Shown: piece by piece, positions 1 through 64,000 of the stretch | How the letters are laid out: each line of letters opens with the position of its first letter | Position numbering within the stretch: position 1 is the stretch's first letter | Assembly (NCBI GenBank): GCA_963771885.1 | Contig: CAVYVF010000002.1 | Span: 416,001 to 480,000 of the forward strand | Length of the DNA: 64,000 nucleotides | Direction: 5' to 3' | From: Candidatus Bathyarchaeota archaeon | Lineage (GTDB): Archaea; Thermoproteota; Bathyarchaeia; TCS64 | Notes under the pieces: generated by a model | Databases searched by the model: none | Told to the model about the DNA's origin: nothing | What the model saw: the letters and a program-made list of their open reading frames with translations, nothing else | Program-made: the position numbers and the translations under genes

Positions 1-623
1 GCTCCAAACCACCCATATAGGGGGATTCCACCATCAAGTATCCCGGGGCTGCCTCCAATGTCCGCGACGATCTTGAGGACTTCATTCTTGAGTTGTATCT
101 GCGCGTATCCTCTACGCGCATACGATACTTTTCCAGCTAATTCCATTGTAGGCTCTAGTTTGTCGAGTTCGAGTAGGCTTTCTATCGGGTAGCCTCCCCT
201 AACTCTTACGGGATCAGCCGCGGGGCGCACTTCGAGGTGGGTATGTAGCGGGGTCTGGTAACCGAAGTACCCGGAACGGATCATCGGGCCTAAGACGTCC
301 CCTGCGCATACAAATTCACCAATAGCCAGAACAGTACCTACGTGAAGGATCTTTACAACCCTATCTGGCATCCGTGTGCCAATTATTGTCAATATGTCGT
401 GGTCTGGGGCTTTGAAGTTTCTACCCGGCGGCGCCTTCACACGCCTAACCTGCAGTATCTCTCCAGAGACGGGTGACTGAGCGGAGCCCTCACTCAGAGC
501 GTCTGCGTAAATGTCGACGCCGGTCATCAGGCGATGGGAGGGGTAGGGACTGTTGTAGAATGAGTACAGTCCGTCCTCGGGGCAGAAGAGTGTGACATCA
601 TCCGACGCGGCGACGGGAAGCAT
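1..623 (-). CDS. M23/LytM-like metallopeptidase-fold hypothetical protein, runs off the window edge
   Basis: Manual translation from ATG at 623: MLPVAASDDVTLFCPEDGLYSFYNSPYPSHRLMTGVDIY...SPVSGEI...KILHV...GDVLG...SGYFGYQTPLHTHLEVR. Has HxxxxxxD and HxH-LEVR motifs typical of M23-like folds. Absent from the ORF track because it has no stop in the window. Confidence 0.6.
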   Translation of the reverse strand, partial: MLPVAASDDVTLFCPEDGLYSFYNSPYPSHRLMTGVDIYADALSEGSAQSPVSGEILQVRRVKAPPGRNFKAPDHDILTIIGTRMPDRVVKILHVGTVLAIGEFVCAGDVLGPMIRSGYFGYQTPLHTHLEVRPAADPVRVRGGYPIESLLELDKLEPTMELAGKVSYARRGYAQIQLKNEVLKIVADIGGSPGILDGGIPLYGWFG

Positions 624-840
624 TGCCCCCAAGCAGTATTACCAGCACTTACCATGAAAGGATTAGGGCTCTTATAGTTAATCACCCAACATCCGAGCGG
701 TATAGGAATCCGTTGAATGTTTACGTCGTATACGACACAAGGACGTCGCTAGGTTTGTCGACTTCTAGACCGTGCAGCGAGGACGGGAAGTACTACGCCC
801 AAGCGGTGAGGATGGCGACTCTCGAGCCATATGCAATCTA

Positions 841-1290
841 TCACTCTAACACCCCGTCTGTGAAAGGTGAGAGCACCGTTGCGGCCGCGGAACGTGCGAG
901 CGTAGCGTACTTCTTGAGGTCAAGCCTCCCCCGGTGTAATCTGCGGGCTTGACGCGGCGGAAGGGGTTCCGGTTACCGGCGTCCACGTAGACATAGTTGA
1001 CTAGGGTGCCAACGTCGAGGGGTGCATGGTTCATCGATAGCACCTCGGCGGCGACGACGTGGCCGGGGCGGCTCGCGTACTCGAAGGGGGGGGTGACGAA
1101 GGGTGATGAGACTCGCAGATACTCCTCGGGAACACGCCCCTCCATGAGATTCCTTATGGATACCTCCAGTTCCTCGCGTGCCTGTCGGAGGTCTTCGTTG
1201 TGCACGGCGTCGGCGGTGGGTGGGGTGAGTGGGCTCTCTATGACGCGCTGCTGTAGGTGGTTCACGTAGGTGGGCGTGTCGCGTGCGGTG
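841..1290 (-). pseudogene. Family B DNA polymerase C-terminal (thumb) fragment
   Basis: Reads ARDTPTYVNHLQQRVIE...LMEGRVPEEYLRVS...EY...GHVVAAE...GTLVNYVYV...RVKP; after a frameshift in the G run near 930 it continues RLDLKKYATLARSAAATVLSPF to TGA at 841-843. Matches PolB thumb motifs. No palm or exonuclease domain upstream. Confidence 0.6.
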
Positions 1291-1357
1291 TGCGAGCACG
1301 TGATGACACTTTGGGGAACCCCTTTTATGCGTTGGTTTCCCTAATCGATCGACCTTC

Positions 1358-2011
1358 ATGGGCGGAATTTTGGCAGTCGTCTCCCACCCCGACGATGAAA
1401 CTTTCGGTTGCGGTGGAACACTAGCTCTCCACGGCGGGGAATCTACAGTGCTGTGCCTGACATGTAATCCCCGGAACAGGAGCAGTGAGCTGGAGACGGC
1501 GTGCGGGGCTCTCAGCGTCGCTAAACCCATCATTTTTATGGAAGACGACGTCGCCCCGTCGAGGGGGCTCGTGAGGCGGATCGCAGACGTAATCGTGGCT
1601 TCAAGGCCAAACGTCGTAATCACCCATCTGCCCTTCGACTACCACGCCGACCATAGGGCGACCTACAGCGTAGTGAAGGAGGCGATTGAGTGGGCGGCGC
1701 ACACCACCACAAATGAGGAGCCACATCTAGTGAAGCGATTGTTGCTTATGGAGGTGAACACTCTGATACCTAATCCCCACGTGGTCGTCAACATAACGAA
1801 AATGATGAAGAAAAAGATGATAGCTGTTGAGGCCTACCCTACGCAGCTTATCAAGTTTACGTGGGGCTATTATCAGAGGTTCGTCGAGGAAAAAGCGAGG
1901 CTTCGCGGGGCACAGGGCAACTGCGCTTACGCTGAAGCCTTCATTGAGGAGTCGATTGCTGAGAATAGCCCCTTTTACGAGGCGAAGACGACGAGAAACT
2001 TGCTGAGGTGA
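1358..2011 (+). CDS. bshB: PIG-L/LmbE-family deacetylase, BshB-like (GlcNAc-malate deacetylase)
   Basis: SHPDDETFGCGG and DYHADH zinc motifs, C-terminal YAEAF. GTGA overlap with bshC; bshA adjacent. Confidence 0.75.
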   Translation: MGGILAVVSHPDDETFGCGGTLALHGGESTVLCLTCNPRNRSSELETACGALSVAKPIIFMEDDVAPSRGLVRRIADVIVASRPNVVITHLPFDYHADHRATYSVVKEAIEWAAHTTTNEEPHLVKRLLLMEVNTLIPNPHVVVNITKMMKKKMIAVEAYPTQLIKFTWGYYQRFVEEKARLRGAQGNCAYAEAFIEESIAENSPFYEAKTTRNLLR

Positions 2012-3744
2012 TAGTGATGAGTGAGAACCCTCCAGTACACATACTTTACCAGAAGTTCACCGAAAATGACCCAGCTGGGGAGTACGCTCCACAACTTTGG
2101 GGGAGGATCCCAAGAAACATGGCTGAGTGCCATGGTTACCTCGCCGAGATAAGGGCGAAATACGGCACGCCTCCAGCGGAGCTTGAGGACCTGAAGAAGG
2201 CTATGAAGGCACAGATGCGGAGTCTTGGCATACTCACAAAGAAGACCGAGACGCATATAGACACTCTCGACAGGGGTGCCGTTGAAACGGGGCAGCAGCC
2301 AAACTGTCTCGGGGGCCCCAGCTTCATCTTTAACAAGATAACCTATATCGCCACGCTCGCAGGGCTCGGCGGCGGCTACGTTCCCCTCTACTACGTTGGC
2401 GACTACGACAGCGTTCAGGCGGAGCTTATTAACATACGTGTCCCGAGCCCTTCCGCCAAGGGAATGCTGATCACCTACCCCTCATCCTCAGAATATGAGG
2501 GCGCCCCCATCAGGAGGCTGCTAAACCCCGATGAGGAGTGGCTGAGGAAAACACTGGAGAAGGTGGAGAGCAACTACCGAGGCCTCCTCAAAGGCGTCGA
2601 GCCGGCGAGGCAGGAGAAGGTGCTTCAGAACCTCTCCCACATCAATACGATAATCAAGAACTCCTACTATTCTACCGAGAACGTCGCCGACTTCTCAACG
2701 AAGATACTCGGCTCTATCGTTAACTTGGAGGTGGACATGGGTATACCGATGCTCTCAGCCACTCACCCGTCGATCAGGGGCTTCTTCCGGCACGGCTATG
2801 AGGTGCTGCTATCAGAGCCGAACAGGAGCAGCTTCATCAGAGCGTCGAACGACGCAGTCGACCTCATCGAGGGGCTCGGCTACAGAGCGCAGATAGGTAA
2901 AAGGGGGATGGACTACGTGCCTTTTTTCCTTGAGTGCCAGACGCCGAGCTGCTACGGCAGCAGAGTCGAGCTGAAGTATCATATTAACGGTTCAAATGCG
3001 AGCGTCGAGGGTAAGTGCCAACGATGCGAGCAGGAATACAGCTACTCGTTCTCGGCTGAGAGACCGGATATTTCGGAGATCGCAGAGATCATTACACCTC
3101 GAGTCGACTCCCGTCAGGTCGTCGTCGACTCCGTCATTCCTGTACTAGCCCATGTCGGTGGACCTGGCGAGACGAGTTACTATGCAGAGGTCATCCCAGG
3201 TATCTCGGGGCTTGACTTAGCCTTCCCCACATTCACGCGATACGCCCGCGTCTTTTATAACACACCGTGGAATGAAATCGCCGGGAAGTCCCTCGAGGCG
3301 AGAGGCTATATAACACTCTCCCGCAGGGAGCTGTTCGATGCGCTAGCCTCGTGGGTTGAGGCAAAGAGGGCGGGAAACCTCGAGGGCACCGCAAAGGCAC
3401 ACGTTGATATAAGGAAGGCTATCGACGAGACCTATACCATGCTGAGCAAGTCGAAGGTGGACGCCGAGGCGGAGGTCAACTCCATTAAGAAGAATCTTTC
3501 AGACCCCTCCACGCGCGCTATCCTAATTCAAGAGATGAAGATTAAGCAGGTGCTGACCGGTGAGTTAGACACCTACTTATCATACGCTTTCGGTCACTTC
3601 GCACCGGAGAAATACGGGCAGGAGGTAAGCTGGACCTGGATCGACCTTGCCCTAACCTCAGGCATCGGGGAGAACGTTGGCATATACAAGAGGCTCTATG
3701 GCGGCAACACACCCAACTCGACGGTCTTTTTCGTTAACCTCTAG
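2008..3744 (+). CDS. bshC: Bacillithiol biosynthesis cysteine-adding enzyme BshC-like
   Basis: ETGQQPNCLGGPSFIFNK (BshC TGQQxxxxGGPxYxxxK), VPLYYVGDYD (cf. VPVFWxAxEDHD) and LAHVGGPGETSYYAE (cf. LAYVGGPGExAY) motifs; C-terminal coiled coil. Confidence 0.85.
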   Translation: MIVMSENPPVHILYQKFTENDPAGEYAPQLWGRIPRNMAECHGYLAEIRAKYGTPPAELEDLKKAMKAQMRSLGILTKKTETHIDTLDRGAVETGQQPNCLGGPSFIFNKITYIATLAGLGGGYVPLYYVGDYDSVQAELINIRVPSPSAKGMLITYPSSSEYEGAPIRRLLNPDEEWLRKTLEKVESNYRGLLKGVEPARQEKVLQNLSHINTIIKNSYYSTENVADFSTKILGSIVNLEVDMGIPMLSATHPSIRGFFRHGYEVLLSEPNRSSFIRASNDAVDLIEGLGYRAQIGKRGMDYVPFFLECQTPSCYGSRVELKYHINGSNASVEGKCQRCEQEYSYSFSAERPDISEIAEIITPRVDSRQVVVDSVIPVLAHVGGPGETSYYAEVIPGISGLDLAFPTFTRYARVFYNTPWNEIAGKSLEARGYITLSRRELFDALASWVEAKRAGNLEGTAKAHVDIRKAIDETYTMLSKSKVDAEAEVNSIKKNLSDPSTRAILIQEMKIKQVLTGELDTYLSYAFGHFAPEKYGQEVSWTWIDLALTSGIGENVGIYKRLYGGNTPNSTVFFVNL

Positions 3745-4849
3745 ATTTCACTGACTCGAAGGTCTCGATGTACTGATTAACGACCTTTTCCGCTGTGTAT
3801 CGCTCAAGGATGGTTTCGCGCGCCTTTTTTCCTAGCTTGTTCCTTAGCTTCTTGTCCCCGTAGAGGCGGAGTATCGCTTGCGCCAGTTCCTCGGGGTGCT
3901 TTGGCGGGACAAGGAGCCCGTTCTCGCCGTCGTCTATTATCTCGTGTACACCACCGACCTTCGTGGATACCATCGGTAGCCCCGTGCTCATGCCCTCTAG
4001 GAGTGTCAGCGGGGCGCTCTCAGTCTCGCTACAGAGGATGCCTATATCGGCGCAACGCATGAGGTTGGGTATGTCGCTTCTAAAACCGGTCATCGTCACG
4101 TTTCGCTGTAGCTTGAGACTGCTGATCAGAGTCTCGACGCCGTGCCTGTCGGGGCCATCGCCAACAAGAGTGAGGTGTGCCTTTGGCTTCTCTTTAACGA
4201 CGATCGCCATCGCATAGACTAAGTCATAGACCCTCTTAACGGGGCGGAAGTTGCTGACGTGGATTATACCGCCGCATTCGTCGCAGCCTGTCTCAACTGC
4301 GTCGCACTCCTTAGGGCTGAAGGCGTCGGCGTCGACGAAGTTGGGTATGACCTTGACCTCGCGCTCGATGCCTAAGCGCTCGTATGCTTCTCTCTGCATG
4401 AACGCGGAGACGGCGGTGACAGCGTCCGCTTTCTCAACATTGTGGTTATTGACTATGTGATAGCTGGGATCGCTTCCGAGGATTGTGACATCGCTACCGT
4501 GAAGAGTGACGACGTAGGGGACGCCGGTTATCTCACGGGCTAAGAAGGCGGCCGTCGCGTGGGGGATAGCATAGTGGACGTTCAGGACGTCTAGCTTCTC
4601 CTCTTTGGAGACGCGCGCCATTTCGGAGCCGAGCGCCACCGTATAGGGTGGGTATTTGAATAGGGGGTACTCTAGGACGTTGACGAGGTGGATGTGGACG
4701 TTCTCCTGGTCTATGCCTTGTACGGCGAATGGACGTTCATAGGTAATGAAGTGGACATCGTGTCCTCTCTTGGCGAACTCGACGCCGAGGCGTGTTGCGA
4801 GTATCCCGCTGCCGCCTACTCCTGGGTAACATGTGATGCCAATTCTCAA
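3734..4849 (-). CDS. bshA: N-acetyl-alpha-D-glucosaminyl L-malate synthase (GT4)
   Basis: MRIGITCYPGVGGSGILAT, YPLFKYPPY, VHYAIPHA, TLHGSDVT, HVSNFRPVKRV are BshA signatures. TTG start at 4849 follows GGAGG. Confidence 0.92.
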   Translation of the reverse strand: MRIGITCYPGVGGSGILATRLGVEFAKRGHDVHFITYERPFAVQGIDQENVHIHLVNVLEYPLFKYPPYTVALGSEMARVSKEEKLDVLNVHYAIPHATAAFLAREITGVPYVVTLHGSDVTILGSDPSYHIVNNHNVEKADAVTAVSAFMQREAYERLGIEREVKVIPNFVDADAFSPKECDAVETGCDECGGIIHVSNFRPVKRVYDLVYAMAIVVKEKPKAHLTLVGDGPDRHGVETLISSLKLQRNVTMTGFRSDIPNLMRCADIGILCSETESAPLTLLEGMSTGLPMVSTKVGGVHEIIDDGENGLLVPPKHPEELAQAILRLYGDKKLRNKLGKKARETILERYTAEKVVNQYIETFESVKSRG

Positions 4850-4907
4850 AGATGCGCCTCCTAACAACTAGCGGATATAGAAAGGTGAAATAAAAAGGGG
4901 TGGGCGC

Positions 4908-5366
4908 CTACTTTGTGCCCTTCATCCTCTTCTCGACGCCGAGGATGGCCGCGATCTGGCCCTCATGATGGATGATCTCACTCGTCATCAGCATGAGGTA
5001 GAACTCGCGTGGTTTCTTCCCGGCCCAAGCCTCGACTGGCTCGTCGAGCTGCTCGTTTGTCAGCTTATTCAGGCCGGCGTTGAGCTTCCTGTGCCCTTTG
5101 GCGATGTCGGCGAGTATCTTCTCCTGTTTGTACTTGGGGTTACCGACGTAGTCCTTTGGCCAGTCCTTCGGTTGCTCCGAGCCGAGGAACTTTGGCATGT
5201 AAACGTTCAGCTCCTCGCTCAGGTGGGTGAGTATCCACCTGATCGTGTTAGCCTGCGTGCAGCTCTTCCAATCGATCTGTTCGGGCTTCAGGTTCTTCGT
5301 GGCGCTCTCGAGCCTGTCGAACCCAATCTGTGCGAAGTCCTTTATCATCTTCGTCTTGACTGTCAT
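4908..5366 (-). CDS. DinB/YfiT-family protein (candidate thiol S-transferase)
   Basis: NTIRWILTHL and SEIIHHEGQI motifs in a ~150 aa helical-bundle protein. Confidence 0.8.
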   Translation of the reverse strand: MTVKTKMIKDFAQIGFDRLESATKNLKPEQIDWKSCTQANTIRWILTHLSEELNVYMPKFLGSEQPKDWPKDYVGNPKYKQEKILADIAKGHRKLNAGLNKLTNEQLDEPVEAWAGKKPREFYLMLMTSEIIHHEGQIAAILGVEKRMKGTK

Positions 5367-5447
5367 CGGATCACCAGAATCCGAGTTTTATCTCTGATTC
5401 AATGTGTATATAATACTACCCCTAAAAAGGGGTGTTTTCGGAGTTTT

Positions 5448-5938
5448 TCAGCACTTGAAATCGGGGTCTGCGGCCTTAAGGCGCTTGACCGTACCGCGGA
5501 TGTAGGCAATCTGGCCCTTGTGATGGACGATCTCGCCAATGTATGCGAAGAGACCTATCTTCCTCTTCTTGGTGCCGCCCCAGAGCGGAATCTCCTCCTC
5601 TAGCTGGGCGTCGGTCAGCTTGGCGATGCCGTCGAGAGTCACCTTCTTCCCCGCGGCGAGGTCCGCCCTGTACTTGTCGAGGCTGTAGTGCTGCTCCTTG
5701 TAGTCGTCGGGCCAGTCAGAGGCTTGTAGTTTGGATCCCCCTTAATTATACGAGGGAGCGCCGTGTTGCTTATCCTGCAGAGGTGGTTGACTATCCACTC
5801 TATGCTATTTGACTCCTCGGTCATCTGATAGTTCGCCTCGTCCATCTCAAGTCCCTTGAGCTGCTCCTCGAGGGAGTTATAGTGGTACTCGGCATACTCC
5901 TTCAAAATCTGTGCTTTCGCTGACAAGTTGTTCACCAA
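5448..5938 (-). CDS. DinB/YfiT-family protein, paralog of the neighbour (one frameshift near 5720)
   Basis: Joining ORFs 5639-5938 and 5448-5642 gives NSIEWIVNHL...KPSDWPDDY...GEIVHHKGQIAYIRG, colinear with the adjacent DinB gene. Confidence 0.75.
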
Positions 5939-5983
5939 GATGGTCTACCTATGTTGGGGGTTATATCGCTTGTTACGATTTAC

Positions 5984-6886
5984 TCAGCGAATGTAAGCAC
6001 CAAGGCCGGACTGCGAGGGGCTGAATCCTTCCAGGTCTTCAGATATCCTCCGCCCAGTGAGGGCATGGATATTCACCGAGTAAATTATGCCCGTGTTCTC
6101 CAGGTATAGTATAGGCCCCTTAGCGCCAAGTATTTTCCCCGCTATCGCTACGTTGTCCCTTATCTTCACATCGATTGGGCGAACTTTAGTCTGGGGAAGC
6201 TCGTATACGGGAGATAATAGGGTTGTTGCCTCGTCTATCCGAGCTGCGAAAGGTAGTATTTGACGTATCTTATCCGTAAACTCTTCGAGGCTTTTAAGAC
6301 CCCATTCTAGCTCTCTCGGGTCAGTGAACGCTGTTTTCTCATCGGCCTTGACACGTTTCAGTGCGCCTAGTTCGTCCTGTATCCTTTTCTCGTAGACCCT
6401 CACCTCACGGCCGTTCCCCGCTAGGACCCTACGTGCCGCGTCTGCGCCTTGCTCAATCCACCTCTTCTCGACCCTTCGCCCCTGAGAGACGCCTGCCTTG
6501 ATCCTGTCGCCGAAGACTGCGAGGTAGACGAATGCCTCACTCCGCTCGCATGCCTCCCTAACACTTTGGTGGGCGGAGCATGATTCACCCGTGCAGCGGG
6601 CGCAGGGGCCGGATGCGTCGTTCGTTGCGCATGCTCTGCACTGGTTCCCGGAGTCGGCCAGGGAGGAAGTGGGGCATGGAACGCGTTCCTTCCAAGAGTC
6701 CATCATCGAGTAGTCGCGCGTGACACGTGAGTGACCGACGCAGAACCTCCCTCTACCGATCCTGAAGGAGATGTTCTTATCTCTCTCTAGAACGACCTTG
6801 CCGGGGTTGTCGGCCGTCAACAGCTTCACCCGCCAAACGCCATCGAGGTTCTCCCACTGTGTGGCGTAGACGAGCCGGACGGACAT
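5984..6886 (-). CDS. DUF2797-like Cys-rich protein
   Basis: Several Cys clusters followed by VYLAVFGDRIKAGVS and RWIEQGA motifs. Confidence 0.65.
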   Translation of the reverse strand: MSVRLVYATQWENLDGVWRVKLLTADNPGKVVLERDKNISFRIGRGRFCVGHSRVTRDYSMMDSWKERVPCPTSSLADSGNQCRACATNDASGPCARCTGESCSAHQSVREACERSEAFVYLAVFGDRIKAGVSQGRRVEKRWIEQGADAARRVLAGNGREVRVYEKRIQDELGALKRVKADEKTAFTDPRELEWGLKSLEEFTDKIRQILPFAARIDEATTLLSPVYELPQTKVRPIDVKIRDNVAIAGKILGAKGPILYLENTGIIYSVNIHALTGRRISEDLEGFSPSQSGLGAYIR

Positions 6887-6964
6887 CGCACTGTACTGGG
6901 TGTGTGTGAATCATGAACCCTTCGATCGCGAAGGTTTGAAGTCCCATGAGGTGCATTTTGGGCT

Positions 6965-7400
6965 ATGAACGTCATCGAGTCGAAGGACGGGAATACGATT
7001 GCGATCGGGCTTGGCCCCGATGAGAGGTTGCTCGAGTCGATTAAAGAGGTCATCAAGTCTCACGGCGTCAGGGATGGTGCCGTCGTCTCCGGTATTGGGA
7101 CACTGAAGAGGTGTCACATGCACTACGTAAACACCAAGGGATTCCCCGCTGAGAACCGCTTCTACGTCGCTCGAGGAGCCGCTGGAGATAGTGGCGATCA
7201 GCGGGCTGATCGCGGACTACGAGCCTCACCTACACATGGCGGCGGGGTGTCGTGACCAGAAGGCCTACGTGGGGCATATTGAGGATGGGTGCGTCGTCCT
7301 CTACCTCGCAGAGTTACTGATAACGAGGCTCAACATGGGGCTAAAACGCGAGGTCGACGCGAGTCACGGCGTCTCGTTGTTGAAGGCTCGGTCTAGCTAA
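6965..7400 (+). CDS. PPC/DUF296-domain protein (frameshift near 7170)
   Basis: GAVVSGIGTL...EPLEIVAISGLIADYEPHLH...YVGHIEDGC...ELLI, split over two overlapping ORFs. Confidence 0.75.
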
Positions 7401-7405
7401 AAGAT

Positions 7406-7490
7406 TGGTGCAGGGGGTGGGGCTCGAACCCACGGAGGACTAACCATCAGGTCCTGAACCTGACCCCTTTGGCCACTCGGGAACCCCTGC
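7406..7490 (-). tRNA. tRNA-Leu(CAG), CCA encoded
   Basis: Reverse complement GCAGGGGTTCCCGAGTGGCCAAAGGGG-TCAGG-TTCAGGA-CCTGA, long variable arm, GTGGGTTCGAGCCCCAC-CCCCTGC-ACCA. Confidence 0.95.
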
Positions 7491-7506
7491 CCGTAAAATG
7501 GAGTGG

Positions 7507-7908
7507 CTAGTGCTTTAGCGTCGTAAGGTGCTGTTTATACTTTTCTGCGTCCATCATCTTCGCGGCGTTAGCGGCCCAGTTGCTGGGCTTGACCTTCGCG
7601 ATCCAGCCCTCGCCGTAAGGGTCGCTGTTGATCTTCTCGGGGTTGTTGAGGAGCGCCTCATTGACCTCGACGACGATGCCGGTGACTGGGCAGTAAAAGT
7701 CGGATACCGCTTTGACGGACTCGACGGCGCCGACGGCCTCGCCCTGCGCCACGTTTGCGTCCTTCTTTGGGAGCTCAACATAGACTATCTCGTGGAGCTG
7801 TGCCTGGGCGTAGTCGCTAATGCCGATCGTCACGACGTCGCCGGGCTTTGCCCACTCGTGCTCACTCGTGTAGAGTAATCCAGATTCGATCTTTGTTTCG
7901 TCTGTCAT
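7507..7908 (-). CDS. gcvH: Glycine cleavage system H protein
   Basis: YTSEHEW, GISDYAQ, VESVKAVSD lipoyl-lysine motif, NSDPYGEGWI. Confidence 0.95.
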   Translation of the reverse strand: MTDETKIESGLLYTSEHEWAKPGDVVTIGISDYAQAQLHEIVYVELPKKDANVAQGEAVGAVESVKAVSDFYCPVTGIVVEVNEALLNNPEKINSDPYGEGWIAKVKPSNWAANAAKMMDAEKYKQHLTTLKH

Positions 7909-9032
7909 GCCTTTACCCTCTTCCAACCGTACTTAGTCTCATCATAAAATGGGTGGTGCTTAACTATCTTTCCCTTGACGAGGTTCGCCCTGATCTTGAT
8001 CTGGATCTCCTTGCCGGGCTCCTTGTACTCGGGTGGGAAGTAGGCGAGCGCGATGCTCTCGTCGAGCGTCGGGGCGACGCCTCCGCTTGTGACGATGCCG
8101 ATCTTCTTCTCGCCGTCGTAGACCTCGTAGCCGTGGCGGGGGATGCCGCGCTCAGTGAGCTGGATGCCGAGGAGAGTCCTCGTGACGCCCTTCTCGATTA
8201 TGCCCTCGAGCGCCTTCCTACCGCTGAAGTAGTTGGGCTTCTTCATCTTAACGACCCATTTGAGACCCGCCTCGATGGGGTTGGTGGTCTCGTCAATGTC
8301 GTTGCCGTAGAGCCAGAGACCCGCCTCTAGGCGCAGGCTGTCGCGTGCACCGAGGCCGCATGGCTTGGCGCCGGCGGCGACGAGGTCGTTCCAGACCTTT
8401 AGGCTCTTCGTCGGGGTAGCGATTGGGTCGTCGAGTATGAAGACCTCGAAGCCGTCCTCCCCCGTATATCCGGTCCGAGCCGCTAGGCAGTCGAATCCAC
8501 TTAACGTTAGGGGTGCGATGTTGAACCTCTCGATTGCGCTGGGGTTAGTGGCGCTGATCTTCGCGAGGACATCAACTGCGGTAGGTCCTTGAATTGCTAT
8601 CATGCCGACCTTGTCGCTCATGTCGGTGAGCTTGACCTTGAATCCCTTGGTGTTCTTCTGCAGCCATGCGAAGTCCTTGGCGCGGTTACCCGCGTTATAG
8701 ACTACGAGGAACTTCTCGGCGTTAAGTCTGTAGACAATGAGGTCGTCGACTATGCCGCCGTCTGGCTTGCACATGTTGCCGTAGATACCCTTCCCGTCGG
8801 TGAGGGAGGAGATGTCGTTCGTGTCGACGTAGTCGAGGAACTTGACAACGTCTGGGCCCTCGGCGTAGACCCTTCCCATGTGACTCGTGTCGAATATCCC
8901 GCACGCCTCGCGGACGGCTTTGTGCTCGGCGATGATGCCCTCGTACCAGACGGGCATCGCGAAACCGCCGAAGTCGACAACGTTGCCGTGCTCAGCGTGG
9001 TATTGGTAAATGTGCGTCTTCCTGAGCTCCAA
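7905..9032 (-). CDS. gcvT: Glycine cleavage system T protein (aminomethyltransferase)
   Basis: FGGFAMPVWY, FDTSHMG, RTGYTGEDGFE, GLGARDSLRLEAG. Confidence 0.95.
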   Translation of the reverse strand: MELRKTHIYQYHAEHGNVVDFGGFAMPVWYEGIIAEHKAVREACGIFDTSHMGRVYAEGPDVVKFLDYVDTNDISSLTDGKGIYGNMCKPDGGIVDDLIVYRLNAEKFLVVYNAGNRAKDFAWLQKNTKGFKVKLTDMSDKVGMIAIQGPTAVDVLAKISATNPSAIERFNIAPLTLSGFDCLAARTGYTGEDGFEVFILDDPIATPTKSLKVWNDLVAAGAKPCGLGARDSLRLEAGLWLYGNDIDETTNPIEAGLKWVVKMKKPNYFSGRKALEGIIEKGVTRTLLGIQLTERGIPRHGYEVYDGEKKIGIVTSGGVAPTLDESIALAYFPPEYKEPGKEIQIKIRANLVKGKIVKHHPFYDETKYGWKRVKA

Positions 9033-9093
9033 ACCGGATTACCGGTTAGATATGCAATGGGGGGATGGTTAAAACCCTATCTGGATTGCGGAG

Positions 9094-9265
9094 CTACTTG
9101 GCTCCACAGGGGAGAACCTCGACGCCGTCCGTGCTGAACTTGAGGTCCTTCTTGCACTTCGGGCACTTGCCCTCGATACTTCTTAATGACGTCCTGCGGA
9201 GACTTTAGCAGATCCCCTTCGTATAGGACTTCTTTACATGACTTGCACATAATCTTCTGAGGCAA
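9094..9265 (-). CDS. Small zinc-ribbon protein (frameshift near 9177)
   Basis: MPQKIMCKSC...KKY; removing one base gives EGKCPKCKKDLKFSTDGVEVLPCGAK-stop, i.e. two CxxC pairs. Confidence 0.6.
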
Positions 9266-9400
9266 ACCTGCTCACTGTCCCTTGATGCTCTCAGCTAAGT
9301 GCATATAAACATCATCATGCAGCGTCTAGTTTCGGCCCCCACTTCATGTATAAATGGTTATATTGCCAGCTCACGCATCATTCGAGGAAGGAGTCAAAGT

Positions 9401-9799
9401 ATGTCCTCGGCAGGCAAAGGGAAAGACATCCCTAAGATGCGCGTGAATAGGCAGCTCGAGAGGCTCTCAAGCTACGCGGGTGTCGCAATGATAATCATGA
9501 TAATCTTCATCCTCGGTGGCGGTGTATACGATATCATCAATAAACCGAGCTCTACTGTCGTAACATCAAGCGGTGCATTATCATCGATAAGCCCCTATTC
9601 TGGAGAACAGACGATTAACGAGAGCATCGTCAGTATGTTTCTCTACGCCTCTGGCTTTGCCGGGTTATACCTCGTTTATGGGGCTACGCAAGTAATGTAT
9701 GATAAGTCGAAGGCCAACCTCAACTTGATGGTTGGTGTCTCCCTTGCCCTGATCGGTTTCGTGGGGGCGTATGTCCTACTCGCTTTGAAGAACGCCTGA
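9401..9799 (+). CDS. OST3/OST6-OSTC(DC2)-like membrane protein
   Basis: Three TM helices. IFILGGGVYDIINKP...EQTINESIVSMFLYASGFAGLYL resembles the OSTC/DC2 pattern GGxxYDxIxxP...QxxxExxxxxFLFxxGxxGxxxL. Confidence 0.6.
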   Translation: MSSAGKGKDIPKMRVNRQLERLSSYAGVAMIIMIIFILGGGVYDIINKPSSTVVTSSGALSSISPYSGEQTINESIVSMFLYASGFAGLYLVYGATQVMYDKSKANLNLMVGVSLALIGFVGAYVLLALKNA

Positions 9800-9889
9800 T
9801 AACGGAAGCAAATTTTACGTTTTTTTAGAGTTTATCCCGAAACTATAAAGTCTTTATACTTAAATCAGGTCCAAATTAGAGGATAGTAT

Positions 9890-10351
9890 ATGTCATTCTT
9901 TGACAAGGTCAAGAGCGGTGCAGGCAAGGTCGCCTTTGAGGCGGACAAGGTAGCTGACGCGAAGAGGGTCGAAATGGATATCGGTGGATTGAAGAAGCAG
10001 ATCAACGAAATCTACACGACTCTTGGCGAGATGTCCTACCGCCGATATGCGGCGACGAACCAGGAGGCCCCCGAGTTCCTTGAAGTGTGTCAGAGGATCC
10101 TCGCCGTGGAGCAAAAGATCACAGCTAAGCAAGAAGAACTGAAGCAGATAAACGCGAGGATCTGGCAGGCACCCCAACCACAGCAGCAATATCAGGCCCC
10201 CCCACAGTCTTACTCTCCGCCGCCTCAGCAACAGTACAACGCCCCTCCGCCACCCCCGCCACAGCAAGGCGGCAAGTTCTGCCCGAGCTGTGGAACAACC
10301 TTGAACGACACTACAAAATTCTGTAGCAACTGTGGCGCGAAGGTAGCCTAA
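9890..10351 (+). CDS. Coiled-coil plus Pro/Gln-rich linker plus double zinc-ribbon protein
   Basis: C-terminal FCPSCG...KFCSNCGAKV after a low-complexity P/Q linker. Confidence 0.75.
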   Translation: MSFFDKVKSGAGKVAFEADKVADAKRVEMDIGGLKKQINEIYTTLGEMSYRRYAATNQEAPEFLEVCQRILAVEQKITAKQEELKQINARIWQAPQPQQQYQAPPQSYSPPPQQQYNAPPPPPPQQGGKFCPSCGTTLNDTTKFCSNCGAKVA

Positions 10352-10421
10352 GTTCCCCGACGACTAAGCCGATTCATTTTCTTGGAAAGCTCTTATTGGC
10401 ATGTGGATGCCTATTTAGCCC

Positions 10422-11315
10422 GTGGCTTTGTTGAAGCGAATAGGTTTCATCGGGCTTGGTCTCATGGGCAGCGGTATGACCATGAACATACTCAAGGCGG
10501 GATTCCCTCTCACGGTGTGGAACAGGACAGCTTCACGCGCGGAGCCCATCGTGAAGGCTGGGGCGAAGCTGGCTAAGACGCCGAAGGAGGTCGCGGAGAA
10601 GAGCGACGTGGTCATCTCGATAGTCACCGACTCGATAGATGTCGAGGAGGTCCTCCTCGGGACGAACGGCGTCATCCACGGCGTCAAGCCAGGGATGATA
10701 GTCATCGATATGAGCACCATCAGCCCCATCAGGACTCGTGAGATAGCGGCTAAGTTCAAGGAGAAGGGTATCAAGATGCTTGATGCCCCAGTAAGCGGCG
10801 GCGACATTGGCGCTCGGAACGGCACTCTGAGTATCATGGTGGGCGGTGATAAGGACGCCTTCGACGAGGTTGTCCCCGTCTTCCAAGCGATGGGCAAGAC
10901 CCTCACTTACATCGGCGGCAATGGTGACGGCCAGATATGCAAAGCGGTAAACCAGATACTCGTCGGCATGAACATGCTAGCTGTAGCGGAGGCACTCGTC
11001 TTCGCCAAGAAGGCTGGCGTCGACCCGAAGAAGGTTCACGCCGCTGTTTCCCCAGGAGCCGCTGGCAGCTGGCAGCTAACCAACAACGGCGCCAAGCTCC
11101 TCGTCGGCGACCATGAACCCGGCTTCAAGGTGAAGGACTACCTGAAGGACCTGCGCATCATTATGGAGACAAGCGATAGCATCAAGATGCCACTCCCCGG
11201 GACAGCGATCGTGCAGCAAATGTTCAAGAACCTCGACGCCGAGGGAATGAGGGACAAGGGAACACAAGCGGTAGTAACCGCGGTGGAGAAGCTGGCGAAG
11301 GAAAAGCTAGCCTAA
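10422..11315 (+). CDS. NAD(P)-dependent beta-hydroxyacid dehydrogenase (GarR/HIBADH family)
   Basis: IGFIGLGLMG, DAPVSGG, GQICKAVNQ. Confidence 0.9.
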   Translation: MALLKRIGFIGLGLMGSGMTMNILKAGFPLTVWNRTASRAEPIVKAGAKLAKTPKEVAEKSDVVISIVTDSIDVEEVLLGTNGVIHGVKPGMIVIDMSTISPIRTREIAAKFKEKGIKMLDAPVSGGDIGARNGTLSIMVGGDKDAFDEVVPVFQAMGKTLTYIGGNGDGQICKAVNQILVGMNMLAVAEALVFAKKAGVDPKKVHAAVSPGAAGSWQLTNNGAKLLVGDHEPGFKVKDYLKDLRIIMETSDSIKMPLPGTAIVQQMFKNLDAEGMRDKGTQAVVTAVEKLAKEKLA

Positions 11316-11361
11316 ACCTTTAAACAGTCCCGCCCCCTTCAAACAGCTTACGGTGGAAGAG

Positions 11362-12628
11362 TTGGCAAGGGATAGTTTTCCCGTACCCTGAACAGGGTAA
11401 GTTCTCCCAGCTTGTACAAGTCGAAGGCCACCTCATCGATTCCATGATACTCACCAAGATACTCGATGTCATCATGGATCGTAAGGGTGATTTTGAGTTC
11501 CTAGACTTCAAGATTGGAAGACGCAAGAACGACTACAGCAGTACCTCGATCATGATATTCGGAGAGAGTCGGGAGCACCTCGACGAGATAGTCGATGAGG
11601 TCCTACGACTAGGGGCTGTCATGCCCGAGGCGAGCGAGGTGGAGTACGATGCCTCGCCGCGGGACATGGTTTTACCTGACGACTTCTACTCGACCACGAA
11701 TCACCCAACCAGTGTGTACCTCGGCGGCGGATGGGTGGAGGTCGAGGGGCTTATGATGGATAAGCAGATTGTCGTCGACCCGGTGGGGAGACGGGCCTGG
11801 TGCAAGCCGATAGGCCTCGTTAGACGGGACGACCTCGTCGTCAGGGGTGAGAAGGGGATCAGGATCAAGCCCCCGGAGAGGCCTAGGGAGGGCGTCGGAG
11901 TCTTCGAGTTCATGAATGGCGAGGTCTCACCTGAGAGGCCGGCGACCTCCATCATCCGCAGGATCGCCAAGGAGCTAAAGGAGACGAAGGCACACGGTGG
12001 TAAGGTAGTCGTCGTGGCCGGCCCGGCGGTGATTCACACGGGTGCTGCCTCACATCTAGCACGTATGGTTGAGTTAGACTACGTCGACGCGCTGCTTTCG
12101 GGGAACGCTCTGGCGGTCCACGACATCGAGTACGCACTCTACGGCACGTCCTTGGGTGTCGAGTTGGAAGAGGGTGGCAGCAAGAAGGAGCCGCGTAATC
12201 ACATCTCAACGATAAACGAGGTCATCAAGGCGGGCTCAATGAAGGCGCTCGTGGATGCGGGGCGGGTGAGGTCGGGCATCTTCTACCAACTCACAATGAA
12301 GGAGATCCCCTATGCTCTCGCGGGCTCAATCAGGGACGATGGTCCGATACCCGAAGTCATCAAGGACTCGGGAGAGGCTCAGGTGAGGTACAGGGAGTTA
12401 GTGAGGGACGCCGACTTCGTCCTCATGCTCGCCTCGACCCTTCATTCCATCGCGGTGGGGAACATGCTCCCCTCGACAGTCAAGGTTGTCTGCGTCGACA
12501 TCAACCCGGCTGTCGTGACGAAGCTCAGCGACAGGGGCACAAGTCAGGCGGTGGGAGTCGTCTCCGACGTAGGTGCATTCGTCCCGCTCCTCATAGGTGA
12601 ACTTGAGAAACTGGGTGGTTGTGGATAA
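11362..12628 (+). CDS. TIGR00300-family (LOR/SDH-domain) ornithine cyclodeaminase-like protein
   Basis: EGHLIDS (upstream of the tracked ATG), PDDFYSTTNHPT, GPAVIHTG, GNALAVHDIE, LAGSIRDDGP, LHSIAVGN, KLSDRG. Start uncertain: TTG at 11362 with a frameshift at GGG ~11370, or ATA at 11372. Confidence 0.85.
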
Positions 12629-12690
12629 CTACGTTTTATGACTACTACCCATTATAACGAAAAAATATATTGTTTTTAAAATAATAGAAG

Positions 12691-12807
12691 TGGTCCCGCC
12701 TCCGGGATTTGAACCTGGAACCACTCGGTGTCTGCTCAAGGCCTGATTGCCTTCGCCCCGCGGGGCGGAAGCTACAGCCGAATGCTCTACCATTGAGCTA
12801 AGGCGGG
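12691..12807 (-). tRNA. tRNA-Tyr(GTA) with a 42-nt intron at 37/38 (12730-12771)
   Basis: Reverse complement CCCGCCTTAGCTCAATGGTAGAGCATTCGGCTGTAG^intron^ACCGAGTGGTTCCAGGTTCAAATCCCGGAGGCGGGACCA. C1-G72 pair as in archaeal tRNA-Tyr; CTGT/GCAG central helix with AGC and ACA bulges. Confidence 0.92.
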
Positions 12808-12849
12808 CTCCGCCAAATGGAGTCTTCAGGGAAAATATAAGCCCTATGG

Positions 12850-13951
12850 TTATACGCAGCTACCCTTCCGGGGGAAAACAGCTCGGATGTTCTTCCCAAA
12901 GGGAGGCTTGATGACTCCGACTTCGGTTATGAAGCCCATAATGTATTTGGCGGGGGTGACGTCGAAACTGGGGTTCAGCGCTGTTGTACCTTCGGCTGAG
13001 ATACGCACTTTGGTATAGTTGCCCCCCTCGTCGACGCCCCAGACCCAGTTGACCTCATCGGGGCTTCTCTCCTCAATCTCGATGGCGTCACCGTTGCGGC
13101 ATCTCAAGTCAAAGGTCATTTTAGGGGCGGCGACGTAGAATGGTACTCCGTTCTCGTGGGCAAGGACCGCCTTCTCATATGTGCCTATCTTGTTTGCGGT
13201 GTCCCCGTTGGCAGCGATCCTATCCGCGCCCACGATTACTAAATCAACATCGCCGCGGCGCATGTAGTGACCCGCAGCGTTGTCCGCGATTAGTGCGTAG
13301 GGTATTCCCTCCTGCTGGAGCTCCCATGCCGTGAGCCTCGCGCCTTGGCTACGGGGTCGCGTCTCGTCTGCGAAGACGAAGATGTGCTTCCCAGCCCTGT
13401 GCGCCGAGCGTATAGGGGCGAGGGCTGAGCCGTTGTCTATGAAGGCGAGGGCGCCGGCGTTGCAGTGTGTGAGCACACGGCAACCGTTCTTGATGATGGC
13501 GCTGCCATATTTTCCCATCTTCCTCGATGCGTCGAGGTCCTCGAGGGCTATCTTGTCCGCCTCCGTACACGCCGCCGCGACACGCTCCTCGACGCTGCCC
13601 TTTGAGGCTGCTTTGGCGACCCGATCGATTGCGTGGAATAGGTTGACTGCCGTGGGGCGCGTGCACCTCAATTTGGTAGCGGCGAAGGAGACATATTCCT
13701 TGAACTCTCTTAGCTTCTTGGTCTTTGGCTTCTAGCGCCGCTTGGGCGACGCCGTATCCGCCCGCAACGCCTATGGCTCCCGCTCCTCTGACCGCCATGT
13801 CGCGTATAGCCTCCGCCGTCTCACTGTGGCTCGTTAGCGTGAGTATCTCGAACCTGTGGGGGAGGAGGCGCTGGTCTATCATCTTGACAGCTGCGCCTTC
13901 CCTCCAGAGAGTCCATAACTCCTTCGTCTCGCCGTTGAAAGTTACCTTCAC
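12850..13951 (-). CDS. mtnA: Methylthioribose-1-phosphate isomerase / eIF2B-like (frameshift near 13725)
   Basis: IDQRLLP, MAVRGAGAIG, then TRPTAVNL, LTHCNAGALA, ETRP, GADRIAANGDTANKIGTY, NPSFDVTP. Confidence 0.88.
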
Positions 13952-14601
13952 TTTATCACTTCCCCGCTCTTCTTCGCCCAGAGGTAGAGATCCATCATGC
14001 CGAGTGGCATGTCGAGTCTCGCCGCCACACGCGTGAGGATCACCTCGTATTCAAGATACTTCTTCCTCGTCACCGTCTCGGGTCGCTCCGCAATTATGCT
14101 CTGCTCGACCATGTGGCTGAGTATGTGCTTGTCGACGATGGCGAGGTCTAGGTATCCAACGTTCCGGAGGAAGTGGCTCGCCTCCTTCATACCGAGGCCC
14201 TTGATGTTCTCGACCAGCCACTCCCTCGCGGCGCGGCTACTGGGCTGGCTCGTTATGGTCTTCTTCAGGTCGCCTCTGTGGCGGCGCGCCTCGAGTATGA
14301 ACTCCGCCCTCTTGTTGGGGAACCTGTGCCTGTGCTGCAGGCACGCCCTGAGCTGCTCCAGGCTGCCCTTATCCATGGTGTATCCCTCCTTTAGGGAGGC
14401 AATACAGGCAAGTGCGCCACGGGCGCTGTAGTTCGCTGTGAGCAGACAGAAGACGAGCTCCTCGAACCATCGCTCCTCGCCCTCCCGCTGGGCTTGGCGA
14501 AACTCCTCGATGCGGGCCTCTACCTTGCGACGCGTCTCTGGTTTGCCCACCTCCACACGCACTACGGTGGCGAGTCGCTCAAGGGCTTCGTCGGGTTGCA
14601 C
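13948..14601 (-). CDS. ogg: 8-oxoguanine DNA glycosylase/AP lyase (archaeal Ogg2-type)
   Basis: ELVFCLLTAN, RFPNKRA, IKGLGMKEASHFLRNVG, AIVDKH, DLYLW. Start estimated at GTG 14601. Confidence 0.88.
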   Translation of the reverse strand: MQPDEALERLATVVRVEVGKPETRRKVEARIEEFRQAQREGEERWFEELVFCLLTANYSARGALACIASLKEGYTMDKGSLEQLRACLQHRHRFPNKRAEFILEARRHRGDLKKTITSQPSSRAAREWLVENIKGLGMKEASHFLRNVGYLDLAIVDKHILSHMVEQSIIAERPETVTRKKYLEYEVILTRVAARLDMPLGMMDLYLWAKKSGEVIK

Positions 14602-14730
14602 GATCCATAACGGCAGCGTGGCTCCTCTTAAAACTGTAGAGGGCAATTTTTGCCGTCCCCGTGTAAACAAGGGATACGGATACAGTTATACTCGCAGCGG
14701 CTGGGCTATTCTTCATCAGGTGTATCTGGC

Positions 14731-15267
14731 TTGTCGGTCGATGTCAACCTCATTGAATATGAGAACACGCCCGTCAAGCTGGTGGCGCTCAGGAAGACGC
14801 CGAAGATAGAGACCCCGGGACTTACCCTCGACGAGGTAGACGAACGTAAAGAATTCAGCGTACCCTTCTGGGTAGCCTGCGTCATCGTCGAGGCGGGCCT
14901 TGCTAAGTGGGGCGAGGAGGGGCTGACGACAGAGGAGTGGACGTCAACCCACTTCAAGGAACGCTTCAACCCGGGCGGCGCGCCGGGGGCCCTTCCGAAG
15001 GACTTCTACGCCAAGGCATACGTGAGTCTTCAACTCTCGGCGAAGGCTGCGGAGGGCGACGCCGCAAAGACTGAGCAGATCAACAGGCTGCATGCCAGGT
15101 TCAGGGAGATAATTGATAGCCGTGTCGGTAAGGTGACGCGCATTGCGACAACAGAGACGGCGTTGCAGCCAGGCATACTCCAGCCCGAGGAACAAGTGCT
15201 CTATTTAGAGCTCGAGCGCATCGTCTCCGGCTGGCGCAAGGACGTCAGGAGGCTGAGTACCCGGTAA
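14731..15267 (+). CDS. GINS complex subunit (Gins23-like)
   Basis: N-terminal B-domain (VPFWVA) plus helical A-domain (LPKDFY, RVGKV, EEQVLY); TAATG overlap with mcm. Confidence 0.75.
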   Translation: MSVDVNLIEYENTPVKLVALRKTPKIETPGLTLDEVDERKEFSVPFWVACVIVEAGLAKWGEEGLTTEEWTSTHFKERFNPGGAPGALPKDFYAKAYVSLQLSAKAAEGDAAKTEQINRLHARFREIIDSRVGKVTRIATTETALQPGILQPEEQVLYLELERIVSGWRKDVRRLSTR

Positions 15268-17312
15268 TGGCAAAGCAAGTCAGCCACGAGGAAGTCTTCA
15301 CCCGCTTCGTCGAGGACTTCCGAGACGAGGAAGACGTCCTCAAGTACGAGCAGTCCATACAGGAGATGCCCATAAAGGGCATACGAAGCCTCATCGTCGA
15401 CTTCAACGACCTTTATAACTATGACATGGAGCTTGCCGCCGAGGTCATAAAAGACCCCGACAGGATACTCGACCTCTTCAGCCGCGTCGTCTTCGACAAG
15501 CTCAGGCAACGCGACCTCGTCTACGCCGAGGCGCAGAAGAAGATACACGTCCGAGTCAGAGCTCTCCCATCAATCACACCTCTGAGGAAGATTGGCTCCG
15601 AGCATATCGGGCGCCTCGTCATGATCAAGGGCATAATCGTCCGCGCTTCAGCAACAACGCCTCAAGTAATGAAGGCGGTATTCCGCTGCAGTAACTGCAA
15701 CGAGCTAAACTACATCGATCAGGACGGCGAGACACTTAAGACACCGATAAAGTGCGAGCACTGCGACAGCAAGAGCCGCTTCGACCTCGTGCCCAAGCTC
15801 TCAGTCTTTATGGACTCGCAGAGGGTGACGACTCAGGAGAGGCCGGAGGACCTACCCCCAGGGCAGTTACCGCGTAGCCTACACGTTGACCTTAAAGATG
15901 ACATCGTCGACCAAGCGCGCCCCGGTGACAGGATCACAATCGTAGGCAGCGTCGACCTACTCCAGCGCTTCGGCCGCGGTGGCCAGCTTCGCATATTCGA
16001 CATGGTAATGGAGGCGAGCCACATAGAGGTGAGCGGCCGCGAGGCGGAGATGACCGACATCTCGCCTGAGGACGAGGAGAAAATCAAGGAGATTTCGCAG
16101 GACCCGTGGGTCCACCGAAGGCTACTTCAGAGCATAGCGCCGAGCATATACGGCCACGAGAACATCAAGGAGTCAATACTCTACCTCCTCTTCGGCGGCA
16201 TTAACAAGATTCTCCCCGACGTCCGCATCAGGGGTGATATAAACGTCCTTCTCGTAGGCGACCCAGGTACGGGTAAGAGCCAGCTCCTCCAGTTCGCAGC
16301 GAAGATCGCGCCAAGGGGACTCATGACAACGGGCAGGGGGAGCACCGCCGCTGGTCTCACTGCTGCCGTAGTCAAAGAGGGGGGAACGGGCAACTTCATC
16401 CTCGAAGCAGGAGCACTCGTCCTAGCGGATCAGGGGATCTGCTGTATCGACGAGATCGACAAGATGCGCGAGGAGGACCGCGGCGCGATACACCCGGCGA
16501 TGGAGCAGCAAATAGTACCAATCGCGAAGGGAGGCATCGTCGCCACGCTTAACGCGAGGACTAGCATACTCGCAGCGGCGAACCCGACACTCGGCAGGTA
16601 CAACCCCTACCAGACCATCGGGCAGAACATCAATCTCCCAGTAACCATCCTGAGCAGGTTCGACGTCATCTTCGTCCTAAAGGACGTGCCAGACGCGGAG
16701 AAGGACGCGACGATGGCAGAGCATATACTAGGCCTCCACAGGTCCGCCGGCAGCACAATTACGTCGCCTATCGACCCCGAGCTCTTCAGGAAGTATATCA
16801 GCTACGCCAAGACACGTGTCCGCCCTCTGCTCAGCGAGGAGGTCATCACTCGCTTCCGCGACTTCTACGTCAAGATGAGGACAGCGAGCATCGAGGGAGG
16901 GGAGGCGTCGGCGGTGAGCATCACGGCGCGCCAACTGGAGAGCCTCGTCAGGCTCGCAGAGGCACGCGCCAAGGCACACCTGCGCAACGAGGTCACCAAG
17001 GAGGACGCCGAGGCTGTCATCACCCTCATGCAGAGCAGCCTCGAGCAGGTGGGCATCGACGTCTCGACGGGCCAGATAGACATCGACATCCTCTACACGG
17101 GCAAGCCGAGGAGCCTGCAGACGCAGCTACAGAAGGTGCTCGGCAAGATTGCGGAGCTTGAGAGGACCGGGCCGGTGAAGGACGACGACCTCTACGAGGC
17201 ACTCGCCGAGGACGGGGTAAATAGGAGCGAGGCGGCGAAGCTCATAAGTACGCTGATGAGAGACGGCACCATCTTCTCGCCGCGCCCAGGCACGTACAGG
17301 CGCGCCTCCTAA
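15267..17312 (+). CDS. mcm: MCM replicative helicase
   Basis: Zinc finger CSNC/CEHC, GDPGTGKSQ, CCIDEIDKM, AMEQQ, SRFD, ITARQLES. No intein seen. Confidence 0.97.
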   Translation: MAKQVSHEEVFTRFVEDFRDEEDVLKYEQSIQEMPIKGIRSLIVDFNDLYNYDMELAAEVIKDPDRILDLFSRVVFDKLRQRDLVYAEAQKKIHVRVRALPSITPLRKIGSEHIGRLVMIKGIIVRASATTPQVMKAVFRCSNCNELNYIDQDGETLKTPIKCEHCDSKSRFDLVPKLSVFMDSQRVTTQERPEDLPPGQLPRSLHVDLKDDIVDQARPGDRITIVGSVDLLQRFGRGGQLRIFDMVMEASHIEVSGREAEMTDISPEDEEKIKEISQDPWVHRRLLQSIAPSIYGHENIKESILYLLFGGINKILPDVRIRGDINVLLVGDPGTGKSQLLQFAAKIAPRGLMTTGRGSTAAGLTAAVVKEGGTGNFILEAGALVLADQGICCIDEIDKMREEDRGAIHPAMEQQIVPIAKGGIVATLNARTSILAAANPTLGRYNPYQTIGQNINLPVTILSRFDVIFVLKDVPDAEKDATMAEHILGLHRSAGSTITSPIDPELFRKYISYAKTRVRPLLSEEVITRFRDFYVKMRTASIEGGEASAVSITARQLESLVRLAEARAKAHLRNEVTKEDAEAVITLMQSSLEQVGIDVSTGQIDIDILYTGKPRSLQTQLQKVLGKIAELERTGPVKDDDLYEALAEDGVNRSEAAKLISTLMRDGTIFSPRPGTYRRAS

Positions 17313-17622
17313 ATTAAAGTATACACCATTTTTGTCGACGGAGTTATCACTATTAATTGGGAGATTACTCGAAAGATCATTGGTGACAAAATTGCAGAGT
17401 ATAAGTAATGAAGAACGCGTGCGGCATCAACTCGGTGAAGAGGGATGTGGCAGCCGCAGAAGTCAATGACATGACCGAGTAGCTCTTTATCCAGTCGCAT
17501 CGTTTCCTGCGAAGACGTTTTTACCCAGAGTTGCAAGGATATATTCCTCAGCGCTTCTGGGAAACCCTTAAACGATTACCGGGTCTGCCTATTGTTATCG
17601 CGGGCGCACTGGAGGAAGTGAC

Positions 17623-18693
17623 ACGGTAATCAAGGTCGCCATCGCAGGCGTCGGAAACTGCGCATCCGCCCTCGTGCAGGGCGTTGAGTTCTACAAGAAC
17701 GTCGAGAGGGACGAGGACATCCCCGGCGTCATGCACGCTTACTTCGGGGACTACCACATCAGGGATGTCAAGTTCGTCGCCGCCTTCGAGGTAAACAAGG
17801 CGAAGATCGGCAAAGACATCTCGGACGCTATCTGGGCGAAGCCAAATTGCTGCGCTAAATTCAGCGACGTCCCCAAGACGGGAGCTAAGGTCTACGCCGG
17901 CCCCATCAGTGACGGCGTCGCGCCTCATATGTACGAGGCGTTCAACGCGGATAAAAACATCGAAACCGTCGACGTCACTCAGATACTGAAGGAGTCGGAC
18001 GCTGATATGTTGATAAACTACCTACCCGTCGGCAGCGCCAAGGGCACACAGATATACGCCCAGGCTGCACTCGACGCGGACTGCGCATTCATCAACTGCA
18101 TTCCTGAGTTCATCTGCAGCGTCCCTACGTGGGCTAAGAAGTTTGAGAAGAAGGGACTACCCGTCGCCGGCGACGACATCAAGAGCCAGGTGGGAGCCAC
18201 GATCGTTCACCGCGTGTTGGCGAAGTTGTTTTACGACCGCGGCGTCAAGATCGATTCGACCTACCAACTCAACATCGGTGGCAACACCGACTTCCTCAAC
18301 ATGACTGTCGAGAATAGGCTCAAGACGAAACGCGTCAGTAAGACCCAGGCGGTCCAGAGCCTAATCCCGTACGACGTGCCGACTAGGATCGGCCCCTCGG
18401 ACTACGTACCGTTCCTAGAAGACCATAAGGTCTGCTACATCAGGATAAACGGCAAGGCATTCGGAGACCTCCCGCTCGTGATGGACGCTAAACTCTTCGT
18501 CAACGACAGCCCCAACAGTGGAGGCGTCGTCATCGATGTTGTCCGTGCCGTGAAGATAGCCCTTGACAGAGGCATCGGCGGACCTCTCCTTGGGATAAGT
18601 AGCTATAGCTTCAAGCACCCGCCACAGCAGGTCCCTGACGATCAGGCCCACCAGTGGGTTGAGGACTTCATCGCTGGTAAGAAAGATCGTTAA
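17623..18693 (+). CDS. ino1: Myo-inositol-1-phosphate synthase
   Basis: In-frame IKVAIAGVGNCASALVQG upstream of the tracked start; NYLPVGS, GDDIKSQVGAT, GGNTDFLN, DSPNS. Probable start is ACG at 17623. Confidence 0.93.
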   Translation, partial: TVIKVAIAGVGNCASALVQGVEFYKNVERDEDIPGVMHAYFGDYHIRDVKFVAAFEVNKAKIGKDISDAIWAKPNCCAKFSDVPKTGAKVYAGPISDGVAPHMYEAFNADKNIETVDVTQILKESDADMLINYLPVGSAKGTQIYAQAALDADCAFINCIPEFICSVPTWAKKFEKKGLPVAGDDIKSQVGATIVHRVLAKLFYDRGVKIDSTYQLNIGGNTDFLNMTVENRLKTKRVSKTQAVQSLIPYDVPTRIGPSDYVPFLEDHKVCYIRINGKAFGDLPLVMDAKLFVNDSPNSGGVVIDVVRAVKIALDRGIGGPLLGISSYSFKHPPQQVPDDQAHQWVEDFIAGKKDR

Positions 18694-18699
18694 ATGATT

Positions 18700-19200
18700 T
18701 TAATCTGGGAACCAAAGGGCGAGTTCCGTATTCGCCTCATCCAGGTTTCCAGAAGCGTGTATAAGGTTCTCGCAGGCACGCTCCTCGGCTGTGCTCTTGG
18801 CGATCGAGTCTGTGCCGAAGTCGCCTCTTATGGTGCCTTTTTCGGCGGCGGCGGGGTCAGTATAACCGGTAACCTTCCTGACAAGCAGGATTGCATCCTC
18901 ACCTGCAAAGCCTATCGCCAAGACGGGGTTGCGCATGAAGTACTTTCGGACACGTTCGAGAACCTTCATCCCGTGTGCCTTGGCGTCAGTGATCCCGGGG
19001 GAAGCAAGCTGCGCCTTTTTCCCAAGCCCCTCAGCCATGGAGTCCGGGTAATGCTTCCTGAGAATGGCTTCATTCACGCAACGGTAGTAGTGCATGTCGA
19101 CGATCTTCAGCCCTGCCCTTTCGTAGCGGTCGATTATCGCCCCGACGAGGTTTCTCTCCAGGGCGTCGGGTTTCAGGATAACAAGCGTCTCCTGGTACAT
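18700..19200 (-). CDS. ndk: Nucleoside diphosphate kinase
   Basis: TLVILKPD, GTIRGDF, NLIHAS. Confidence 0.93.
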   Translation of the reverse strand: MYQETLVILKPDALERNLVGAIIDRYERAGLKIVDMHYYRCVNEAILRKHYPDSMAEGLGKKAQLASPGITDAKAHGMKVLERVRKYFMRNPVLAIGFAGEDAILLVRKVTGYTDPAAAEKGTIRGDFGTDSIAKSTAEERACENLIHASGNLDEANTELALWFPD

Positions 19201-19407
19201 TCTAATCCTGATATCGGGAACCCCATAGACTATAACCGCTTCGCCGCACGAAGGGGAGGGGCGTCATCTGAAAAAACTAAATAAAAGCCCTTTTAACCAA
19301 AATAACCCTAAATAGGAGACCGTTAGCGATCGACAGTGTACTAAAAAGTACACTTAACGCGTTGATATGTATCGCGAAAAGATGTTAAAAGAGGGTGAAT
19401 AGCAGTC

Positions 19408-19593
19408 TTAGCGCTGCTGGCCCCACGCCTTAGTCCACTTGAACTTGCGCGGGTCCCTGTTCAGCTTTAAGCTGCACTTTCTGCACTTGCTCCCGCAGAA
19501 CCTGAGGACGCGCCCGTCCCTACGGACGAAGCCTATCCCGGTTCCCGGGGCAATGTCGCTCCCACAGAACGCGCACTTGTAGACAGTCGGCAT
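19408..19593 (-). CDS. rpl24e: 50S ribosomal protein L24e
   Basis: CAFCG...PGTG...FCGSKC...PRKFKWT. Confidence 0.95.
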
Positions 19594-19602
19594 ACACTAT
19601 AC

Positions 19603-19815
19603 CTACCTGATCTTCCTAGCCTCGCGCTCCGTCTCCCTGAGCAGCAGCAGGTCGTCAATTCTCACCGGGCCCTTGACGTTCCTGGTGATGATGCGGCCCT
19701 TGTCCTTGCCATCCTCTATCCTGACGCGGACCTGCATCACCTCTCCGGTGAGACCCGTCCTGCCAAGTATCTGGATGACCGTAGCCTGCGTCAGGCTTTC
19801 CTGTTCCTCGGACAC
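19603..19815 (-). CDS. rps28e: 30S ribosomal protein S28e
   Basis: GRTG...RNVKGPVR...LRETEREA. Confidence 0.95.
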
Positions 19816-19826
19816 AGAGGTTCACC

Positions 19827-20216
19827 CTACTTTACGATTGCCTTGAGCTTCTCGGCGATCTCGGCGACGAGCTTTTCCGAGTCACCCGTCTCCTCGATGG
19901 CGGCGGCCGCGCTGCCCACCGTGAGTCCGAGAGCCTCGCCGATGCGCTGCTTCTCGGGAACGTAGACGTACGCTGCCTTCCTCTCATCGCAGAGGAGTGG
20001 GAGATGTGCAACCACCTCAGGGGGTGAGACGTCCTCGGCTATGAGGACGAGTTTCGCTTTGCCCCTCTCGATCGTCTTGGTCGTCTCGTTCGTACCCTTC
20101 CGGATCTTACCCGTCTCGCGGGCGACCTTCAGAGCCTCGTAGGCGGCCTCGACTACTTCCTTGGGGACTTCGAACTTTACGTAGAATGGTTTCTTCGAAG
20201 GATCGGACACAGTCAT
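19827..20216 (-). CDS. rpl7ae: 50S ribosomal protein L7Ae
   Basis: [27 protein letters not shown]. Confidence 0.96.
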
Positions 20217-20279
20217 TTCCTCCAGTTGTGCATACTAGCCACCGACCCTTTGTTTTTAAACGTTATGTAAAGGGTGGGG

Positions 20280-22006
20280 CTAGTCGTGGGCGTAGTAGAG
20301 CCTGAGAGGATCCTTGGAGTCGACGCGTACAAAGCCGAAACGCTCGAACTGAAGCATATCGTCCACCTTTAAGCCTGAGACGAGGCTCTCAGCTCTACCG
20401 GAGGCTATTGACGCGTCTGCCATAACAACCTCAGTGGGAATGGACTTGTCATCGGTGACCCAATGGATGAAGGGCATCCCCTTCTCTCTCGCTACCTGGT
20501 GCTCCTTTGAGTGGTATTTCGCCTCGGCGATCTTTCCCACCTTGGTCACCTCGACGTTGACGAGTCCCATGAGACGAATAAGCTTCCCTTTAGCCTCTAC
20601 GAGGTCCTTCGAGGGTAGGAGGAACGTGCACACACCCTTCTCGGACTCGATAGTGTACTCCCTGTGGCCTTTCTCGGGGTGGTCGGGGTGTAAGGGCAGT
20701 TTCGCGTGCAGCGCCTCCTTGACGCCCTTTACCATCAAGCTCCACCGGGTCCCTGACGAAGAAGTACCTGTTCGAGTGCGGGTCTATAATCTTCTTGTTC
20801 GCGGCGGCGAAGTTGCCCCAGCTAATCGTGACGTTGATTGGCTTTGGGCCGACCTGTACCATTATCTCGCGGATGGTCTCAGGTTGGATTCCACGGCGCT
20901 TGAGGGCACGTAGGGTACCGAGCCTCGGGTCATCCCAGCCAGTAAACGAGCCAGCGTCCACGCCAGCCCTGATCTTTGACTTGCTGAGGATGCCCGCCTC
21001 CAATCCGAGACGTCCCACGTTGATGACCTCGGGGAACTGCCAGCCGAAGTGGTCGTAAAGATACTTCTGGCGAGCGCTGTTCACCTCGTGTTCCTTACCC
21101 CTGATGACATGGCTGACTCCCATGAGGTGGTCGTCAACAGCGCAGCTGAAGTTGTAGAGAGGCCAGACGCGGTATTGCTTCTTTTGTATTGGGTGTGATC
21201 GCGTGCTTATTCTGAGGGCGGGCCAGTCGCGTATGGCGGGGTTCGGGTGAGCGATATCAGTCTTAATTCTCACCACCGCCTCGCCGCGCTTGAAGCTGCC
21301 ATCCAGCATCATTCTCCAACGCCTCAGATGCTCCTCAGGGGGCAAGTTCCCTGCAGAGGCACGGCTCCTTGGCCATGTAGAGCCTTTTGTACTCCTCCGA
21401 CTCACAGGTGCAGACGTACGCCTGCCCCATCGAGAGAATCTTCTCCGCCCATTCGTAGTAAATGGGGAGCCGCTCAGATTGGACGTACTTCTCATCCACT
21501 TTGACGCCGAGCCACACGAGATCCTCGGGTATCCACTGGTACATCTGCGGGATCGGCGGTTTCACGTCGGCGCTCGTGTCCTCGAAGCGGAGTATGAAGT
21601 GGCCTTTGTACATCTTGGCGTACTCGTCGCTGAAGATTATCGACTCGGCGCTGCCGAGGTGGAGAGGGCCGTCCGGGTTGGGGGCGAACCGGACCTTGAC
21701 CATGGGCCACTTGTCCACGTTCTTGAGCGGCGGCATTGTCTTCCTCTCCTCCGGCTTCTTCGCCTCGAAGAGCTCGGGCCACTGCTTGACGGTTTCCATG
21801 ATTTTCTCTAGAGGCCAGGAGTTGACGTCGGCGACGACGCCCATGATGAGGCGCTGGACGTCCTTAGCGTTTGTCTTCGCGTCGGGGTACTCTGCGAAGA
21901 TGCGACCCATAACGGAGCCTGGATTAGCCTTACCCCCGTACTGAGAGGCGTTGAATACGGCATACTTGATCGCGGATGCCTTGATCTTATCGAGATCGAG
22001 TCCCAA
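20280..22006 (-). CDS. gltX: Glutamyl-tRNA synthetase (two apparent frameshifts, ~21350 and ~20739)
   Basis: RFAPNPDGPLHLGS, LRFEDT, YVCTC, WPLYNF, HVIRGKEH, LSKS, WDDPRLGTL, QFERFGF across three overlapping ORFs. Confidence 0.93.
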
Positions 22007-22067
22007 AGGAGACCACTACGCAGCAATAGGCTGGCGGAAAACACTTATCCTTTTCCTAAATGGAAGT

Positions 22068-23072
22068 TCAGTACTTGCGCGCCGTGAAGTAGTCGACGAG
22101 GGCGAACAGGTCTTTTTTCGCTTGCGTGTCTGGGAGGGCGTCAAACCTCCTCTTCGCTGAGGCGATGTACTTATCCCCCTTCTTGAGTGCGTAGTCGAGG
22201 GAGCCAATATTGACCATGATCTTGTTGACCTCGGCTATCTCCGTAGGTGTCGCCTCGTGATTCCCGAGTACGCCGAGTATCTTCTCCCTCTGCTTCGGCT
22301 TCGCCTTACGTAGGGCGTGTATCATGATGAGGGTCTTCTTTCCTTCCCTGATGTCGCTGCCGATTGGCTTGCCGAGTGTCTTCTCGTCCGCCGACGCGCC
22401 GAGGTAATCGTCCATAATCTGGAAGGCTATGCCCGCCTCGTATGCGAACTTGCCGAGGGCATTTACCTGCCGCGTCTTCCCTCCACCGACGATGGCGCCG
22501 ACCTCGGCGCAGGCGCGGAATAGGGCACTCGTTTTACCCCCGACCATCGCGACGTAGTCCTCTTCTGACACATCGACGGTATTCGGGAAGGAGACGTCGA
22601 GTACCTGTCCCTCGCAGACCTCTATTGTTGCCTCTGTCGCCTTCTCTATGCACATCTTTACCCGCCTAGGGTTGAGGCTGGCGGGGGCATACACAGTCAT
22701 CGCCTCGAAGACCTTGGCGAAGAGGAGGTCACCTGCGCAGATCGCCATCGGTATCCCCCATCTAGTGTGGACTGTAGGTGCGCCGCGACGGACTGGATCG
22801 TTATCCATCACGTCGTCGTGGACGAGTGTGAAATTGTGAAGCAACTCGAAAGCGGCGGCGAACGGAATCGCATCTGCAGGGTTCCCACCGACCGCCTCGC
22901 ATGCCTTTAACGTTAGGAAGGGTCTCAGCCGCTTACCGCCGGCGAGTAAAAGGTGCCGCGACGCCTCATAGAGGATCTCGGGCCTCCGGGGCGTCAAGAT
23001 CTCGTCGATGAAAACGTCCACCGGTTTGGTGCTCTCGACGAGTTTTCTCTTTATCGCGTCGCCGCTCGACAT
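22068..23072 (-). CDS. idsA: Geranylgeranyl diphosphate synthase
   Basis: GGKRLRP, HDDVMDND, FQIMDDYL, GSDIREGKKT. Confidence 0.92.
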   Translation of the reverse strand: MSSGDAIKRKLVESTKPVDVFIDEILTPRRPEILYEASRHLLLAGGKRLRPFLTLKACEAVGGNPADAIPFAAAFELLHNFTLVHDDVMDNDPVRRGAPTVHTRWGIPMAICAGDLLFAKVFEAMTVYAPASLNPRRVKMCIEKATEATIEVCEGQVLDVSFPNTVDVSEEDYVAMVGGKTSALFRACAEVGAIVGGGKTRQVNALGKFAYEAGIAFQIMDDYLGASADEKTLGKPIGSDIREGKKTLIMIHALRKAKPKQREKILGVLGNHEATPTEIAEVNKIMVNIGSLDYALKKGDKYIASAKRRFDALPDTQAKKDLFALVDYFTARKY

Positions 23073-23115
23073 GGCAACCAGTGGTTAGCAACCCGCGTCA
23101 GAGATAAAAGCTGTC

Positions 23116-24207
23116 CTACCTTCCACGCGTCGCATATGCGGCGGGGTCGAAACCCCTCACACGTAACCACTCAGCTGTCCAGCCGGTGACGACGACGGGA
23201 ACGCCCCGCATCTCAGCGACGCTTCGAGCACCCATGAGGAACATACTGATACGCATCTCTTCGATGATGGTCTTTATGTGCTTCTCGAGGACCTCCTCAC
23301 CCTCGACAGCCTTCTGGAGGAAGGGCTTAGCTATCCCAACTGCTTCCGCGCCGAGGGCGAGCACCTTTGCTACGTCAAGCCCCGTGCGTAACCCTCCGGA
23401 GGCGATTATCTTCCCCTTGGAAGCTGCCCTGACCTCGACTAAACTGCACGTGGTGGGTATGCCCCAGTTCCAAAGAGCTTTACCGAGGTACTCCATCTTG
23501 TCATCTCCGACCTCGCGGGCGATATGGTGCTCGACCGCAGCCCAACTTGTACCACCGAGACCGCTTATCTCGAAACCCGCGACGCCTGCTGCCTCGAGCC
23601 TGCGCGCGTCCTCGTACGAGATACCTGCACCGGTCTCCTTCATGACTATCGGGACACCGAGCTCAGCGGTAAGAGCCTTAACTTTATCGACTATGCCTTT
23701 GAAGTTAGTGTCTCCGTCTACCTGGATGGCTTCCTGGAGGGGGTTCATATGTATTGCGAGTGCGTCTGCGTCAATCATCTTAACGGCCTTTCTCGCCTCC
23801 TTGATGCCCCAACCTAGGCTTAGTTGTGGGCAGCCGATGTTGGCGATTACGAGAGCGTGAGGCGCGGATTCGCGGACGATCCTGAAAGTCCGCTCTACTT
23901 CAGGTTGTTGAATTGCGATCCTCTGGCTCCCGACACCTATGCCTACGCCCAACTTCTCAGCGATCGTGGCAAGGGTCCTGTTGATCTTCTCAGCTTCCTC
24001 GGTTCCGCCCGTTATTGCAGAGATTATGAGTGGCGCGCTGAGGCTCTTGCCGAATAGCTCAATTCCAGTGTCAACGTCTTTGAGGTCGATCTCGGGTACT
24101 GCCCTATGTACGAGGTTCACGTCCTCTAATCCCGTCGGCACGTCTGAGTTCACCTTCTCCTCGAGGCTTACCCTGATGTGTCTCTGCTTTCTCTTCGTGA
24201 TGCTCAT
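23116..24207 (-). CDS. fni: Type 2 isopentenyl-diphosphate delta-isomerase
   Basis: ISAITGG, GVGSQR, HMNPLQE, KETGAG, GGTSW. Confidence 0.95.
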   Translation of the reverse strand: MSITKRKQRHIRVSLEEKVNSDVPTGLEDVNLVHRAVPEIDLKDVDTGIELFGKSLSAPLIISAITGGTEEAEKINRTLATIAEKLGVGIGVGSQRIAIQQPEVERTFRIVRESAPHALVIANIGCPQLSLGWGIKEARKAVKMIDADALAIHMNPLQEAIQVDGDTNFKGIVDKVKALTAELGVPIVMKETGAGISYEDARRLEAAGVAGFEISGLGGTSWAAVEHHIAREVGDDKMEYLGKALWNWGIPTTCSLVEVRAASKGKIIASGGLRTGLDVAKVLALGAEAVGIAKPFLQKAVEGEEVLEKHIKTIIEEMRISMFLMGARSVAEMRGVPVVVTGWTAEWLRVRGFDPAAYATRGR

Positions 24208-24211
24208 TTAT

Positions 24212-24991
24212 TCATCTCCTCAGCCACGTGCAGGGTACCTTCTCCCCACGCAGTGCAGCGTTAACGATCCCCAGCTTGAGGGCGTTAACTAGTTGGACTG
24301 AGACGCCCGCCTCGACGGCGGCGCCGGCTTCGCCTATTTTACCAAGCATTCCGCCGGTCACGTCGGTCGAAAGAGCTTCTCCTATTCGTATCATACCTTT
24401 CATCTGGCTCAGGGAGAGCTCCTCGATTAGCTTTGCCTCTTTTACTAGCTTGGGATTCGCGGTGAAGACGCCGTCGACATCGACACCGAAGAGCAGTTTG
24501 GACGCGCCTAGTTCCGTCGAGAGGCGCACAGCAAGCTGATCGCCTGATAGTATCGTGAACCTCCTCGCGGAGTCGAGCACAGCGTCCCCGTAGAGGACGG
24601 GCACCATGTTCGACTCGAGGGCTCGTGTGACGAGTGAAAGGTTCACGTCAATAATGCGGCGATCCTCGGTGACTATGAATGAGGAGGGTGCGACCGACAT
24701 AGCGGGTATGCCCGCTTCTAGTAGTGCCTCGACAATCAGAGCATTGAGCTCGACCATCGCCTGATGGGTAAACGAGAAGCCCGTAAGTTGTCGTGGATAT
24801 TTGTAGCCGTCGACGATCTCGTACTCCTTCGCGAGAGGATGACCGTAGGAGCCGCCGCCGTGGACTATGATTAACTGCCTCGGTCCGGCGGTCGCGATCT
24901 CTGAGGCGAGCCTCCTGATCGCCTCTTTATTCGCTGCCTTTGGGAGATCTTTGTGTGTGACAACCGAGCCGCCGAGTTTAAGGACTTCCAT
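24212..24991 (-). CDS. ipk: Isopentenyl phosphate kinase
   Basis: LKLGGSVVTHK, HGGGSYGH, SGD, DVTGGM; lies between mvk and fni. Confidence 0.92.
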   Translation of the reverse strand: MEVLKLGGSVVTHKDLPKAANKEAIRRLASEIATAGPRQLIIVHGGGSYGHPLAKEYEIVDGYKYPRQLTGFSFTHQAMVELNALIVEALLEAGIPAMSVAPSSFIVTEDRRIIDVNLSLVTRALESNMVPVLYGDAVLDSARRFTILSGDQLAVRLSTELGASKLLFGVDVDGVFTANPKLVKEAKLIEELSLSQMKGMIRIGEALSTDVTGGMLGKIGEAGAAVEAGVSVQLVNALKLGIVNAALRGEKVPCTWLRR

Positions 24992-25973
24992 CTTCGATCT
25001 TCCTCGTCTTCACTCCCTCGTCTGTAAGGTTCACTCTCATTGATTGACCCCGGGCAGCGCGTATCCCCTTCTCCACTTTACCGAGGTTCTCTGCGTCAGC
25101 CAGTGCTATCATGCAGCCTCCACCGCCCGCACCGGTGAGTTTAGCACCGAGCGCCCCCTCCTGTCTGGCAACGTAGATGAGGTCGTCGAGTTCAATCGTC
25201 GATACGCCTATGGCTGAGAGGAGCCCCTGGTTGAGGTTCATTAGGTCGCCTAGCTTTCCCACATCCCTGCGGAGCAGGGCGTCAAGGCCTACCTGTGAGA
25301 GGCTTGCCATCGTGTATATGATGGGGTCGACGATCTCAGGATTCCTGTCCTTGAGTGCCTTGACGTTTTCGACCATGTTACGGGTCGACCGCTTTTTCCG
25401 CGTATTCCCAATGATGAACGGGAGAGGCTCGTCTAGTTGTAGTCTTTTTAGACCTACTCCTCTCTCGAAGCGCATGATGCCCCCGTAGGTTGCGACACTG
25501 TTATCAGCGCCGCTCGGGTTGCCGTGTATTACCTTCTCACCCTCGAAGCTTAGCTCCGAGATCTTCTCCTTCGTGAGGTTGCCGTCGAATAGCTCGCCGA
25601 TGGCGGCGGTCGTGGCGACGCAGACGGCGGCAGATGAGCCGAGGCCGACGGCGATGGGTATCATGCTCCTGACCTTGAGGTTGACTCCCGAGTCTACGCC
25701 GAGGTGCTTCATGACGTTCCTCGCCGCGACCTCCAAAGCGGACATGTTCCTGCCTCTCCAAGCTTTACCAGTGACGGCGGTGTAATTTCCTTCATCGAAG
25801 AAGCCGCTGAATCCGAGGTCCTCGGAGTCTATGTAGATCTTCTTGTCATCGCGGCGGGAGGCGGTTACTGTAGCCCTACGGTCTACGGCTAGGAGTATGG
25901 CGGGTCCCTTGTAGACGACGCTGTGTTCTCCGAATAGTATTATTTTGCCTGGGGCGGTTGCCTCTGCGATCAT
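24978..25973 (-). CDS. mvk: Mevalonate kinase
   Basis: APGKIILFGEHSVVY, GLGSSAA, HGNPSGAD, KLTGAGGGG. Confidence 0.94.
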   Translation of the reverse strand: MIAEATAPGKIILFGEHSVVYKGPAILLAVDRRATVTASRRDDKKIYIDSEDLGFSGFFDEGNYTAVTGKAWRGRNMSALEVAARNVMKHLGVDSGVNLKVRSMIPIAVGLGSSAAVCVATTAAIGELFDGNLTKEKISELSFEGEKVIHGNPSGADNSVATYGGIMRFERGVGLKRLQLDEPLPFIIGNTRKKRSTRNMVENVKALKDRNPEIVDPIIYTMASLSQVGLDALLRRDVGKLGDLMNLNQGLLSAIGVSTIELDDLIYVARQEGALGAKLTGAGGGGCMIALADAENLGKVEKGIRAARGQSMRVNLTDEGVKTRKIEDGSP

Positions 25974-26828
25974 CTAGAGCACCGTTCGGGTGAGCTTCGC
26001 AGAGGCGTATCCGACTACCGCCCCCCGGTCACCCGTTATATCCCCACTCGTATGATATGATAAGATTTCTGCCCTGTCGGCTCTGAGGAGCTTGGAGGCG
26101 ACTATTGTGGCGGAGACCGGGCCGTAGCCGCACATCGTGATTCGATTCTTAGCGACAGCGTTTTGAACGCCTGCTTCGTCGAGCTTCTCAACAGAGTCGA
26201 GGACGAGACGATCCTTCCTCGCTGCCGACTCTTGTGGTTCCTGATGAGTCATATCCGTCGAGGCGATTACGATGACGTTCCTGCCCTTCGCAGCCTCGGC
26301 TACCGCCTCACCGACGTTCCTGCTCGTCTCGAGGTCCTGTAACCCCATGCAGATGGGGACGATGCTGATCGATGAGCCGTAGATGAACTGGAGGAATGGC
26401 AGCTGGACCTCTATTGAGTGCTCGTACTGGTGAGCAGACTCGTCGAGGTCGATCATGCCGGAGGCACGAAAGATGGCTTCCGATAACTCTATGTCTATCT
26501 TAACCTTGCCGAGAGGGGTTTCCCATGCGCCTTCACCCATGAGAGAGACTGCACTGCCTAGCCCCGTGTGGTTCGGACAGAGGATCACTGCTGTATCCGG
26601 CGCCTTTTGTTCTGAGAGGGCTAGGTAACCGTGGGCTGCAACGTGTCCGCTGTAGACGTAGCCGGCGTGGGGGGAGACGATGGCTGTGATGGTCCGGGGT
26701 TTATCACCCTTCACCGGCAGCCTGCCTGGGCCGAGCTCGTGTTTGAATGAGTTTTCAATTTCACGCCTGAGGCGCTGCGGTTCGCGGGGGTAGAAGCTCC
26801 CCGCGACGTAGGGGCGCCTCACCGACAA
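25974..26828 (-). CDS. MEMO1-family protein (AmmeMemoRadiSam protein B)
   Basis: AGSFYP, PHAGYVYSG, EHSIEVQLPFLQ, STDMTH, MCGYGP, VVGYAS. Confidence 0.92.
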   Translation of the reverse strand: MSVRRPYVAGSFYPREPQRLRREIENSFKHELGPGRLPVKGDKPRTITAIVSPHAGYVYSGHVAAHGYLALSEQKAPDTAVILCPNHTGLGSAVSLMGEGAWETPLGKVKIDIELSEAIFRASGMIDLDESAHQYEHSIEVQLPFLQFIYGSSISIVPICMGLQDLETSRNVGEAVAEAAKGRNVIVIASTDMTHQEPQESAARKDRLVLDSVEKLDEAGVQNAVAKNRITMCGYGPVSATIVASKLLRADRAEILSYHTSGDITGDRGAVVGYASAKLTRTVL

Positions 26829-26839
26829 CTTAGAACCTC

Positions 26840-27466
26840 CTAACTAGTCTCGAAGTCGTCGATGCTATATCTCATCTCGCCGCTGGCGGGGAGCTCATTG
26901 TGCTCCTTGAGTATCTCACGTGCAATGAGCCAGAAGGCGATCGCGAGCGCGCGGCGACCCTTGTTGTTCATCGGAATGACGAGGTCGACGTTGCTTTTGC
27001 TGTTGTCGGTGCTTGCTAGGGCGATTACGGGGACGCCGTTCTGGGCTGCCTCGATTACGATCTGGTCGTCGGCGAGGCTGTCAGTCACTATGACTGCGGA
27101 GGGCTCGAAGAATCCTGCATATGCTGGGTTCGTGAAGGTGCCTGATGTGAATCTGCCCGTGATGGACTTGCAGCCGACGGTCTCGCAGAACATCTCGACG
27201 GGGCTCCTGCCGTACCTCTTGCTCGAGGCGACGACTACCTTGCTGAGGTTCATGCGGCTGAGGAACTTCGCGGCTACCTTAATCCGCTCGTTCATCTGCT
27301 CCATGTCGAGGACGTAGAGTCCGTCTGGGCGGACCTTGTAGATGAATGGCTCCATGTCCTTTGTTTTTACGCGAGTGCCGATGTGGACGCCCGCGGATAG
27401 TAGGACCTCCTGCGGTAGCAGTAGGTTCTCGTTGATCGGCTGCTGTGCCTCATTCTCCGGCTCCAA
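26840..27466 (-). CDS. rps2: 30S ribosomal protein S2
   Basis: AGVHIGT, GRFTSGTFTNP, IPMNNKGR. Confidence 0.95.
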   Translation of the reverse strand: MEPENEAQQPINENLLLPQEVLLSAGVHIGTRVKTKDMEPFIYKVRPDGLYVLDMEQMNERIKVAAKFLSRMNLSKVVVASSKRYGRSPVEMFCETVGCKSITGRFTSGTFTNPAYAGFFEPSAVIVTDSLADDQIVIEAAQNGVPVIALASTDNSKSNVDLVIPMNNKGRRALAIAFWLIAREILKEHNELPASGEMRYSIDDFETS

Positions 27467-27694
27467 CTAGTTTCCTCCCTTTACCTCTAGACTCTTCTGT
27501 CCTTCGTGGAACTTGATCACGTCGTCTATGATCTCGACGTGGGAGAGGATCATGCGGCGGCAGCAGTAACGCGTTACGCCGAGGTCGTCGAGGACTTTTC
27601 CAGGCTCCTCTCCTGCATCGACGCGCTTCTTGAACGGCTCCCACTTGTCGCCTACGACCTTCCCGCATGAGAAGCATCTCACGGGTATTATCAT
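27467..27694 (-). CDS. rpo10: DNA-directed RNA polymerase subunit N (Rpo10)
   Basis: [12 protein letters not shown]...RYCCRRM. Confidence 0.96.
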
Positions 27695-27767
27695 TTTTTC
27701 AGTCTCCTCTCCACGTCCCTGTGGCGATTCCACCTTGTCAACTATCAGGAGGAATAAAAATACTTCT

Positions 27768-28124
27768 CTATTTCGTTATCCGAGTATTTTTTGGCTTCTC
27801 TATTCCCGCCTTTTTGCGTAGTGTCTTTATGGTTCCACTGACGCGCTGGACGCGTATCGCGGTGGGGACTCCGGATACTTCGACTATCGAGGCGAGGGAG
27901 GCACGGAGGAATCTCTCCGTTTCGTGGGTGCAGCGGATTATCCCCGACTTCGCTGCCTCGTTATATTCAATTAGATTAGGGTCGATAAGTGAGAGTCCCT
28001 TCGAGCCGTAGAGGGTGAGTATGGAGTCGCGTATCGCCTCCCAGATCGCCTTCTCAACTATGGGGGATTCGATTGTGACACTGAAGAGCAGGTATCTGCG
28101 CCTCACGCTGCGTACGGGCATCAT
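27768..28124 (-). CDS. rnp2: RNase P protein Rpp14/Pop5
   Basis: RRRYLLF, GIIRC, VSGTIK. Confidence 0.88.
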
Positions 28125-28762
28125 GGTTCCTCCTCGTGCTCTGCGTGGTTTCTGGCGAGAATTGCCTCGGGTATTGTAGAGAGCATGTCGGCGGCGTAGT
28201 CCTCGTCTATGTCGAGGAGGGTTGCGAGTGCAGTAAGCGCACGTGGCTCCCGCATCAGAATAGACGATGTTGCGCCACTTGATAGGACGACGGGTATGTT
28301 ATGACGGCTAGCGACTACTAGGTCTCTCTTGATGGTCGTTATGACCTTGGCGAGACGCATAGGGCTGGCTGCGAGCAATTCGGAGGCGTTGATCTCGTAT
28401 GCACGCCCTGCTCCGTCGAGAAGCTCCGCCTCGTGGTGGTCAAGCCAGTTCTGTCTCCGCTGCGTGGGGTCCTCGGGGAAGAGAAGTATGTCTACGCGTT
28501 CGTCCCTTGCAACGATGCGTGCAACCTCTTTTGAGAGGCACCTTACAGCGACGATGTTGTATTTTCGCCTGCTTTTTCTCAGGGCATCCTGTAGCTCTTT
28601 GCCACGCTTCGCCTCGATGTCAATCCGGGTCACGACCTTCAACCCCTCAGTGGACTGGGTCGATGCGACGTGGCTGTATCCCAGTTGGGTAGCTAGCTGC
28701 ACCATCTCAGGCGCCTGCTCAGGTGTCGACGGCTTGAGGTGAAGGTCGATGTAGTGCCTCAC
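28121..28762 (-). CDS. rnp3: RNase P protein Rpp30
   Basis: YIDLH, VDIL, VVLSSGA, MREP; adjacent to rnp2. Confidence 0.82.
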   Translation of the reverse strand: MRHYIDLHLKPSTPEQAPEMVQLATQLGYSHVASTQSTEGLKVVTRIDIEAKRGKELQDALRKSRRKYNIVAVRCLSKEVARIVARDERVDILLFPEDPTQRRQNWLDHHEAELLDGAGRAYEINASELLAASPMRLAKVITTIKRDLVVASRHNIPVVLSSGATSSILMREPRALTALATLLDIDEDYAADMLSTIPEAILARNHAEHEEEP

Positions 28763-29211
28763 TCCTCGCCTGCCTCCAAGTTAAGAATGAACTCGCGTAC
28801 GACGACGACGGGGTCCGCCTTGTGGGGTAGCTGGAACTTGAACTTGACCCTGATGGGGTCGTTCTCGGCTATTACGGCGCGTCCATGGTATGCCTTTTGC
28901 TTGTCAAGGCGAATGTAGAGGCTTCCCTGTTGGTCTATGTGGTTAGGTAAATTCTGCACCAGGGTCGATTTGTCGAGGCTGCTGAACTTGTCAAGTATGT
29001 TAGCGAGGAAATTGGTCGCCTCCTTTTTCTTCACCGTCTTGGCAGTGAGGAGGTTTATGGGGTCTTCGTAGTGCCCGGAGAGGCGCTGGAACTCGAACTC
29101 GGGCTCGAAGCGTGCTAACCTCTTGACCGCCTGTTTTACCTTTTCCTCGTCCTCCGTAGCGTGGGCAAAGACGCTTATTTCGACGGCCTTTACGAGTCTC
29201 TCCTCGGGCAA
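28759..29211 (-). CDS. RNA-binding protein, DUF54/UPF0201 family
   Basis: HATEDEEKV, GHYEDPI, LYIRLDKQKAY. Confidence 0.82.
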   Translation of the reverse strand: MPEERLVKAVEISVFAHATEDEEKVKQAVKRLARFEPEFEFQRLSGHYEDPINLLTAKTVKKKEATNFLANILDKFSSLDKSTLVQNLPNHIDQQGSLYIRLDKQKAYHGRAVIAENDPIRVKFKFQLPHKADPVVVVREFILNLEAGEE

Positions 29212-29309
29212 AGTGAAACCCTTTCGCTGTATTTGTCATTCGCAGGCTTATTATGGGTTCGCACACCTTGGCAACACTTAACTTCAGGGATGCGCCCACT
29301 CTGCCCGGA

Positions 29310-29385
29310 GCGGCCGTGGCTTAGCGGATAGAGCATGGGCCTTCGGAGCCTATGGTCGAGAGTTCGAATCTCTCCGGCCGCGCCA
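29310..29385 (+). tRNA. tRNA-Arg(TCG), CCA encoded
   Basis: GCGGCCG-TGGCTTAGCGGATAGAGCA-TGGGC-CTTCGGA-GCCTA-TGGTC-GAGAGTTCGAATCTCTC-CGGCCGC-GCCA. Confidence 0.95.
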
Positions 29386-29433
29386 TCCCTCAGCCTTTAT
29401 CCGTGAAGAAACCAAACAGGGTATAGGTGCATA

Positions 29434-30030
29434 TTGTTGGAGAAGACTATCCTGTACTGCGATTCGCCAGGAAATAACACCGAGCTCGTCCTAGCGGCAG
29501 CGAAGAAACGGGCGAAGGAACTGAAGATCAGGGATGTCGTTGTGGCGACTACCCATGGTGGGACGGCTATACGTGCAAAAGAGATCTTCGCCGACCCGAA
29601 GCTCAACCTCGTCGCGGTTGGGATCGCCGAGGGGTACAGGGAGAACGGATGGTGCTTCACCGAGGCAGAGAAGGCGAAGCTCGATAAGGTGGGTATTAAA
29701 CCGCTAGTCACGTCCCACGTGCTAGGGGACGGAGTCGCCAGCAGTTTCACCGAGAAGAGCGGCGGTAAGAGCATCGAGGAAGTTGTAAGGGACACACTCT
29801 ACCGCTTCGGGCAGGGAATGAAGGTCGCCGTCGAAATCACACTCATGGCGGCTGACGCTGGGCTGATACCGATGGACCGGGAGGTCATGGCGATCGCAGG
29901 AACGGCGGAGGGTACGGACACCTGCATAGTGGTGAAGCCTTCGTACCCGAGAAAGTTTTACGACCTAGAGATTAGGGAGATCGTGGCGAAGCCCCGAAAT
30001 CTGATGACGGGCACGGAGATAGCGGCTTAA
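29434..30030 (+). CDS. Pyruvate-kinase C-terminal-like domain protein (DUF1867-type)
   Basis: PGNNTE, VVATTHGGTA, FGQGMKVAVEI, MAADAG, EIVAKP. Confidence 0.75.
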   Translation: MLEKTILYCDSPGNNTELVLAAAKKRAKELKIRDVVVATTHGGTAIRAKEIFADPKLNLVAVGIAEGYRENGWCFTEAEKAKLDKVGIKPLVTSHVLGDGVASSFTEKSGGKSIEEVVRDTLYRFGQGMKVAVEITLMAADAGLIPMDREVMAIAGTAEGTDTCIVVKPSYPRKFYDLEIREIVAKPRNLMTGTEIAA

Positions 30031-30139
30031 ACTACCCTTTCGTAAGTAATAAACAGTTATTTGACATTTATCCGGGTTATGTATAGGAAAAGTGTCATTT
30101 CGTGGCCCCATTAGTTGGACCCGTCCCTCTTTTTTGGTG

Positions 30140-31423
30140 TTAGGGCTTGTAGAAGTAGGGGAAGCCCGCGTAGACCTTGATGCCGAGGACGAGGTTCTCG
30201 ACGGTTATGTACTCGTTGGGCTGGTGGGCTACGCCGCTTATGCTAGTGCCATAGCCTAGGCTGGGGATGCCGGCTATCTTGCTCGTACTTATTCCGTCGG
30301 TTCCACCTGTAAGTATCTTCATACTCGGCCTCTTACCAGTCACCTTCTTGATAGTCTTTGAAAACTGCTTGGCAAAGACGGTGTCGGGGCTCTCGTAGAA
30401 GCCCGCCTTGTCGCCTAGCCTAGCGTGGGTTTCGCGCCCCGACGCCACCTCGACGCCTGAAATGTTCGCCGCCTTTACTATGCGCTCTATCTCCTTCTTG
30501 ACGGTGGATACGCTGGCACCTGGGGTGAGACGTATGTCGAACTCCGCCTCAGCGTAGTCTGGGACGACATTGATCTTGACGCCACCATTGATGATGTTAC
30601 ATGTGACGGATGGATAGTTGAACATGCGCCTGACCATCTTTTGAAGTTCAGGCGTCTTGGAGTCACCCATATAGAACTTGACGCTGTCCCTGATCGGCTT
30701 GTTGAGTGCCTCGGGGAGGTCGAGCTTGAAGTTGCCGATCTTGTAGACTTCGGGGATGACCTTGACGAGCTTCATGATGGCGTTGTCACCGAGGAATGGG
30801 GTGCTACCGTGGGCTGTCTTACCCTTGGCGATGATGCGCGTCTGCGCCCCGCCCTTGCAGCCTAGGTCGATGCTCGGGCTCTCAGCGCCTCCTCCGTTGC
30901 CGTCGCCGATGATACAGACATCGCCCTTGAAGTGGCCTGACTCTGCGAGCCACTTGGCTCCGGCTCCGCCGCCTATCTCTTCGTCGCTTGTGAACCAGAA
31001 CTCTACGGGGTGGGGTACCTTCATATTGCTGAGTATACGCGCGCTGACCATGGCGGATGCGCAGCTGCCCTTCATGTCGCTGCTACCCCTGCCGTGGACG
31101 ACTCCACCCTTTATGACACCGTCGTAGGCTGGGTATTTCCAAGCATCGGGCTTACCCTCGGGGACGACGTCGATGTGCCCCACCCATAGGACCTTGTGGT
31201 CGGACTTGCCGGGTATCTTTGCCACGATGTTCGGCTTCTTAGGGTCCTGCGCGTGAACCTCGTGCTCGATGCCGTATTTTTCTAGGTACTCACCTATGTA
31301 GAGAACGATTTCGTCCGTGCGCCCCTCAGGGTGGGCGCTGTTGAACTTGACGAGCCCTGATGTGAGCTCGGCTACTTCCTTTCCAGACTTTTCTGCTTCC
31401 GTGAAAATCTTCGAGATGCTCAT
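30140..31423 (-). CDS. M20-family metallopeptidase/deacylase (ArgE/DapE-like)
   Basis: GHIDVVP, GRGSSDMKG, DEEIG, AHQPNE. Confidence 0.9.
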   Translation of the reverse strand: MSISKIFTEAEKSGKEVAELTSGLVKFNSAHPEGRTDEIVLYIGEYLEKYGIEHEVHAQDPKKPNIVAKIPGKSDHKVLWVGHIDVVPEGKPDAWKYPAYDGVIKGGVVHGRGSSDMKGSCASAMVSARILSNMKVPHPVEFWFTSDEEIGGGAGAKWLAESGHFKGDVCIIGDGNGGGAESPSIDLGCKGGAQTRIIAKGKTAHGSTPFLGDNAIMKLVKVIPEVYKIGNFKLDLPEALNKPIRDSVKFYMGDSKTPELQKMVRRMFNYPSVTCNIINGGVKINVVPDYAEAEFDIRLTPGASVSTVKKEIERIVKAANISGVEVASGRETHARLGDKAGFYESPDTVFAKQFSKTIKKVTGKRPSMKILTGGTDGISTSKIAGIPSLGYGTSISGVAHQPNEYITVENLVLGIKVYAGFPYFYKP

Positions 31424-31739
31424 ATGGTGAAGAGGTGTGTGGAAGGTGGTTTTACCACTTTCCCCGATTTACTTCGATTCTGTCTTGGATCGTGGCTTTA
31501 ACAGCAGGAAGACGATGAGGGCAATGATGATGAAATCAACAAGCGCCCGCGCGCGCTTATTTAGGAAGTGAATGAACTCCTGACTGAAAGCCCTCTTCGG
31601 CGGGGGCAGTCGGCGCATGGTGGGCTTCGGGGTGAGCAACTCCTTGATCGTTCGAAACTCCTTTAAAATCAACTTCTGTTGTTCCTTAGTGACATTGAAT
31701 CTGTGGATATCTCGCTCTGGCGTTGAAAAAGTTGTTTGC

Positions 31740-32787
31740 CTAAGGAATGCTCCGTTCCTCGAGGCGTTTGAGCAAAGCGTCCATCTTCTCGGGTAAGAGC
31801 TTCCTTATCGGCAATTGGTATGGGCAGCTAATCTCGCATGCGCCGCAATCTAGGCAAGCTGCGACCTTCGGGGCGACCTCTCTTGTCTGTTTCATGACAC
31901 CTTCCGTCCATCCCATTCGGCGCAGGGTACTCATCTCGGTGCGGAGCACGAAGCTGATTGGTATCCCCGCTGGGCATGGCTGGCAGTAGTCGCAAGCGGC
32001 GCAAAACTCGTCGCCGAGAGCGGTTCTATCCACCTCGATTGAGTCAAGTTCGTCCCTCGACAAAACTAGGTCTTCGCCGCAGACGGCGACGTTCTGCTCG
32101 ACCTCAGTGATGCTTTGCATGCCGGGAATTGTGCAGTCGCAGTTCTTGTCGGCGAGTACAAACTTGAGGGCGGTCGAGGCGTTCGTGAAGGCGCCTCCCC
32201 CAAAGGGTTTCATGATGATTGTGCCGACGTCCATCCTCTTGCAGGTTGGTAAGAGTTCATTCCCCGGCTCGAGTGCAATGTAGTTGTAGCCGACCATGAT
32301 GGTCTCGAATGGGCTGCCCTCGGCGATTATCCTGTTGAGGAAGGTTGGACTGTGGCTCGTCACGCCGATATGGCGGGCTATGCCCTCGTCCTTGATCTTT
32401 AGCAACTCCTCGAGGGCTCCGCCGGGCTCCTGCATTGTCTTCCATCCTATGTCGGTGACGTTGTGGAGCTGGTAGAGGTCGAGGTAGTCGGTGCGTAGGT
32501 TATTGAGGCTTTTAGCTAGATTCTCGCGGAGCTCCTTCGCCAGTCTTGGCGGGGCTCTTAGTGGCGATGAGTATCCTATCCCTGACGTCAGCGAGAGCCT
32601 TGCCTATCCTCTCCTCACTCGTCGTATAGCCGCGCGCTGTGTCGTAGTAGTTTATCCCGAGCTCATAGCATCGCCTGACGACGCCGATCGCCTCCGCCTC
32701 GGAGACTCTCTGTATGGGTATGCCGCCGAAGCCCACCTCAGTTACCATGAGGTCGGTCTTGCCGAGCCTCTTCCTCCTAAGAACCAT
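31740..32787 (-). CDS. Aldo/keto reductase with C-terminal 4Fe-4S domain (frameshift near 32541)
   Basis: LGKTDL, GFGGIP, YDTARGY, ATK, then TDYLDLYQLHN, IGVTSH, MKPFGGG, CAACDYCQPCP and CLDCGACEISCP. Confidence 0.85.
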
Positions 32788-32840
32788 AGATGAGGTTTAG
32801 GGATGAGGATTAATAAATGGTTTAGCAGCATGGGTAGTTC

Positions 32841-34733
32841 ATGAGCAATCCAGTCACGATGAACAAGCCGGGGGAGACGGTGCTTCTTATGGGCAATGAG
32901 GCAATAGTCCGTGGCGCCCTCGAAGCAGGTATAAGGATAGCTGCCTCCTACCCAGGCACACCGGCCTCGGAGATAGGCAACACTCTCGCTGAGATCGCAA
33001 AGGAGGTAGGCATCCACTTCGAGTGGTCGACAAACGAGAAAGTTGCCTTCGAGGTAGTCTACGGCGCCTCGATGTGCAACCAGCGTGGCCTCGTGCCGAT
33101 GAAGCACGTCGGGTTGAATGTAGCGCTCGACATTGTGGAGATGGCGGCACTCAGAGGCGTTAAAGGGGGACTCGTCTTCGTCAGCGCCGACGATCCGAGT
33201 CAGCATAGCAGCGGGCAGGAGCAGGATCAGCGCTGGGTGGCGAAGCAGAACTGTATTCCCGTCCTCGAGCCAAGCGACCCACAGGACGCCAAAGACTTCA
33301 CCGTGCAGGCATTTGAGATATCGGAGAGGCATAAGCAGCCCGTCATGCTTCGTACAGTGACCCGCGTCAGCCACATGAGGAGTGGCGTTAAGCTCGGCGA
33401 GCTTAAGAAGCTTGACAGGGAGGCGAAGTTCGACTTCGAGCAGTTCAGCTACGTCGTCGCGGGTTTCGACAAGATGTTCTATGGCAGGGAGAAGGAGGCT
33501 AACTTGAAGATCGCCAGGATGGTTCTCGAGTTTGACATCTCTCCTCTGAACAGGCTCATGATGTCGGGGAAGGAGAAGGTCGGCGTAATCGCGACTGGGC
33601 AGACATACAACTACGTCATGGACGCACTTGTCAAGTTGGGTGCAAAGGACAAGGTCGCCGTCCTCAAGCTGGGCACGTCAAACCCCCTCCCTGAGGGACT
33701 TGTAACGAAGCTACTCAAGGGCGTCGAAAAGGTACTCGTCACCGAGGAGCCCGACCCCTTCGTCGAGCTACATGTCAAGGCACTCGCCAAGGACGCCAAC
33801 TCCAAGGTCGAGCTCTACGGGCGCATCGGAGGCAAGCTACCCGCAGAGGGCGAGTTGATGCCCTACATGGTCGACAGCGTCATCGCCGAGATGCTCGGGC
33901 AGAAACCTGAAGGTAACCCGCGCGCAGATGTCGAAAAGGAGGCGAAGGAAATGATTTTCGGCCGGATGCTCACAGTCTGCGCGGGCTGCCCCCACAGGCC
34001 TAGCATCTACGCCCTCAAGCGCGCTGTCAAGGCGGTCAAAGGCGACATCCATAAGGTCGTCGTCAACGGTGACATAGGCTGCTACGGGTTAGCTTGGGCG
34101 CCGCCTATGAGCTACGAGGATACATACTTCTGCATGGGGGCCAGTTTAGGCGTAAGCCAAGGGATGAGCCAGGTAGGCGTCGATACCATCGCCTGGATAG
34201 GTGACGGTACTTTCTTCCACGCCGCTATACCCGCCCTCATGAACGCGGTTCAGACGAAGACAAACATAAAGGTCGTCGTCGCTGACAACAGCGTCACCGC
34301 GATGACGGGCTTCCAGCCCAATCCTCAGTCCGGTAAAATGGCGACAGGCGAGGAGACAAAGAGTGTCTCCATCGAGGAGATCGCCAAGGCAGTGGGCGTT
34401 GAGAATATCGAGGTAACAGATGCCTACGACACGAAGGCGACCGAGGAGGCGTTCAAGAGGATGCTCAAGACGGATGGCGTCGCCATGGTCATCAGCAGGC
34501 GCGTCTGCGCCACCGAGGCGATCCGCAGGATGAGACCGAAACGCCCTGTCCCATACGAGGTCAACGAATCCAAGTGTGTTGGGTGTAAACTCTGTCTTAG
34601 TACATTCGGTTGCCCCGGTCTAAGTTTCGACGAGGCAGCGAAGAAAGCGAGCATAGACCCGACCATCTGCATGGGCTGCGGCGTCTGTGCCCAGGTTTGT
34701 AGCGTCGGCTGCATCCACGGGAGGGACGAGTGA
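32841..34733 (+). CDS. iorA: Indolepyruvate:ferredoxin oxidoreductase alpha subunit
   Basis: GNEAIVRG, YPGTP, NEKVA, KHVGLNVA, CAGCPHR, GDIGCY, GDGTFFH, TAMTGFQP, C-terminal 2x4Fe-4S. Confidence 0.93.
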   Translation: MSNPVTMNKPGETVLLMGNEAIVRGALEAGIRIAASYPGTPASEIGNTLAEIAKEVGIHFEWSTNEKVAFEVVYGASMCNQRGLVPMKHVGLNVALDIVEMAALRGVKGGLVFVSADDPSQHSSGQEQDQRWVAKQNCIPVLEPSDPQDAKDFTVQAFEISERHKQPVMLRTVTRVSHMRSGVKLGELKKLDREAKFDFEQFSYVVAGFDKMFYGREKEANLKIARMVLEFDISPLNRLMMSGKEKVGVIATGQTYNYVMDALVKLGAKDKVAVLKLGTSNPLPEGLVTKLLKGVEKVLVTEEPDPFVELHVKALAKDANSKVELYGRIGGKLPAEGELMPYMVDSVIAEMLGQKPEGNPRADVEKEAKEMIFGRMLTVCAGCPHRPSIYALKRAVKAVKGDIHKVVVNGDIGCYGLAWAPPMSYEDTYFCMGASLGVSQGMSQVGVDTIAWIGDGTFFHAAIPALMNAVQTKTNIKVVVADNSVTAMTGFQPNPQSGKMATGEETKSVSIEEIAKAVGVENIEVTDAYDTKATEEAFKRMLKTDGVAMVISRRVCATEAIRRMRPKRPVPYEVNESKCVGCKLCLSTFGCPGLSFDEAAKKASIDPTICMGCGVCAQVCSVGCIHGRDE

Positions 34734-35326
34734 TGGTGACTACTCGCATAGTCATTGCGGGTGTCGGAGGGCAGGGTACGCTACTTGCGACACGCCTCAT
34801 CGCTGAGACGGCAATAAGGAAGGGGCTACAGGTCCGCATCGGCGAAACGTATGGTATGGCTCAGCGTGGTGGCCCCGTTATGGGGCACATACAGATCGGT
34901 GAGGCGTACTCGCCCCAGATCAGGCCGGGGGAGGCGGACGCCCTTCTCGGGTTCGAGATAGCCGAGGCAACGCGTAGGGGAGTCACCTATCTCAAGGAGG
35001 GGGGACTCGCTATAGTAAACAGCAAGAAGCTCCCACCGGTCGAGGTCATCAGCGGGATGCGCAAGTATCCAGAGGAGGGGGAATTGGTAAAGTTACTGAA
35101 GAAGGTGACGAACAGGGTATCCGTCCTCGACGCCACAAAGTTAGCTGAGAAAGCGGGCGACCCCATCGCAACGAACATCGTCATGCTCGGCGCACTAGCC
35201 GTATCGGGCGTCCTACCCTTCAGCGAGGAGGAAATAATCGCCACGATGAAGGAGTCGATACCCGAGAGGTTCCTAGAGCTGAACACTAGGGCTTTCATGC
35301 TCGGCGCCGGGGCGCTGAGGAAGTAG
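34730..35326 (+). CDS. iorB: Indolepyruvate:ferredoxin oxidoreductase beta subunit
   Basis: AGVGGQG, ETYGMAQRGG, NIVMLGA. Confidence 0.92.
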   Translation: MMVTTRIVIAGVGGQGTLLATRLIAETAIRKGLQVRIGETYGMAQRGGPVMGHIQIGEAYSPQIRPGEADALLGFEIAEATRRGVTYLKEGGLAIVNSKKLPPVEVISGMRKYPEEGELVKLLKKVTNRVSVLDATKLAEKAGDPIATNIVMLGALAVSGVLPFSEEEIIATMKESIPERFLELNTRAFMLGAGALRK

Positions 35327-35327
35327 T

Positions 35328-36782
35328 CTATTCCTCCCAGAGTTTATAGCTAAGGGGGGAGATCTCGTCCGCCGTCTGTTTCTTGTAGTGGTGTTCGGGT
35401 ATTCGAGCCCAGATATCCTCGCCTGCCTTCTGGACGTCACGTAGCAGCTTCATCTCATCGATCGTGGTGAGTTTACCGTCCTCGACTACTATCTTTCCGT
35501 CGACTATGACCCATCTGATGTCGGCGCGTTGGCTGCTGTTTATTAGGTTCTTTATAGGATCGCGGTATGGGACGCCGTTGAAAGTCTCCATATCGACTAC
35601 CGCGATGTCAGCGAGCGCGCCGGGAGCGAGTCGTCCGAGGTCGCTTCTCCCCAGCCCCTTGGCGCCGCCGAGTGTGGCGCTGTTAAAGATGTCTCTGCTC
35701 GCACCACTGTGGCAATCCCAGTCAGCCAGCTTCGATGTGTAGCTCGCCATCCTCATCTCGTTCAGCAGGTCCTGGGGCACGGTGTCGGTACCGATACTGA
35801 CGTTTACGCCAGCCTTTAAGTAGGCGGTGTGACTGTGCATCTTGTTGCCTCTCTTAACGAAGACGAGTGGATCGTGGCTTACTGTGGCGCCGCTCTCGGC
35901 GAGTAGAGCGAGGTCGCCACCGTCGATGGGTGGGTAGCTGACCATCGGGTGGCCTGTGATCGCCCAGCCGTGGCCGATTATGAGGTCGGGGCCGAGCAGC
36001 CCGGTGTCTTTTAGGAACTCGACAGGGGTCCTACCGTACATCCTTATCATGTTGTTGAATTCAACGACCCATTGGCCGGCGTGGATAGTGAGGGGCACCT
36101 TGAGCTCGTTCGCCTTGACGCGTATCGCCCTCTGCAGGTCGGCACTGCACTTGTCGACTGTGTCGCCGTAGATGGCGGGGATGAGACGACCTCCGCAGGC
36201 ACCCGTATACTTCTTTACGAACTTTTCCGCCTCGTCTAGCTTCTTAAGCCCAACCTCGAGATCGAGCCACCTTGTTCGTAGGTCGGCGACGGGTACGCGG
36301 TCCCAGACGCCGTCGGAGACTATGGGGCTCTCAGTCGCCCTGATGCCTAGCTCATCGATCGTCTTCACCGCCTTCTCAGCACCTAGGTTGGGCACCATGC
36401 TGATCTCGAGGATCGTCGTGTTACCGCTCTTGAGGCACTCGGCGAGGCTGAACTTGGCGAAGACCTCGTAGTCTGGCCCCCTCATCGCCTGCCCGAGGGA
36501 AGTGAGGTTCTCGCCTAGGCTACTCATGTAAAAGTGTCGGGCTCCCGTATCATCTATGAAACCCTTGTCCTTGGGAGCGCTAGCGGCGTGTATGTGGGTG
36601 TTGATGAGCCCAGGCATGACGAGCCCCGTCGGGGCGTCGATCCACCTGTCGACCTTCCCGTCGTAGCTCTTCCCGACGTGCTTGATTTTCTTACCCTCGA
36701 CGACGACTACGCCGTCGCGGATTATCCTATGCTCCTCGCCGTCGAAGCCGACGACGAACTTACCCCTGACACCGAGAGACAT
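35328..36782 (-). CDS. Amidohydrolase (chlorohydrolase/deaminase family)
   Basis: PGLINTHIH, IHAGQ, SIGTD, GALADIAVVD. Confidence 0.85.
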   Translation of the reverse strand: MSLGVRGKFVVGFDGEEHRIIRDGVVVVEGKKIKHVGKSYDGKVDRWIDAPTGLVMPGLINTHIHAASAPKDKGFIDDTGARHFYMSSLGENLTSLGQAMRGPDYEVFAKFSLAECLKSGNTTILEISMVPNLGAEKAVKTIDELGIRATESPIVSDGVWDRVPVADLRTRWLDLEVGLKKLDEAEKFVKKYTGACGGRLIPAIYGDTVDKCSADLQRAIRVKANELKVPLTIHAGQWVVEFNNMIRMYGRTPVEFLKDTGLLGPDLIIGHGWAITGHPMVSYPPIDGGDLALLAESGATVSHDPLVFVKRGNKMHSHTAYLKAGVNVSIGTDTVPQDLLNEMRMASYTSKLADWDCHSGASRDIFNSATLGGAKGLGRSDLGRLAPGALADIAVVDMETFNGVPYRDPIKNLINSSQRADIRWVIVDGKIVVEDGKLTTIDEMKLLRDVQKAGEDIWARIPEHHYKKQTADEISPLSYKLWEE

Positions 36783-36826
36783 GGGGGATGTGTACAGCCC
36801 AGCGGTTAAAAGGATGAATACGGGGC

Positions 36827-37672
36827 CTAGATGTTCTGGCCCAATAGGAGACTCGCGGTCACGGCGATTATGAGTATTATCACCGTCTCCGCTAGAGTGA
36901 TCTTCCAGTTTACTCTCGTCTTCCGCGACCTGTAGCGGACGAGGAAGACGCCGACTATCACTCCGACGAAGCCGAGGGAGACGAGGATGTTGAGTGGGCT
37001 TGGCAGTAATAGATAGAGGCCGATGGGGATGATACCGGCGAAGAAGGTCGTGACACCGCTCACCACCGCCGCCTTAAGGTTCGACCGGTTCAGGTCCTTT
37101 CTGAAGATGTTGAAGAGGCGCGAGATGAGGCGTAGGCTCTTCTCCCGCTCATCCTTGTCGGGGATGTCGTGGAGGCTGAAGTTGATTATCCTCTGCAGGC
37201 TGATGATGTCGCTCAGGTCCTCCGTCTTGCCGCCTAGGAAGAAGCTGCTAAAGTTCGTTAGCGCCACGCTAGCGAGTGTAAGGAGTGTGGCGAAGATCGT
37301 GTGGGATGTATCGAGGTTCGTCAGGTAGCTGCTCAAAATGACTACGAGGCCGGTGATGCTTCCGTCGGTGAGCCCGGTGACGGTCTCAAGAACGGGTTCT
37401 TCGCCGACGAAGAGGTTCTCCCACTCCCCGCTTAGGAGGAGTCCGCTGCTCGTGAGCTCGACTATGCCCTCGGGTGTCACCACGACGAGGCCTTCAGCGG
37501 TCATCTCCACCATAGCATCGTCGAACTCCGTGGGTGTGATACACATGTCACGCCCGCAGATCTTGTCAAGCCTGCTCACTAGGCTGGTCCTCGACGCACG
37601 CTTCTTGTTCTGTAGCTCTAGCAGGGTGACGATTTTGATGACATCGGGGAGCTCCTGGATCTCGAAGGACAA
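36827..37672 (-). CDS. Winged-helix plus VIT1/CCC1-like membrane domain fusion
   Basis: N-terminal wHTH-like segment (MTAEGLV...VELTSSG) followed by VTGLTDG and about five TM helices. Confidence 0.6.
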   Translation of the reverse strand: MSFEIQELPDVIKIVTLLELQNKKRASRTSLVSRLDKICGRDMCITPTEFDDAMVEMTAEGLVVVTPEGIVELTSSGLLLSGEWENLFVGEEPVLETVTGLTDGSITGLVVILSSYLTNLDTSHTIFATLLTLASVALTNFSSFFLGGKTEDLSDIISLQRIINFSLHDIPDKDEREKSLRLISRLFNIFRKDLNRSNLKAAVVSGVTTFFAGIIPIGLYLLLPSPLNILVSLGFVGVIVGVFLVRYRSRKTRVNWKITLAETVIILIIAVTASLLLGQNI

Positions 37673-37805
37673 GTTCTCACTCGCTGGGGACGGGCGTGGC
37701 TATAGCATGTATCTTATAGAAGGCACGTAGAAAATGCTTACCCTCAGCCGTCCGTTGCGAGGCACCGCAAGATTTTAAAAGCGTCGCCCGTCTGCTTCTT
37801 GTCGA

Positions 37806-38201
37806 GTGGTGAACAATGTCCCACCAATTCGCTTGCTAGAAGCCGACGAGGGTGACCTCAAGCGGCTTCTACTCCGCGCGCTTAACGAGAACCAGGTTCT
37901 GATTCTGAGCAACATCGGTGGTAGCGGGGAGAGGGTCTCGCGCATCCTGCAGAGGATTAGCGAGACACGTGGCGTTCCGCTCTCGACGCTGAAGCTCAAC
38001 GCTAAGATACTAAGGGAGCTTAGACTCATCCGCTACGGCACGCTGTCGGAGCCGGATGAGGCGAAGCTGACGCCCCTCGGTAGGAACGTCCTCGATTTCG
38101 TGGACGACCCCGCCCACAGGTGTGCGTCTGTCCAGCCGCCGCGGCTCCGCCCGGATCGGGGCAGGTGTTTTAAGTCATCCACCGCACATCTAGGCGACTA
38201 G
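37806..38201 (+). CDS. Winged-helix DNA-binding protein
   Basis: VPLSTLKLNAKILRELRLI...AKLTPLG pattern. Confidence 0.6.
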   Translation: MVNNVPPIRLLEADEGDLKRLLLRALNENQVLILSNIGGSGERVSRILQRISETRGVPLSTLKLNAKILRELRLIRYGTLSEPDEAKLTPLGRNVLDFVDDPAHRCASVQPPRLRPDRGRCFKSSTAHLGD

Positions 38202-38203
38202 CG

Positions 38204-39283
38204 ATGCCCGAAGCCAAGAAGAAGATGAACGCCGAGGAGGAGCTCAAAGACATATACACGAGGCTCCACCCCCAGGTTCTATCCGAGTTCGAGGACATGA
38301 TGCCTCAGTACTGGGGCAGCAAGTGGAAGGCGAACACGAGCATAGGCAAGCTACGCACCGTGCTCGTCCACCGCCCCGGGAAGGAGTTCCTCAACGTTGG
38401 GAAGAAAACGCCGTGGCCGCCCCACGAGGCGAGCCTGAACGCATGGCGCATGATGGAGAAGCCTAACCTCGACGAGCTCGTAAAGCATCACGAAAATCTA
38501 GTCAAGGCGTACAAGGACAACGGCGTCCGCGTCGTAGTCCGCGACCCCGATGAATCAGAGATGCCCTACCAGGTAAAGGCTATCTACACGGACGATGTCT
38601 GTCACCCCGCTGTCTACGGGCAGGTCATTCTGCGTATGTATGACTGGATCAGGATGGGTGAGGAGAAGCCCACCTACCAGACCCTCGCTAAGATTGGTTG
38701 CCCTGTTGTCGGCATGATCACTGGAAATGGCATGGTCGAGGGCGGTCCCTGCGGTTGGCTGGACGAGAAGCATATGATAATTGAGGTCCATTACCCGCGC
38801 GGCAACACTGGTGACCCAGCTATACACCGCGCGAACGAGTCGGGCCACGAGCAGTATGTCCGCATCGTCAAGCAGCAAGACCCTGAGGTCGATATACGAC
38901 TCGGCCCCGGCTACGGCACGAGGAAGGGCACCATCCACTACAGCATGATCGACCGTCACACGAGTGTCGCCGATCCCAGCTTCTATGACCAGTACCTCGT
39001 CGAGTGGATGAGGAGGGAGATGAATTGGAACTTTATCACGCCCCCTGACGACCTCGTCAGCATCGACACCCGTGGCTTCAAGAAGGGTCCAGACACGGGT
39101 GTCGTCCTCGGCCCCATGAAGATCATGGTCCCGGCGGCGAATCCCAAGAACATAAAGTGGCTCGAGTCTATAGGTGTCGATGTCGTCCAGGTGGAGTGTA
39201 GTAGCCTCGTCCGCCCGCGGAACAGCGGTAGCATCCACTGTACGAGCGGTAGCCTTCAGCGCGATCCCGAACCCGTCGACTAA
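38204..39283 (+). CDS. Amidinotransferase/arginine deiminase (pentein) family protein
   Basis: GKLRTVLVHRPG, YTDD, VEGG, terminal GSIHCT with the catalytic Cys. Confidence 0.82.
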   Translation: MPEAKKKMNAEEELKDIYTRLHPQVLSEFEDMMPQYWGSKWKANTSIGKLRTVLVHRPGKEFLNVGKKTPWPPHEASLNAWRMMEKPNLDELVKHHENLVKAYKDNGVRVVVRDPDESEMPYQVKAIYTDDVCHPAVYGQVILRMYDWIRMGEEKPTYQTLAKIGCPVVGMITGNGMVEGGPCGWLDEKHMIIEVHYPRGNTGDPAIHRANESGHEQYVRIVKQQDPEVDIRLGPGYGTRKGTIHYSMIDRHTSVADPSFYDQYLVEWMRREMNWNFITPPDDLVSIDTRGFKKGPDTGVVLGPMKIMVPAANPKNIKWLESIGVDVVQVECSSLVRPRNSGSIHCTSGSLQRDPEPVD

Positions 39284-39340
39284 CCGTTTTACCCGTAGCC
39301 GTGAAACCGTTTTAATACTTGAGGAAACCATCCCCGTGTT

Positions 39341-39883
39341 ATGAAAGCCGGAGAAAAGGCAACGCATTTCTCAGTCAGGGATCTCGCTGTCATCGTTTTG
39401 ATGGCCTCCCTCGGTGCCGTCGTCAGTGTCCCACTTGGCTACCTCGGCAAGGCGCTGAACGCCTTCGCCATACTGCCCTTTGGCGCTCCACAGCTCCTTT
39501 CGGGGGTACACGTGCTCTGGCTACTCATCGCGGCACTATACACGCGGCGCGTGGGCTCCGCCGCGGTGACGAGTGTGATCAAGGGGCTAATCGAGGTCAC
39601 CCTCTTCAGCGCGCAGGGGGTCACGGCGATACCGATCTCCATAGCTGAGGGGCTGCTCCTCGAGGCGGGGTTGCTGGCGCTGGGGAGGGATCGGTGGTGG
39701 TCTGTAGCCGTCGCCGGCGGATTATCAGCCGTGGGGAACGTGATAGTCCTGAGGCTGCTCGTTCTCTTTACCCTACCGTCTGAAGTCATTATCTTCATGG
39801 CGGTGCTCGCCTTCGCCTCGGGGGCGGTCGTTGGCGTCTTCTCGCTAAGGGTCAACGAGTTGGTGAATCGGGTCGTCCATTAG
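39341..39883 (+). CDS. ECF transporter S component (YkoE-like)
   Basis: FSVRDLAVI start, about six TM helices, RRVGSA, EGLLLE. Confidence 0.7.
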   Translation: MKAGEKATHFSVRDLAVIVLMASLGAVVSVPLGYLGKALNAFAILPFGAPQLLSGVHVLWLLIAALYTRRVGSAAVTSVIKGLIEVTLFSAQGVTAIPISIAEGLLLEAGLLALGRDRWWSVAVAGGLSAVGNVIVLRLLVLFTLPSEVIIFMAVLAFASGAVVGVFSLRVNELVNRVVH

Positions 39884-40479
39884 GCGTACCTCGCCTTCAT
39901 CTCATCGGCTCGCCCGCAGCTGAACTTACCCTCGGGACACTTGCCGAGCTGGACGCAATAGGGTCCCGCGCCCTCGAAGAGGGTCGGCTCCGCCTCCCTA
40001 ACCTGTCTCAGCATCTCCTCCGCCATGGCGCGCACCTCCCACTGGGCTCTGCTGCATAGGCGGAGCCCGAAGAAGTGCATGAGGCTCGCGCCGTCCATCG
40101 TCATTATTAGGCTCGTCTCGGTGGCGTTTGGTAGTACAAATCGGGCGTCCTCGCGGGGAACGCCGGCGTCTACGAGGCTTGTGTAGGCGTCGCTTGCCTC
40201 TGAGACGAAGTGGTTGAAGCGATCACGTCCCTTCTCCGCCACGGTTGGCGGCGTCACGATGTGTTCCCCGAGCCTCTTCACCTGTATGTAGCGTTGGCTT
40301 TGTTGGCTGAAGCTGGCGACCCTGTGGCGGACCAGCTGGTGGCTACACGCCCTGCTAATTCCCTCGATGGCGAAGGTGAAGGAAAGGTGTCTCAGGAATT
40401 CACTCTCAGGTACCTCGGAGATAGGCAGAGCTTCAAGCAGCTCCCTGCTGGGCGTATGGGTGAGTAGCTCGACCTTCAC
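39880..40479 (-). CDS. thyX: FAD-dependent thymidylate synthase
   Basis: FTFAIEGISRACSHQLVRHRVASFSQQSQRY, EDARFVLP, RLCSRAQWEVR. GTG start after GGAGG. Confidence 0.9.
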   Translation of the reverse strand: MKVELLTHTPSRELLEALPISEVPESEFLRHLSFTFAIEGISRACSHQLVRHRVASFSQQSQRYIQVKRLGEHIVTPPTVAEKGRDRFNHFVSEASDAYTSLVDAGVPREDARFVLPNATETSLIMTMDGASLMHFFGLRLCSRAQWEVRAMAEEMLRQVREAEPTLFEGAGPYCVQLGKCPEGKFSCGRADEMKARYA

Positions 40480-40886
40480 GGCTTCCGCCTCCCAAAGGCG
40501 TGGACATGGGGCCACCTATCCTTGATTGAGTCGAGGAGCAAGTCCGCGAACTCTCCGCCCTCCGCCTGGTACTCGACTACGGCGCGAAGGTTAGCACTCA
40601 CAAGCCATCGGCTCGACGCAAGCCGCGTGAAGGTGAAGAACCTGTTCGCGAGCAGCACTTTGAGAACCTCGCCCTCCCCCGCCTCTAGGAGCCAGTCCAG
40701 CCTGTTGTGCTCCAGTATGCTCCCGTGCTGAACTTCTAGACGCCCAACAATCTCAGTCACCTTGCCAGGGTTGGCGGAGAGCCTGTGGAAAAGGCTTGAT
40801 GGGGTAGCGCCGCTCGTGGTCGTTAGCATCGCGGTGGCGATGAGGATATCCACGTTCGGCGTCGAGGCGAGAAGGCTGAGCTTCAA
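40476..40886 (-). CDS. ThyX-like degenerate N-terminal module
   Basis: MKLSLLASTP...QHGSILEH...SANLR resembles the ThyX N-terminus; lacks the RHR motif. Confidence 0.55.
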   Translation of the reverse strand: MKLSLLASTPNVDILIATAMLTTTSGATPSSLFHRLSANPGKVTEIVGRLEVQHGSILEHNRLDWLLEAGEGEVLKVLLANRFFTFTRLASSRWLVSANLRAVVEYQAEGGEFADLLLDSIKDRWPHVHAFGRRKP

Positions 40887-40889
40887 ATT

Positions 40890-41162
40890 TTACACCGGGG
40901 GCATGCTGCTCTTCTTGGGCTTCGCCTTGACGGTGTCGGGTATGTCAACTGCCCTGACCACGTTCATCGAGTTTATGAGGTAGACGGGTGTACCGTCGGG
41001 TTCGAACTGCGTGAGCCTTTTAACGCCTCGGATGATGAGCTTGACCTTGAGCTTTGTTCCGTCGCTGAGCTGATAGATGTTCCAGTGCTCTTCAACTTCG
41101 GTGAAGTCTAGGTCTACGGCTCCCTGTAGTGCGTCGGGTTGGATTGCCATCTCGTTTCTCAC
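40890..41162 (-). CDS. Small hypothetical protein
   Basis: EEHWNIYQLSDGTKLKVK...DGTPVY; tightly packed in the thiI-thyX run. Confidence 0.6.
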   Translation of the reverse strand: MRNEMAIQPDALQGAVDLDFTEVEEHWNIYQLSDGTKLKVKLIIRGVKRLTQFEPDGTPVYLINSMNVVRAVDIPDTVKAKPKKSSMPPV

Positions 41163-41191
41163 AGTGATGTGGAGGCGACGCGTATTTCAGC

Positions 41192-42403
41192 TTAAGGGAG
41201 GCGGGTTATTCCCTTAGCCGCTTCACGACAGAGTTCGTCGAGGCCGAGCACCGACTCGATTGACTCAATCTTATCGATCCTGCTGCGCGTCGCGGGGGTA
41301 GAGGGGACGGCCTTGCAGCCTTCGACCTTATGAGCAGTGAGGGCGTAGGTGCCTATGTCGCGAGCCCTGTCCTCGATCTCCACCTTGTCGAGTCCGATGA
41401 GGGGGCGGAGGACGGGTATCCTGACGGCGGAGTCGAGTGTGTAGAGGTTGTCGAGGGTCTGGCTTGCGACCTGGCCGAGGCTCTCCCCGGTGACGACCGC
41501 TTTGGCACGCTTATACCTGCAGAAGTCCTCGGCTATTCTGTACATGGCACGCTTGCAGAGTATGCAGGTCCAGCGAGGCTCCGGTGACTCGAGTATGCGC
41601 TCCATGACGGGGCCCATCTTGGCGGAGTAGAGGCTGAAGCCCTCCGACGGCGCGTACTTCGCGATCCCGTGGAAAGCATCCTCAGCCCTGCGGAGATAGC
41701 TCTCCCCCACATAGGGTGTCTGATCCATAAAGAGGGGGAGAACGTCGACGCCGCGCTTCATTATGAGCCACGTGGCGACTGGGCTATCTATGCCGCCGCT
41801 GAAGAGGGAGATTGCTCGCCCCTGGGAGCCATAGGGGAGGCCACCGACGCCATCGAGGAGGCGAGAGTAGACGTAGGCGTTATTGTCCCGGACCTCTATA
41901 CTGATGGTAACGTCGGGGGAGGAGAGGTTTACCTTGATACCCCTGTCCTTGTATACCTCGTTTATCGCCGCGCCGGCCTTTATGGCTAGATCCCTACCTC
42001 CGTAGGGGTGGTCACCCACGACCTTGGGCCGCACCGCGAATGTGGAGCCGTTTTTCAGCGTGTCGCCGGCGACCTTGACTGCGAGGGAGACGACTTCGCC
42101 GATCCCAGAGCACGTTTCCTCAGCAGGTATGGCGTGGACAACTCCGAAGACGTTACCCACGGTGGGGGCGGCTTCAGGTGGCGCTCCGTCGACGATTATT
42201 CTACCGAACTGCCTCCTTGCTTTCGCCGGGTAACCCTCCCTGCGCAGTACGTGCTCGATCTGGGCGGCGAGCCTCTTCTCGAGGGTGCTTCGCACGAACC
42301 TGCTCTTGAGGGCTATCTCGTCGTAGGCGGCTAGGATGGGCATACTGGGAGGCATGGGTCGTGGGCGCCTCTTAAGCTGCTCGGGATAATCTTTTACCGG
42401 CAC
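41192..42403 (-). CDS. thiI: tRNA 4-thiouridine synthase ThiI (THUMP plus PP-loop)
   Basis: YDEIALKS, GGLPYG, SGGIDSPVA, CILCKRAM, GESLGQVASQT. Confidence 0.92.
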   Translation of the reverse strand: MPVKDYPEQLKRRPRPMPPSMPILAAYDEIALKSRFVRSTLEKRLAAQIEHVLRREGYPAKARRQFGRIIVDGAPPEAAPTVGNVFGVVHAIPAEETCSGIGEVVSLAVKVAGDTLKNGSTFAVRPKVVGDHPYGGRDLAIKAGAAINEVYKDRGIKVNLSSPDVTISIEVRDNNAYVYSRLLDGVGGLPYGSQGRAISLFSGGIDSPVATWLIMKRGVDVLPLFMDQTPYVGESYLRRAEDAFHGIAKYAPSEGFSLYSAKMGPVMERILESPEPRWTCILCKRAMYRIAEDFCRYKRAKAVVTGESLGQVASQTLDNLYTLDSAVRIPVLRPLIGLDKVEIEDRARDIGTYALTAHKVEGCKAVPSTPATRSRIDKIESIESVLGLDELCREAAKGITRLP

Positions 42404-42432
42404 GCCCCGAGTGTAGTTCTCGGTGAGTTGAG

Positions 42433-43029
42433 ACGTCGTTCTGGGAGGAGTGGGAGAAGCGGAGGAAGCGCGGCACGCCGTTCTTCTTCCCTGACCTGGA
42501 GAGGATGGTCGATGAGATGGAGAAGGAAATGTCCGACTTCTTCAAGGAAATTGAGGGGGAGATACCTGATGACCTATCGACGGAGCGCAAGCTACCCGAT
42601 GGTTCAGTGAAGAAGGAGTATGGTCCCTTCGTTTACGGTTACTCCGTCAAGGTGGGCTCCGACGGGAAGCCCGTTGTACGCGAGTTTGGCAATATGAAGC
42701 CGGGCACCTCCATCGGGGAGGACAAGAAGAAGCCCTTAAACCTCCAGGAGGCGAGGGAGCCACTCGTCGACGTTATTCAGGAGCAGGAGCAAGTAAAGGT
42801 CATTGCGGAGCTACCCGGCGTAGAAAAGGAGGACATACAGCTCTACGCAACGGAGAAGACGCTCACACTCGACGTGACGAACCCCGACCACCGTTACCAT
42901 AAGGAGCTCGAGCTGCCCTTCGAGGTAGACGAGGACTCGGCGACGAGCACTTACAGGAATGGTGTACTCGAAACAGTGATGAAGAGGAAGCGGGCTCGCG
43001 AAGGTGGACGCTCAATAAAGATACAGTGA
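42433..43029 (+). CDS. hsp20: Archaeal small heat-shock protein Hsp20
   Basis: GPFVYGYS, REFGN, EPLVDV, ELPGVEK, YRNGVLE. In-frame extension SFWEEWEKR begins at ACG 42433 after GGTGA. Confidence 0.92.
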   Translation, partial: TSFWEEWEKRRKRGTPFFFPDLERMVDEMEKEMSDFFKEIEGEIPDDLSTERKLPDGSVKKEYGPFVYGYSVKVGSDGKPVVREFGNMKPGTSIGEDKKKPLNLQEAREPLVDVIQEQEQVKVIAELPGVEKEDIQLYATEKTLTLDVTNPDHRYHKELELPFEVDEDSATSTYRNGVLETVMKRKRAREGGRSIKIQ

Positions 43030-43261
43030 CAATAGCGCCACAGGTTAATTACATATTTTGTGAGGTTCACTTCGAGAAGCGGTGGGGGAATAGTTTTCCA
43101 CTTTGACGAGAGGTGTTCCTGTACATTTACACGAGACTATTGTGCGTGTAACTTTCCTGTGTCAACACGCAATATGATACCAACACTATTTGGTAGTAAT
43201 AGAGGAATTATATGCGAGCATCTTGGGAACCTATTTATCCTGTGGAGCATCCCTGTTTGTC

Positions 43262-43317
43262 GCCAATGATGTGAAGGCATTAGTGCGATCCGTGAGCGAT
43301 CAGAGTTACACTGAGGC
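43262..43317 (+). ncRNA. C/D-box guide sRNA (candidate)
   Basis: GCC-A-ATGATGT(C)-GAAGGCATTAGT-GCGA(D')-TCC-GTGAGCGA(C')-TCAGAGTTACA-CTGA(D)-GGC with a terminal GCC/GGC stem, TATTTAT about 25 nt upstream and a T run downstream. Confidence 0.72.
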
Positions 43318-43480
43318 ACCTTTTTCAAATCGCGAGAAATCGTTTTGAGTTAAAGAAATCGTGAGACTATGTATTTGATGCTGGTTTTAACATTTCTAAA
43401 AGGAGTATTGGGAGACAGTTTTGATGCAGTACTTCGACGACGTGAACATAAATTGGGGATATTAGCCATCGCATTGCATT

Positions 43481-43933
43481 CTACGATGCGAGTTTTGGTG
43501 AGCTGAACCATAGCCCGGAAACCTGCGCTTGACCACTCGTGTTCACGGTGAAGACTACCCTGACGGTCACGCCTGAGGGCTCGTTTGAGTAATCCGCAGT
43601 ATAGTAGGCAATGATGTACTCGCCGGAGCGCTCCGCTTTAGTGAATGTCTTGCCCTCGTAGTTGCCGACCTTGGCGTGGAGCGTGTCCTGTATTTCATTG
43701 AACTGCGCCTCCGTATAGGCGGCTTTCATAGCCGTGTCCATGTCTCTCGTGAAGCTCGCGAGGTCTTCTGACTCGATAGAAGCCAGGATGTTCTCCGCGG
43801 CTGGGTCAGCGTAGATGCGCACAGACATCTCGTCAACTCGAGTGGACGCATCCATGTAGTACCAGACGCCCGCCGCGACGACAATAATTCCTGCTATAAG
43901 CAGGATTGCTATGTTTCGCCCGCTTAGTCCCAT
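43481..43933 (-). CDS. DUF3887-like membrane-anchored protein
   Basis: N-terminal TM helix; C-terminal VRVVF...VSGLWFSSPKL. Confidence 0.65.
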   Translation of the reverse strand: MGLSGRNIAILLIAGIIVVAAGVWYYMDASTRVDEMSVRIYADPAAENILASIESEDLASFTRDMDTAMKAAYTEAQFNEIQDTLHAKVGNYEGKTFTKAERSGEYIIAYYTADYSNEPSGVTVRVVFTVNTSGQAQVSGLWFSSPKLAS

Positions 43934-43955
43934 TGGTACAGGACTACGCTGGCGT

Positions 43956-44666
43956 CTAATAGGAGTTTATGAGCGCCTTCCAGAGTTTGGCGGAGGGTTT
44001 TCGAGGGGTGAGCCCGAAGCTCATGATAGGCGGGCGCGATCCCCCGACCATGGCGGCCGTGATCTGGGACCTCGCCGCGTTCTCCAGAGCTATCGTGAGC
44101 ATGCACGCCTCCTCGACGCTGCCTCCGACGATGATGGGACCGTGCGCCTTGAGTATGATGGCGCTAGCCGAGCCGAGCTTCCTCGCCGCTATCCTCCCCT
44201 GCTCCTCGTTTCGAATCAGCGTCCCAACCTCCTTAGAGAAGTAGGTCGGGTCATCGGCCTCATCGTAGGTCGGCACTCCGTTCGTAAAAGCGAGTGTGCT
44301 CGGATCGAGCAGCTCTAGCTGGAGCCCTAGCGTCCCCAAGAGGGTCGCGTGGGTCTGGTGAGTATGAACCACTGCGCCGACGTCGGGACGCGCCTTGTAC
44401 ATCTCGATGTGGATGGGTATCTCCACGATCTCGAAGTCTGGCCCAGACACTTTGCGGTAGTCGAGTGTGTAGGTGACGAGGTCCTCCTCAGTGACCTTGT
44501 TCCAGCCCACGTCCCGCGGCTTTATCACAACCTTGTCCGTCCCCGGCAACCTAGCGCTGAAGTGGCCCATCGGGTTCGGGTTATGAACTGATGGCACCTC
44601 TCTGTAGAGAGCCTTGCAGGATTGTATCAGCTTCTCGACGATCTCCGATCGGATATCACTTGTCAA
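43956..44666 (-). CDS. Class II aldolase/adducin family protein
   Basis: GHFSAR, EIPIH, VVHTH, LKAHG. Confidence 0.88.
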   Translation of the reverse strand: MTSDIRSEIVEKLIQSCKALYREVPSVHNPNPMGHFSARLPGTDKVVIKPRDVGWNKVTEEDLVTYTLDYRKVSGPDFEIVEIPIHIEMYKARPDVGAVVHTHQTHATLLGTLGLQLELLDPSTLAFTNGVPTYDEADDPTYFSKEVGTLIRNEEQGRIAARKLGSASAIILKAHGPIIVGGSVEEACMLTIALENAARSQITAAMVGGSRPPIMSFGLTPRKPSAKLWKALINSY

Positions 44667-44786
44667 TGGGGAACAAGAATGGGGTATCTAACTCCCAATA
44701 AGTAACTTATCCCTAAGATATCGCCGCATCGATTTTCCCAAGATTTATGAATCGGGCTCCTCCGGGGCAACACAGGGCGACGACGA

Positions 44787-45191
44787 TTGGCGAAAACCAT
44801 TACTATAATTCAGAAGGCGAGCATCTCCGCGACGCCAGCGGAAATCTACGAGACGTATACAGATGCGGAGAAGCACGCGGAGTTAACTGGCAGCCCGGCT
44901 ACGTCGATCCCGAAGGTTGGGGGCGGTTTCACTGCGTGGGACGGTTACATCAAGGGTAAGTACATAGGGCTTGAGCCTGGGAAGAAGATAGTTCAGGAAT
45001 GGGCGTCGTCAGACTTTCCCGAGGGAGCAGCTCCATCGAGGCTCGAGATTGTCTTAAAAGAGGTAAAAAGTGGGACCGAATTGACTATGACACACTCCGG
45101 GGTGCCTGAAGAAGTGGCCGAGGACATCGCGCAGGGATGGAAGGACTACTACTGGGAGCGTTTGAAGAAGTTCTTCAAGCGAAAAAGCTGA
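44787..45191 (+). CDS. SRPBCC/AHA1-domain protein
   Basis: GGGFTAWDG, KIVQEW, GWKDYYW. Confidence 0.85.
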   Translation: MAKTITIIQKASISATPAEIYETYTDAEKHAELTGSPATSIPKVGGGFTAWDGYIKGKYIGLEPGKKIVQEWASSDFPEGAAPSRLEIVLKEVKSGTELTMTHSGVPEEVAEDIAQGWKDYYWERLKKFFKRKS

Positions 45192-45251
45192 AGATCGGTC
45201 TGCTGAATTTTTCGATCGTTTGCTATTATGATGAGTGATTGTGTTGTGCTC

Positions 45252-45884
45252 TCATTCACGCATTGAGAGGAGCAGCCGCCGGAGTTCCCTCATCAACGCG
45301 AGCGACTCCTCGAACTCCGCGTCGCTCATGGAGAGGAGTGAGTTGTACTGGATCACCCTGTTTAGTAGGCTTGGGTCCATTGGGCCAAACTTGGTGAAGT
45401 AACCGGATGAGCCGCAGAAGGAGCAGACGTCGGGGTTTGTCACCGGCGTCTTTCCTAAACTTGATTTCTTTCCGGCGAGCACCGCGAGCACCTCGGCGTT
45501 CGCCTCGGATACCTCAACGCCTGCCCCGAGCTCGTTAAGACCGTTTAGCACCTCGATGAACCTGTGTCTGTCGTCTTCGGGTATCTCGTCTTCCCTATAG
45601 ACGAAGGTGTCTGCGGTCGCCGTGTAGTAGCTCTCGATGATATGGCCGCTTCGCCTCTCGGATGTCTCTGAGACGAGTCCAGCTTCCACGAGCTTCCGCA
45701 GGTGGTGATAGACGTTCTGGGGGGTCATCACTAGGCGAGCAGCGATCTCCGTTGCTGAAAGCTCGCTCTCCCGGAGGAGCAGCAGCATCCTGCGCCGCGT
45801 CCTGTCCTCCAGCAGCGTGAACGCCCTCTCGTCTATCGCCTTCAGGAGCCTGTGGGATTCACTAGCATCAGCATCGCCCACCAT
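45252..45884 (-). CDS. ArsR-family winged-helix regulator with a C-terminal CxxC extension
   Basis: TRRRML...TPQNVYHHLRKLVEAGLV; CSFCG in the C-terminal domain. Confidence 0.8.
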   Translation of the reverse strand: MVGDADASESHRLLKAIDERAFTLLEDRTRRRMLLLLRESELSATEIAARLVMTPQNVYHHLRKLVEAGLVSETSERRSGHIIESYYTATADTFVYREDEIPEDDRHRFIEVLNGLNELGAGVEVSEANAEVLAVLAGKKSSLGKTPVTNPDVCSFCGSSGYFTKFGPMDPSLLNRVIQYNSLLSMSDAEFEESLALMRELRRLLLSMRE

Positions 45885-45957
45885 TAAAATCCCATTTTAA
45901 TGTTAAAACGGAAGCGATATAAGAATTTACTGCTAATCGACACTTGAGGGAGTACGG

Positions 45958-47685
45958 ATGGCTGAGAAGGAAGCATACCTGATAGTTGACATAGGGGAGT
46001 CCACGAGGGCCGTTCTCGTTAGGAGGGAGAACGGAACATTTAGGCTCGCAGGGACCGGGGAAGCTGAGACCACGATCGAGGCGCCGGAACTAGACGTCAC
46101 CATAGGCATCAGGCGCGCTGCGGAGAAGCTGGACGGCGAGACGCTCATTGGTAGAGATGGGCCCAGGGGAGTCAGTCTCCTCTGCTCCAGCGGCGACGGC
46201 GGCGGACTTTACATGATGGTCGCCGGCGTCATCGGGATGATAAGCGGCGAGAGCGCACAGAGGGCGGCACTCGGTGCGGGCGCTCACCTCGTTGGCACCT
46301 TCTCCGTCGACGACCCTCGCCCCGACTACCGTCTTGTCGAGACGATGCGCGCCACTAGACCCGACATATTCCTCTTAGCCGGCGGAACAGATGGCGGAGC
46401 CGTCCAACAGGTCAAGAAGATGGCGGAAGTCATTAAGGAGGCGGACGTCAAGCCCCGCTTCGGCGACGACTACCGGCTCCCAGTCATCTTCGCCGGTAAC
46501 GTCGAGGCTCGGGAGGAGATAGCTGAGACACTCACCGAGGAGTACGCGACGAGGGCTGTCGATAATGTCCGCCCCTCTATCGAGCGGGAGAACCTCGGTC
46601 CCGCAAAGGAGGCTATCTACGATTCCTATATGGAACACGTCATAACACACTCCCCCGGCTACGAAAGGCTCGCCAAGTGGGTTACGCGTCCAATACTCCC
46701 CGCTCAAGCCGCGATAGGGAAGATACTCTACGCTTACGCTGAGCGCAGGCGCGTCAACCTCCTCGCTGTAAACGCGGGTGGCTCAACAACCGACATTTAC
46801 TCAGTCTACAGAGGAGTTTTCAACAGGTCACTCGACGCGGATGTCGGGCTTGAGTATGGCGCCTTGACTATACTCAATAAAACAGGGGCAGAAGGCGTCT
46901 CAAGGTGGCTTCCTAAGCCCATGGATGAGAGGACTATTAGAAACACCATCGGTAACCTCATGGTCCTTCGCCCCCGAAAATACTCGGATGAGGAAAGTAT
47001 GGTATTTAGAGCACTGGCCAGAGAGGCGATAAAGCTTGGGGTCGAGGAGCATAAGAAACTCGCGAGCCGCCTCAAGGGGGTGCATATACAGAGGACAATC
47101 GCGGACACATTCACCCAGAGCGTCGAGTCGACCTACCTCGACCCCGGCGACACCCAGGTCTTGATAGGCATGGGTTCAGCATTCACTACACCCGGTGAGT
47201 CGGCTGCACTACTCCTAGACTCCGTCGAGCCCCTCTATATCACGGAGCTATACATGGACAGAGCGGGGCTTGTTCCCCACGCCGGTATGCTCCTCGGTGA
47301 GGCACCTGAGGCGGCTTTCAACCTCTTCACCGGCGAGACGCTACAGAGGCTCGGGACGTGCCTCTGCGCCGACGGGAACGGCGACGGAGACGCGATCAAA
47401 TTGACCCTTACCCGACAGGATGGCAAGACCATCCTTGAAACCGTCAAATCGGGGGAAATCAAGGCGCTTCCCTTACTCGACGGAGAAACCTGCAAAATAG
47501 AGGCGAAAGCAGGCAAGAGGTTCAGCCTGGGAAAGGGCAAGGCAAAGCGCATCGACGCGACGGTGACAGGCGGCTCACTCGGCTTCATAGTCGACGCGCG
47601 GGGCAGACCATTGAGAGTCCCCGATGACAAGGTGACGCTAGTTAAATGGGCCAAGGCGCTTACGTCCGAAGCGGCGGGTGAGTAA
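45958..47685 (+). CDS. glmL: Glutamate mutase L (GlmL/MutL)-like ASKHA protein
   Basis: VDIGEST, CSSGDGGGLYM, SAQRAALGAGA, LAGGTDGG, IFAGN, DNVRP, GGSTTDIYS, DARGRP. Confidence 0.8.
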   Translation: MAEKEAYLIVDIGESTRAVLVRRENGTFRLAGTGEAETTIEAPELDVTIGIRRAAEKLDGETLIGRDGPRGVSLLCSSGDGGGLYMMVAGVIGMISGESAQRAALGAGAHLVGTFSVDDPRPDYRLVETMRATRPDIFLLAGGTDGGAVQQVKKMAEVIKEADVKPRFGDDYRLPVIFAGNVEAREEIAETLTEEYATRAVDNVRPSIERENLGPAKEAIYDSYMEHVITHSPGYERLAKWVTRPILPAQAAIGKILYAYAERRRVNLLAVNAGGSTTDIYSVYRGVFNRSLDADVGLEYGALTILNKTGAEGVSRWLPKPMDERTIRNTIGNLMVLRPRKYSDEESMVFRALAREAIKLGVEEHKKLASRLKGVHIQRTIADTFTQSVESTYLDPGDTQVLIGMGSAFTTPGESAALLLDSVEPLYITELYMDRAGLVPHAGMLLGEAPEAAFNLFTGETLQRLGTCLCADGNGDGDAIKLTLTRQDGKTILETVKSGEIKALPLLDGETCKIEAKAGKRFSLGKGKAKRIDATVTGGSLGFIVDARGRPLRVPDDKVTLVKWAKALTSEAAGE

Positions 47686-48565
47686 CATGACCAAACCGAT
47701 AGTCGAGAGGGACGTCGTCATCAGTAAGGTGCGGCGCCTCCCCGCACCCGGCGAGGTCCTCGTACACATAGGCGAAAGGGTAAAGGTGGATACGCCCATC
47801 GCGAGGGGGAAGGTCCGGAACACCGAGCTCGTCGAGGTTAGAGTAGACCAAAAGCTAGGAGTTGACGCTATGGATGTCGCTCCCTATATGCTCAAGAGAG
47901 AGGGGGACACTGTCAAGAAGGACGAGGTCATCGCCCTCCGTCGCTCCTTCTTCGGAAGTTCGACCAAGATCCTCAGAGCCCCCCTCGAAGGTACCATAGA
48001 GGCGTTTAGTCGCACATCGGGTAAACTGCTCATAAGGGGTCTCCCCATACAAATCGAGGTCAACGCATACATCCCAGGGAGGGTGACAGAACTGTTTCCC
48101 CTCGAAGGGGGTGTCGTCGAGTGCAGAGGTGCGATCGCGAGGGGAGCCGTTGGTGTCGGCGGAGAGGCGAGGGGACCACTCGAGGTGCTCGCAAACGGAC
48201 CCGGCGACGTGCTTACAGAGGATCCGATCACAAAGAGCCACACCGGAAAGGTAGTCCTCGGCGGGGCGACCGCCACACCCGAGGCACAGAGAAAGGCACA
48301 GTCGGTGGGTGTAGCCGCTCTAGTAGTCGGTGGTGTAGATGAGAAGGACCTGAGCGGGCTCCTCGGTCACGAGTTAAACCTCGGAGACACAGGCAGGGAG
48401 CATATCGGCTTTACTCTTGTTTCCCTCTCAGGTTTCGGCACTGAACCCCTCGATGAGGATGCATTCCGCTTATTCAGAGAACACGAGGGCCGGCTCGCAT
48501 GCGTAGACGGTACGACTCAGATAAGGACGAGGATGCTCCGCCCCGAGGTCATCCTCCCCGACTAG
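47678..48565 (+). CDS. Hypothetical protein accompanying GlmL-like genes
   Basis: RRLPAPGEVLV, APLEGTI, AYIPGRV, GFG, terminal RPEVI; overlaps the glmL stop. Confidence 0.65.
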   Translation: MSNMTKPIVERDVVISKVRRLPAPGEVLVHIGERVKVDTPIARGKVRNTELVEVRVDQKLGVDAMDVAPYMLKREGDTVKKDEVIALRRSFFGSSTKILRAPLEGTIEAFSRTSGKLLIRGLPIQIEVNAYIPGRVTELFPLEGGVVECRGAIARGAVGVGGEARGPLEVLANGPGDVLTEDPITKSHTGKVVLGGATATPEAQRKAQSVGVAALVVGGVDEKDLSGLLGHELNLGDTGREHIGFTLVSLSGFGTEPLDEDAFRLFREHEGRLACVDGTTQIRTRMLRPEVILPD

Positions 48566-48609
48566 CCAAGTCTTATGAACCCTAGAAACGCCGATCCTGC
48601 AGTGGTGTA

Positions 48610-49896
48610 ATGCCAGACGCATATACGGAAAACTCCGTCAGGAGCGTTGACGAGTTCAAACCTAGTATCCTCTCTTTGAGGCGCCGCGCGGCGCTGAGGA
48701 ACGAGTGGCTCAGAGACCGCCTTGACAGCTACTTACCCGAGCTCATGCAGAGAGAGGGATTCCCCATGTGGGTAGTGATAGCGCGGGAGTACAACGAGGA
48801 TCCTGTCATCATGTCTTTGCTCCCGGAGCCATTTATGTACGCCCGCAGGAGGACCATCCTGCTCTTCGTGAGGAGGAAGGACGGGAGCGTCGAACGCCTT
48901 ACATTCGCGCGCTATGGAATGGGCGACTTCTACAAGACTCTCTGGGACCCTGACAAGGAGGAGCAGTACGAGTGCCTTGCACGGGAAATAAGGAAGCGCC
49001 GACCCGGGAAGATTGGTATCAACGTCTCCGAGACGACGGCCTTTGGAGATGGCCTTACCCACGGAGAGTATAAACAGCTCGTGAGGGCTCTCGGGCCAGG
49101 GTATTCGAGAAAGCTCGTAGGCGCCGAGACGCTGGCAGTGGGTTGGCTCGAACATAGGACGGCAAAACAGCTTGACGCCTATCCTGGAATAGTCGCTATT
49201 ACTCACTCCCTCGTCGAGGAGGCATTCAGCTCACGTGTCATTCACCCCGGCGTCACGACGACGGAGGACGTAGCCTGGTGGCTTCGCCAGAAGATGGTAG
49301 ATCTGGGATTGGAGCCTTGGTTTCCGCCAACGGTCGATCTCCAGTCCCGCGACCAGCCCCATGACAAGCCTGCAAGTAGGAGCATTATACGCCCCGGCGA
49401 CCTCCTACACTGTGATGTTGGATTCTACTACCTTGGACTCGCGACCGACGTCCAAAGGAACGTCTACATACGAATGGATGGTGAGACAGATGCTCCAGAA
49501 GGCCTCAAGGCGGCACTGAGGGACGCTAACCGGCTGCAGGACATACTCGCTGGTGAGATGAGGATAGGGCGCACTGGAAACGATGTCCTCAAGACGACGA
49601 GGGAAAAGGCGATCGCCGATGGCATCAACCCTTCCATCTACACTCACCCCCTCGGAACCCACGGGCACGCCGCCGGCACAACGATAGGGCTTTGGGACAA
49701 GCAAGAGGGCGTCCCCGGTAACGGGGATTATCCGCTCCATTCCGACACCTGCTACGCGATCGAGCTCAATGCGAAGAAGAAGGTGCCAGAGTGGGGTGGG
49801 CAGGAGGTGAGGATGAGCCTCGAGGAGGACGCGGTATTGAATGCGGATGGGTTACGGTGGCTCAGTGGGAGACAGACCCGCCTATACCTCATCTAG
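48610..49896 (+). CDS. M24-family (Xaa-Pro) aminopeptidase
   Basis: GDLLHCDVG, TD, HPLGTHGH, IELN, LEED. Confidence 0.88.
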   Translation: MPDAYTENSVRSVDEFKPSILSLRRRAALRNEWLRDRLDSYLPELMQREGFPMWVVIAREYNEDPVIMSLLPEPFMYARRRTILLFVRRKDGSVERLTFARYGMGDFYKTLWDPDKEEQYECLAREIRKRRPGKIGINVSETTAFGDGLTHGEYKQLVRALGPGYSRKLVGAETLAVGWLEHRTAKQLDAYPGIVAITHSLVEEAFSSRVIHPGVTTTEDVAWWLRQKMVDLGLEPWFPPTVDLQSRDQPHDKPASRSIIRPGDLLHCDVGFYYLGLATDVQRNVYIRMDGETDAPEGLKAALRDANRLQDILAGEMRIGRTGNDVLKTTREKAIADGINPSIYTHPLGTHGHAAGTTIGLWDKQEGVPGNGDYPLHSDTCYAIELNAKKKVPEWGGQEVRMSLEEDAVLNADGLRWLSGRQTRLYLI

Positions 49897-51050
49897 TCGT
49901 AGACAAACTTGCCGTAGGGAGACTTTAGTTCTAGTGCGTTGGCGCCTCTCGACTCCTCGCACCGGCCTATGACCTGAGCACCAAGTCCGAACCGTTCTAC
50001 GGCGCTTAGAACATCGTCGACGCAGCCTGGGGCTACGACGAACTCGAAGCCGATGCCCATGTTAAAGTCTTGGTACATCTCCCTCCACTCGACGCCCGAT
50101 TCCTTTTGTATGAGGTGGAAGATTGGGTCGGGTTCAGGGAGGCTGTCCTTAACGTACTTGATGTTCTTACCGACGCGTAGGCACTTCGTCTGCCCGCCAC
50201 CCGTGTTGTGGATCATCCCGTGGGCTGCTCTGTCGACCTTTCTCAGAACGGCGGCTGCGACGGGGGAGAAGAGCCTCGTGGGGGAAAGAAGAGCTTCCCC
50301 GACAGTCGCGTCCAACTCCTCCGGCTCATCATCGAGCCCGAACCGGCCAGTGTACCTGCCACGAGCCGGGTGGGAGATCTCGGGGTACTTCTCTAGGTAC
50401 TTCGGCGAGAGTAGGCAGGTCCTCGCGAGGGTGTGCCCGTTGCTCATAATGCCGCTGTTGTAGGTTCTCTCGAACCTGCAGGGTCCACCGCTTTGGAGCC
50501 CGACGATAATGTCGCCCGGCTTCACGGCTTCACCCGATACGACGTCGCTCAACTTGATGCGTCCATAGGCTGTGACGCAGACGTCCAGCGTCCTGAGAAG
50601 GTCGGGGAGGTCTGCCGTCTCGCCCCCGGCGAAGGCGACCGGGGAACCCTCACGCTCAAGCGTTTCCTTGCAGTCGGCGAAGCCGTCTGCGAGGGCGCTG
50701 AGCATAGCAACCCTGTCGATGTTCAGTGGGTTGTATGCGACGTAGTCGACGAAGCTGACTGGGGTGGCGCCGACGCAGAGTACGTCGTTAATGTTCATCG
50801 CTAGGGCGTCCTGTGCCAGCCCGTGGAACCACTTCGCGTCTCCCGTCTCCTTGTACATGATGTACGCCTGAATTGGTTTGCTGCCCGCTGAGTCTGTGTG
50901 CAATACCAGTCCAATTGAGGCGTCGATTGGGTCACGCTGTATTACGCAGAAAGCGCCGGGATACAGGTTCTCTATAGCGCCTTTGAACTTCTCAATCCCC
51001 GGCTTCCTGACGTCAACGCCGAGTTCCCTATAGCGTGACCCCATGACCAA
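49893..51050 (-). CDS. purM: Phosphoribosylformylglycinamidine cyclo-ligase (AIR synthase)
   Basis: YRELGVD, DSAGSK, AMNINDVLCVGA, GGETAD, SNGHTLAR, HNTGGG, FNMGIG. Confidence 0.85.
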   Translation of the reverse strand: MVMGSRYRELGVDVRKPGIEKFKGAIENLYPGAFCVIQRDPIDASIGLVLHTDSAGSKPIQAYIMYKETGDAKWFHGLAQDALAMNINDVLCVGATPVSFVDYVAYNPLNIDRVAMLSALADGFADCKETLEREGSPVAFAGGETADLPDLLRTLDVCVTAYGRIKLSDVVSGEAVKPGDIIVGLQSGGPCRFERTYNSGIMSNGHTLARTCLLSPKYLEKYPEISHPARGRYTGRFGLDDEPEELDATVGEALLSPTRLFSPVAAAVLRKVDRAAHGMIHNTGGGQTKCLRVGKNIKYVKDSLPEPDPIFHLIQKESGVEWREMYQDFNMGIGFEFVVAPGCVDDVLSAVERFGLGAQVIGRCEESRGANALELKSPYGKFVYD

Positions 51051-51087
51051 TCAACGGGGTAAAATGAGGCTTGACCGTTATAAGTGG

Positions 51088-51576
51088 TTAGGGCTCAAGA
51101 GGGACGTCCATACTCTCCTTAACTGGGTCGAAAACCATGATGGTAAGGGTCTTCGATATGCCTGGCACAGTCCTTAGCTTGTCCACGACGAACCTGCCCA
51201 CCGCGTTTACATCCTTCTCCTTGACCTTGATGAGAAAGTCCCAGTCACCGGTGATTATGTGTACCTCCTGCACTTCGGGGTACTTGCCGACGATCTTGGC
51301 GACCTCCCTCTGGTTGAGGTCCTTATCCGCCCCGGGGGGCCTGTATGTGAAGCTGACGAAGATGAATGCCGTTGTGGGGCGCCCCAGCTTCCCGGCGTCG
51401 AGTATCGGCTTATAGCCGCGTATCACGCCTGTATCCTCGAGCCTCTTTATTCGGCTGTAGACCGTCGTGATCGGCGACTCTATCCTTATGCTGATGTCCT
51501 TCGCCGACATCTTCGCGTCCTCCATCAATAGTCCGAGTATATCACGGTCCTTCTCATCCAGGGTGACAGTTGACAT
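51088..51576 (-). CDS. Lrp/AsnC transcriptional regulator
   Basis: LDEKDRDIL, RIKRLEDTGVIRGY, ITGDWD. Confidence 0.92.
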   Translation of the reverse strand: MSTVTLDEKDRDILGLLMEDAKMSAKDISIRIESPITTVYSRIKRLEDTGVIRGYKPILDAGKLGRPTTAFIFVSFTYRPPGADKDLNQREVAKIVGKYPEVQEVHIITGDWDFLIKVKEKDVNAVGRFVVDKLRTVPGISKTLTIMVFDPVKESMDVPLEP

Positions 51577-51887
51577 GGAAAAAATACAGTGTTGAAACAC
51601 TATTTAAGAACTTTTTATACTGCCTAACCGAAAATCCCGTAAAGCTCCTAGGGGTTGACGAAGTAGACCTTGATCACGGACTCCTCGTATGACAACGAGA
51701 AAGTTGGGTGAGATGCATTTTACCTCTGAGAAGACGACCTCGGTATCCGCACTAGTCGTTCTGTGGTTGGTTAGCCACTTTAAACATTCCAACGAAATCA
51801 ACCAGCTCGTGTGCGAAAAACAGATCCTGAAAAGGATGAAGATCACGTACCAACAGAAAATATTGAATATTAAACCAAGTTGGAGAA

Positions 51888-52262
51888 TTAGAGGAGGCTC
51901 TTGAGTCCGGGGTCAGTCTTCTCGAGCTTCCTGCAGTTGTCGATCGTCTCGAACGCCCGCCTTATGTGGGGAACGGTGATCGAGCCGCCGACTATAACGC
52001 ACACATTAAGCGCGTCGTAGAGCTCCTTATCGGTTGTGCCGAGCTGTAAGAGGCGGACAAGATGGTAGGTAACGCAGTCGTCGCAACGTAGAACCATGCT
52101 CGTTGTTAATCCGAGAAGCTCAAGCGTCTTCTCGTCGAGCGCTCCCTCCTCGTATGCCCTGCTGTCGAGCGCCCAGAAACGCTTGAGGCCTAGGTGCCCG
52201 CAGTTGAGTATGCGCTCGTTCATCTCCTTCCTGAACTCGTTGTACTCCTGTAGGTTCTTCAT
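51888..52262 (-). CDS. Carboxymuconolactone decarboxylase/AhpD-like protein
   Basis: GALDEKTLEL...VLRCDDCVTYH...VGGS. Confidence 0.85.
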   Translation of the reverse strand: MKNLQEYNEFRKEMNERILNCGHLGLKRFWALDSRAYEEGALDEKTLELLGLTTSMVLRCDDCVTYHLVRLLQLGTTDKELYDALNVCVIVGGSITVPHIRRAFETIDNCRKLEKTDPGLKSLL

Positions 52263-52344
52263 AGGCGTGGTTTTCTCCTAGCGAGGCTAAAAACCCTGCC
52301 ACTTAGGGTGAAGGTTTTATTCCGCCTCACGCCTTTGCTTCGCC

Positions 52345-53115
52345 GTGAATACAATAGCCGAGGGCGACGACGTCCTCCTCTACCTCGATAGGGAACGTAC
52401 CTACCAGCTCAGGGTCAAGGCTGGGGAACAGTTCCACACCCATAAAGGCTTCATCGTCCTCGATGACCTCATCGGCAAGCCCTTCGGCTCAACCGTCGTC
52501 AGTAGCCTCGGCATCAGCTTCTACGCGATACGCCCACTAATCAGGGATAGAGTACTAAAGACGGATAGACGGACACAGGTCCTCTATCCAAAAGATATCG
52601 GCTACATACTCTACCAGCTTGGGATAGGCAACGGATCGACGGTGGTTGAGGCGGGGACGGGCAGTGGTGCGCTCACCATGTCTCTAGCGAACGCGGTCTG
52701 GCCCGAGGGTAAGGTCTACACATACGAGATCGACGCGAGGAGCCAGAAGATCGCTGCGGGCAATATCGACAGGTCGGGTCTACGCCCCGTCGTGGAGATG
52801 AAACTCGGCGACATAACACAGGGGATCGAGGAGAGCGGAGTTGACGCCGTGTCACTTGACTTAGCGACTCCGTGGCTTGTCATCGACCACGCATGGAACG
52901 CCCTCGCGGGGAGCGGCGTCTTCCTCAGCTTTAGCCCGACGATAGAGCAGGTGATGAAGACTACTTACGCCCTTGAGGCGAAGCCCTTCATAGAGGTTGA
53001 GACCGTGGAGCTCATCATGCGCCGAATAACCGTAGCGGAGAACAAGACTCGCCCCGAGACACTAATGATAGGGCACAGTGGCTATCTCACCACTGCGCGC
53101 AAGATTATTCCCTAG
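52345..53115 (+). CDS. trmI: tRNA (adenine-57/58-N1)-methyltransferase
   Basis: RRTQVLYPKD, EAGTGSGALT, LDLATPW, FSPTIEQV, GHSGYL. Confidence 0.93.
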   Translation: MNTIAEGDDVLLYLDRERTYQLRVKAGEQFHTHKGFIVLDDLIGKPFGSTVVSSLGISFYAIRPLIRDRVLKTDRRTQVLYPKDIGYILYQLGIGNGSTVVEAGTGSGALTMSLANAVWPEGKVYTYEIDARSQKIAAGNIDRSGLRPVVEMKLGDITQGIEESGVDAVSLDLATPWLVIDHAWNALAGSGVFLSFSPTIEQVMKTTYALEAKPFIEVETVELIMRRITVAENKTRPETLMIGHSGYLTTARKIIP

Positions 53116-53150
53116 TTAATTTATCTATCCCCTTGAAGTTCTTCTGATTC

Positions 53151-54159
53151 ATGGAGCTAGTCAAGCCGAGGCGCCTATCTGTCGGAGCCAGGGTGCGAGT
53201 CATCGCACCAGCTAGTAGCATGGACATCCTCGACACAGGCGCCGTCAAGAGGGGCGTAGAGAACCTGGAGAAGATCGGGCTTAGGGTCGAGATAAGTCCT
53301 CACGCGACGCGTCGGCATGGTCATGCCTCTGGGAACTCCTGAGGAGAGGGCAGCCAGTCTCATGAGCGCCTTCAAAGACAAGAGCATCGAGGGAATAATC
53401 TGCGCCTGGGGAGGCTGGAACTCAAGCGACGTCATAGACCTCCTCGACTACCCGGTTATACGAAGTAATCCCAAGGTCTTCATCGGCTACAGCGACATAA
53501 CCACCCTTAACGTCGCCCTGCTCGAGAAGGCTGGGCTCGTCAATTTCCAGGGGCCTGCTCTTATCACGTGGACGCACCAACACCTCATGGACTGGGAGGT
53601 CGAGGACTTCAAGAGGGCGACGATGACTACTGCCGTCCCACGCATACTCGAGGCAGCACCCACCTACATCGACGACCCATACTACTGGCAGCACCCAGAG
53701 AAGGCGCCTCAACCAGTCGCCAACCCCGGCTGGAAGACTTATAGGGATGGTATAGTCGAGGGGACGCTCATCGGCGGGCACCTCGGCACGCTGCTCTCCC
53801 TCGCGGGCACAGATTACTGGCCGGAGCTAGAGGGAAGGATACTCTTCATCGAGGAGGATGAGGAGGGAGGCCCGACGGGCAGGATAGCGCGCGAGATGAG
53901 GCAGTTAAAGCAGACAGGCGCCTTCGGTGAGATCGCGGGGCTTATGGTTGGGAGGATCCCCACCGTGGCTGGTCTGAAGGAGGGCGACTCGCTGGATATG
54001 ATCCTGGATGAGTGCCTTGGGGGGTATGAGTTCCCGGTCGTGACTGGGGTGGATGTGGGTCACACAAATCCGATAGCCAGTGTCCCGGTAGGTATACGAG
54101 CGAGACTGGACGCTTTGGATAAGAAGTTAACCTACCTCGAGTCCGGGGTTGAGGATTAA
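53151..54159 (+). CDS. S66 LD-carboxypeptidase/MccF family (frameshift near 53332)
   Basis: VIAPAS, GYSDIT, LFIEE, GHT catalytic motifs across two ORFs. Confidence 0.85.
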
Positions 54160-54471
54160 TACATTCTCAATAATTTGAGACAATCCGATCTATATTGGGT
54201 TATTCTTATTTCTTGAGAGAATAACCTTTTACGTTGATACAATTATAGTTAAAAGGTGCCGTAGCCGCGGGCAACGGGCTTCCAAGGAACAGTAAGGCTG
54301 CGCTCTCTACTTGCCCAAGGGGGAGGCCGCCCCAACGGTAACGCGGAACGACGTTTGACGCGGCGCGGCTCCTTACTTCTAAAGCCCCGATGACATACGG
54401 ATAAAACCCCCACCCCGCATACTAATGGCGATAACGCGCAATACAGTTGCGTGTTAGAAACCATTGTTGAC

Positions 54472-54529
54472 TGTGATCAGTTAAAAATAGGGGATTCTAC
54501 AATAAGCCTCTGACGGTTCATCATAACGA
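54472..54529 (-). ncRNA. C/D-box guide sRNA (candidate)
   Basis: Reverse complement ATGATGA(C)-ACCGTCAGAGG-CTTA(D')-TTGTAGA(C')-ATCCCCTATTTTTAA-CTGA(D); perfect C and D boxes 48 nt end to end. Confidence 0.6.
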
Positions 54530-54707
54530 CACCTAACACGAAACAATGAGGGGTCTCCACTGGTTCAGTTTCAAGTGGGAAGCAAACAGTGTACGATGGA
54601 TTGGTAACACAGAATCTATATAGGTACGAGAATATGCTAGCCAAAAAAAATCTGCGGTCGATAAGATAAATCTAAATCACACTCGCAACCAACGATTATC
54701 GACAGCA

Positions 54708-55796
54708 TTGTTCGACAAAGAATCCATGAAGCTCATGAAGGAGATGATGGAGGCCTTCGGTCCAAGCGGCTTCGAGAGAGAGGTTAACAAATTATTCAAG
54801 AAGCACATGACACCCTACGCGGACGAGGTCATACAGGATAAGCTCGGCTCGGTCGGCTTCGTCGCAAAGGGCACGAGTGACCGCCCACGCGTCCTCGTCA
54901 CGGGGCACACCGATGAGGTCGGCTTCATAATCTCGAGCCTTACCGATGAGGGCTACCTGACTTTCAACCAGCTCGGCGGCTGGTTCGACCAGGTGCTCCT
55001 CGGGCAGCGCGTCGTCATCAGAGGCAGCAAGGGCGACGTTCATGGCATCATCGCGAGCAAGCCGCCCCACGTCCTCTCTGAGGAGGAGAGGAAGAAGGTC
55101 GTTGAGAAGAAGGATATGTTCATCGACGTCGGTGCCACGAGTAGGCAGGAGGCGGAGGAGTGCGGGCTCAAGGTTGGCGATCCCGTCGTCCCGTACAGTA
55201 TGTTTGAGGTTATTCAGAATGGCAAGGTCGCGATGGGCAAGGCGTTCGACGACCGCATTGGCGCCTTCGTCTTCGCTGAGGCTATGAAGAGGATGAAGAA
55301 GCAGAAGATGACGCACCCTAACACCCTATACGGTGTAGCCACCGTCCAGGAGGAGGTGGGACTCAGGGGCGCACAGACCATAGCGCACGTCGTTGACCCA
55401 GACGTCGCCATAATCCTCGAGGTCGATATCGCCGGCGACGTTCCCGGAATAAAGCCGCAGGATGCGCAGGCCAAGATGGGGAAGGGTCCGAGCATGCTCA
55501 CCTTCGACGCGGGCATGATCCCGAACCAGCCGCTGAAGGAGTTTGTGATCGAGGTGGCGAGGCAGAGCCAGATCCCACTCCAGCTAAGCCAGATGAAGGG
55601 CGGCAGAACGGACGGCGCCCCCATACACATGAGCAGGGCGGGCTGCCCCACCGTCGTCATAAGCGTCCCCACGCGCCACATACACAGCCACAGCGGGATG
55701 CTCAGCCTCAAGGACACCGAGAACACGGTTAGGCTCGTCATGGAGCTCGTCAAGAGGCTTGACGCGAAGACCGTCGAGGGATTCACCGCCCTCTAG
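54708..55796 (+). CDS. M42-family (TET) aminopeptidase
   Basis: GPSGFE, GHTDEVG, KAFDDR, QEEVGLRGA, TD, RHIHS. Confidence 0.93.
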   Translation: MFDKESMKLMKEMMEAFGPSGFEREVNKLFKKHMTPYADEVIQDKLGSVGFVAKGTSDRPRVLVTGHTDEVGFIISSLTDEGYLTFNQLGGWFDQVLLGQRVVIRGSKGDVHGIIASKPPHVLSEEERKKVVEKKDMFIDVGATSRQEAEECGLKVGDPVVPYSMFEVIQNGKVAMGKAFDDRIGAFVFAEAMKRMKKQKMTHPNTLYGVATVQEEVGLRGAQTIAHVVDPDVAIILEVDIAGDVPGIKPQDAQAKMGKGPSMLTFDAGMIPNQPLKEFVIEVARQSQIPLQLSQMKGGRTDGAPIHMSRAGCPTVVISVPTRHIHSHSGMLSLKDTENTVRLVMELVKRLDAKTVEGFTAL

Positions 55797-55837
55797 GGCG
55801 GAAACCTGATACCCAGCTCACGAATATCTATCCCTCG

Positions 55838-56632
55838 ATGGGCGAGATCACCGTAAGGGATGTAACCGAAGCAAACATCGAGGACGTTTTCCGGGTTTGC
55901 AGCCACTCCATGCTCGACGACCCACTCCAGAAGGAGGGCATCGAGATTCGCCGTCACTGGATACGCGAAATGCTAAGGGAGTACGGAAGCTGCGTGAAGA
56001 TTGCCTACCTCGGTGAGAAGCCGGTCGCCCACCTCATGTTCTACCCCGAGGAGGCGGCGGAGTATCTCCCCGCCCCGCGCAGGGGAGTAGTCCTCCTCCG
56101 ATGCGTCTACAATCCCTTCGAGGAGGCGCGTGGGAAGGGCGCCTCGACGGCTCTCGTGAAGGATCTGATCGACGAGTGCAGGGGAGACCCACCGTACCTG
56201 AAGGGTGTGCCCTGCGACTTCATCGCCTCCGAGCCCTTCAACACCGGAGAGGGAACTCCTATGGAGAAGTTCTACGCATCAAACGGCTTTACGAGGAGAG
56301 GCGACGAGATGATCTACGAGTTGAAGGGCAGGTACGCCCCGCCTGTAAAACCCGTGTGGAACCCAGCCCACGCAAACAAGGACGCAGCCACGATCATCTA
56401 CAATCCTACATGTGAGTGGTCCTACGCCTCAGCCATCCGTGTGAGGGACGCGATTCAAAGTCTCTACCCGGACCTGTCCGTCTGGCTCATCGACCAGTGG
56501 CAGAAACCCGAGGTCTCACTCAGCCTCGCCAACAAGTGGCTGATAGTAAAAGGTACACCCATCGTGAGCGGGCTCAGGGACAGGGAGGCCTTCGACCGCG
56601 AGGTCAGGCTGGCGGTCGAAGGCAGGTTATGA
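55838..56632 (+). CDS. GNAT acetyltransferase with a YoaP-like C-terminus
   Basis: RGKGASTALV acetyl-CoA motif, FYASNGF, YNPTCEW. Confidence 0.7.
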   Translation: MGEITVRDVTEANIEDVFRVCSHSMLDDPLQKEGIEIRRHWIREMLREYGSCVKIAYLGEKPVAHLMFYPEEAAEYLPAPRRGVVLLRCVYNPFEEARGKGASTALVKDLIDECRGDPPYLKGVPCDFIASEPFNTGEGTPMEKFYASNGFTRRGDEMIYELKGRYAPPVKPVWNPAHANKDAATIIYNPTCEWSYASAIRVRDAIQSLYPDLSVWLIDQWQKPEVSLSLANKWLIVKGTPIVSGLRDREAFDREVRLAVEGRL

Positions 56633-57246
56633 GGGGCGCCATCTTCGACCTCGGCGGCGTCGCCGTAGAGTGGAGCAACGAGACCACATACAGGCACATC
56701 CAAGAAAGGTACGGGATACCCGCCGAGGATTTCAGACGCGAAGCCGAGAAGCACATGCCCAACGTCCAGACGGGGGACGAATCAGAGGAGCACTGGATGA
56801 CTGATATCTTCCACCACTTCGGTTTCCAAGGCTCAAGCGACGTCTGGGGCAAGACATTCGAGGCGGCGCGTTACAACGAGAAAGTCATTGATATCGTTCA
56901 GAGGCTGCGGAGAAACGGCTACCGCGTCGCGGCGCTCTCGAACCTGGAGCCTTCTAGGGCACGCTGGCTAAGGAGTCACGAAATAGACGCTCTGTTTGAC
57001 CACGTCATCTTCTCCTGCGAAGTAGGCATGCGGAAGCCCGATCTCCAGCCTGGGGGAAGACAGGATCTGAAGATTTACACATTGACACTTCAACGACTTG
57101 GACTCAAAGCCTGCGATTGTGCATTCATCGACGATAACGTCAACTGCGTCAACGCCGCGGAGTCCGCGGGCATGAGTGGGATCAGGTTCATAGATGCGCC
57201 TCGGCTCGATGCGGAGCTAAGGAGCCTGGGATTCAAAACGGACTAG
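56629..57246 (+). CDS. HAD-family phosphatase
   Basis: FDLGGV, LSN, RKPD, FIDD. Confidence 0.88.
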   Translation: MRGAIFDLGGVAVEWSNETTYRHIQERYGIPAEDFRREAEKHMPNVQTGDESEEHWMTDIFHHFGFQGSSDVWGKTFEAARYNEKVIDIVQRLRRNGYRVAALSNLEPSRARWLRSHEIDALFDHVIFSCEVGMRKPDLQPGGRQDLKIYTLTLQRLGLKACDCAFIDDNVNCVNAAESAGMSGIRFIDAPRLDAELRSLGFKTD

Positions 57247-57671
57247 ATTATGGGGAAGGACCACCGCAGAACGTCCTTGACAGACTTGTTCACGTAGTCC
57301 CCGCACCTCTGGGCGATATTCGTCGCGGTGATCACACCGTAGATGACGCCCTGCTTGACGACCGGTACTCTCTTGATCCCCTTTGCCTGCATAAGCTCGG
57401 ACGCCTTCAACAAGTCTTCGTCGGGGTCGATGGTAATCAGGGGTGTGGACGCGATCTGTTTTAATTCCACTCTCTTGGGGTCCTTCTCGGCGGCAAGGAT
57501 CTTTGTGACGAGGTCAAGCTCTGTGACTATGCCGTAGGGTTTGCCCTTTTCCAGCACGATGACGTAGCCCTTATTCTTGGCTACTAGTAGCTTCGCTGCG
57601 TCGACAACCGACGCCTCGATTTCCAGAGTCGGGAACTCCTTGTCCATGTAGTCCTTTACATAGTATGACAT
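57243..57671 (-). CDS. CBS-domain pair protein
   Basis: VKDYM, GIVTELD, IKRVPVV, GVIT. Confidence 0.9.
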   Translation of the reverse strand: MSYYVKDYMDKEFPTLEIEASVVDAAKLLVAKNKGYVIVLEKGKPYGIVTELDLVTKILAAEKDPKRVELKQIASTPLITIDPDEDLLKASELMQAKGIKRVPVVKQGVIYGVITATNIAQRCGDYVNKSVKDVLRWSFPII

Positions 57672-57719
57672 TGTCTCTTGTTCTAGGTAGAAGCCGGCGT
57701 ATTTATAGTAAAGTTAGTG

Positions 57720-57804
57720 TGGCGCCGGGGATGGGATTTGAACCCATGTGAGCAAGCTCACGGACTTAGCAGGCCCGCTCCCTACCAGGCTAGGAGACCC
57801 CAGC
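57720..57804 (-). tRNA. tRNA-Ser(GCT), CCA encoded
   Basis: Reverse complement GCTGGGGTCTCCTAGCCTGGTAGGGAG-CGGGC-CTGCTAA-GTCCG, long variable arm, ATGGGTTCAAATCCCAT-CCCCGGC-GCCA. Confidence 0.95.
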
Positions 57805-57877
57805 GCGCGTCCCCCGTCGGGGTACGCTTTCATAGCAACTCAGCCAGCCATTTTAAGGCTTTCCCAGAACGGGGCGG

Positions 57878-58594
57878 CTATTTTTTCAACGTGGCGTCGG
57901 GCTGGGGTTTGAGCCTCTTGACGCTGCCCCTGCCGCCGACGTAAGCGAGGTGGGCGTAGCCGAGGAACATCCCGGTCTCGATGACTCCGGGGATAGCGTG
58001 GAGCTCGCGGTTCAACCACCAGGGGTCGGCTATCGGGCCGAAGTCTGCGTCGATTATGTAGTTGCCGTTGTCGGTGACGAGGGGGCCGAGCTTACCCGAG
58101 CTAAGTCTCAGGCTCACCTTCGCGCCTAGCTTTTCAACTCCCTTAAGGGCAGGTGTGACTCCGAAGGGGTGAATCTCTATCGGTACAACCTTGCCGTTGC
58201 CGAGGACGTCGGTGAGTTTGGAGTCGTCGGCGATGAGTATGTACTCCTTGCACGCGGCGGCGACAATCTTCTCTCTCATCAGGGCGCCGCCTCCACCCTT
58301 TATCGCGTTGAGCTTCACGTCGAGCTGGTCTGCGCCGTCTATGCCGAGATCGAGCTGCGGGTGCTCATCGAGCGATGTGAGTGGTATCTTCGCTTTTATT
58401 GCCTCGAAGGCGGTTTGGATGCTCGTTGGTACGCAAAGGATATCGTATAACTCATCGGTGGCGATCAGCTCCCCTATGTATTTTATGGCGAAGGAGACGG
58501 TCGTCCCGCTCCCGAGCCCGAGCACCATGCCGTTCTCGATGTGCTTGACGGCCCTCATGGCTGCCTTCTTCTTCGATGCAGAGCCAGCGCTCAA
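57878..58594 (-). CDS. rpiA: Ribose-5-phosphate isomerase A
   Basis: GLGSGTT, DGAD, KGGGGALMREK, VTDNGN, PGVIETG. Confidence 0.95.
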   Translation of the reverse strand: MSAGSASKKKAAMRAVKHIENGMVLGLGSGTTVSFAIKYIGELIATDELYDILCVPTSIQTAFEAIKAKIPLTSLDEHPQLDLGIDGADQLDVKLNAIKGGGGALMREKIVAAACKEYILIADDSKLTDVLGNGKVVPIEIHPFGVTPALKGVEKLGAKVSLRLSSGKLGPLVTDNGNYIIDADFGPIADPWWLNRELHAIPGVIETGMFLGYAHLAYVGGRGSVKRLKPQPDATLKK

Positions 58595-58596
58595 GT

Positions 58597-59377
58597 TTAG
58601 TTCTCCAGTTCGAGCTTATCGAGCTCGTCTAGCTCCTTCATTACCTCTTTCTTAAGCTGTTCGAGTCTGCTCTCAACGTCGCCCTTAGCGGGCTGCTTCT
58701 CCTCGCCCTCCGCCTCGAGAGACTCCTCCTGCTCCTCCTCACCCTCCTCCGTCTTTGCCTTCGGCGCGACGACGCGCCTCTTCTTCGCGGCGGCGGGCAC
58801 CTTGGGGCGCTCCTCCTCCACCGGCTTCGAGGGCTCCTCAATCTTCAGTTCTTTAATTATAAGGTCGATGCGGCTCTGCGTCTGCCCCATGCTCTCCTCG
58901 AACTTCTTCACGATCTCCTCGCGTATCGACTCGAGTTCGGCGAGGCTGACGAGCATCTCGCTCCTCTTTAGATCGTCGGCGATCTGTTGTCATCTCGTCC
59001 TCGTAGACCTTGCCGAGTCGTACACGTTCCTCTCGGCTGATCTCGCCCTCGTCCTCAGCCTCGAAGAGGCGGCGGAGGACCATGCTGTTGATCTCTTGCT
59101 TTAATGTGAGGGTCCTGATCTGGCTCTTCGCCCTCTCGACGTCGCCGCTGGCGATCTTCTTGTCGATCGGCGGGACCTTGACCTTCCTCTCCGTCATTTG
59201 CAACTCGACTCGAAGCGGGTCCTGCTCCTTCGGGGGATCCTCGGAGGGCTTCTCTTCCTCCTTCTTCTTTGTGCCGCCCGAGGCGCGCCAGAACATGAAG
59301 ATGGCCACAGCCGCGACGGCAACGATGACAACTCCGAGAATTAGATCAGTTGAGAGGAGATCGCCCATTTCCTTCAC
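58597..59377 (-). CDS. Membrane-anchored coiled-coil protein (frameshift near 58988)
   Basis: N-terminal TM helix, then a charged coiled coil continuing into ORF 58597-58956. Confidence 0.6.
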
Positions 59378-59632
59378 CTACTGCAATATTTGACTAATAT
59401 ATTTAAGCCTGAACCCGGATCCGCTGTTTTTGTCTCTGGAAACGAGGATTAGGCGATGTTTTTCACTACGTTTCCTGAAACATGGTTTTCGTCGTCCCGA
59501 TTGTATATGAGGGGTTGACCATACTTCTCCACATTTTCCTCCAACGCCGTCTCCAGGTTCTTTTTTACATGCCTTAGGCTACGCGCACCCATTTTGTAAG
59601 ATTTATATGCGGAGGGGGGTGTGGCTATGGAC

Positions 59633-59718
59633 AGAGGGGAGCTGGGTTAAGGCCCGGCTGAGAGGACGGTAATCGTCGACCCTAGGAACCTGATCCGGGT
59701 AATGCCGGCGTAGGGAGG
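59633..59718 (+). promoter_or_regulatory. TPP riboswitch
   Basis: GGGG...GCTGAGA...GACCC...GAACCTGATCCGGGTAATGCCGGCGTAGGGA, the THI-box consensus; TTTATAT box about 25 nt upstream. Confidence 0.9.
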
Positions 59719-59769
59719 TGCGCGTTATCGTCAACCTGCCAAGCGGTTGACGCCTGCATCCCCTCTAGG

Positions 59770-60318
59770 ATGCAAAGAGAGATGGAATCAAGGTTCAAGA
59801 CAACGAGTGGTAAGTTGGCGCTTTTTGCCATAATGACCGCTGTCACAGTGGTCGCTAATTTAATCATGGTGCCGATGCCGCAGCCGCTGGCGCAGTACGA
59901 CGCCTCGCCCGTGCTCATCTACGCCCTCGGCGTCCTGCTTGACCCGCTCATGGCGGGCGCGACCATCGCCGCGGCGATGGGGATAGGTGTTAGCTACAAG
60001 ATGATTACGCTCGGGTTCCCGCCAGTCTTCGTCGTGGGGGCGATGCTAGTGAGGGGAATCGAGGCGATGCTCATCAGCTACCTTGTGCGTATGAGGAAGG
60101 GTGAGAACCCTAGGACGGTCAGCAGGTGGGAGATCGCCGCTATGTGCGTGGGATGCGTCTGGGAGACCGTCGGCTTCCTAAGTCTCGACTGGGTACTCTT
60201 CGGCCCTGGGCTGGCGCTGATAGACCTGGCGACGCTAGTCGACCTCATCTTTGTTCCCGTCGCTATCGTCGTCGTTGCCGGGGTGAGGAGCAGGCTAGGA
60301 ATTTATAGGCTAACCTAG
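59770..60318 (+). CDS. ECF transporter S component, TPP-regulated (thiamine or precursor)
   Basis: LALFAIMTA start, 5-6 TM helices, MLVRGIEA; downstream of a TPP riboswitch. Confidence 0.75.
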   Translation: MQREMESRFKTTSGKLALFAIMTAVTVVANLIMVPMPQPLAQYDASPVLIYALGVLLDPLMAGATIAAAMGIGVSYKMITLGFPPVFVVGAMLVRGIEAMLISYLVRMRKGENPRTVSRWEIAAMCVGCVWETVGFLSLDWVLFGPGLALIDLATLVDLIFVPVAIVVVAGVRSRLGIYRLT

Positions 60319-60337
60319 GAGTAATGAGGGAAAGCTG

Positions 60338-61772
60338 ATGAGCGGCGTCCTGGGGCTCGGAAAAGTCTCGCGGGAAGTCTTCGAGAGGAGTGTTCTTCCG
60401 TACATTCCACTCGATAGGGAACTTGAGCTCGATGGGGCGACAGTGAGTCTCACCGATAAAACAGTTATCGCCCACAGCCCCAGCATCGGTGTGCCTCTTG
60501 AGGCACTGGGCTTCTTCGCCTTCCACTATGCGGCTAGCAATGTTGCCTGCAGATTCGGCGTTCCAACACACATGATAGCCGGCATCTACCTCCCCCTGAA
60601 AACGAGGGAGAGTGACCTCAAGATAATCGCTAAAAGTTTAGGCGACGAGGCGAGGAAGTACGGCGTAGTAATAGTGGCAGGCCAGACAGCCACATACTAT
60701 GGGCTGGAGATACCCTTCGTCTCGACAACGTGCCTCGGCGAGCAGAAGCGGAAACCTTCGAAGCTCTGCGTAGGGGACATAGTCCTCCTCGTCGGCGAAG
60801 TTGGGGGGGAGGCGGTCTGGATAACGGGCCTCAGCAGGGGGGCGGAAGACGACAGGTGGAGGGATTTCACTGCGCTTCCGAAGATACGCGCCATATCCGA
60901 CGTCGAGGGGGTGAAGTTACTCCACGACGTGTCCGAGGGGGGAGTCAAAGGCGCTCTAGGCGAAGTCCTCAGAAGCTTTGGGTTGGGACTCAGTTTCGAC
61001 TCCTCAAGCCTCGCCTACGTGAAGGGGGCGCAGAAGCTCGAGCAGGACCTCCTCAGGGCACCGACCTATGGTACACTCATCGCTATTGTTGACCCGTCTT
61101 CACGTTGACGAAGTGAAGAAAAGGTGCGGGGTGATAGGCGCCCACGTCAGCATTCTCGGCGCCCTACTGGAGAAAGAGGGGCTAACGGTCGATGGCGCAA
61201 GAGTTGAGGAGCAGGCACGCATAGAAATTGACGAACTCTACGGTAGTTTCAGGAAGCTCGACGAGCTCGAGGAGGCGGTGAGTCTCGCTCTCGGCGAGAT
61301 CGAGGGACTCAAGGGAGCCGAACGTCTCATCCCCCAAGTGGGATTGAATCTCGTCTATTCGAAGACCGATCCGATGGGTCCCCTTGACGTTGTAGGCTTG
61401 AACGGCCGCGTCGTCGTTAGCAAGGGCAGACCAAAAGCGTGCGGCGAAGTCGAGTATGGGGGCTCGCGCTTCATGGCCTCCGTCGTCATCGAGGCGCAGA
61501 GGAGGGACGCGAGGCTCCGCACCGCTGTCGTCATAAGAGGAGGAGAAGACGTGGCGGATGCTCTCAGACAGATAGGAAAAACGGTGATCAGCCTACCGCC
61601 CGAGACACTCGGGGAGGGCTGCCCCGTCACGCGCTTCATCCTCTCCGGCGGCAAAATGGCGGACGCCTACAGCCACCCGGGGGCATTAGGTATCGAGCCG
61701 ACGACCACTATACTGGATGAGTCCCCGGAAAAGCTCGTCGCCACACTGCGAGAGTTGCTGAAGCATGTCTGA
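60338..61772 (+). CDS. AIR-synthase(PurM/ThiL/HypE)-like domain fused to a ThiN thiamine-phosphate-synthase-like domain (frameshift near 61099)
   Basis: N-terminal GLGKV...ASNVA...LHDVSEGG; C-terminal LIPQVGLNL...GLNGRV...EYGGSR...GALGIEP. Confidence 0.7.
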
Positions 61773-62428
61773 AGCTGTAGACGCCTTCGATAGGGTGGCG
61801 TTTAGCTACGACACCTGGTACGAGACAGAGAAGGGGAGGCAGGTGCTCTCAGCCGAGAGGAGGATTGTGGCCGGGTTTCTTCCCAATGAGGGCATCGGGT
61901 TAGAGATTGGCGCGGGTACCGGCGTTTTCGCCGAGGCCCTCACCAACTCTATGAGGTGCGTTGTATGTCTCGATCTTTCAACCAAGATGCTCACAAGAGC
62001 AGCGGGCAGGGGGTTACCATGCGTCCTCGGTAGCGCCGAGGCTATGCCCCTTAGAGGATGAGTCACTCGGCTTTGCCTACATGGTCACTGTCATAGAGTT
62101 TCTAGAAGACCCTGTCGCCTCCCTGAGGGAGGCATCGCGTGTAACGATTCAGAACGCGCCGATTGTGACACTGTTCATCAACAGGGAGAGCGACTGGGGA
62201 GAACTCTACACCGCTATGACGGAGAAGGGAGACCCCGTCTTCAGCCACGCCCATCTCTACACGCTCGATGAGGTTGAGGAGATCGCCCGTAGGGCGGGTT
62301 TGAAACGCGGTGGAGCGCTCGGCACACTCACCGAGAGCCCCACCTCCCCTGATGCGGGCGACGAGTTGATCGTACCAAGCAGGGAGACTGGCGTCATCGC
62401 CGTCAAGCTCGCGAAAAACCCCGCCTAG
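61765..62428 (+). CDS. Class I SAM-dependent methyltransferase (frameshift near 62056)
   Basis: YDTWY, LEIGAGTG, DLS, then IEFLEDP...EASRV. Confidence 0.82.
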
Positions 62429-62475
62429 CAAGGAGTTAGGTAAGTTTTATTAGCCCGCCCAAGCCCATACGAGGC

Positions 62476-62560
62476 GAAGGGGAGCTGGGCGAAAGCCCGG
62501 CTGAGAGGACGAAAGTCGTCGACCCTAGGAACCTGATCCGGGTAATACCGGCGAAGGGAT
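62476..62560 (+). promoter_or_regulatory. TPP riboswitch
   Basis: GGGGAGCTGGGCGAAAGCCCGGCTGAGAGGACGAAAGTCGTCGACCCTAGGAACCTGATCCGGGTAATACCGGCGAAGGGA, ending a few nt before the thiT ATG. Confidence 0.92.
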
Positions 62561-62565
62561 GTGTC

Positions 62566-63090
62566 ATGAGCGGTAACGGTACAAGGACGAATACCAGGGA
62601 ACTGGCAGAGATATCCGTAACCGTGGCACTATCCGTTGTCCTAAACTACATAAAGATCTACCAGCTCCCGTGGGGTGGCTCCATCACCCTAGGAAGCATG
62701 GTACCGATCATGCTGCTCGCCTACAGGCGCGGGCCGAAAGTCGGGATCATGGCTGGGATAGTCTTCGGCCTGGTCCAGATGGCTCTGGAGGGGTACATCT
62801 ACTACCCTGTCCAGATCATCCTCGACTACCCGCTTGCCTTCGCGTGTCTGGGACTCGCGGGCCTATTCAAGAAGCAGCCCCTTATCGGCGTCGTGGTCGC
62901 GTTGACCGGCCGATTCCTCTCACACTTCATTAGTGGTGTCGTATTCTTCGCAGAGTATGCCCCACCTGATTTAGGACCGTATGTTTACAGCGCGATATAC
63001 AATGGCAGCTACATACTCGGGGAGATGGTGATCAGCGGCATCATCATCTACCTGTTATGGAAACGGGCGCCACAGTTGTTTAATGTTTAG
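62566..63090 (+). CDS. thiT: Energy-coupled thiamine transporter ThiT (ECF S component)
   Basis: LPWGGSIT, QIILDYPLAF, RFLSHFISGVVFF, YSAIYNGSY. Confidence 0.9.
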   Translation: MSGNGTRTNTRELAEISVTVALSVVLNYIKIYQLPWGGSITLGSMVPIMLLAYRRGPKVGIMAGIVFGLVQMALEGYIYYPVQIILDYPLAFACLGLAGLFKKQPLIGVVVALTGRFLSHFISGVVFFAEYAPPDLGPYVYSAIYNGSYILGEMVISGIIIYLLWKRAPQLFNV

Positions 63091-63124
63091 CCAGTAACAA
63101 CTCTACTTTTTTTCTTTTATTGAC

Positions 63125-63391
63125 CTAGATGCTAGGATGCACCCTGTTGCCTATGTCCATTATACCCTGTATCCAGTAGAGGTAGCTGTTGACGGCGGCG
63201 CGCAGCGCCACCATGTCGTCAGCCACTACCTTGACGACCACTCCGCTATCGGACGCTTCGAGGACGACGTTGGACCTCTCTGAGAGACCCCGATCAAGCT
63301 CGGGCTTGAGGGAGCTGATGATGATGTCGACAACGTCTCTCGTGGCTTCTACGGTTATCTTTGCCTCGGCTTGACTTCGTCGAGGCTCCAA
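63125..63391 (-). CDS. pcc1: KEOPS complex subunit Pcc1
   Basis: SLKPE...RS...ADDMVALRAAVNSYL; follows rpl37ae. Confidence 0.85.
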   Translation of the reverse strand: MEPRRSQAEAKITVEATRDVVDIIISSLKPELDRGLSERSNVVLEASDSGVVVKVVADDMVALRAAVNSYLYWIQGIMDIGNRVHPSI

Positions 63392-63420
63392 AATTAGTCT
63401 TCTCCGGGAGGACGGTGGGT

Positions 63421-63669
63421 CTAGGCCTGGACCCTTGTGGATGCCTGGCCCAGCTTCGTCGTTGGGACGTATGCACCGCCGGCGAACTTGTAGCCGCACT
63501 TGCTGCAGGACCAGATGCCGACGACGCTACGCGTAACCCTCGGGCTCGCGCAGCTCGGGCACTTGTGTGGCTCCTTTAACTGGAGCATTATGCGTGTCCA
63601 GCGCTTCTGTATGGCGGCTCCTCCGCGGGTCCTGAGTCGCAGACCGTACGTCTTCTTCTTTCTTGTCAT
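63421..63669 (-). CDS. rpl37ae: 50S ribosomal protein L37Ae
   Basis: HKCPSC...VGIWSCSKCGYKFAGGAY. Confidence 0.93.
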   Translation of the reverse strand: MTRKKKTYGLRLRTRGGAAIQKRWTRIMLQLKEPHKCPSCASPRVTRSVVGIWSCSKCGYKFAGGAYVPTTKLGQASTRVQA

Positions 63670-63671
63670 CG

Positions 63672-64000
63672 TTAGTCGCCTGTGGCCTTAGCCCTTAACT
63701 GGGGCGCTTTAGCTTGCGCCATATTTATGCATTTCTTAATCTCCTCGGGTGTTAGGCCTTCGGAGCCGCTCTTCTGCATGGTGCAGAGGTGGCCGTCCTC
63801 GTCGAAGGTGATGGTCAGGCGGGCGTCCATGACCTCTTCCTCGTCCGCGGTGGGATCCATGATGAAGTTGTCCCCGATCTTTATGACGCTGACTGGGATG
63901 GGCCTCTTGCACACTGTGAGCGGCACCTTCTCGCCGGTCGGCTTCCCCTCGCTGAATACGGGTTTCTTTGCCCCGAGGAGCGCCGCTACCGCGCCTGCAC
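63672..64000 (-). CDS. rrp42: Exosome complex component Rrp42 (3' part; 5' end outside the window)
   Basis: GAVAALL...PIPVSVIKIG...DPTADEEEVMDARLTI...MQKSG; standard rrp42-rpl37ae-pcc1 synteny. Confidence 0.88.
   Translation of the reverse strand, partial: AGAVAALLGAKKPVFSEGKPTGEKVPLTVCKRPIPVSVIKIGDNFIMDPTADEEEVMDARLTITFDEDGHLCTMQKSGSEGLTPEEIKKCINMAQAKAPQLRAKATGD

Follow-up and report, generated by a model that had tools for sequence, protein, structure and literature searches.

Here, we found that a cluster of bacillithiol-type biosynthesis genes in a Bathyarchaeia genome encodes a glycosyltransferase of the BshA family in which the glycine that binds GlcNAc in bacteria is replaced by proline. 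The cluster lies in a window of 64,000 nucleotides (positions 416,001 to 480,000 of contig CAVYVF010000002.1, Candidatus Bathyarchaeota archaeon). The replacement in an archaeal BshA is what is new here; archaeal bshA and bshC are already in print (PMC7278568). Drawing on gene content, conservation, residues, folds and trees, we lean towards a pathway that would convert UDP-GalNAc and malate to Cys-GalN-malate, an isobaric C4 epimer of bacillithiol; this is our best reading, held with slightly more confidence than doubt. A PelX-like C4-epimerase encoded elsewhere in the genome would supply UDP-GalNAc, the BshA-family enzyme would transfer GalNAc to L-malate by a retaining GT4 mechanism, and the coupled PIG-L zinc hydrolase would take off the acetyl group. 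The archaeal BshC, a Rossmann enzyme that carries a four-cysteine ribbon and probably derives from class I LysRS, would then add cysteine to give Cys-GalN-malate, and two DinB proteins may conjugate this thiol to electrophiles.

The locus and its archaeal setting

A bshB-like PIG-L deacetylase gene (1358..2011, plus strand, 217 aa) is followed by a BshC-like ligase gene (2008..3744, plus strand, 578 aa from the GTG at 2008), for which the ATG at 2017 is the probable start, as it fits the homologue lengths of 575-576 aa. The gene for the BshA-family GT4 (bshA, 3734..4867, minus strand) encodes 377 aa if read from the TTG at 4867 and probably starts at 4849; it converges with bshC, and the two 3' ends share 11 bases (3734-3744). 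Upstream of bshA on the minus strand lie two DinB genes for putative thiol S-transferases, DinB 1 (4908..5366, 152 aa) and DinB 2 (5448..5938). Re-examination of the window bore out these positions, which the first-pass annotation had given. It had also called the deacetylase and bshC translationally coupled: the layout is indeed observed, with the deacetylase stop (2009-2011) inside a Shine-Dalgarno-like GAGGTG hexamer six bases 5' of ATG 2017, and on this arrangement the coupling itself is plausible. A promoter and terminator scan, a method ill-suited to archaea, stayed at shuffle level (2 vs 2.5 and 6 vs 3.9), and the two short contigs from one metatranscriptome, both inside bshC only, are insufficient as a sign of transcription.

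Is the locus native to its host? We regard it as very improbable that the locus came in recently from bacteria, is a relic in decay or arose as a chimera of the assembly, and the earlier worry about a bacterial chimera is dispelled by several lines of evidence. A 498-kb contig carries the locus in archaeal-type gene surroundings, the GC of the locus is the window's usual GC, and one independent contig from the sequencing runs bridges positions 2227-6000. Within the family the locus is close to fixation, with bshC-like genes in 46 of 52 genomes and bshA in 45 of 52, and an AU test rejects the grouping of the window BshA with bacterial BshA (p 0.0059). What speaks for such an origin is that the host genome (92% complete) is 6.7% contaminated, that two related loci, L022 and L024, occur in MAGs labelled bacterial, and that DinB 2, which extends to about 5448, has a reading frame broken near 5713-5717 in this assembly. 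L022 and L024 lie on short contigs, show 54% BshC identity and follow the Bathyarchaeia gene order; they are probably misbinned. At the DinB 2 frameshift site, the contigs from all three DNA runs that cover it carry one extra base and no frameshift, and the class I LysRS gene of the host genome is also in three pieces, so that an assembly error is likely; the matches in relatives are uninterrupted. True pseudogenisation of DinB 2 was therefore rejected in favour of a probable assembly indel. The locus is genuine and belongs natively to archaea.

Among 43 related loci, 32 contain all three bsh genes, 30 DinB, 30 the amidohydrolase and 19 Thioredoxin_9; the amidohydrolase and the thioredoxin-fold gene lie within the cluster in most relatives and elsewhere in the host genome. 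This gene content, together with the BshA score given below, supports the earlier proposal of a bacillithiol-type pathway in an archaeon. The locus had been called complete, which is true of the synthesis genes and fails for the redox cycle: in the 92%-complete genome, no YpdA/Bdr was found over the cut-off (best TIGR04018 match 72.4 vs 339.9), nor were BrxA/B bacilliredoxins (PF06491), which counts against our best reading. That reading is favoured by a malic enzyme and a class I fumarase in the genome; against it, malate dehydrogenase was not found there and occurs in 21 of 52 family genomes. The first-pass description of the host as probably anaerobic fits with a haem-copper oxidase in just 1 of 53 family genomes.

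BshA and its sugar donor

The BshA-family identity, which had been put at risk by a possible clustering with other GT4 enzymes, holds by score, fold and tree. BshA reaches 390 bits against the NCBIfam model TIGR03999 (cut-off 273.7), its predicted model superposes on B. anthracis BshA (3MBO) at 1.7 Å with Z 50.1, and its identity is 38-41% to solved BshA and 19-23% to PglH/PglA. The proposed search with Bsh models was thus positive for BshA, and the BshB and BshC proteins stayed below their cut-offs, a point against our best reading. Nine S. aureus residues (H118, N171, S203, N204, R206, K209, E280, S281 and E288) are retained. R208, K211 (both basic) and N206 of the window BshA are presumably involved in malate binding. 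H118, K209, E280 and E288, which correspond to H123, K211, E283 and E291, abolish the activity of the S. aureus enzyme when mutated (PMC10361700). T120, likewise reported essential (PMC10361700), is Ser125 in the window BshA, a conservative change common to all 69 Asgard BshA compared.

A further change lies in the EX7E donor-binding motif, E283-S-A-P286...E291 (3995..4021, minus strand). The bacterial GlcNAc-binding motif ESFG is absent and reads ESAP, P286 standing at the position of Gly283, which hydrogen-bonds GlcNAc. Proline occupies this position in 120 of 120 top homologues among the matches listed, and in 39/39 Bathyarchaeia-type, 36/69 Asgard and 0/68 bacterial BshA. In a tree of 59 rows, hand-picked to span the groups, including three Bacillota and built with the motif columns removed, the proline-type BshA form one clade (support 100/98); the Gly-to-Pro change has a single origin.

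What could this proline do? In a panel of GT4 enzymes, proline is found in WaaB and WcaC (annotated galactosyltransferases) and WcaL (no donor annotated), and glycine in WaaG, sucrose-phosphate synthase, glycogen synthase, PimB' and BshA. In PglA, Pro281 reportedly directs the preference for GalNAc. In PglH of C. jejuni, which does not accept UDP-GlcNAc, P270 and the carbonyl of L269 are proposed to exclude this donor (PMC5792488); the registers agree (E283, P286 and E291 in the window BshA; E267, P270 and E275 in PglH). The proline is a marker and not a proof. In the meningococcal W capsule polymerase, P310G shifts the donor from UDP-Gal to UDP-Glc, and proline lacks the main-chain NH that is proposed to bind the gluco 3/4-OH (PMC10361700). 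On this basis, proline at EX7E +3 appears to mark galacto-configured donors in GT4 enzymes (PMC5792488, PMC10361700). The rule draws on two published studies and on a panel that is small and non-random, and a single residue does not fix specificity; both points weigh against the galactosamine reading. The deacetylase adjoins bshA in 36 of 36 proline-type Asgard loci, which argues that the sugar is still N-acetylated. Two residues count against the galactosamine reading: S284, the reported N-acetyl binder, is kept in the window BshA and is Gly in the Asgard proline types, and the Ser at T120 is shared with the glycine-type Asgard enzymes.

The main rival to the galactosamine reading is ordinary bacillithiol, Cys-GlcN-malate, with the proline as a lineage-specific change that still allows UDP-GlcNAc, or with both epimers accepted and the commoner UDP-GlcNAc winning. 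To this we assign a smaller but real chance. It would account for the score well above the equivalog cut-off, for the close superposition on B. anthracis BshA and for the retention of H123, N176, S284 and E283, whose counterparts contact GlcNAc; the same deacetylase subtype, moreover, serves glycine-type BshA in some Asgard loci. It has to contend with the missing NH, with a proline of one origin kept in all of the listed homologues across deep lineages, which looks selected, and with the rejection of UDP-GlcNAc by PglH, which has the same proline. The first-pass annotation had left the product as bacillithiol or a variant; the donor-binding Gly-to-Pro change, which it had missed, favours the variant over the canonical thiol. 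An assay of BshA with UDP-GlcNAc and malate might then fail through this change and be misread as a refutation.

The ordinary-bacillithiol reading also gains from the absence of an epimerase gene among the conserved neighbours of the locus. The candidate for the galactosamine route lies about 95 kb away and is below the GalE cut-off; its best PDB match is 6WJB (E 2.8e-47), the UDP-GlcNAc/GalNAc epimerase PelX. The GalE cut-off is passed in none of 53 family genomes, and 43 of 53 have a match at E<=1e-40. Such epimerases are common in glycan pathways, which also counts against the galactosamine route.

If the galactosamine reading is right, as we incline to think, one Bathyarchaeia family and two Asgard groups would share an archaea-specific Cys-GalN-malate through one Gly-to-Pro change in BshA. 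Provided that the proline rule is correct, a major redox thiol has a stereochemical variant that is new, close to fixation in one Bathyarchaeia family and common in the sampled Asgard BshA. Cys-GalN-malate is isobaric with bacillithiol, so mass spectrometry alone would mistake the epimer for bacillithiol; 'BshA' database labels together with mass-only detection would, if the reading is true, misidentify the product.

Deacetylase, BshC and DinB proteins

The deacetylase belongs to LmbE/PIG-L (PF02585, 61.8 bits) and falls below the curated cut-offs (TIGR04001 76.5 vs 182.5; TIGR04000 58.7 vs 195.25). The metal motif H10-P-D12-D13 with H99 and the substrate Arg R41, which follow the LmbE/PIG-L definition of an HXDD motif plus His and a substrate Arg (PMC4101496), are all present, and these residues are at least 95% conserved in 71 homologues linked to proline-type BshA. 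The sugar-binding Asp of bacterial BshB1/MshB (MshB Asp95) is not conserved in the archaeal subtype, in a gappy part of the alignment. By its sequence, the protein is best described as a divergent archaeal form of BshB. As independent support for the epimer it was rejected and is neutral: the same subtype stands beside glycine-type BshA in 7 Asgard loci.

BshC passes PF10079 (61.1 bits, cut-off 27), lies under the cut-off of TIGR03998 (69.7 bits, cut-off 265.8) and has a profile match of 99.96% to bacterial-type BshC. Its predicted model (pLDDT 94) finds BshC 4WBD as best fold match, coiled coil included (VIA Z 37.5, Foldseek E 4e-20). A mycothiol pathway was rejected on the scores of MshA (63 vs 462.5) and MshB (30.6 vs 224.35) and on a fold match to MshC of Z 10.2 vs 37.5. 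The second-best fold match is class I lysyl-tRNA synthetase (1IRX, Z 22.8), followed among aminoacyl-tRNA synthetases by one at Z 11.9. The likeness extends to a putative zinc ribbon of four cysteines (C310, C315, C337, C340; 2935..3027, plus strand): these are in register with the cysteines of the inserted domain of class I LysRS and invariant in 64 of 64 aligned BshC homologues, whereas 17 bacterial-type representatives have 0-2 Cys in the region and no ribbon. Zinc binding by the ribbon is predicted from this pattern. Unlike class I LysRS, however, BshC has no HIGH or KMSKS match in profile alignments, carries a coiled coil where the synthetase has its anticodon-binding domain and gives only a weak profile match (E 0.0047); the host genome carries its own LysRS-I. 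Archaeal BshC could conceivably be an intermediate between class I LysRS and bacterial BshC that lacks the adenylation motifs and retains the zinc-ribbon insertion. This combination points, tentatively, to cysteinyl-tRNA as the activated cysteine donor. The reaction of bacterial BshC had not been reconstituted as of reviews from 2015 and 2018, and the archaeal branch, which connects BshC with class I LysRS and not with CysRS/MshC, offers a lead on it.

DinB 1 exceeds two family cut-offs (PF12867 48.7, cut-off 24.8; PF04978 32.7, cut-off 27) and stays below the equivalog model of a characterised transferase (NF047843, 27 vs 170 bits); no solved structural relative was found at E<0.001. All 59 of the DinB sequences linked to such loci keep H48, E130, H133 and H134 without change, and H48, E130 and H134 occupy what we take to be metal-ligand positions.

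That cysteine is the residue added by BshC is suggested by its gene neighbours. We think it unlikely that the product differs elsewhere, through an acceptor other than malate or an amino acid other than cysteine, and is not a redox thiol. Such a product would suit the low equivalog score of BshC and its archaeal clade apart from bacterial BshC, the Ser at T120 of BshA, and the lack of detectable malate dehydrogenase, YpdA or BrxA/B in the host genome; a further BshC-like clade in glycosyltransferase clusters without bshA fits it as well. It sits poorly with the retained R208, K211 and N206 and with neighbours of thiol chemistry, namely the two DinB, Thioredoxin_9 and the TrxR-like genes in Heimdall loci. 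In another Bathyarchaeia lineage, moreover, the same amidohydrolase family stands next to a bshC-bshB1-bshA operon of fully bacterial type.

Comparison with known systems

The first-pass annotation had considered the system undescribed. This does not stand: a 2020 review by Rawat and Maupin-Furlow counts 39 archaeal BshA and 39 BshC InterPro hits, mostly Asgard (PMC7278568), and relatives are annotated as BshA/BshC by NCBI. The string 'Bathyarchae' is absent from the main text of the review, and the passages of it considered here cover neither BshB nor the clustering of the genes, nor do they deal with variants of the motif or with the zinc ribbon. A 2025 RefSeq survey reports no archaeal bacillithiol pathway (PMC12719100). 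The earlier statement that bacillithiol lacks a biochemical demonstration in archaea agrees with the literature searched, including those passages of PMC7278568, where no detection was found; nor did a literature search, with subscription journals mostly outside its scope, return a paper on galactosamine bacillithiol.

The locus resembles the BshA/BshB1(B2)/BshC systems of Bacillus subtilis, B. anthracis and Staphylococcus aureus (5D00, 3MBO, 6N1X, 4WBD) in a BshA over the cut-off with most catalytic residues, an LmbE deacetylase with HXDD plus His, the BshC fold and DinB proteins as predicted users. It differs from them in ESAP for ESFG, Ser for T120, a BshB and a BshC under their cut-offs, the four-cysteine ribbon, the apparent lack of YpdA and BrxA/B, and, in most relatives, a single cluster with amidohydrolase and Thioredoxin_9. 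Proline at EX7E +3 is shared with the galacto-specific GT4 enzymes PglH, the meningococcal W capsule polymerase, WaaB and WcaC, which, unlike the window BshA, have lipid-linked or polymeric glycans as their substrates. Chlorobaculum tepidum, an anaerobe, offers a precedent for a chemically distinct form of bacillithiol, N-methyl-bacillithiol (NmbA; PMC12719100). That form requires an additional methyltransferase, of which there is none among the conserved neighbours here, whereas the change proposed for the archaeal thiol would lie in the stereochemistry of its sugar.

Gene order, host and assembly

The gene coordinates in the window bear out the arrangement of five genes proposed in the first-pass annotation, i.e. 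a bshB-like deacetylase gene (1358-2011, +), bshC (2008-3744, +), bshA (4867-3734, -) and two DinB genes (4908-5938, -), together with the overlap of the 3' ends of bshC and bshA, which comprises 11 bases (3734-3744). The stop of the deacetylase gene falls within a Shine-Dalgarno-like hexamer of bshC. Residue numbering was taken from the longest ORFs of the locus. The upstream DinB gene carries a frameshift near 5713-5717, which is probably an assembly error, because an extra base is present there in the contigs of all three DNA runs covering the site and the class I lysyl-tRNA synthetase (LysRS) gene of the same assembly is also broken, into three pieces. Indeed, several split housekeeping genes, such as class I LysRS (G000:C2:356394-357472, G000 being the window's own genome) and fumarase (C23:969366-970168), point to an indel-rich assembly. 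A further split gene lies at 12850-13951 of the window and is presumably methylthioribose-phosphate isomerase-like.

Three more genes flank the locus. An ORF of 139 aa upstream of bshB (846-1265, -) matches DNA polymerase B only very weakly (E 0.057) and has a counterpart in only one of 45 related loci (L007); it is possibly a relic. A gene of about 293 aa (1-632, -), which starts about 250 bases before the window, occurs near bshB in 10 close relatives and had no Pfam or NCBIfam match. A DUF2797 gene (5984-6886, -) upstream of the DinB pair is present in two related loci only.

The closest named relatives of BshC belong to Ca. Bathyarchaeia MAGs (identity up to 94%), and the 45 related loci are labelled as 40 Bathyarchaeia, one unclassified archaeon, two Heimdallarchaeota and two bacteria. 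The last two (L022 and L024, from MAGs labelled Desulfaltia and Krumholzibacteriaceae) are short contigs that show the gene order of Bathyarchaeia; both were probably misbinned. A survey of 300 genomes from the class gave BshC-like matches in 46/52 genomes of the window's family and 3/248 others, and bshA over cut-off in 45/52 and 1/248, respectively; in the phylum containing the Heimdall genome of L045, bshA exceeds the cut-off in 94 of the 201 genomes. We take the family to be GTDB TCS64, going by the name UBA8941 (L007). A haem-copper oxidase occurs in only 1/53 family genomes, which fits anaerobic life and is consistent with the host described at first pass as probably anaerobic.

In relatives, the usual order is bshB, an amidohydrolase gene (PF04909) and bshC, converging on Thioredoxin_9 (PF14595), bshA, DinB and DinB. 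Among 43 loci (L002-L044), many of them truncated by contig ends, we counted bshB in 36, bshA in 35, DinB and the amidohydrolase in 30 each and Thioredoxin_9 in 19, with the three core genes together in 32. In the window genome, the amidohydrolase (77% identical) and Thioredoxin_9 (49%) are located away from the locus: the frameshifted amidohydrolase orthologue and a third DinB gene are in divergent orientation (G000:C2:41209-42733), and the Thioredoxin_9 orthologue (G000:C22:74993-76352) adjoins a second PIG-L deacetylase gene. A fourth DinB gene lies at C23:799537-799998. Behind the DinB pair, relatives often carry MerR/GyrI-like (L025:9829-10659), GyrI-like (L042:6520-7158) or beta-lactamase-family (PF13354, L018:12621-13457) genes, which fits a detoxification island. 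Neither YpdA over cut-off nor BrxA/B was found in the window genome.

The BshA donor motif and its sugar

The BshA model (pLDDT 87) best matches a solved BshA (Z 50.1, 1.7 A to 3MBO). In the alignment with S. aureus BshA, residues H118, N171, S203, N204, R206, K209, E280, S281 and E288 are kept, while T120 is changed to Ser, F282 to Ala and G283 to Pro. In the window BshA, the machinery is preserved and the donor motif is lost. GlcNAc is hydrogen-bonded by the ESFG motif of BshA, and the meningococcal W polymerase, which uses UDP-Gal, reportedly takes UDP-Glc instead after a Pro310-to-Gly exchange at the same +3 position (PMC10361700). PglH, whose motif is E267, P270 and E275, is inactive with UDP-GlcNAc, an exclusion that the authors of the study put down to the L269 carbonyl and P270 (PMC5792488). 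In a small GT4 panel, from which WbbK and WcaI were omitted as they gave no motif match, Pro at +3 is found in the annotated galactosyltransferases WaaB and WcaC and in WcaL (donor not annotated), whereas Gly stands there in WaaG, sucrose-phosphate synthase, glycogen synthase, PimB' and BshA.

Is the Pro at +3 a common feature of archaeal BshA? It is invariant among the 120 matches listed of 7565 homologues. Among distinct BshA from loci, we found it in 39/39 of the Bathyarchaeia type (including L024, labelled bacterial), 36/69 Asgard and 0/68 bacterial sequences, chiefly Bacteroidota; three Bacillota sequences added later have Gly. The Asgard set consisted of the 30 best scorers and a hand-picked share of the rest, with two weak hits removed, so that its count is no frequency. 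An unrooted tree of 59 rows, with the motif columns removed, splits into Pro types (17 rows, 100/98), Gly-type archaeal sequences (16, 99/96) and bacteria (22, 98/93), with four rows ungrouped. The archaeal ownership claimed at first pass stood up here: a grouping of the Bathyarchaeia Pro types with bacteria was rejected (p-AU 0.0059). As the tree is unrooted, a single Gly-to-Pro origin presupposes a root that is not within the Pro group.

The window-type deacetylase adjoins bshA in 36/36 Pro-type Asgard loci vs 8/33 others, which argues that the donor remains an N-acetyl sugar, most simply UDP-GalNAc. Our best reading of the locus, slightly favoured overall, is a galactosamine epimer of bacillithiol (BSH, Cys-GlcN-malate), i.e. 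Cys-GalN-malate. Ordinary bacillithiol is the next reading and a rather unlikely one, with the retained BshA machinery on its side and the altered donor motif against it. The deacetylase is neutral on the epimer: it retains HPDD, H99 and R41, motif residues of LmbE/PIG-L proteins (PMC4101496), and apparently lacks the sugar-binding Asp, as do the Asgard homologues linked to Gly-type BshA. For supply of the galactosamine donor, the evidence is permissive only. A candidate epimerase of the window genome has as its best solved relative 6WJB (E 2.8e-47), described as PelX, a UDP-GlcNAc/UDP-GalNAc C4-epimerase (bioRxiv 2020.05.26.111013); it is unlinked to the locus and under the GalE cut-off. GalE-like matches at E<=1e-40 occur in 43/53 family genomes, with 0/53 over the cut-off. 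A third reading, another acceptor or another amino acid, is improbable. As for malate, its dehydrogenase was not found in the window genome and is present in 21/52 family genomes, but malic enzyme and class I fumarase are present in the window genome. CysRS is present as well.

BshC and class I lysyl-tRNA synthetase

The BshC model (pLDDT 94) is closest to 4WBD, a BshC (Z 37.5). Class I LysRS 1IRX comes second at Z 22.8, far ahead of GluRS (11.9), CysRS (11.4) and MshC (10.2). All 64 homologues keep C310, C315, C337 and C340. When 1.84 billion representatives were searched by profile, 85 long rows fell into three groups, archaeal (29), orphan with four cysteines (39) and bacterial-type without them (17), and a rapid tree of 83 rows gives each of them good support. 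Compared with Bathyarchaeia class I LysRS, the orphan profile is nearest (89.6%, E 1.9e-6), followed by archaeal BshC (E 0.0047, cysteines in register) and bacterial-type BshC (E 0.25). By a crude pattern, four cysteines occur in 59/61 BshC adjoining Pro-type BshA, and mostly three in those adjoining Gly-type Asgard BshA. We infer that BshC derives from the class I LysRS catalytic domain and that archaeal forms retain its zinc ribbon. In class I synthetases, this insertion touches the tRNA acceptor arm. The HIGH and KMSKS motifs had no match in the profile comparison, and since these adenylation motifs are missing, we speculate that cysteinyl-tRNA is a candidate cysteine donor. According to two reviews, reconstitution of BshC was never achieved and its activated cysteine is unidentified (PMC4360819, PMC5790435).

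The orphan family includes L047:6442-8758, L048:3611-5958, L049, representatives among the search sequences P0188-P0270 and one member from Longilinea. In L047 and L048 the gene is coupled to a PIG-L deacetylase within GT2/GT4 glycosylation clusters, and no bshA was found in the stretches examined. This family may aminoacylate a glycan.

Comparison with the bacillithiol pathway

Other archaeal loci differ in content. A second Bathyarchaeia lineage carries a bacterial-type operon, amidohydrolase-bshC-bshB1-bshA, beside ribosomal protein genes (L164:3887-8326), with ESFG in BshA and no cysteine ribbon in BshC; its BshA is matched at 72-80% by 13 more Bathyarchaeia MAGs. The amidohydrolase family, common to L164 and window-type loci, is a candidate thiol-conjugate hydrolase. 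In two Heimdallarchaeota loci, a gene resembling thioredoxin reductase (L045:4888-5820, L046:4941-5879; TIGR01292 143.9, below 343.45) is oriented divergently from bshC, with similar genes in six Gly-type Asgard loci; it is a candidate disulfide reductase. Next to Gly-type bshA, 26 Asgard loci (L170:2390-2935 and 25 others) have in common a conserved gene, about 180 aa long, that we take to resemble Tsr3.

An earlier study lists 39 BshA and 39 BshC archaeal homologues, mostly Asgard, and states that BSH was never detected in archaea (PMC7278568); a RefSeq survey gives no archaeal bacillithiol pathway (PMC12719100). NCBI annotation names several relatives BshA or BshC. Of the three enzymes in the bacillithiol-type locus described at first pass, only BshA scores above the NCBIfam threshold for its family (390 vs 273.7 bits); the deacetylase (76.5 vs 182.5) and BshC (69.7 vs 265.8) stay below theirs, though both pass Pfam thresholds. 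The locus is not a textbook member of the bacillithiol pathway, because BshB and BshC fall short at the equivalog level and BshA departs from the GlcNAc motif; it is probably a variant of the bacillithiol type, and its predicted pathway functions like that of bacillithiol.

Follow-up and report, generated by a model that had tools for sequence, protein, structure and literature searches.

A putative dual-guide box C/D sRNA of Bathyarchaeia with predicted targets at two adenosines in and near helix 69 of 23S rRNA

The window analysed here is a stretch of 64,000 nucleotides from a Candidatus Bathyarchaeota archaeon, and an intergenic sRNA gene of 56 nt lies on its plus strand at positions 43262-43317. 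The gene is closed by a terminal stem (GCC at 43262-64, GGC at 43315-17) and contains, all on the plus strand, a C box ATGATGT (43266-72), a D' guide region (43273..43284) with the guide AAGGCATT at 43274-81, a non-consensus D' box GCGA (43285-88), a C' box GTGAGCG (43292-98), a D guide region (43299..43310) with the guide TCAGAGTTAC at 43300-09, and a D box CTGA (43311-14). These boxes and the stem are where a preliminary description of this DNA had placed them. The terminal C and D boxes form a canonical kink-turn of established geometry (G.A, A.G, U.U and G-C pairs) with a 3-bp stem and a 3-nt bulge. The D'-C' loop is 3 nt, and the internal boxes are consistent with a kink-loop, being non-consensus but compensated, with the C' box making up for the GCGA D' box. 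Two guide regions of 12 nt each and a total of 56 nt agree with the dimensions of archaeal C/D sRNAs (two regions of approximately 10–12 nt, 50–60 nt in all). The minimum-energy fold of the naked RNA was no better than those of shuffled sequences (z = 0.19), which is expected for a protein-stabilised kink-turn, though it is not supportive.

The upstream neighbour is an Hsp20 gene (42505-43029, plus strand) whose stop codon lies 232 nt before the sRNA, and downstream is a convergent DUF3887 gene (43481-43933, minus strand). An hsp20 gene was also found upstream in 18/26 loci at the order level, at variable distance and with some loci too short to tell, and the DUF3887 gene was downstream in 0 of 26. 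A putative promoter element at 43225..43238 (plus strand) consists of purine-rich GGGAA, probably BRE-like, followed by a TATA-like TATTTAT (43232-38). Five T residues at 43321-25 (plus strand) form a possible terminator in this genome only. Both the TATA-like box and the T-tract had been described previously and both are present, but they fared differently in relatives: at least six A/T residues of eight were found at -32..-25 in 26/27 order-level loci, against 3/27 in a control window, whilst TTTT occurred within 20 nt downstream in just 4/26, so that the T-tract is not a feature of the family. According to the available part of Breuer (2021) an own TATA element is reported for only ~20% of archaeal C/D genes, making such a 'stand-alone' gene a less common but known arrangement. 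A sigma-70 promoter scan was discarded as unsuited to archaea. Elsewhere in the window are three tRNA genes, at 12694-12807 (minus strand; Tyr, with an intron), 29310-29382 (plus strand) and 57723-57804 (minus strand), and two TPP riboswitch aptamers at 59625-59734 and 62468-62577 (plus strand), 2.8 kb apart and both scoring higher than the Rfam gathering score. Riboswitches of the TPP class are uncommon in archaea.

The genome has a single 23S rRNA match (G000:C23:483034-486049), and both target words lie inside it, 25 nt apart, each occurring once in the rRNAs. The D guide TCAGAGTTAC forms 10 bp with 23S nucleotides 2015-2024 in helix 69 (-15.2 kcal/mol), its best site in rRNA by about 4 kcal/mol, and its +5 base T43306 faces A2018 (E. 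coli A1913, yeast A2256). The D' guide AAGGCATT forms 8 bp with nucleotides 2042-2049 (-10.9 kcal/mol), and its +5 base T43280 faces A2043 (the E. coli A1938 equivalent by offset, yeast A2281). The previously proposed complementarity of the D guide to H69 and of the D' guide to H70/71 is thus borne out in the 23S rRNA of the organism itself. Both guides make a Watson-Crick pair at +5 with the cognate 23S; the D' duplex is short, at 8 bp where the accessible text of Dennis et al. (2015, PMC4644070) quotes 10–12 nt as typical, and the three bases adjoining D' give a mismatch, a pair and a mismatch against 23S. At 23S nucleotide 2753 the D' guide has a site of lower energy, which was rejected because its pairing is 6 bp long and excludes the +5 base. 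Shuffled guide pairs reached 10 + 8 bp within 100 nt in rRNA in 3 of 200,000 trials (1.5e-5). Taken alone the D' match is weak, being equalled by 12.5% of shuffles, whilst for the D match, of moderate strength, the figure is 0.5%. The genome encodes fibrillarin, Nop5 and L7Ae, their families scoring over the Pfam cut-offs; the best L7Ae match is in the window at 19869-20147 (minus strand), 23 kb from the sRNA.

Assignment of the two sites rests on published numbering. With H69 of E. coli at 1906-1924 the first site is A1913, and yeast A2256 corresponds to E. coli A1913, according to the available portions of the sources. A distant BLAST search with E. coli 23S gave no match, and the A1938 label therefore rests on the +25 offset from A1913. 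In the accessible part of a table of conserved sites, yeast Am2256 is listed with snR63 and human U46, Am2281 with snR13 and U15, and Gm2288 with snR75; the Am2256 and Am2281 sites stand 25 nt apart in yeast, human and Dictyostelium, as they do in this 23S. The earlier assignments agree with these data: the second A of the H69 word is A1913, or yeast Am2256 (snR63), by the H69 numbering and the register of Giardia GlsR7, and the second site is yeast Am2281 (snR13) by the 25-nt spacing and the register of SNORD15. With both targets in its own 23S, the organism does appear to have one archaeal double guide for two sites served by separate snoRNAs in eukaryotes.

Among 40 relatives 26 gave a BLAST match to the gene at E < 1e-8, all of them within the 32 genomes of the same order. 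These matches begin and end at the ends of the sRNA and the flanks diverge, conservation being limited to the 56-nt sRNA and to a stretch 25-35 nt before it. The three terminal-stem pairs are invariant in 23/23 aligned homologues, and counts of structure pairs on these 23 close homologues were nearly uninformative (one pair with a two-sided change). The homolog search in Bathyarchaeia that had been proposed was carried out with a covariance model, which located the gene in 92/151 genomes of the class (91 with E < 1e-4, and one with 1.2e-4 after visual inspection; 101 matched at E <= 0.01); the class was inferred to be Bathyarchaeia from the titles of GTDB matches. Of the 92 homologues 88 were inspected and 86 parsed, and two representative 23S sequences served to assign targets, in a region that hardly varies. 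A1913 is predicted for 86/86, parsing having been keyed on that H69 guide. The D' guide aims at A1938 in 70/88, with guide and register kept, at G1945 in 8/88 (all in family f9) and at G1950 in two (f12); in six it has no target of at least 8 bp. The D' column of the 86 parsed homologues reads TTGA in 40, GCGA in 22, CTGA in 7 and ATGA in 4, among others. Its first base pairs with base 6 of C' in 82/86, through several pair types, and GC in D' is accompanied by GC in C' in 20 of the 22 GCGA cases; the three positions that separate guide and D' are free to vary.

An exact two-guide pattern matched 91 stretches over GTDB, 80 of which were listed. Among these 80, 75 are titled Bathyarchaeota or Bathyarchaeia, and 78 have the anatomy of the family, the other two being chance matches; no Asgard-titled record was among the 80 of 91 matches listed for this guide order. 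Family members were also seen in assemblies titled Patescibacteria and Desulfaltia (L097, L106), where the copies are nearly or fully identical to Bathyarchaeia copies and the contigs are probably mis-binned.

The guide pair was then sought in 251 genomes of the phylum, which we take to be Thermoproteota from the GTDB placement of class Bathyarchaeia; the genomes are kin, not independent, and counts were made without a tree. A strict pattern of H69 guide plus box was present in 65/251, with two control matches. The pair in the present order was found in 41/251 (30 from the class, 11 from two families outside it), after two of 43 pattern matches were left out for lack of a C' box. In a swapped order, with the H69 guide at D', the second guide at D and both registers fixed by the pattern, it was found in 50/251 (3 from the class, 47 from 11 families outside it). 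Reversed-pattern controls gave 0 for both orders. No genome appears in both lists, so that 91/251 carry the pair on one RNA. Parsed examples are predicted to target A1913 and A1938 with 8-11 Watson-Crick pairs (two rows read by eye), and other families combine the H69 guide with a guide for G1945 (yeast Gm2288). Within the class the swapped order was seen in 11/151 genomes, two of which look like chance, and in 4/8 genomes of f9, where the first gene has switched to G1945, a second gene of swapped order still covers A1938. A looser phylum pattern, used only to choose loci, matched 312/401 genomes with many control matches. A metagenome scan for the swapped order with a eukaryote-type H69 loop returned five matches, none with a C box in place, and these were judged to be chance.

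Some variants were observed alongside these surveys. A swapped-order homologue with a long internal spacer (L238, G055:C63:4860-5010) has its H69 guide one base nearer D', which predicts C1914, not A1913. Introns of 757-784 nt lie between both target sites, just after helix 69, in the 23S of G087, G025, G034, G123 and G056 (L240, L241, L256, L257 and L258, respectively); the two introns tested encode LAGLIDADG endonucleases. As G025 has both the intron and the two-guide sRNA, its guides would straddle the splice site. Inserts of 26-31 nt near the same place were seen in the 23S of three other genomes.

Of seven candidates from a box-and-stem scan of the genome, the one that combines a TATA element, a stem and two rRNA targets is the present sRNA. 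It also heads 781 box-pattern candidates with a score of 35.7, where the reversed genome gave at most 29.8, in a ranking that favours it since the scoring matrices were trained on its own homologues. A first genome scan gave a double-guide count of 3, not above the 0-3 of shuffled-rRNA controls, and by itself proves nothing; a loose scan without internal boxes gave noise. It is suggested that this is the only rRNA guide of the genome, for an assembly 92% complete and scans that would miss degenerate guides. The second-ranked candidate, outside the window at G000:C2:358195-358260 on the minus strand (L289), is a separate conserved C/D sRNA with perfect boxes, a 6-bp stem and matches in 30/40 relatives. 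A 12-bp duplex between its D guide and the tRNA-Leu(CAA) anticodon arm would place the mark on the wobble C, and guides for the wobble position of tRNA-Leu have been described in Pyrococcus (Breuer 2021, available part). A third candidate (G000:C2:411520, minus strand) had weak partial matches in 3/5 relatives and was dropped. The tRNA-Trp gene, outside the window at G000:C23:78395-78527, has an intron of about 55 nt with several box-like words.

None of the 12 RNA runs listed contained half of the sequence words of the gene. Three RNA-labelled runs gave five contigs, some with related copies that continue into promoter or flanking DNA and the others missing the gene; a run of raw reads gave none. 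Lacking discrete ends, the contigs speak neither for nor against expression, and they do not point to a habitat. The literature search brought up no methylation map of an organism that has this RNA.

Taken together, the box anatomy, the guide-target pairing, the encoded core proteins and the conservation of boxes, guides and promoter make it probable that the gene specifies a separately promoted dual-guide archaeal box C/D sRNA that 2'-O-methylates both adenosines on pre-23S rRNA. Following the established archaeal mechanism, the RNA would be transcribed from its own TATA element, L7Ae would bind at the C/D kink-turn and the C'/D' kink-loop, and Nop5 and fibrillarin would be recruited. The particle would base-pair with pre-23S that is still unfolded, over the loop of helix 69 and the H70/H71 junction. 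In each guide the fifth base upstream of the box would face the adenosine that receives the 2'-O-methyl group, the A1913 equivalent in the case of D and the A1938 equivalent in that of D'. A1913 is the residue that flips into h44 at bridge B2a, so that one of both sites is a bridge residue. The two sites probably need to be held together, because the pair is kept on one RNA in both orders across the phylum. The family is of interest as one guide pair carried by a single RNA, in 91/251 genomes, at two nucleotides that are methylated in yeast and humans. That it is the only convincing rRNA guide found by the genome scans suggests that few sites are retained longer than these.

It is less likely, but to be taken seriously, that only the D guide methylates, at A1913, and that the D' duplex anchors the particle, chaperones folding of H70/H71 or marks a neighbouring nucleotide owing to the non-consensus GCGA. 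The 8-bp D' duplex with its mismatch near D' would fit such a role, as would the 18/88 class homologues whose D' guide is another one, weaker or unparsed; conserved guide-target pairings without predicted methylation are described for Pyrobaculum in the accessible part of the literature. A non-consensus D' box can move the mark by one nucleotide in yeast, where snR13 marks two adjacent adenosines in this way via an unusual D' box. Against this, the distance from guide to D' is three bases in 78/80 listed GTDB matches, whatever the D' sequence, and the same guide stands in the same register at a canonical CTGA D box in the swapped-order genes and SNORD15. The base before D' varies (G, A, T or C), so that a shift across the family is unsupported.

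Methylation of both 23S sites by the two guides also has to be set against readings in which rRNA plays a lesser part or none. That the RNA is real but acts mainly on tRNA or mRNA, with secondary rRNA matches, is very improbable: the 8-nt complement of the D' guide does occur 49 times in the genome, but the 10-nt complement of the D guide is found in the whole 2.46 Mb only in 23S, apart from the opposite strand of the sRNA gene itself. Neither guide has a match of at least 8 bp among 36 tRNAs predicted by ARAGORN, and where D' guides of relatives have changed they move to the neighbouring G1945 or G1950 of 23S (10/88). Equally improbable is the absence of any functional gene, the sequence then being a chance box pattern, a scrap of 23S antisense, part of a short ORF or the hsp20 3' UTR. 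The guides do run collinear with antisense 23S, separated by 18 nt in the sRNA and by 17 in rRNA, but the spacer between them is made up of the D'/C' boxes and not of rRNA antisense, and other lineages have the two guides in swapped order. The sRNA is overlapped by two short mechanical ORFs, and hsp20 lies upstream in most order-level loci; conservation nevertheless ends at the stem with diverging flanks, the D' and C' boxes covary, and the gene has its own conserved TATA element. A search of Rfam with the window and 20 related loci, which included the sR series, GlsR7, SNORD15, SNORD45 and SNORD46, assigned the sRNA to no family at gathering score, a result that the absence of a gene would also produce.

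Among eukaryotic snoRNAs, SNORD46, yeast snR63 and Giardia GlsR7 are directed at the same nucleotide as the D guide. GlsR7, called a predicted SNORD46 homologue in the available part of PMC6461891, is the best Rfam match (16.3 bits, E = 0.32; gathering score 75), and its consensus D guide aligns base for base with that of the sRNA, in the same register to the D box. Unlike the present dual guide these three are single-site guides, and homology to them is not established because the likeness consists of the boxes and a guide fixed by its target. The D' guide has the same target nucleotide as SNORD15 and yeast snR13 (Rfam clan CL00045), a site common to Arabidopsis, human and yeast (Hoeppner and Poole 2012, accessible part). 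The consensus guide and D box of SNORD15 match a swapped-order relative over 15 nt in the same register (19.6 bits); this match is below gathering score, and SNORD15 and snR13 are longer RNAs. Plant U15 also guides the Gm2288 equivalent. The Rfam alignments held no similarity to SNORD46 or SNORD15 beyond boxes and guide.

It is conceivable, although we think it unlikely, that the A1913 + A1938 double guide was one ancient sRNA of the phylum ancestor, its halves circularly permuted, which gave rise to SNORD46/snR63 and SNORD15/snR13 after a split, with the G1945 partner as a forerunner of snR75 and of the second plant U15 site. Convergence can occur between guides that are short and constrained by an invariant target, and descent is therefore retained as a possibility only. 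Were it true, a rare archaeal guide family could be traced to named eukaryotic snoRNAs, where the survey of Hoeppner and Poole (2012) placed none firmly, its available part reporting no firm archaeal-eukaryote snoRNA homology and hardly any archaeal sRNA that corresponds to a eukaryotic snoRNA site. The family thus offers a concrete case for weighing descent against convergence, and for the value of coupling two sites.

Closer parallels exist within the archaea. Ignicoccus hospitalis sR91 and Sulfolobus acidocaldarius sR113 have the same D guide core in the same register (Dennis et al. 2015, PMC4644070). Their predicted target is 23S A2179 of an alignment in which E. coli A1912 is 2178; the sR113 cell, printed 'A21779', was read as A2179 because its sequence gives that site. 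Their D' guides differ from that described here, sR91 aiming at G2211 (the G1945 equivalent) and sR113 having no predicted target. S. acidocaldarius sR125 and I. hospitalis sR109 also have the guide AAGGCATT, its register unchanged and its predicted target A2204, 25 nt after A2179, but in them it is the D guide and its partner is directed at G2172, not A2179. All four are supported by RNA-seq, and none of the matching rows of supplementary file 1 of that study (PMC4644070) combines A2179 and A2204 on one RNA. In the available part of the Pyrobaculum supplement (Lui 2018) the second guide word occurs in the sR40 rows, and the H69 guide word was absent from the guide column among the matches listed. 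The sR41-type RNAs of Haloferax and Pyrococcus (PMC2584109) are also H69-directed C/D guides, in a genome with few predicted guides, but use a different guide to aim at a different nucleotide, G1909. The A1913 + A1938 pairing was not found in print, nor any Bathyarchaeia C/D sRNA, in a search of the openly accessible literature and of the supplements of Dennis et al. (2015) and Lui (2018). As far as the accessible parts of the sources go, archaeal dual guides often have both targets within 100 nt of each other (about 45% in Pyrobaculum), H68-H71 is a described methylation hotspot (Dennis et al. 2015, PMC4644070; Breuer 2021), a single species can have guides rearranged between the D and D' positions (Dennis et al. 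2015, PMC4644070), and archaeal surveys, that of Dennis et al. included, find hotspots conserved and exact sites mostly not. The sRNA is an archaeal dual-guide C/D sRNA of ordinary type with a textbook mechanism. Both of its sites are already predicted for crenarchaeal sRNAs, on separate RNAs, and what is added here is the retention of the pair on one RNA across the phylum, in two orders.
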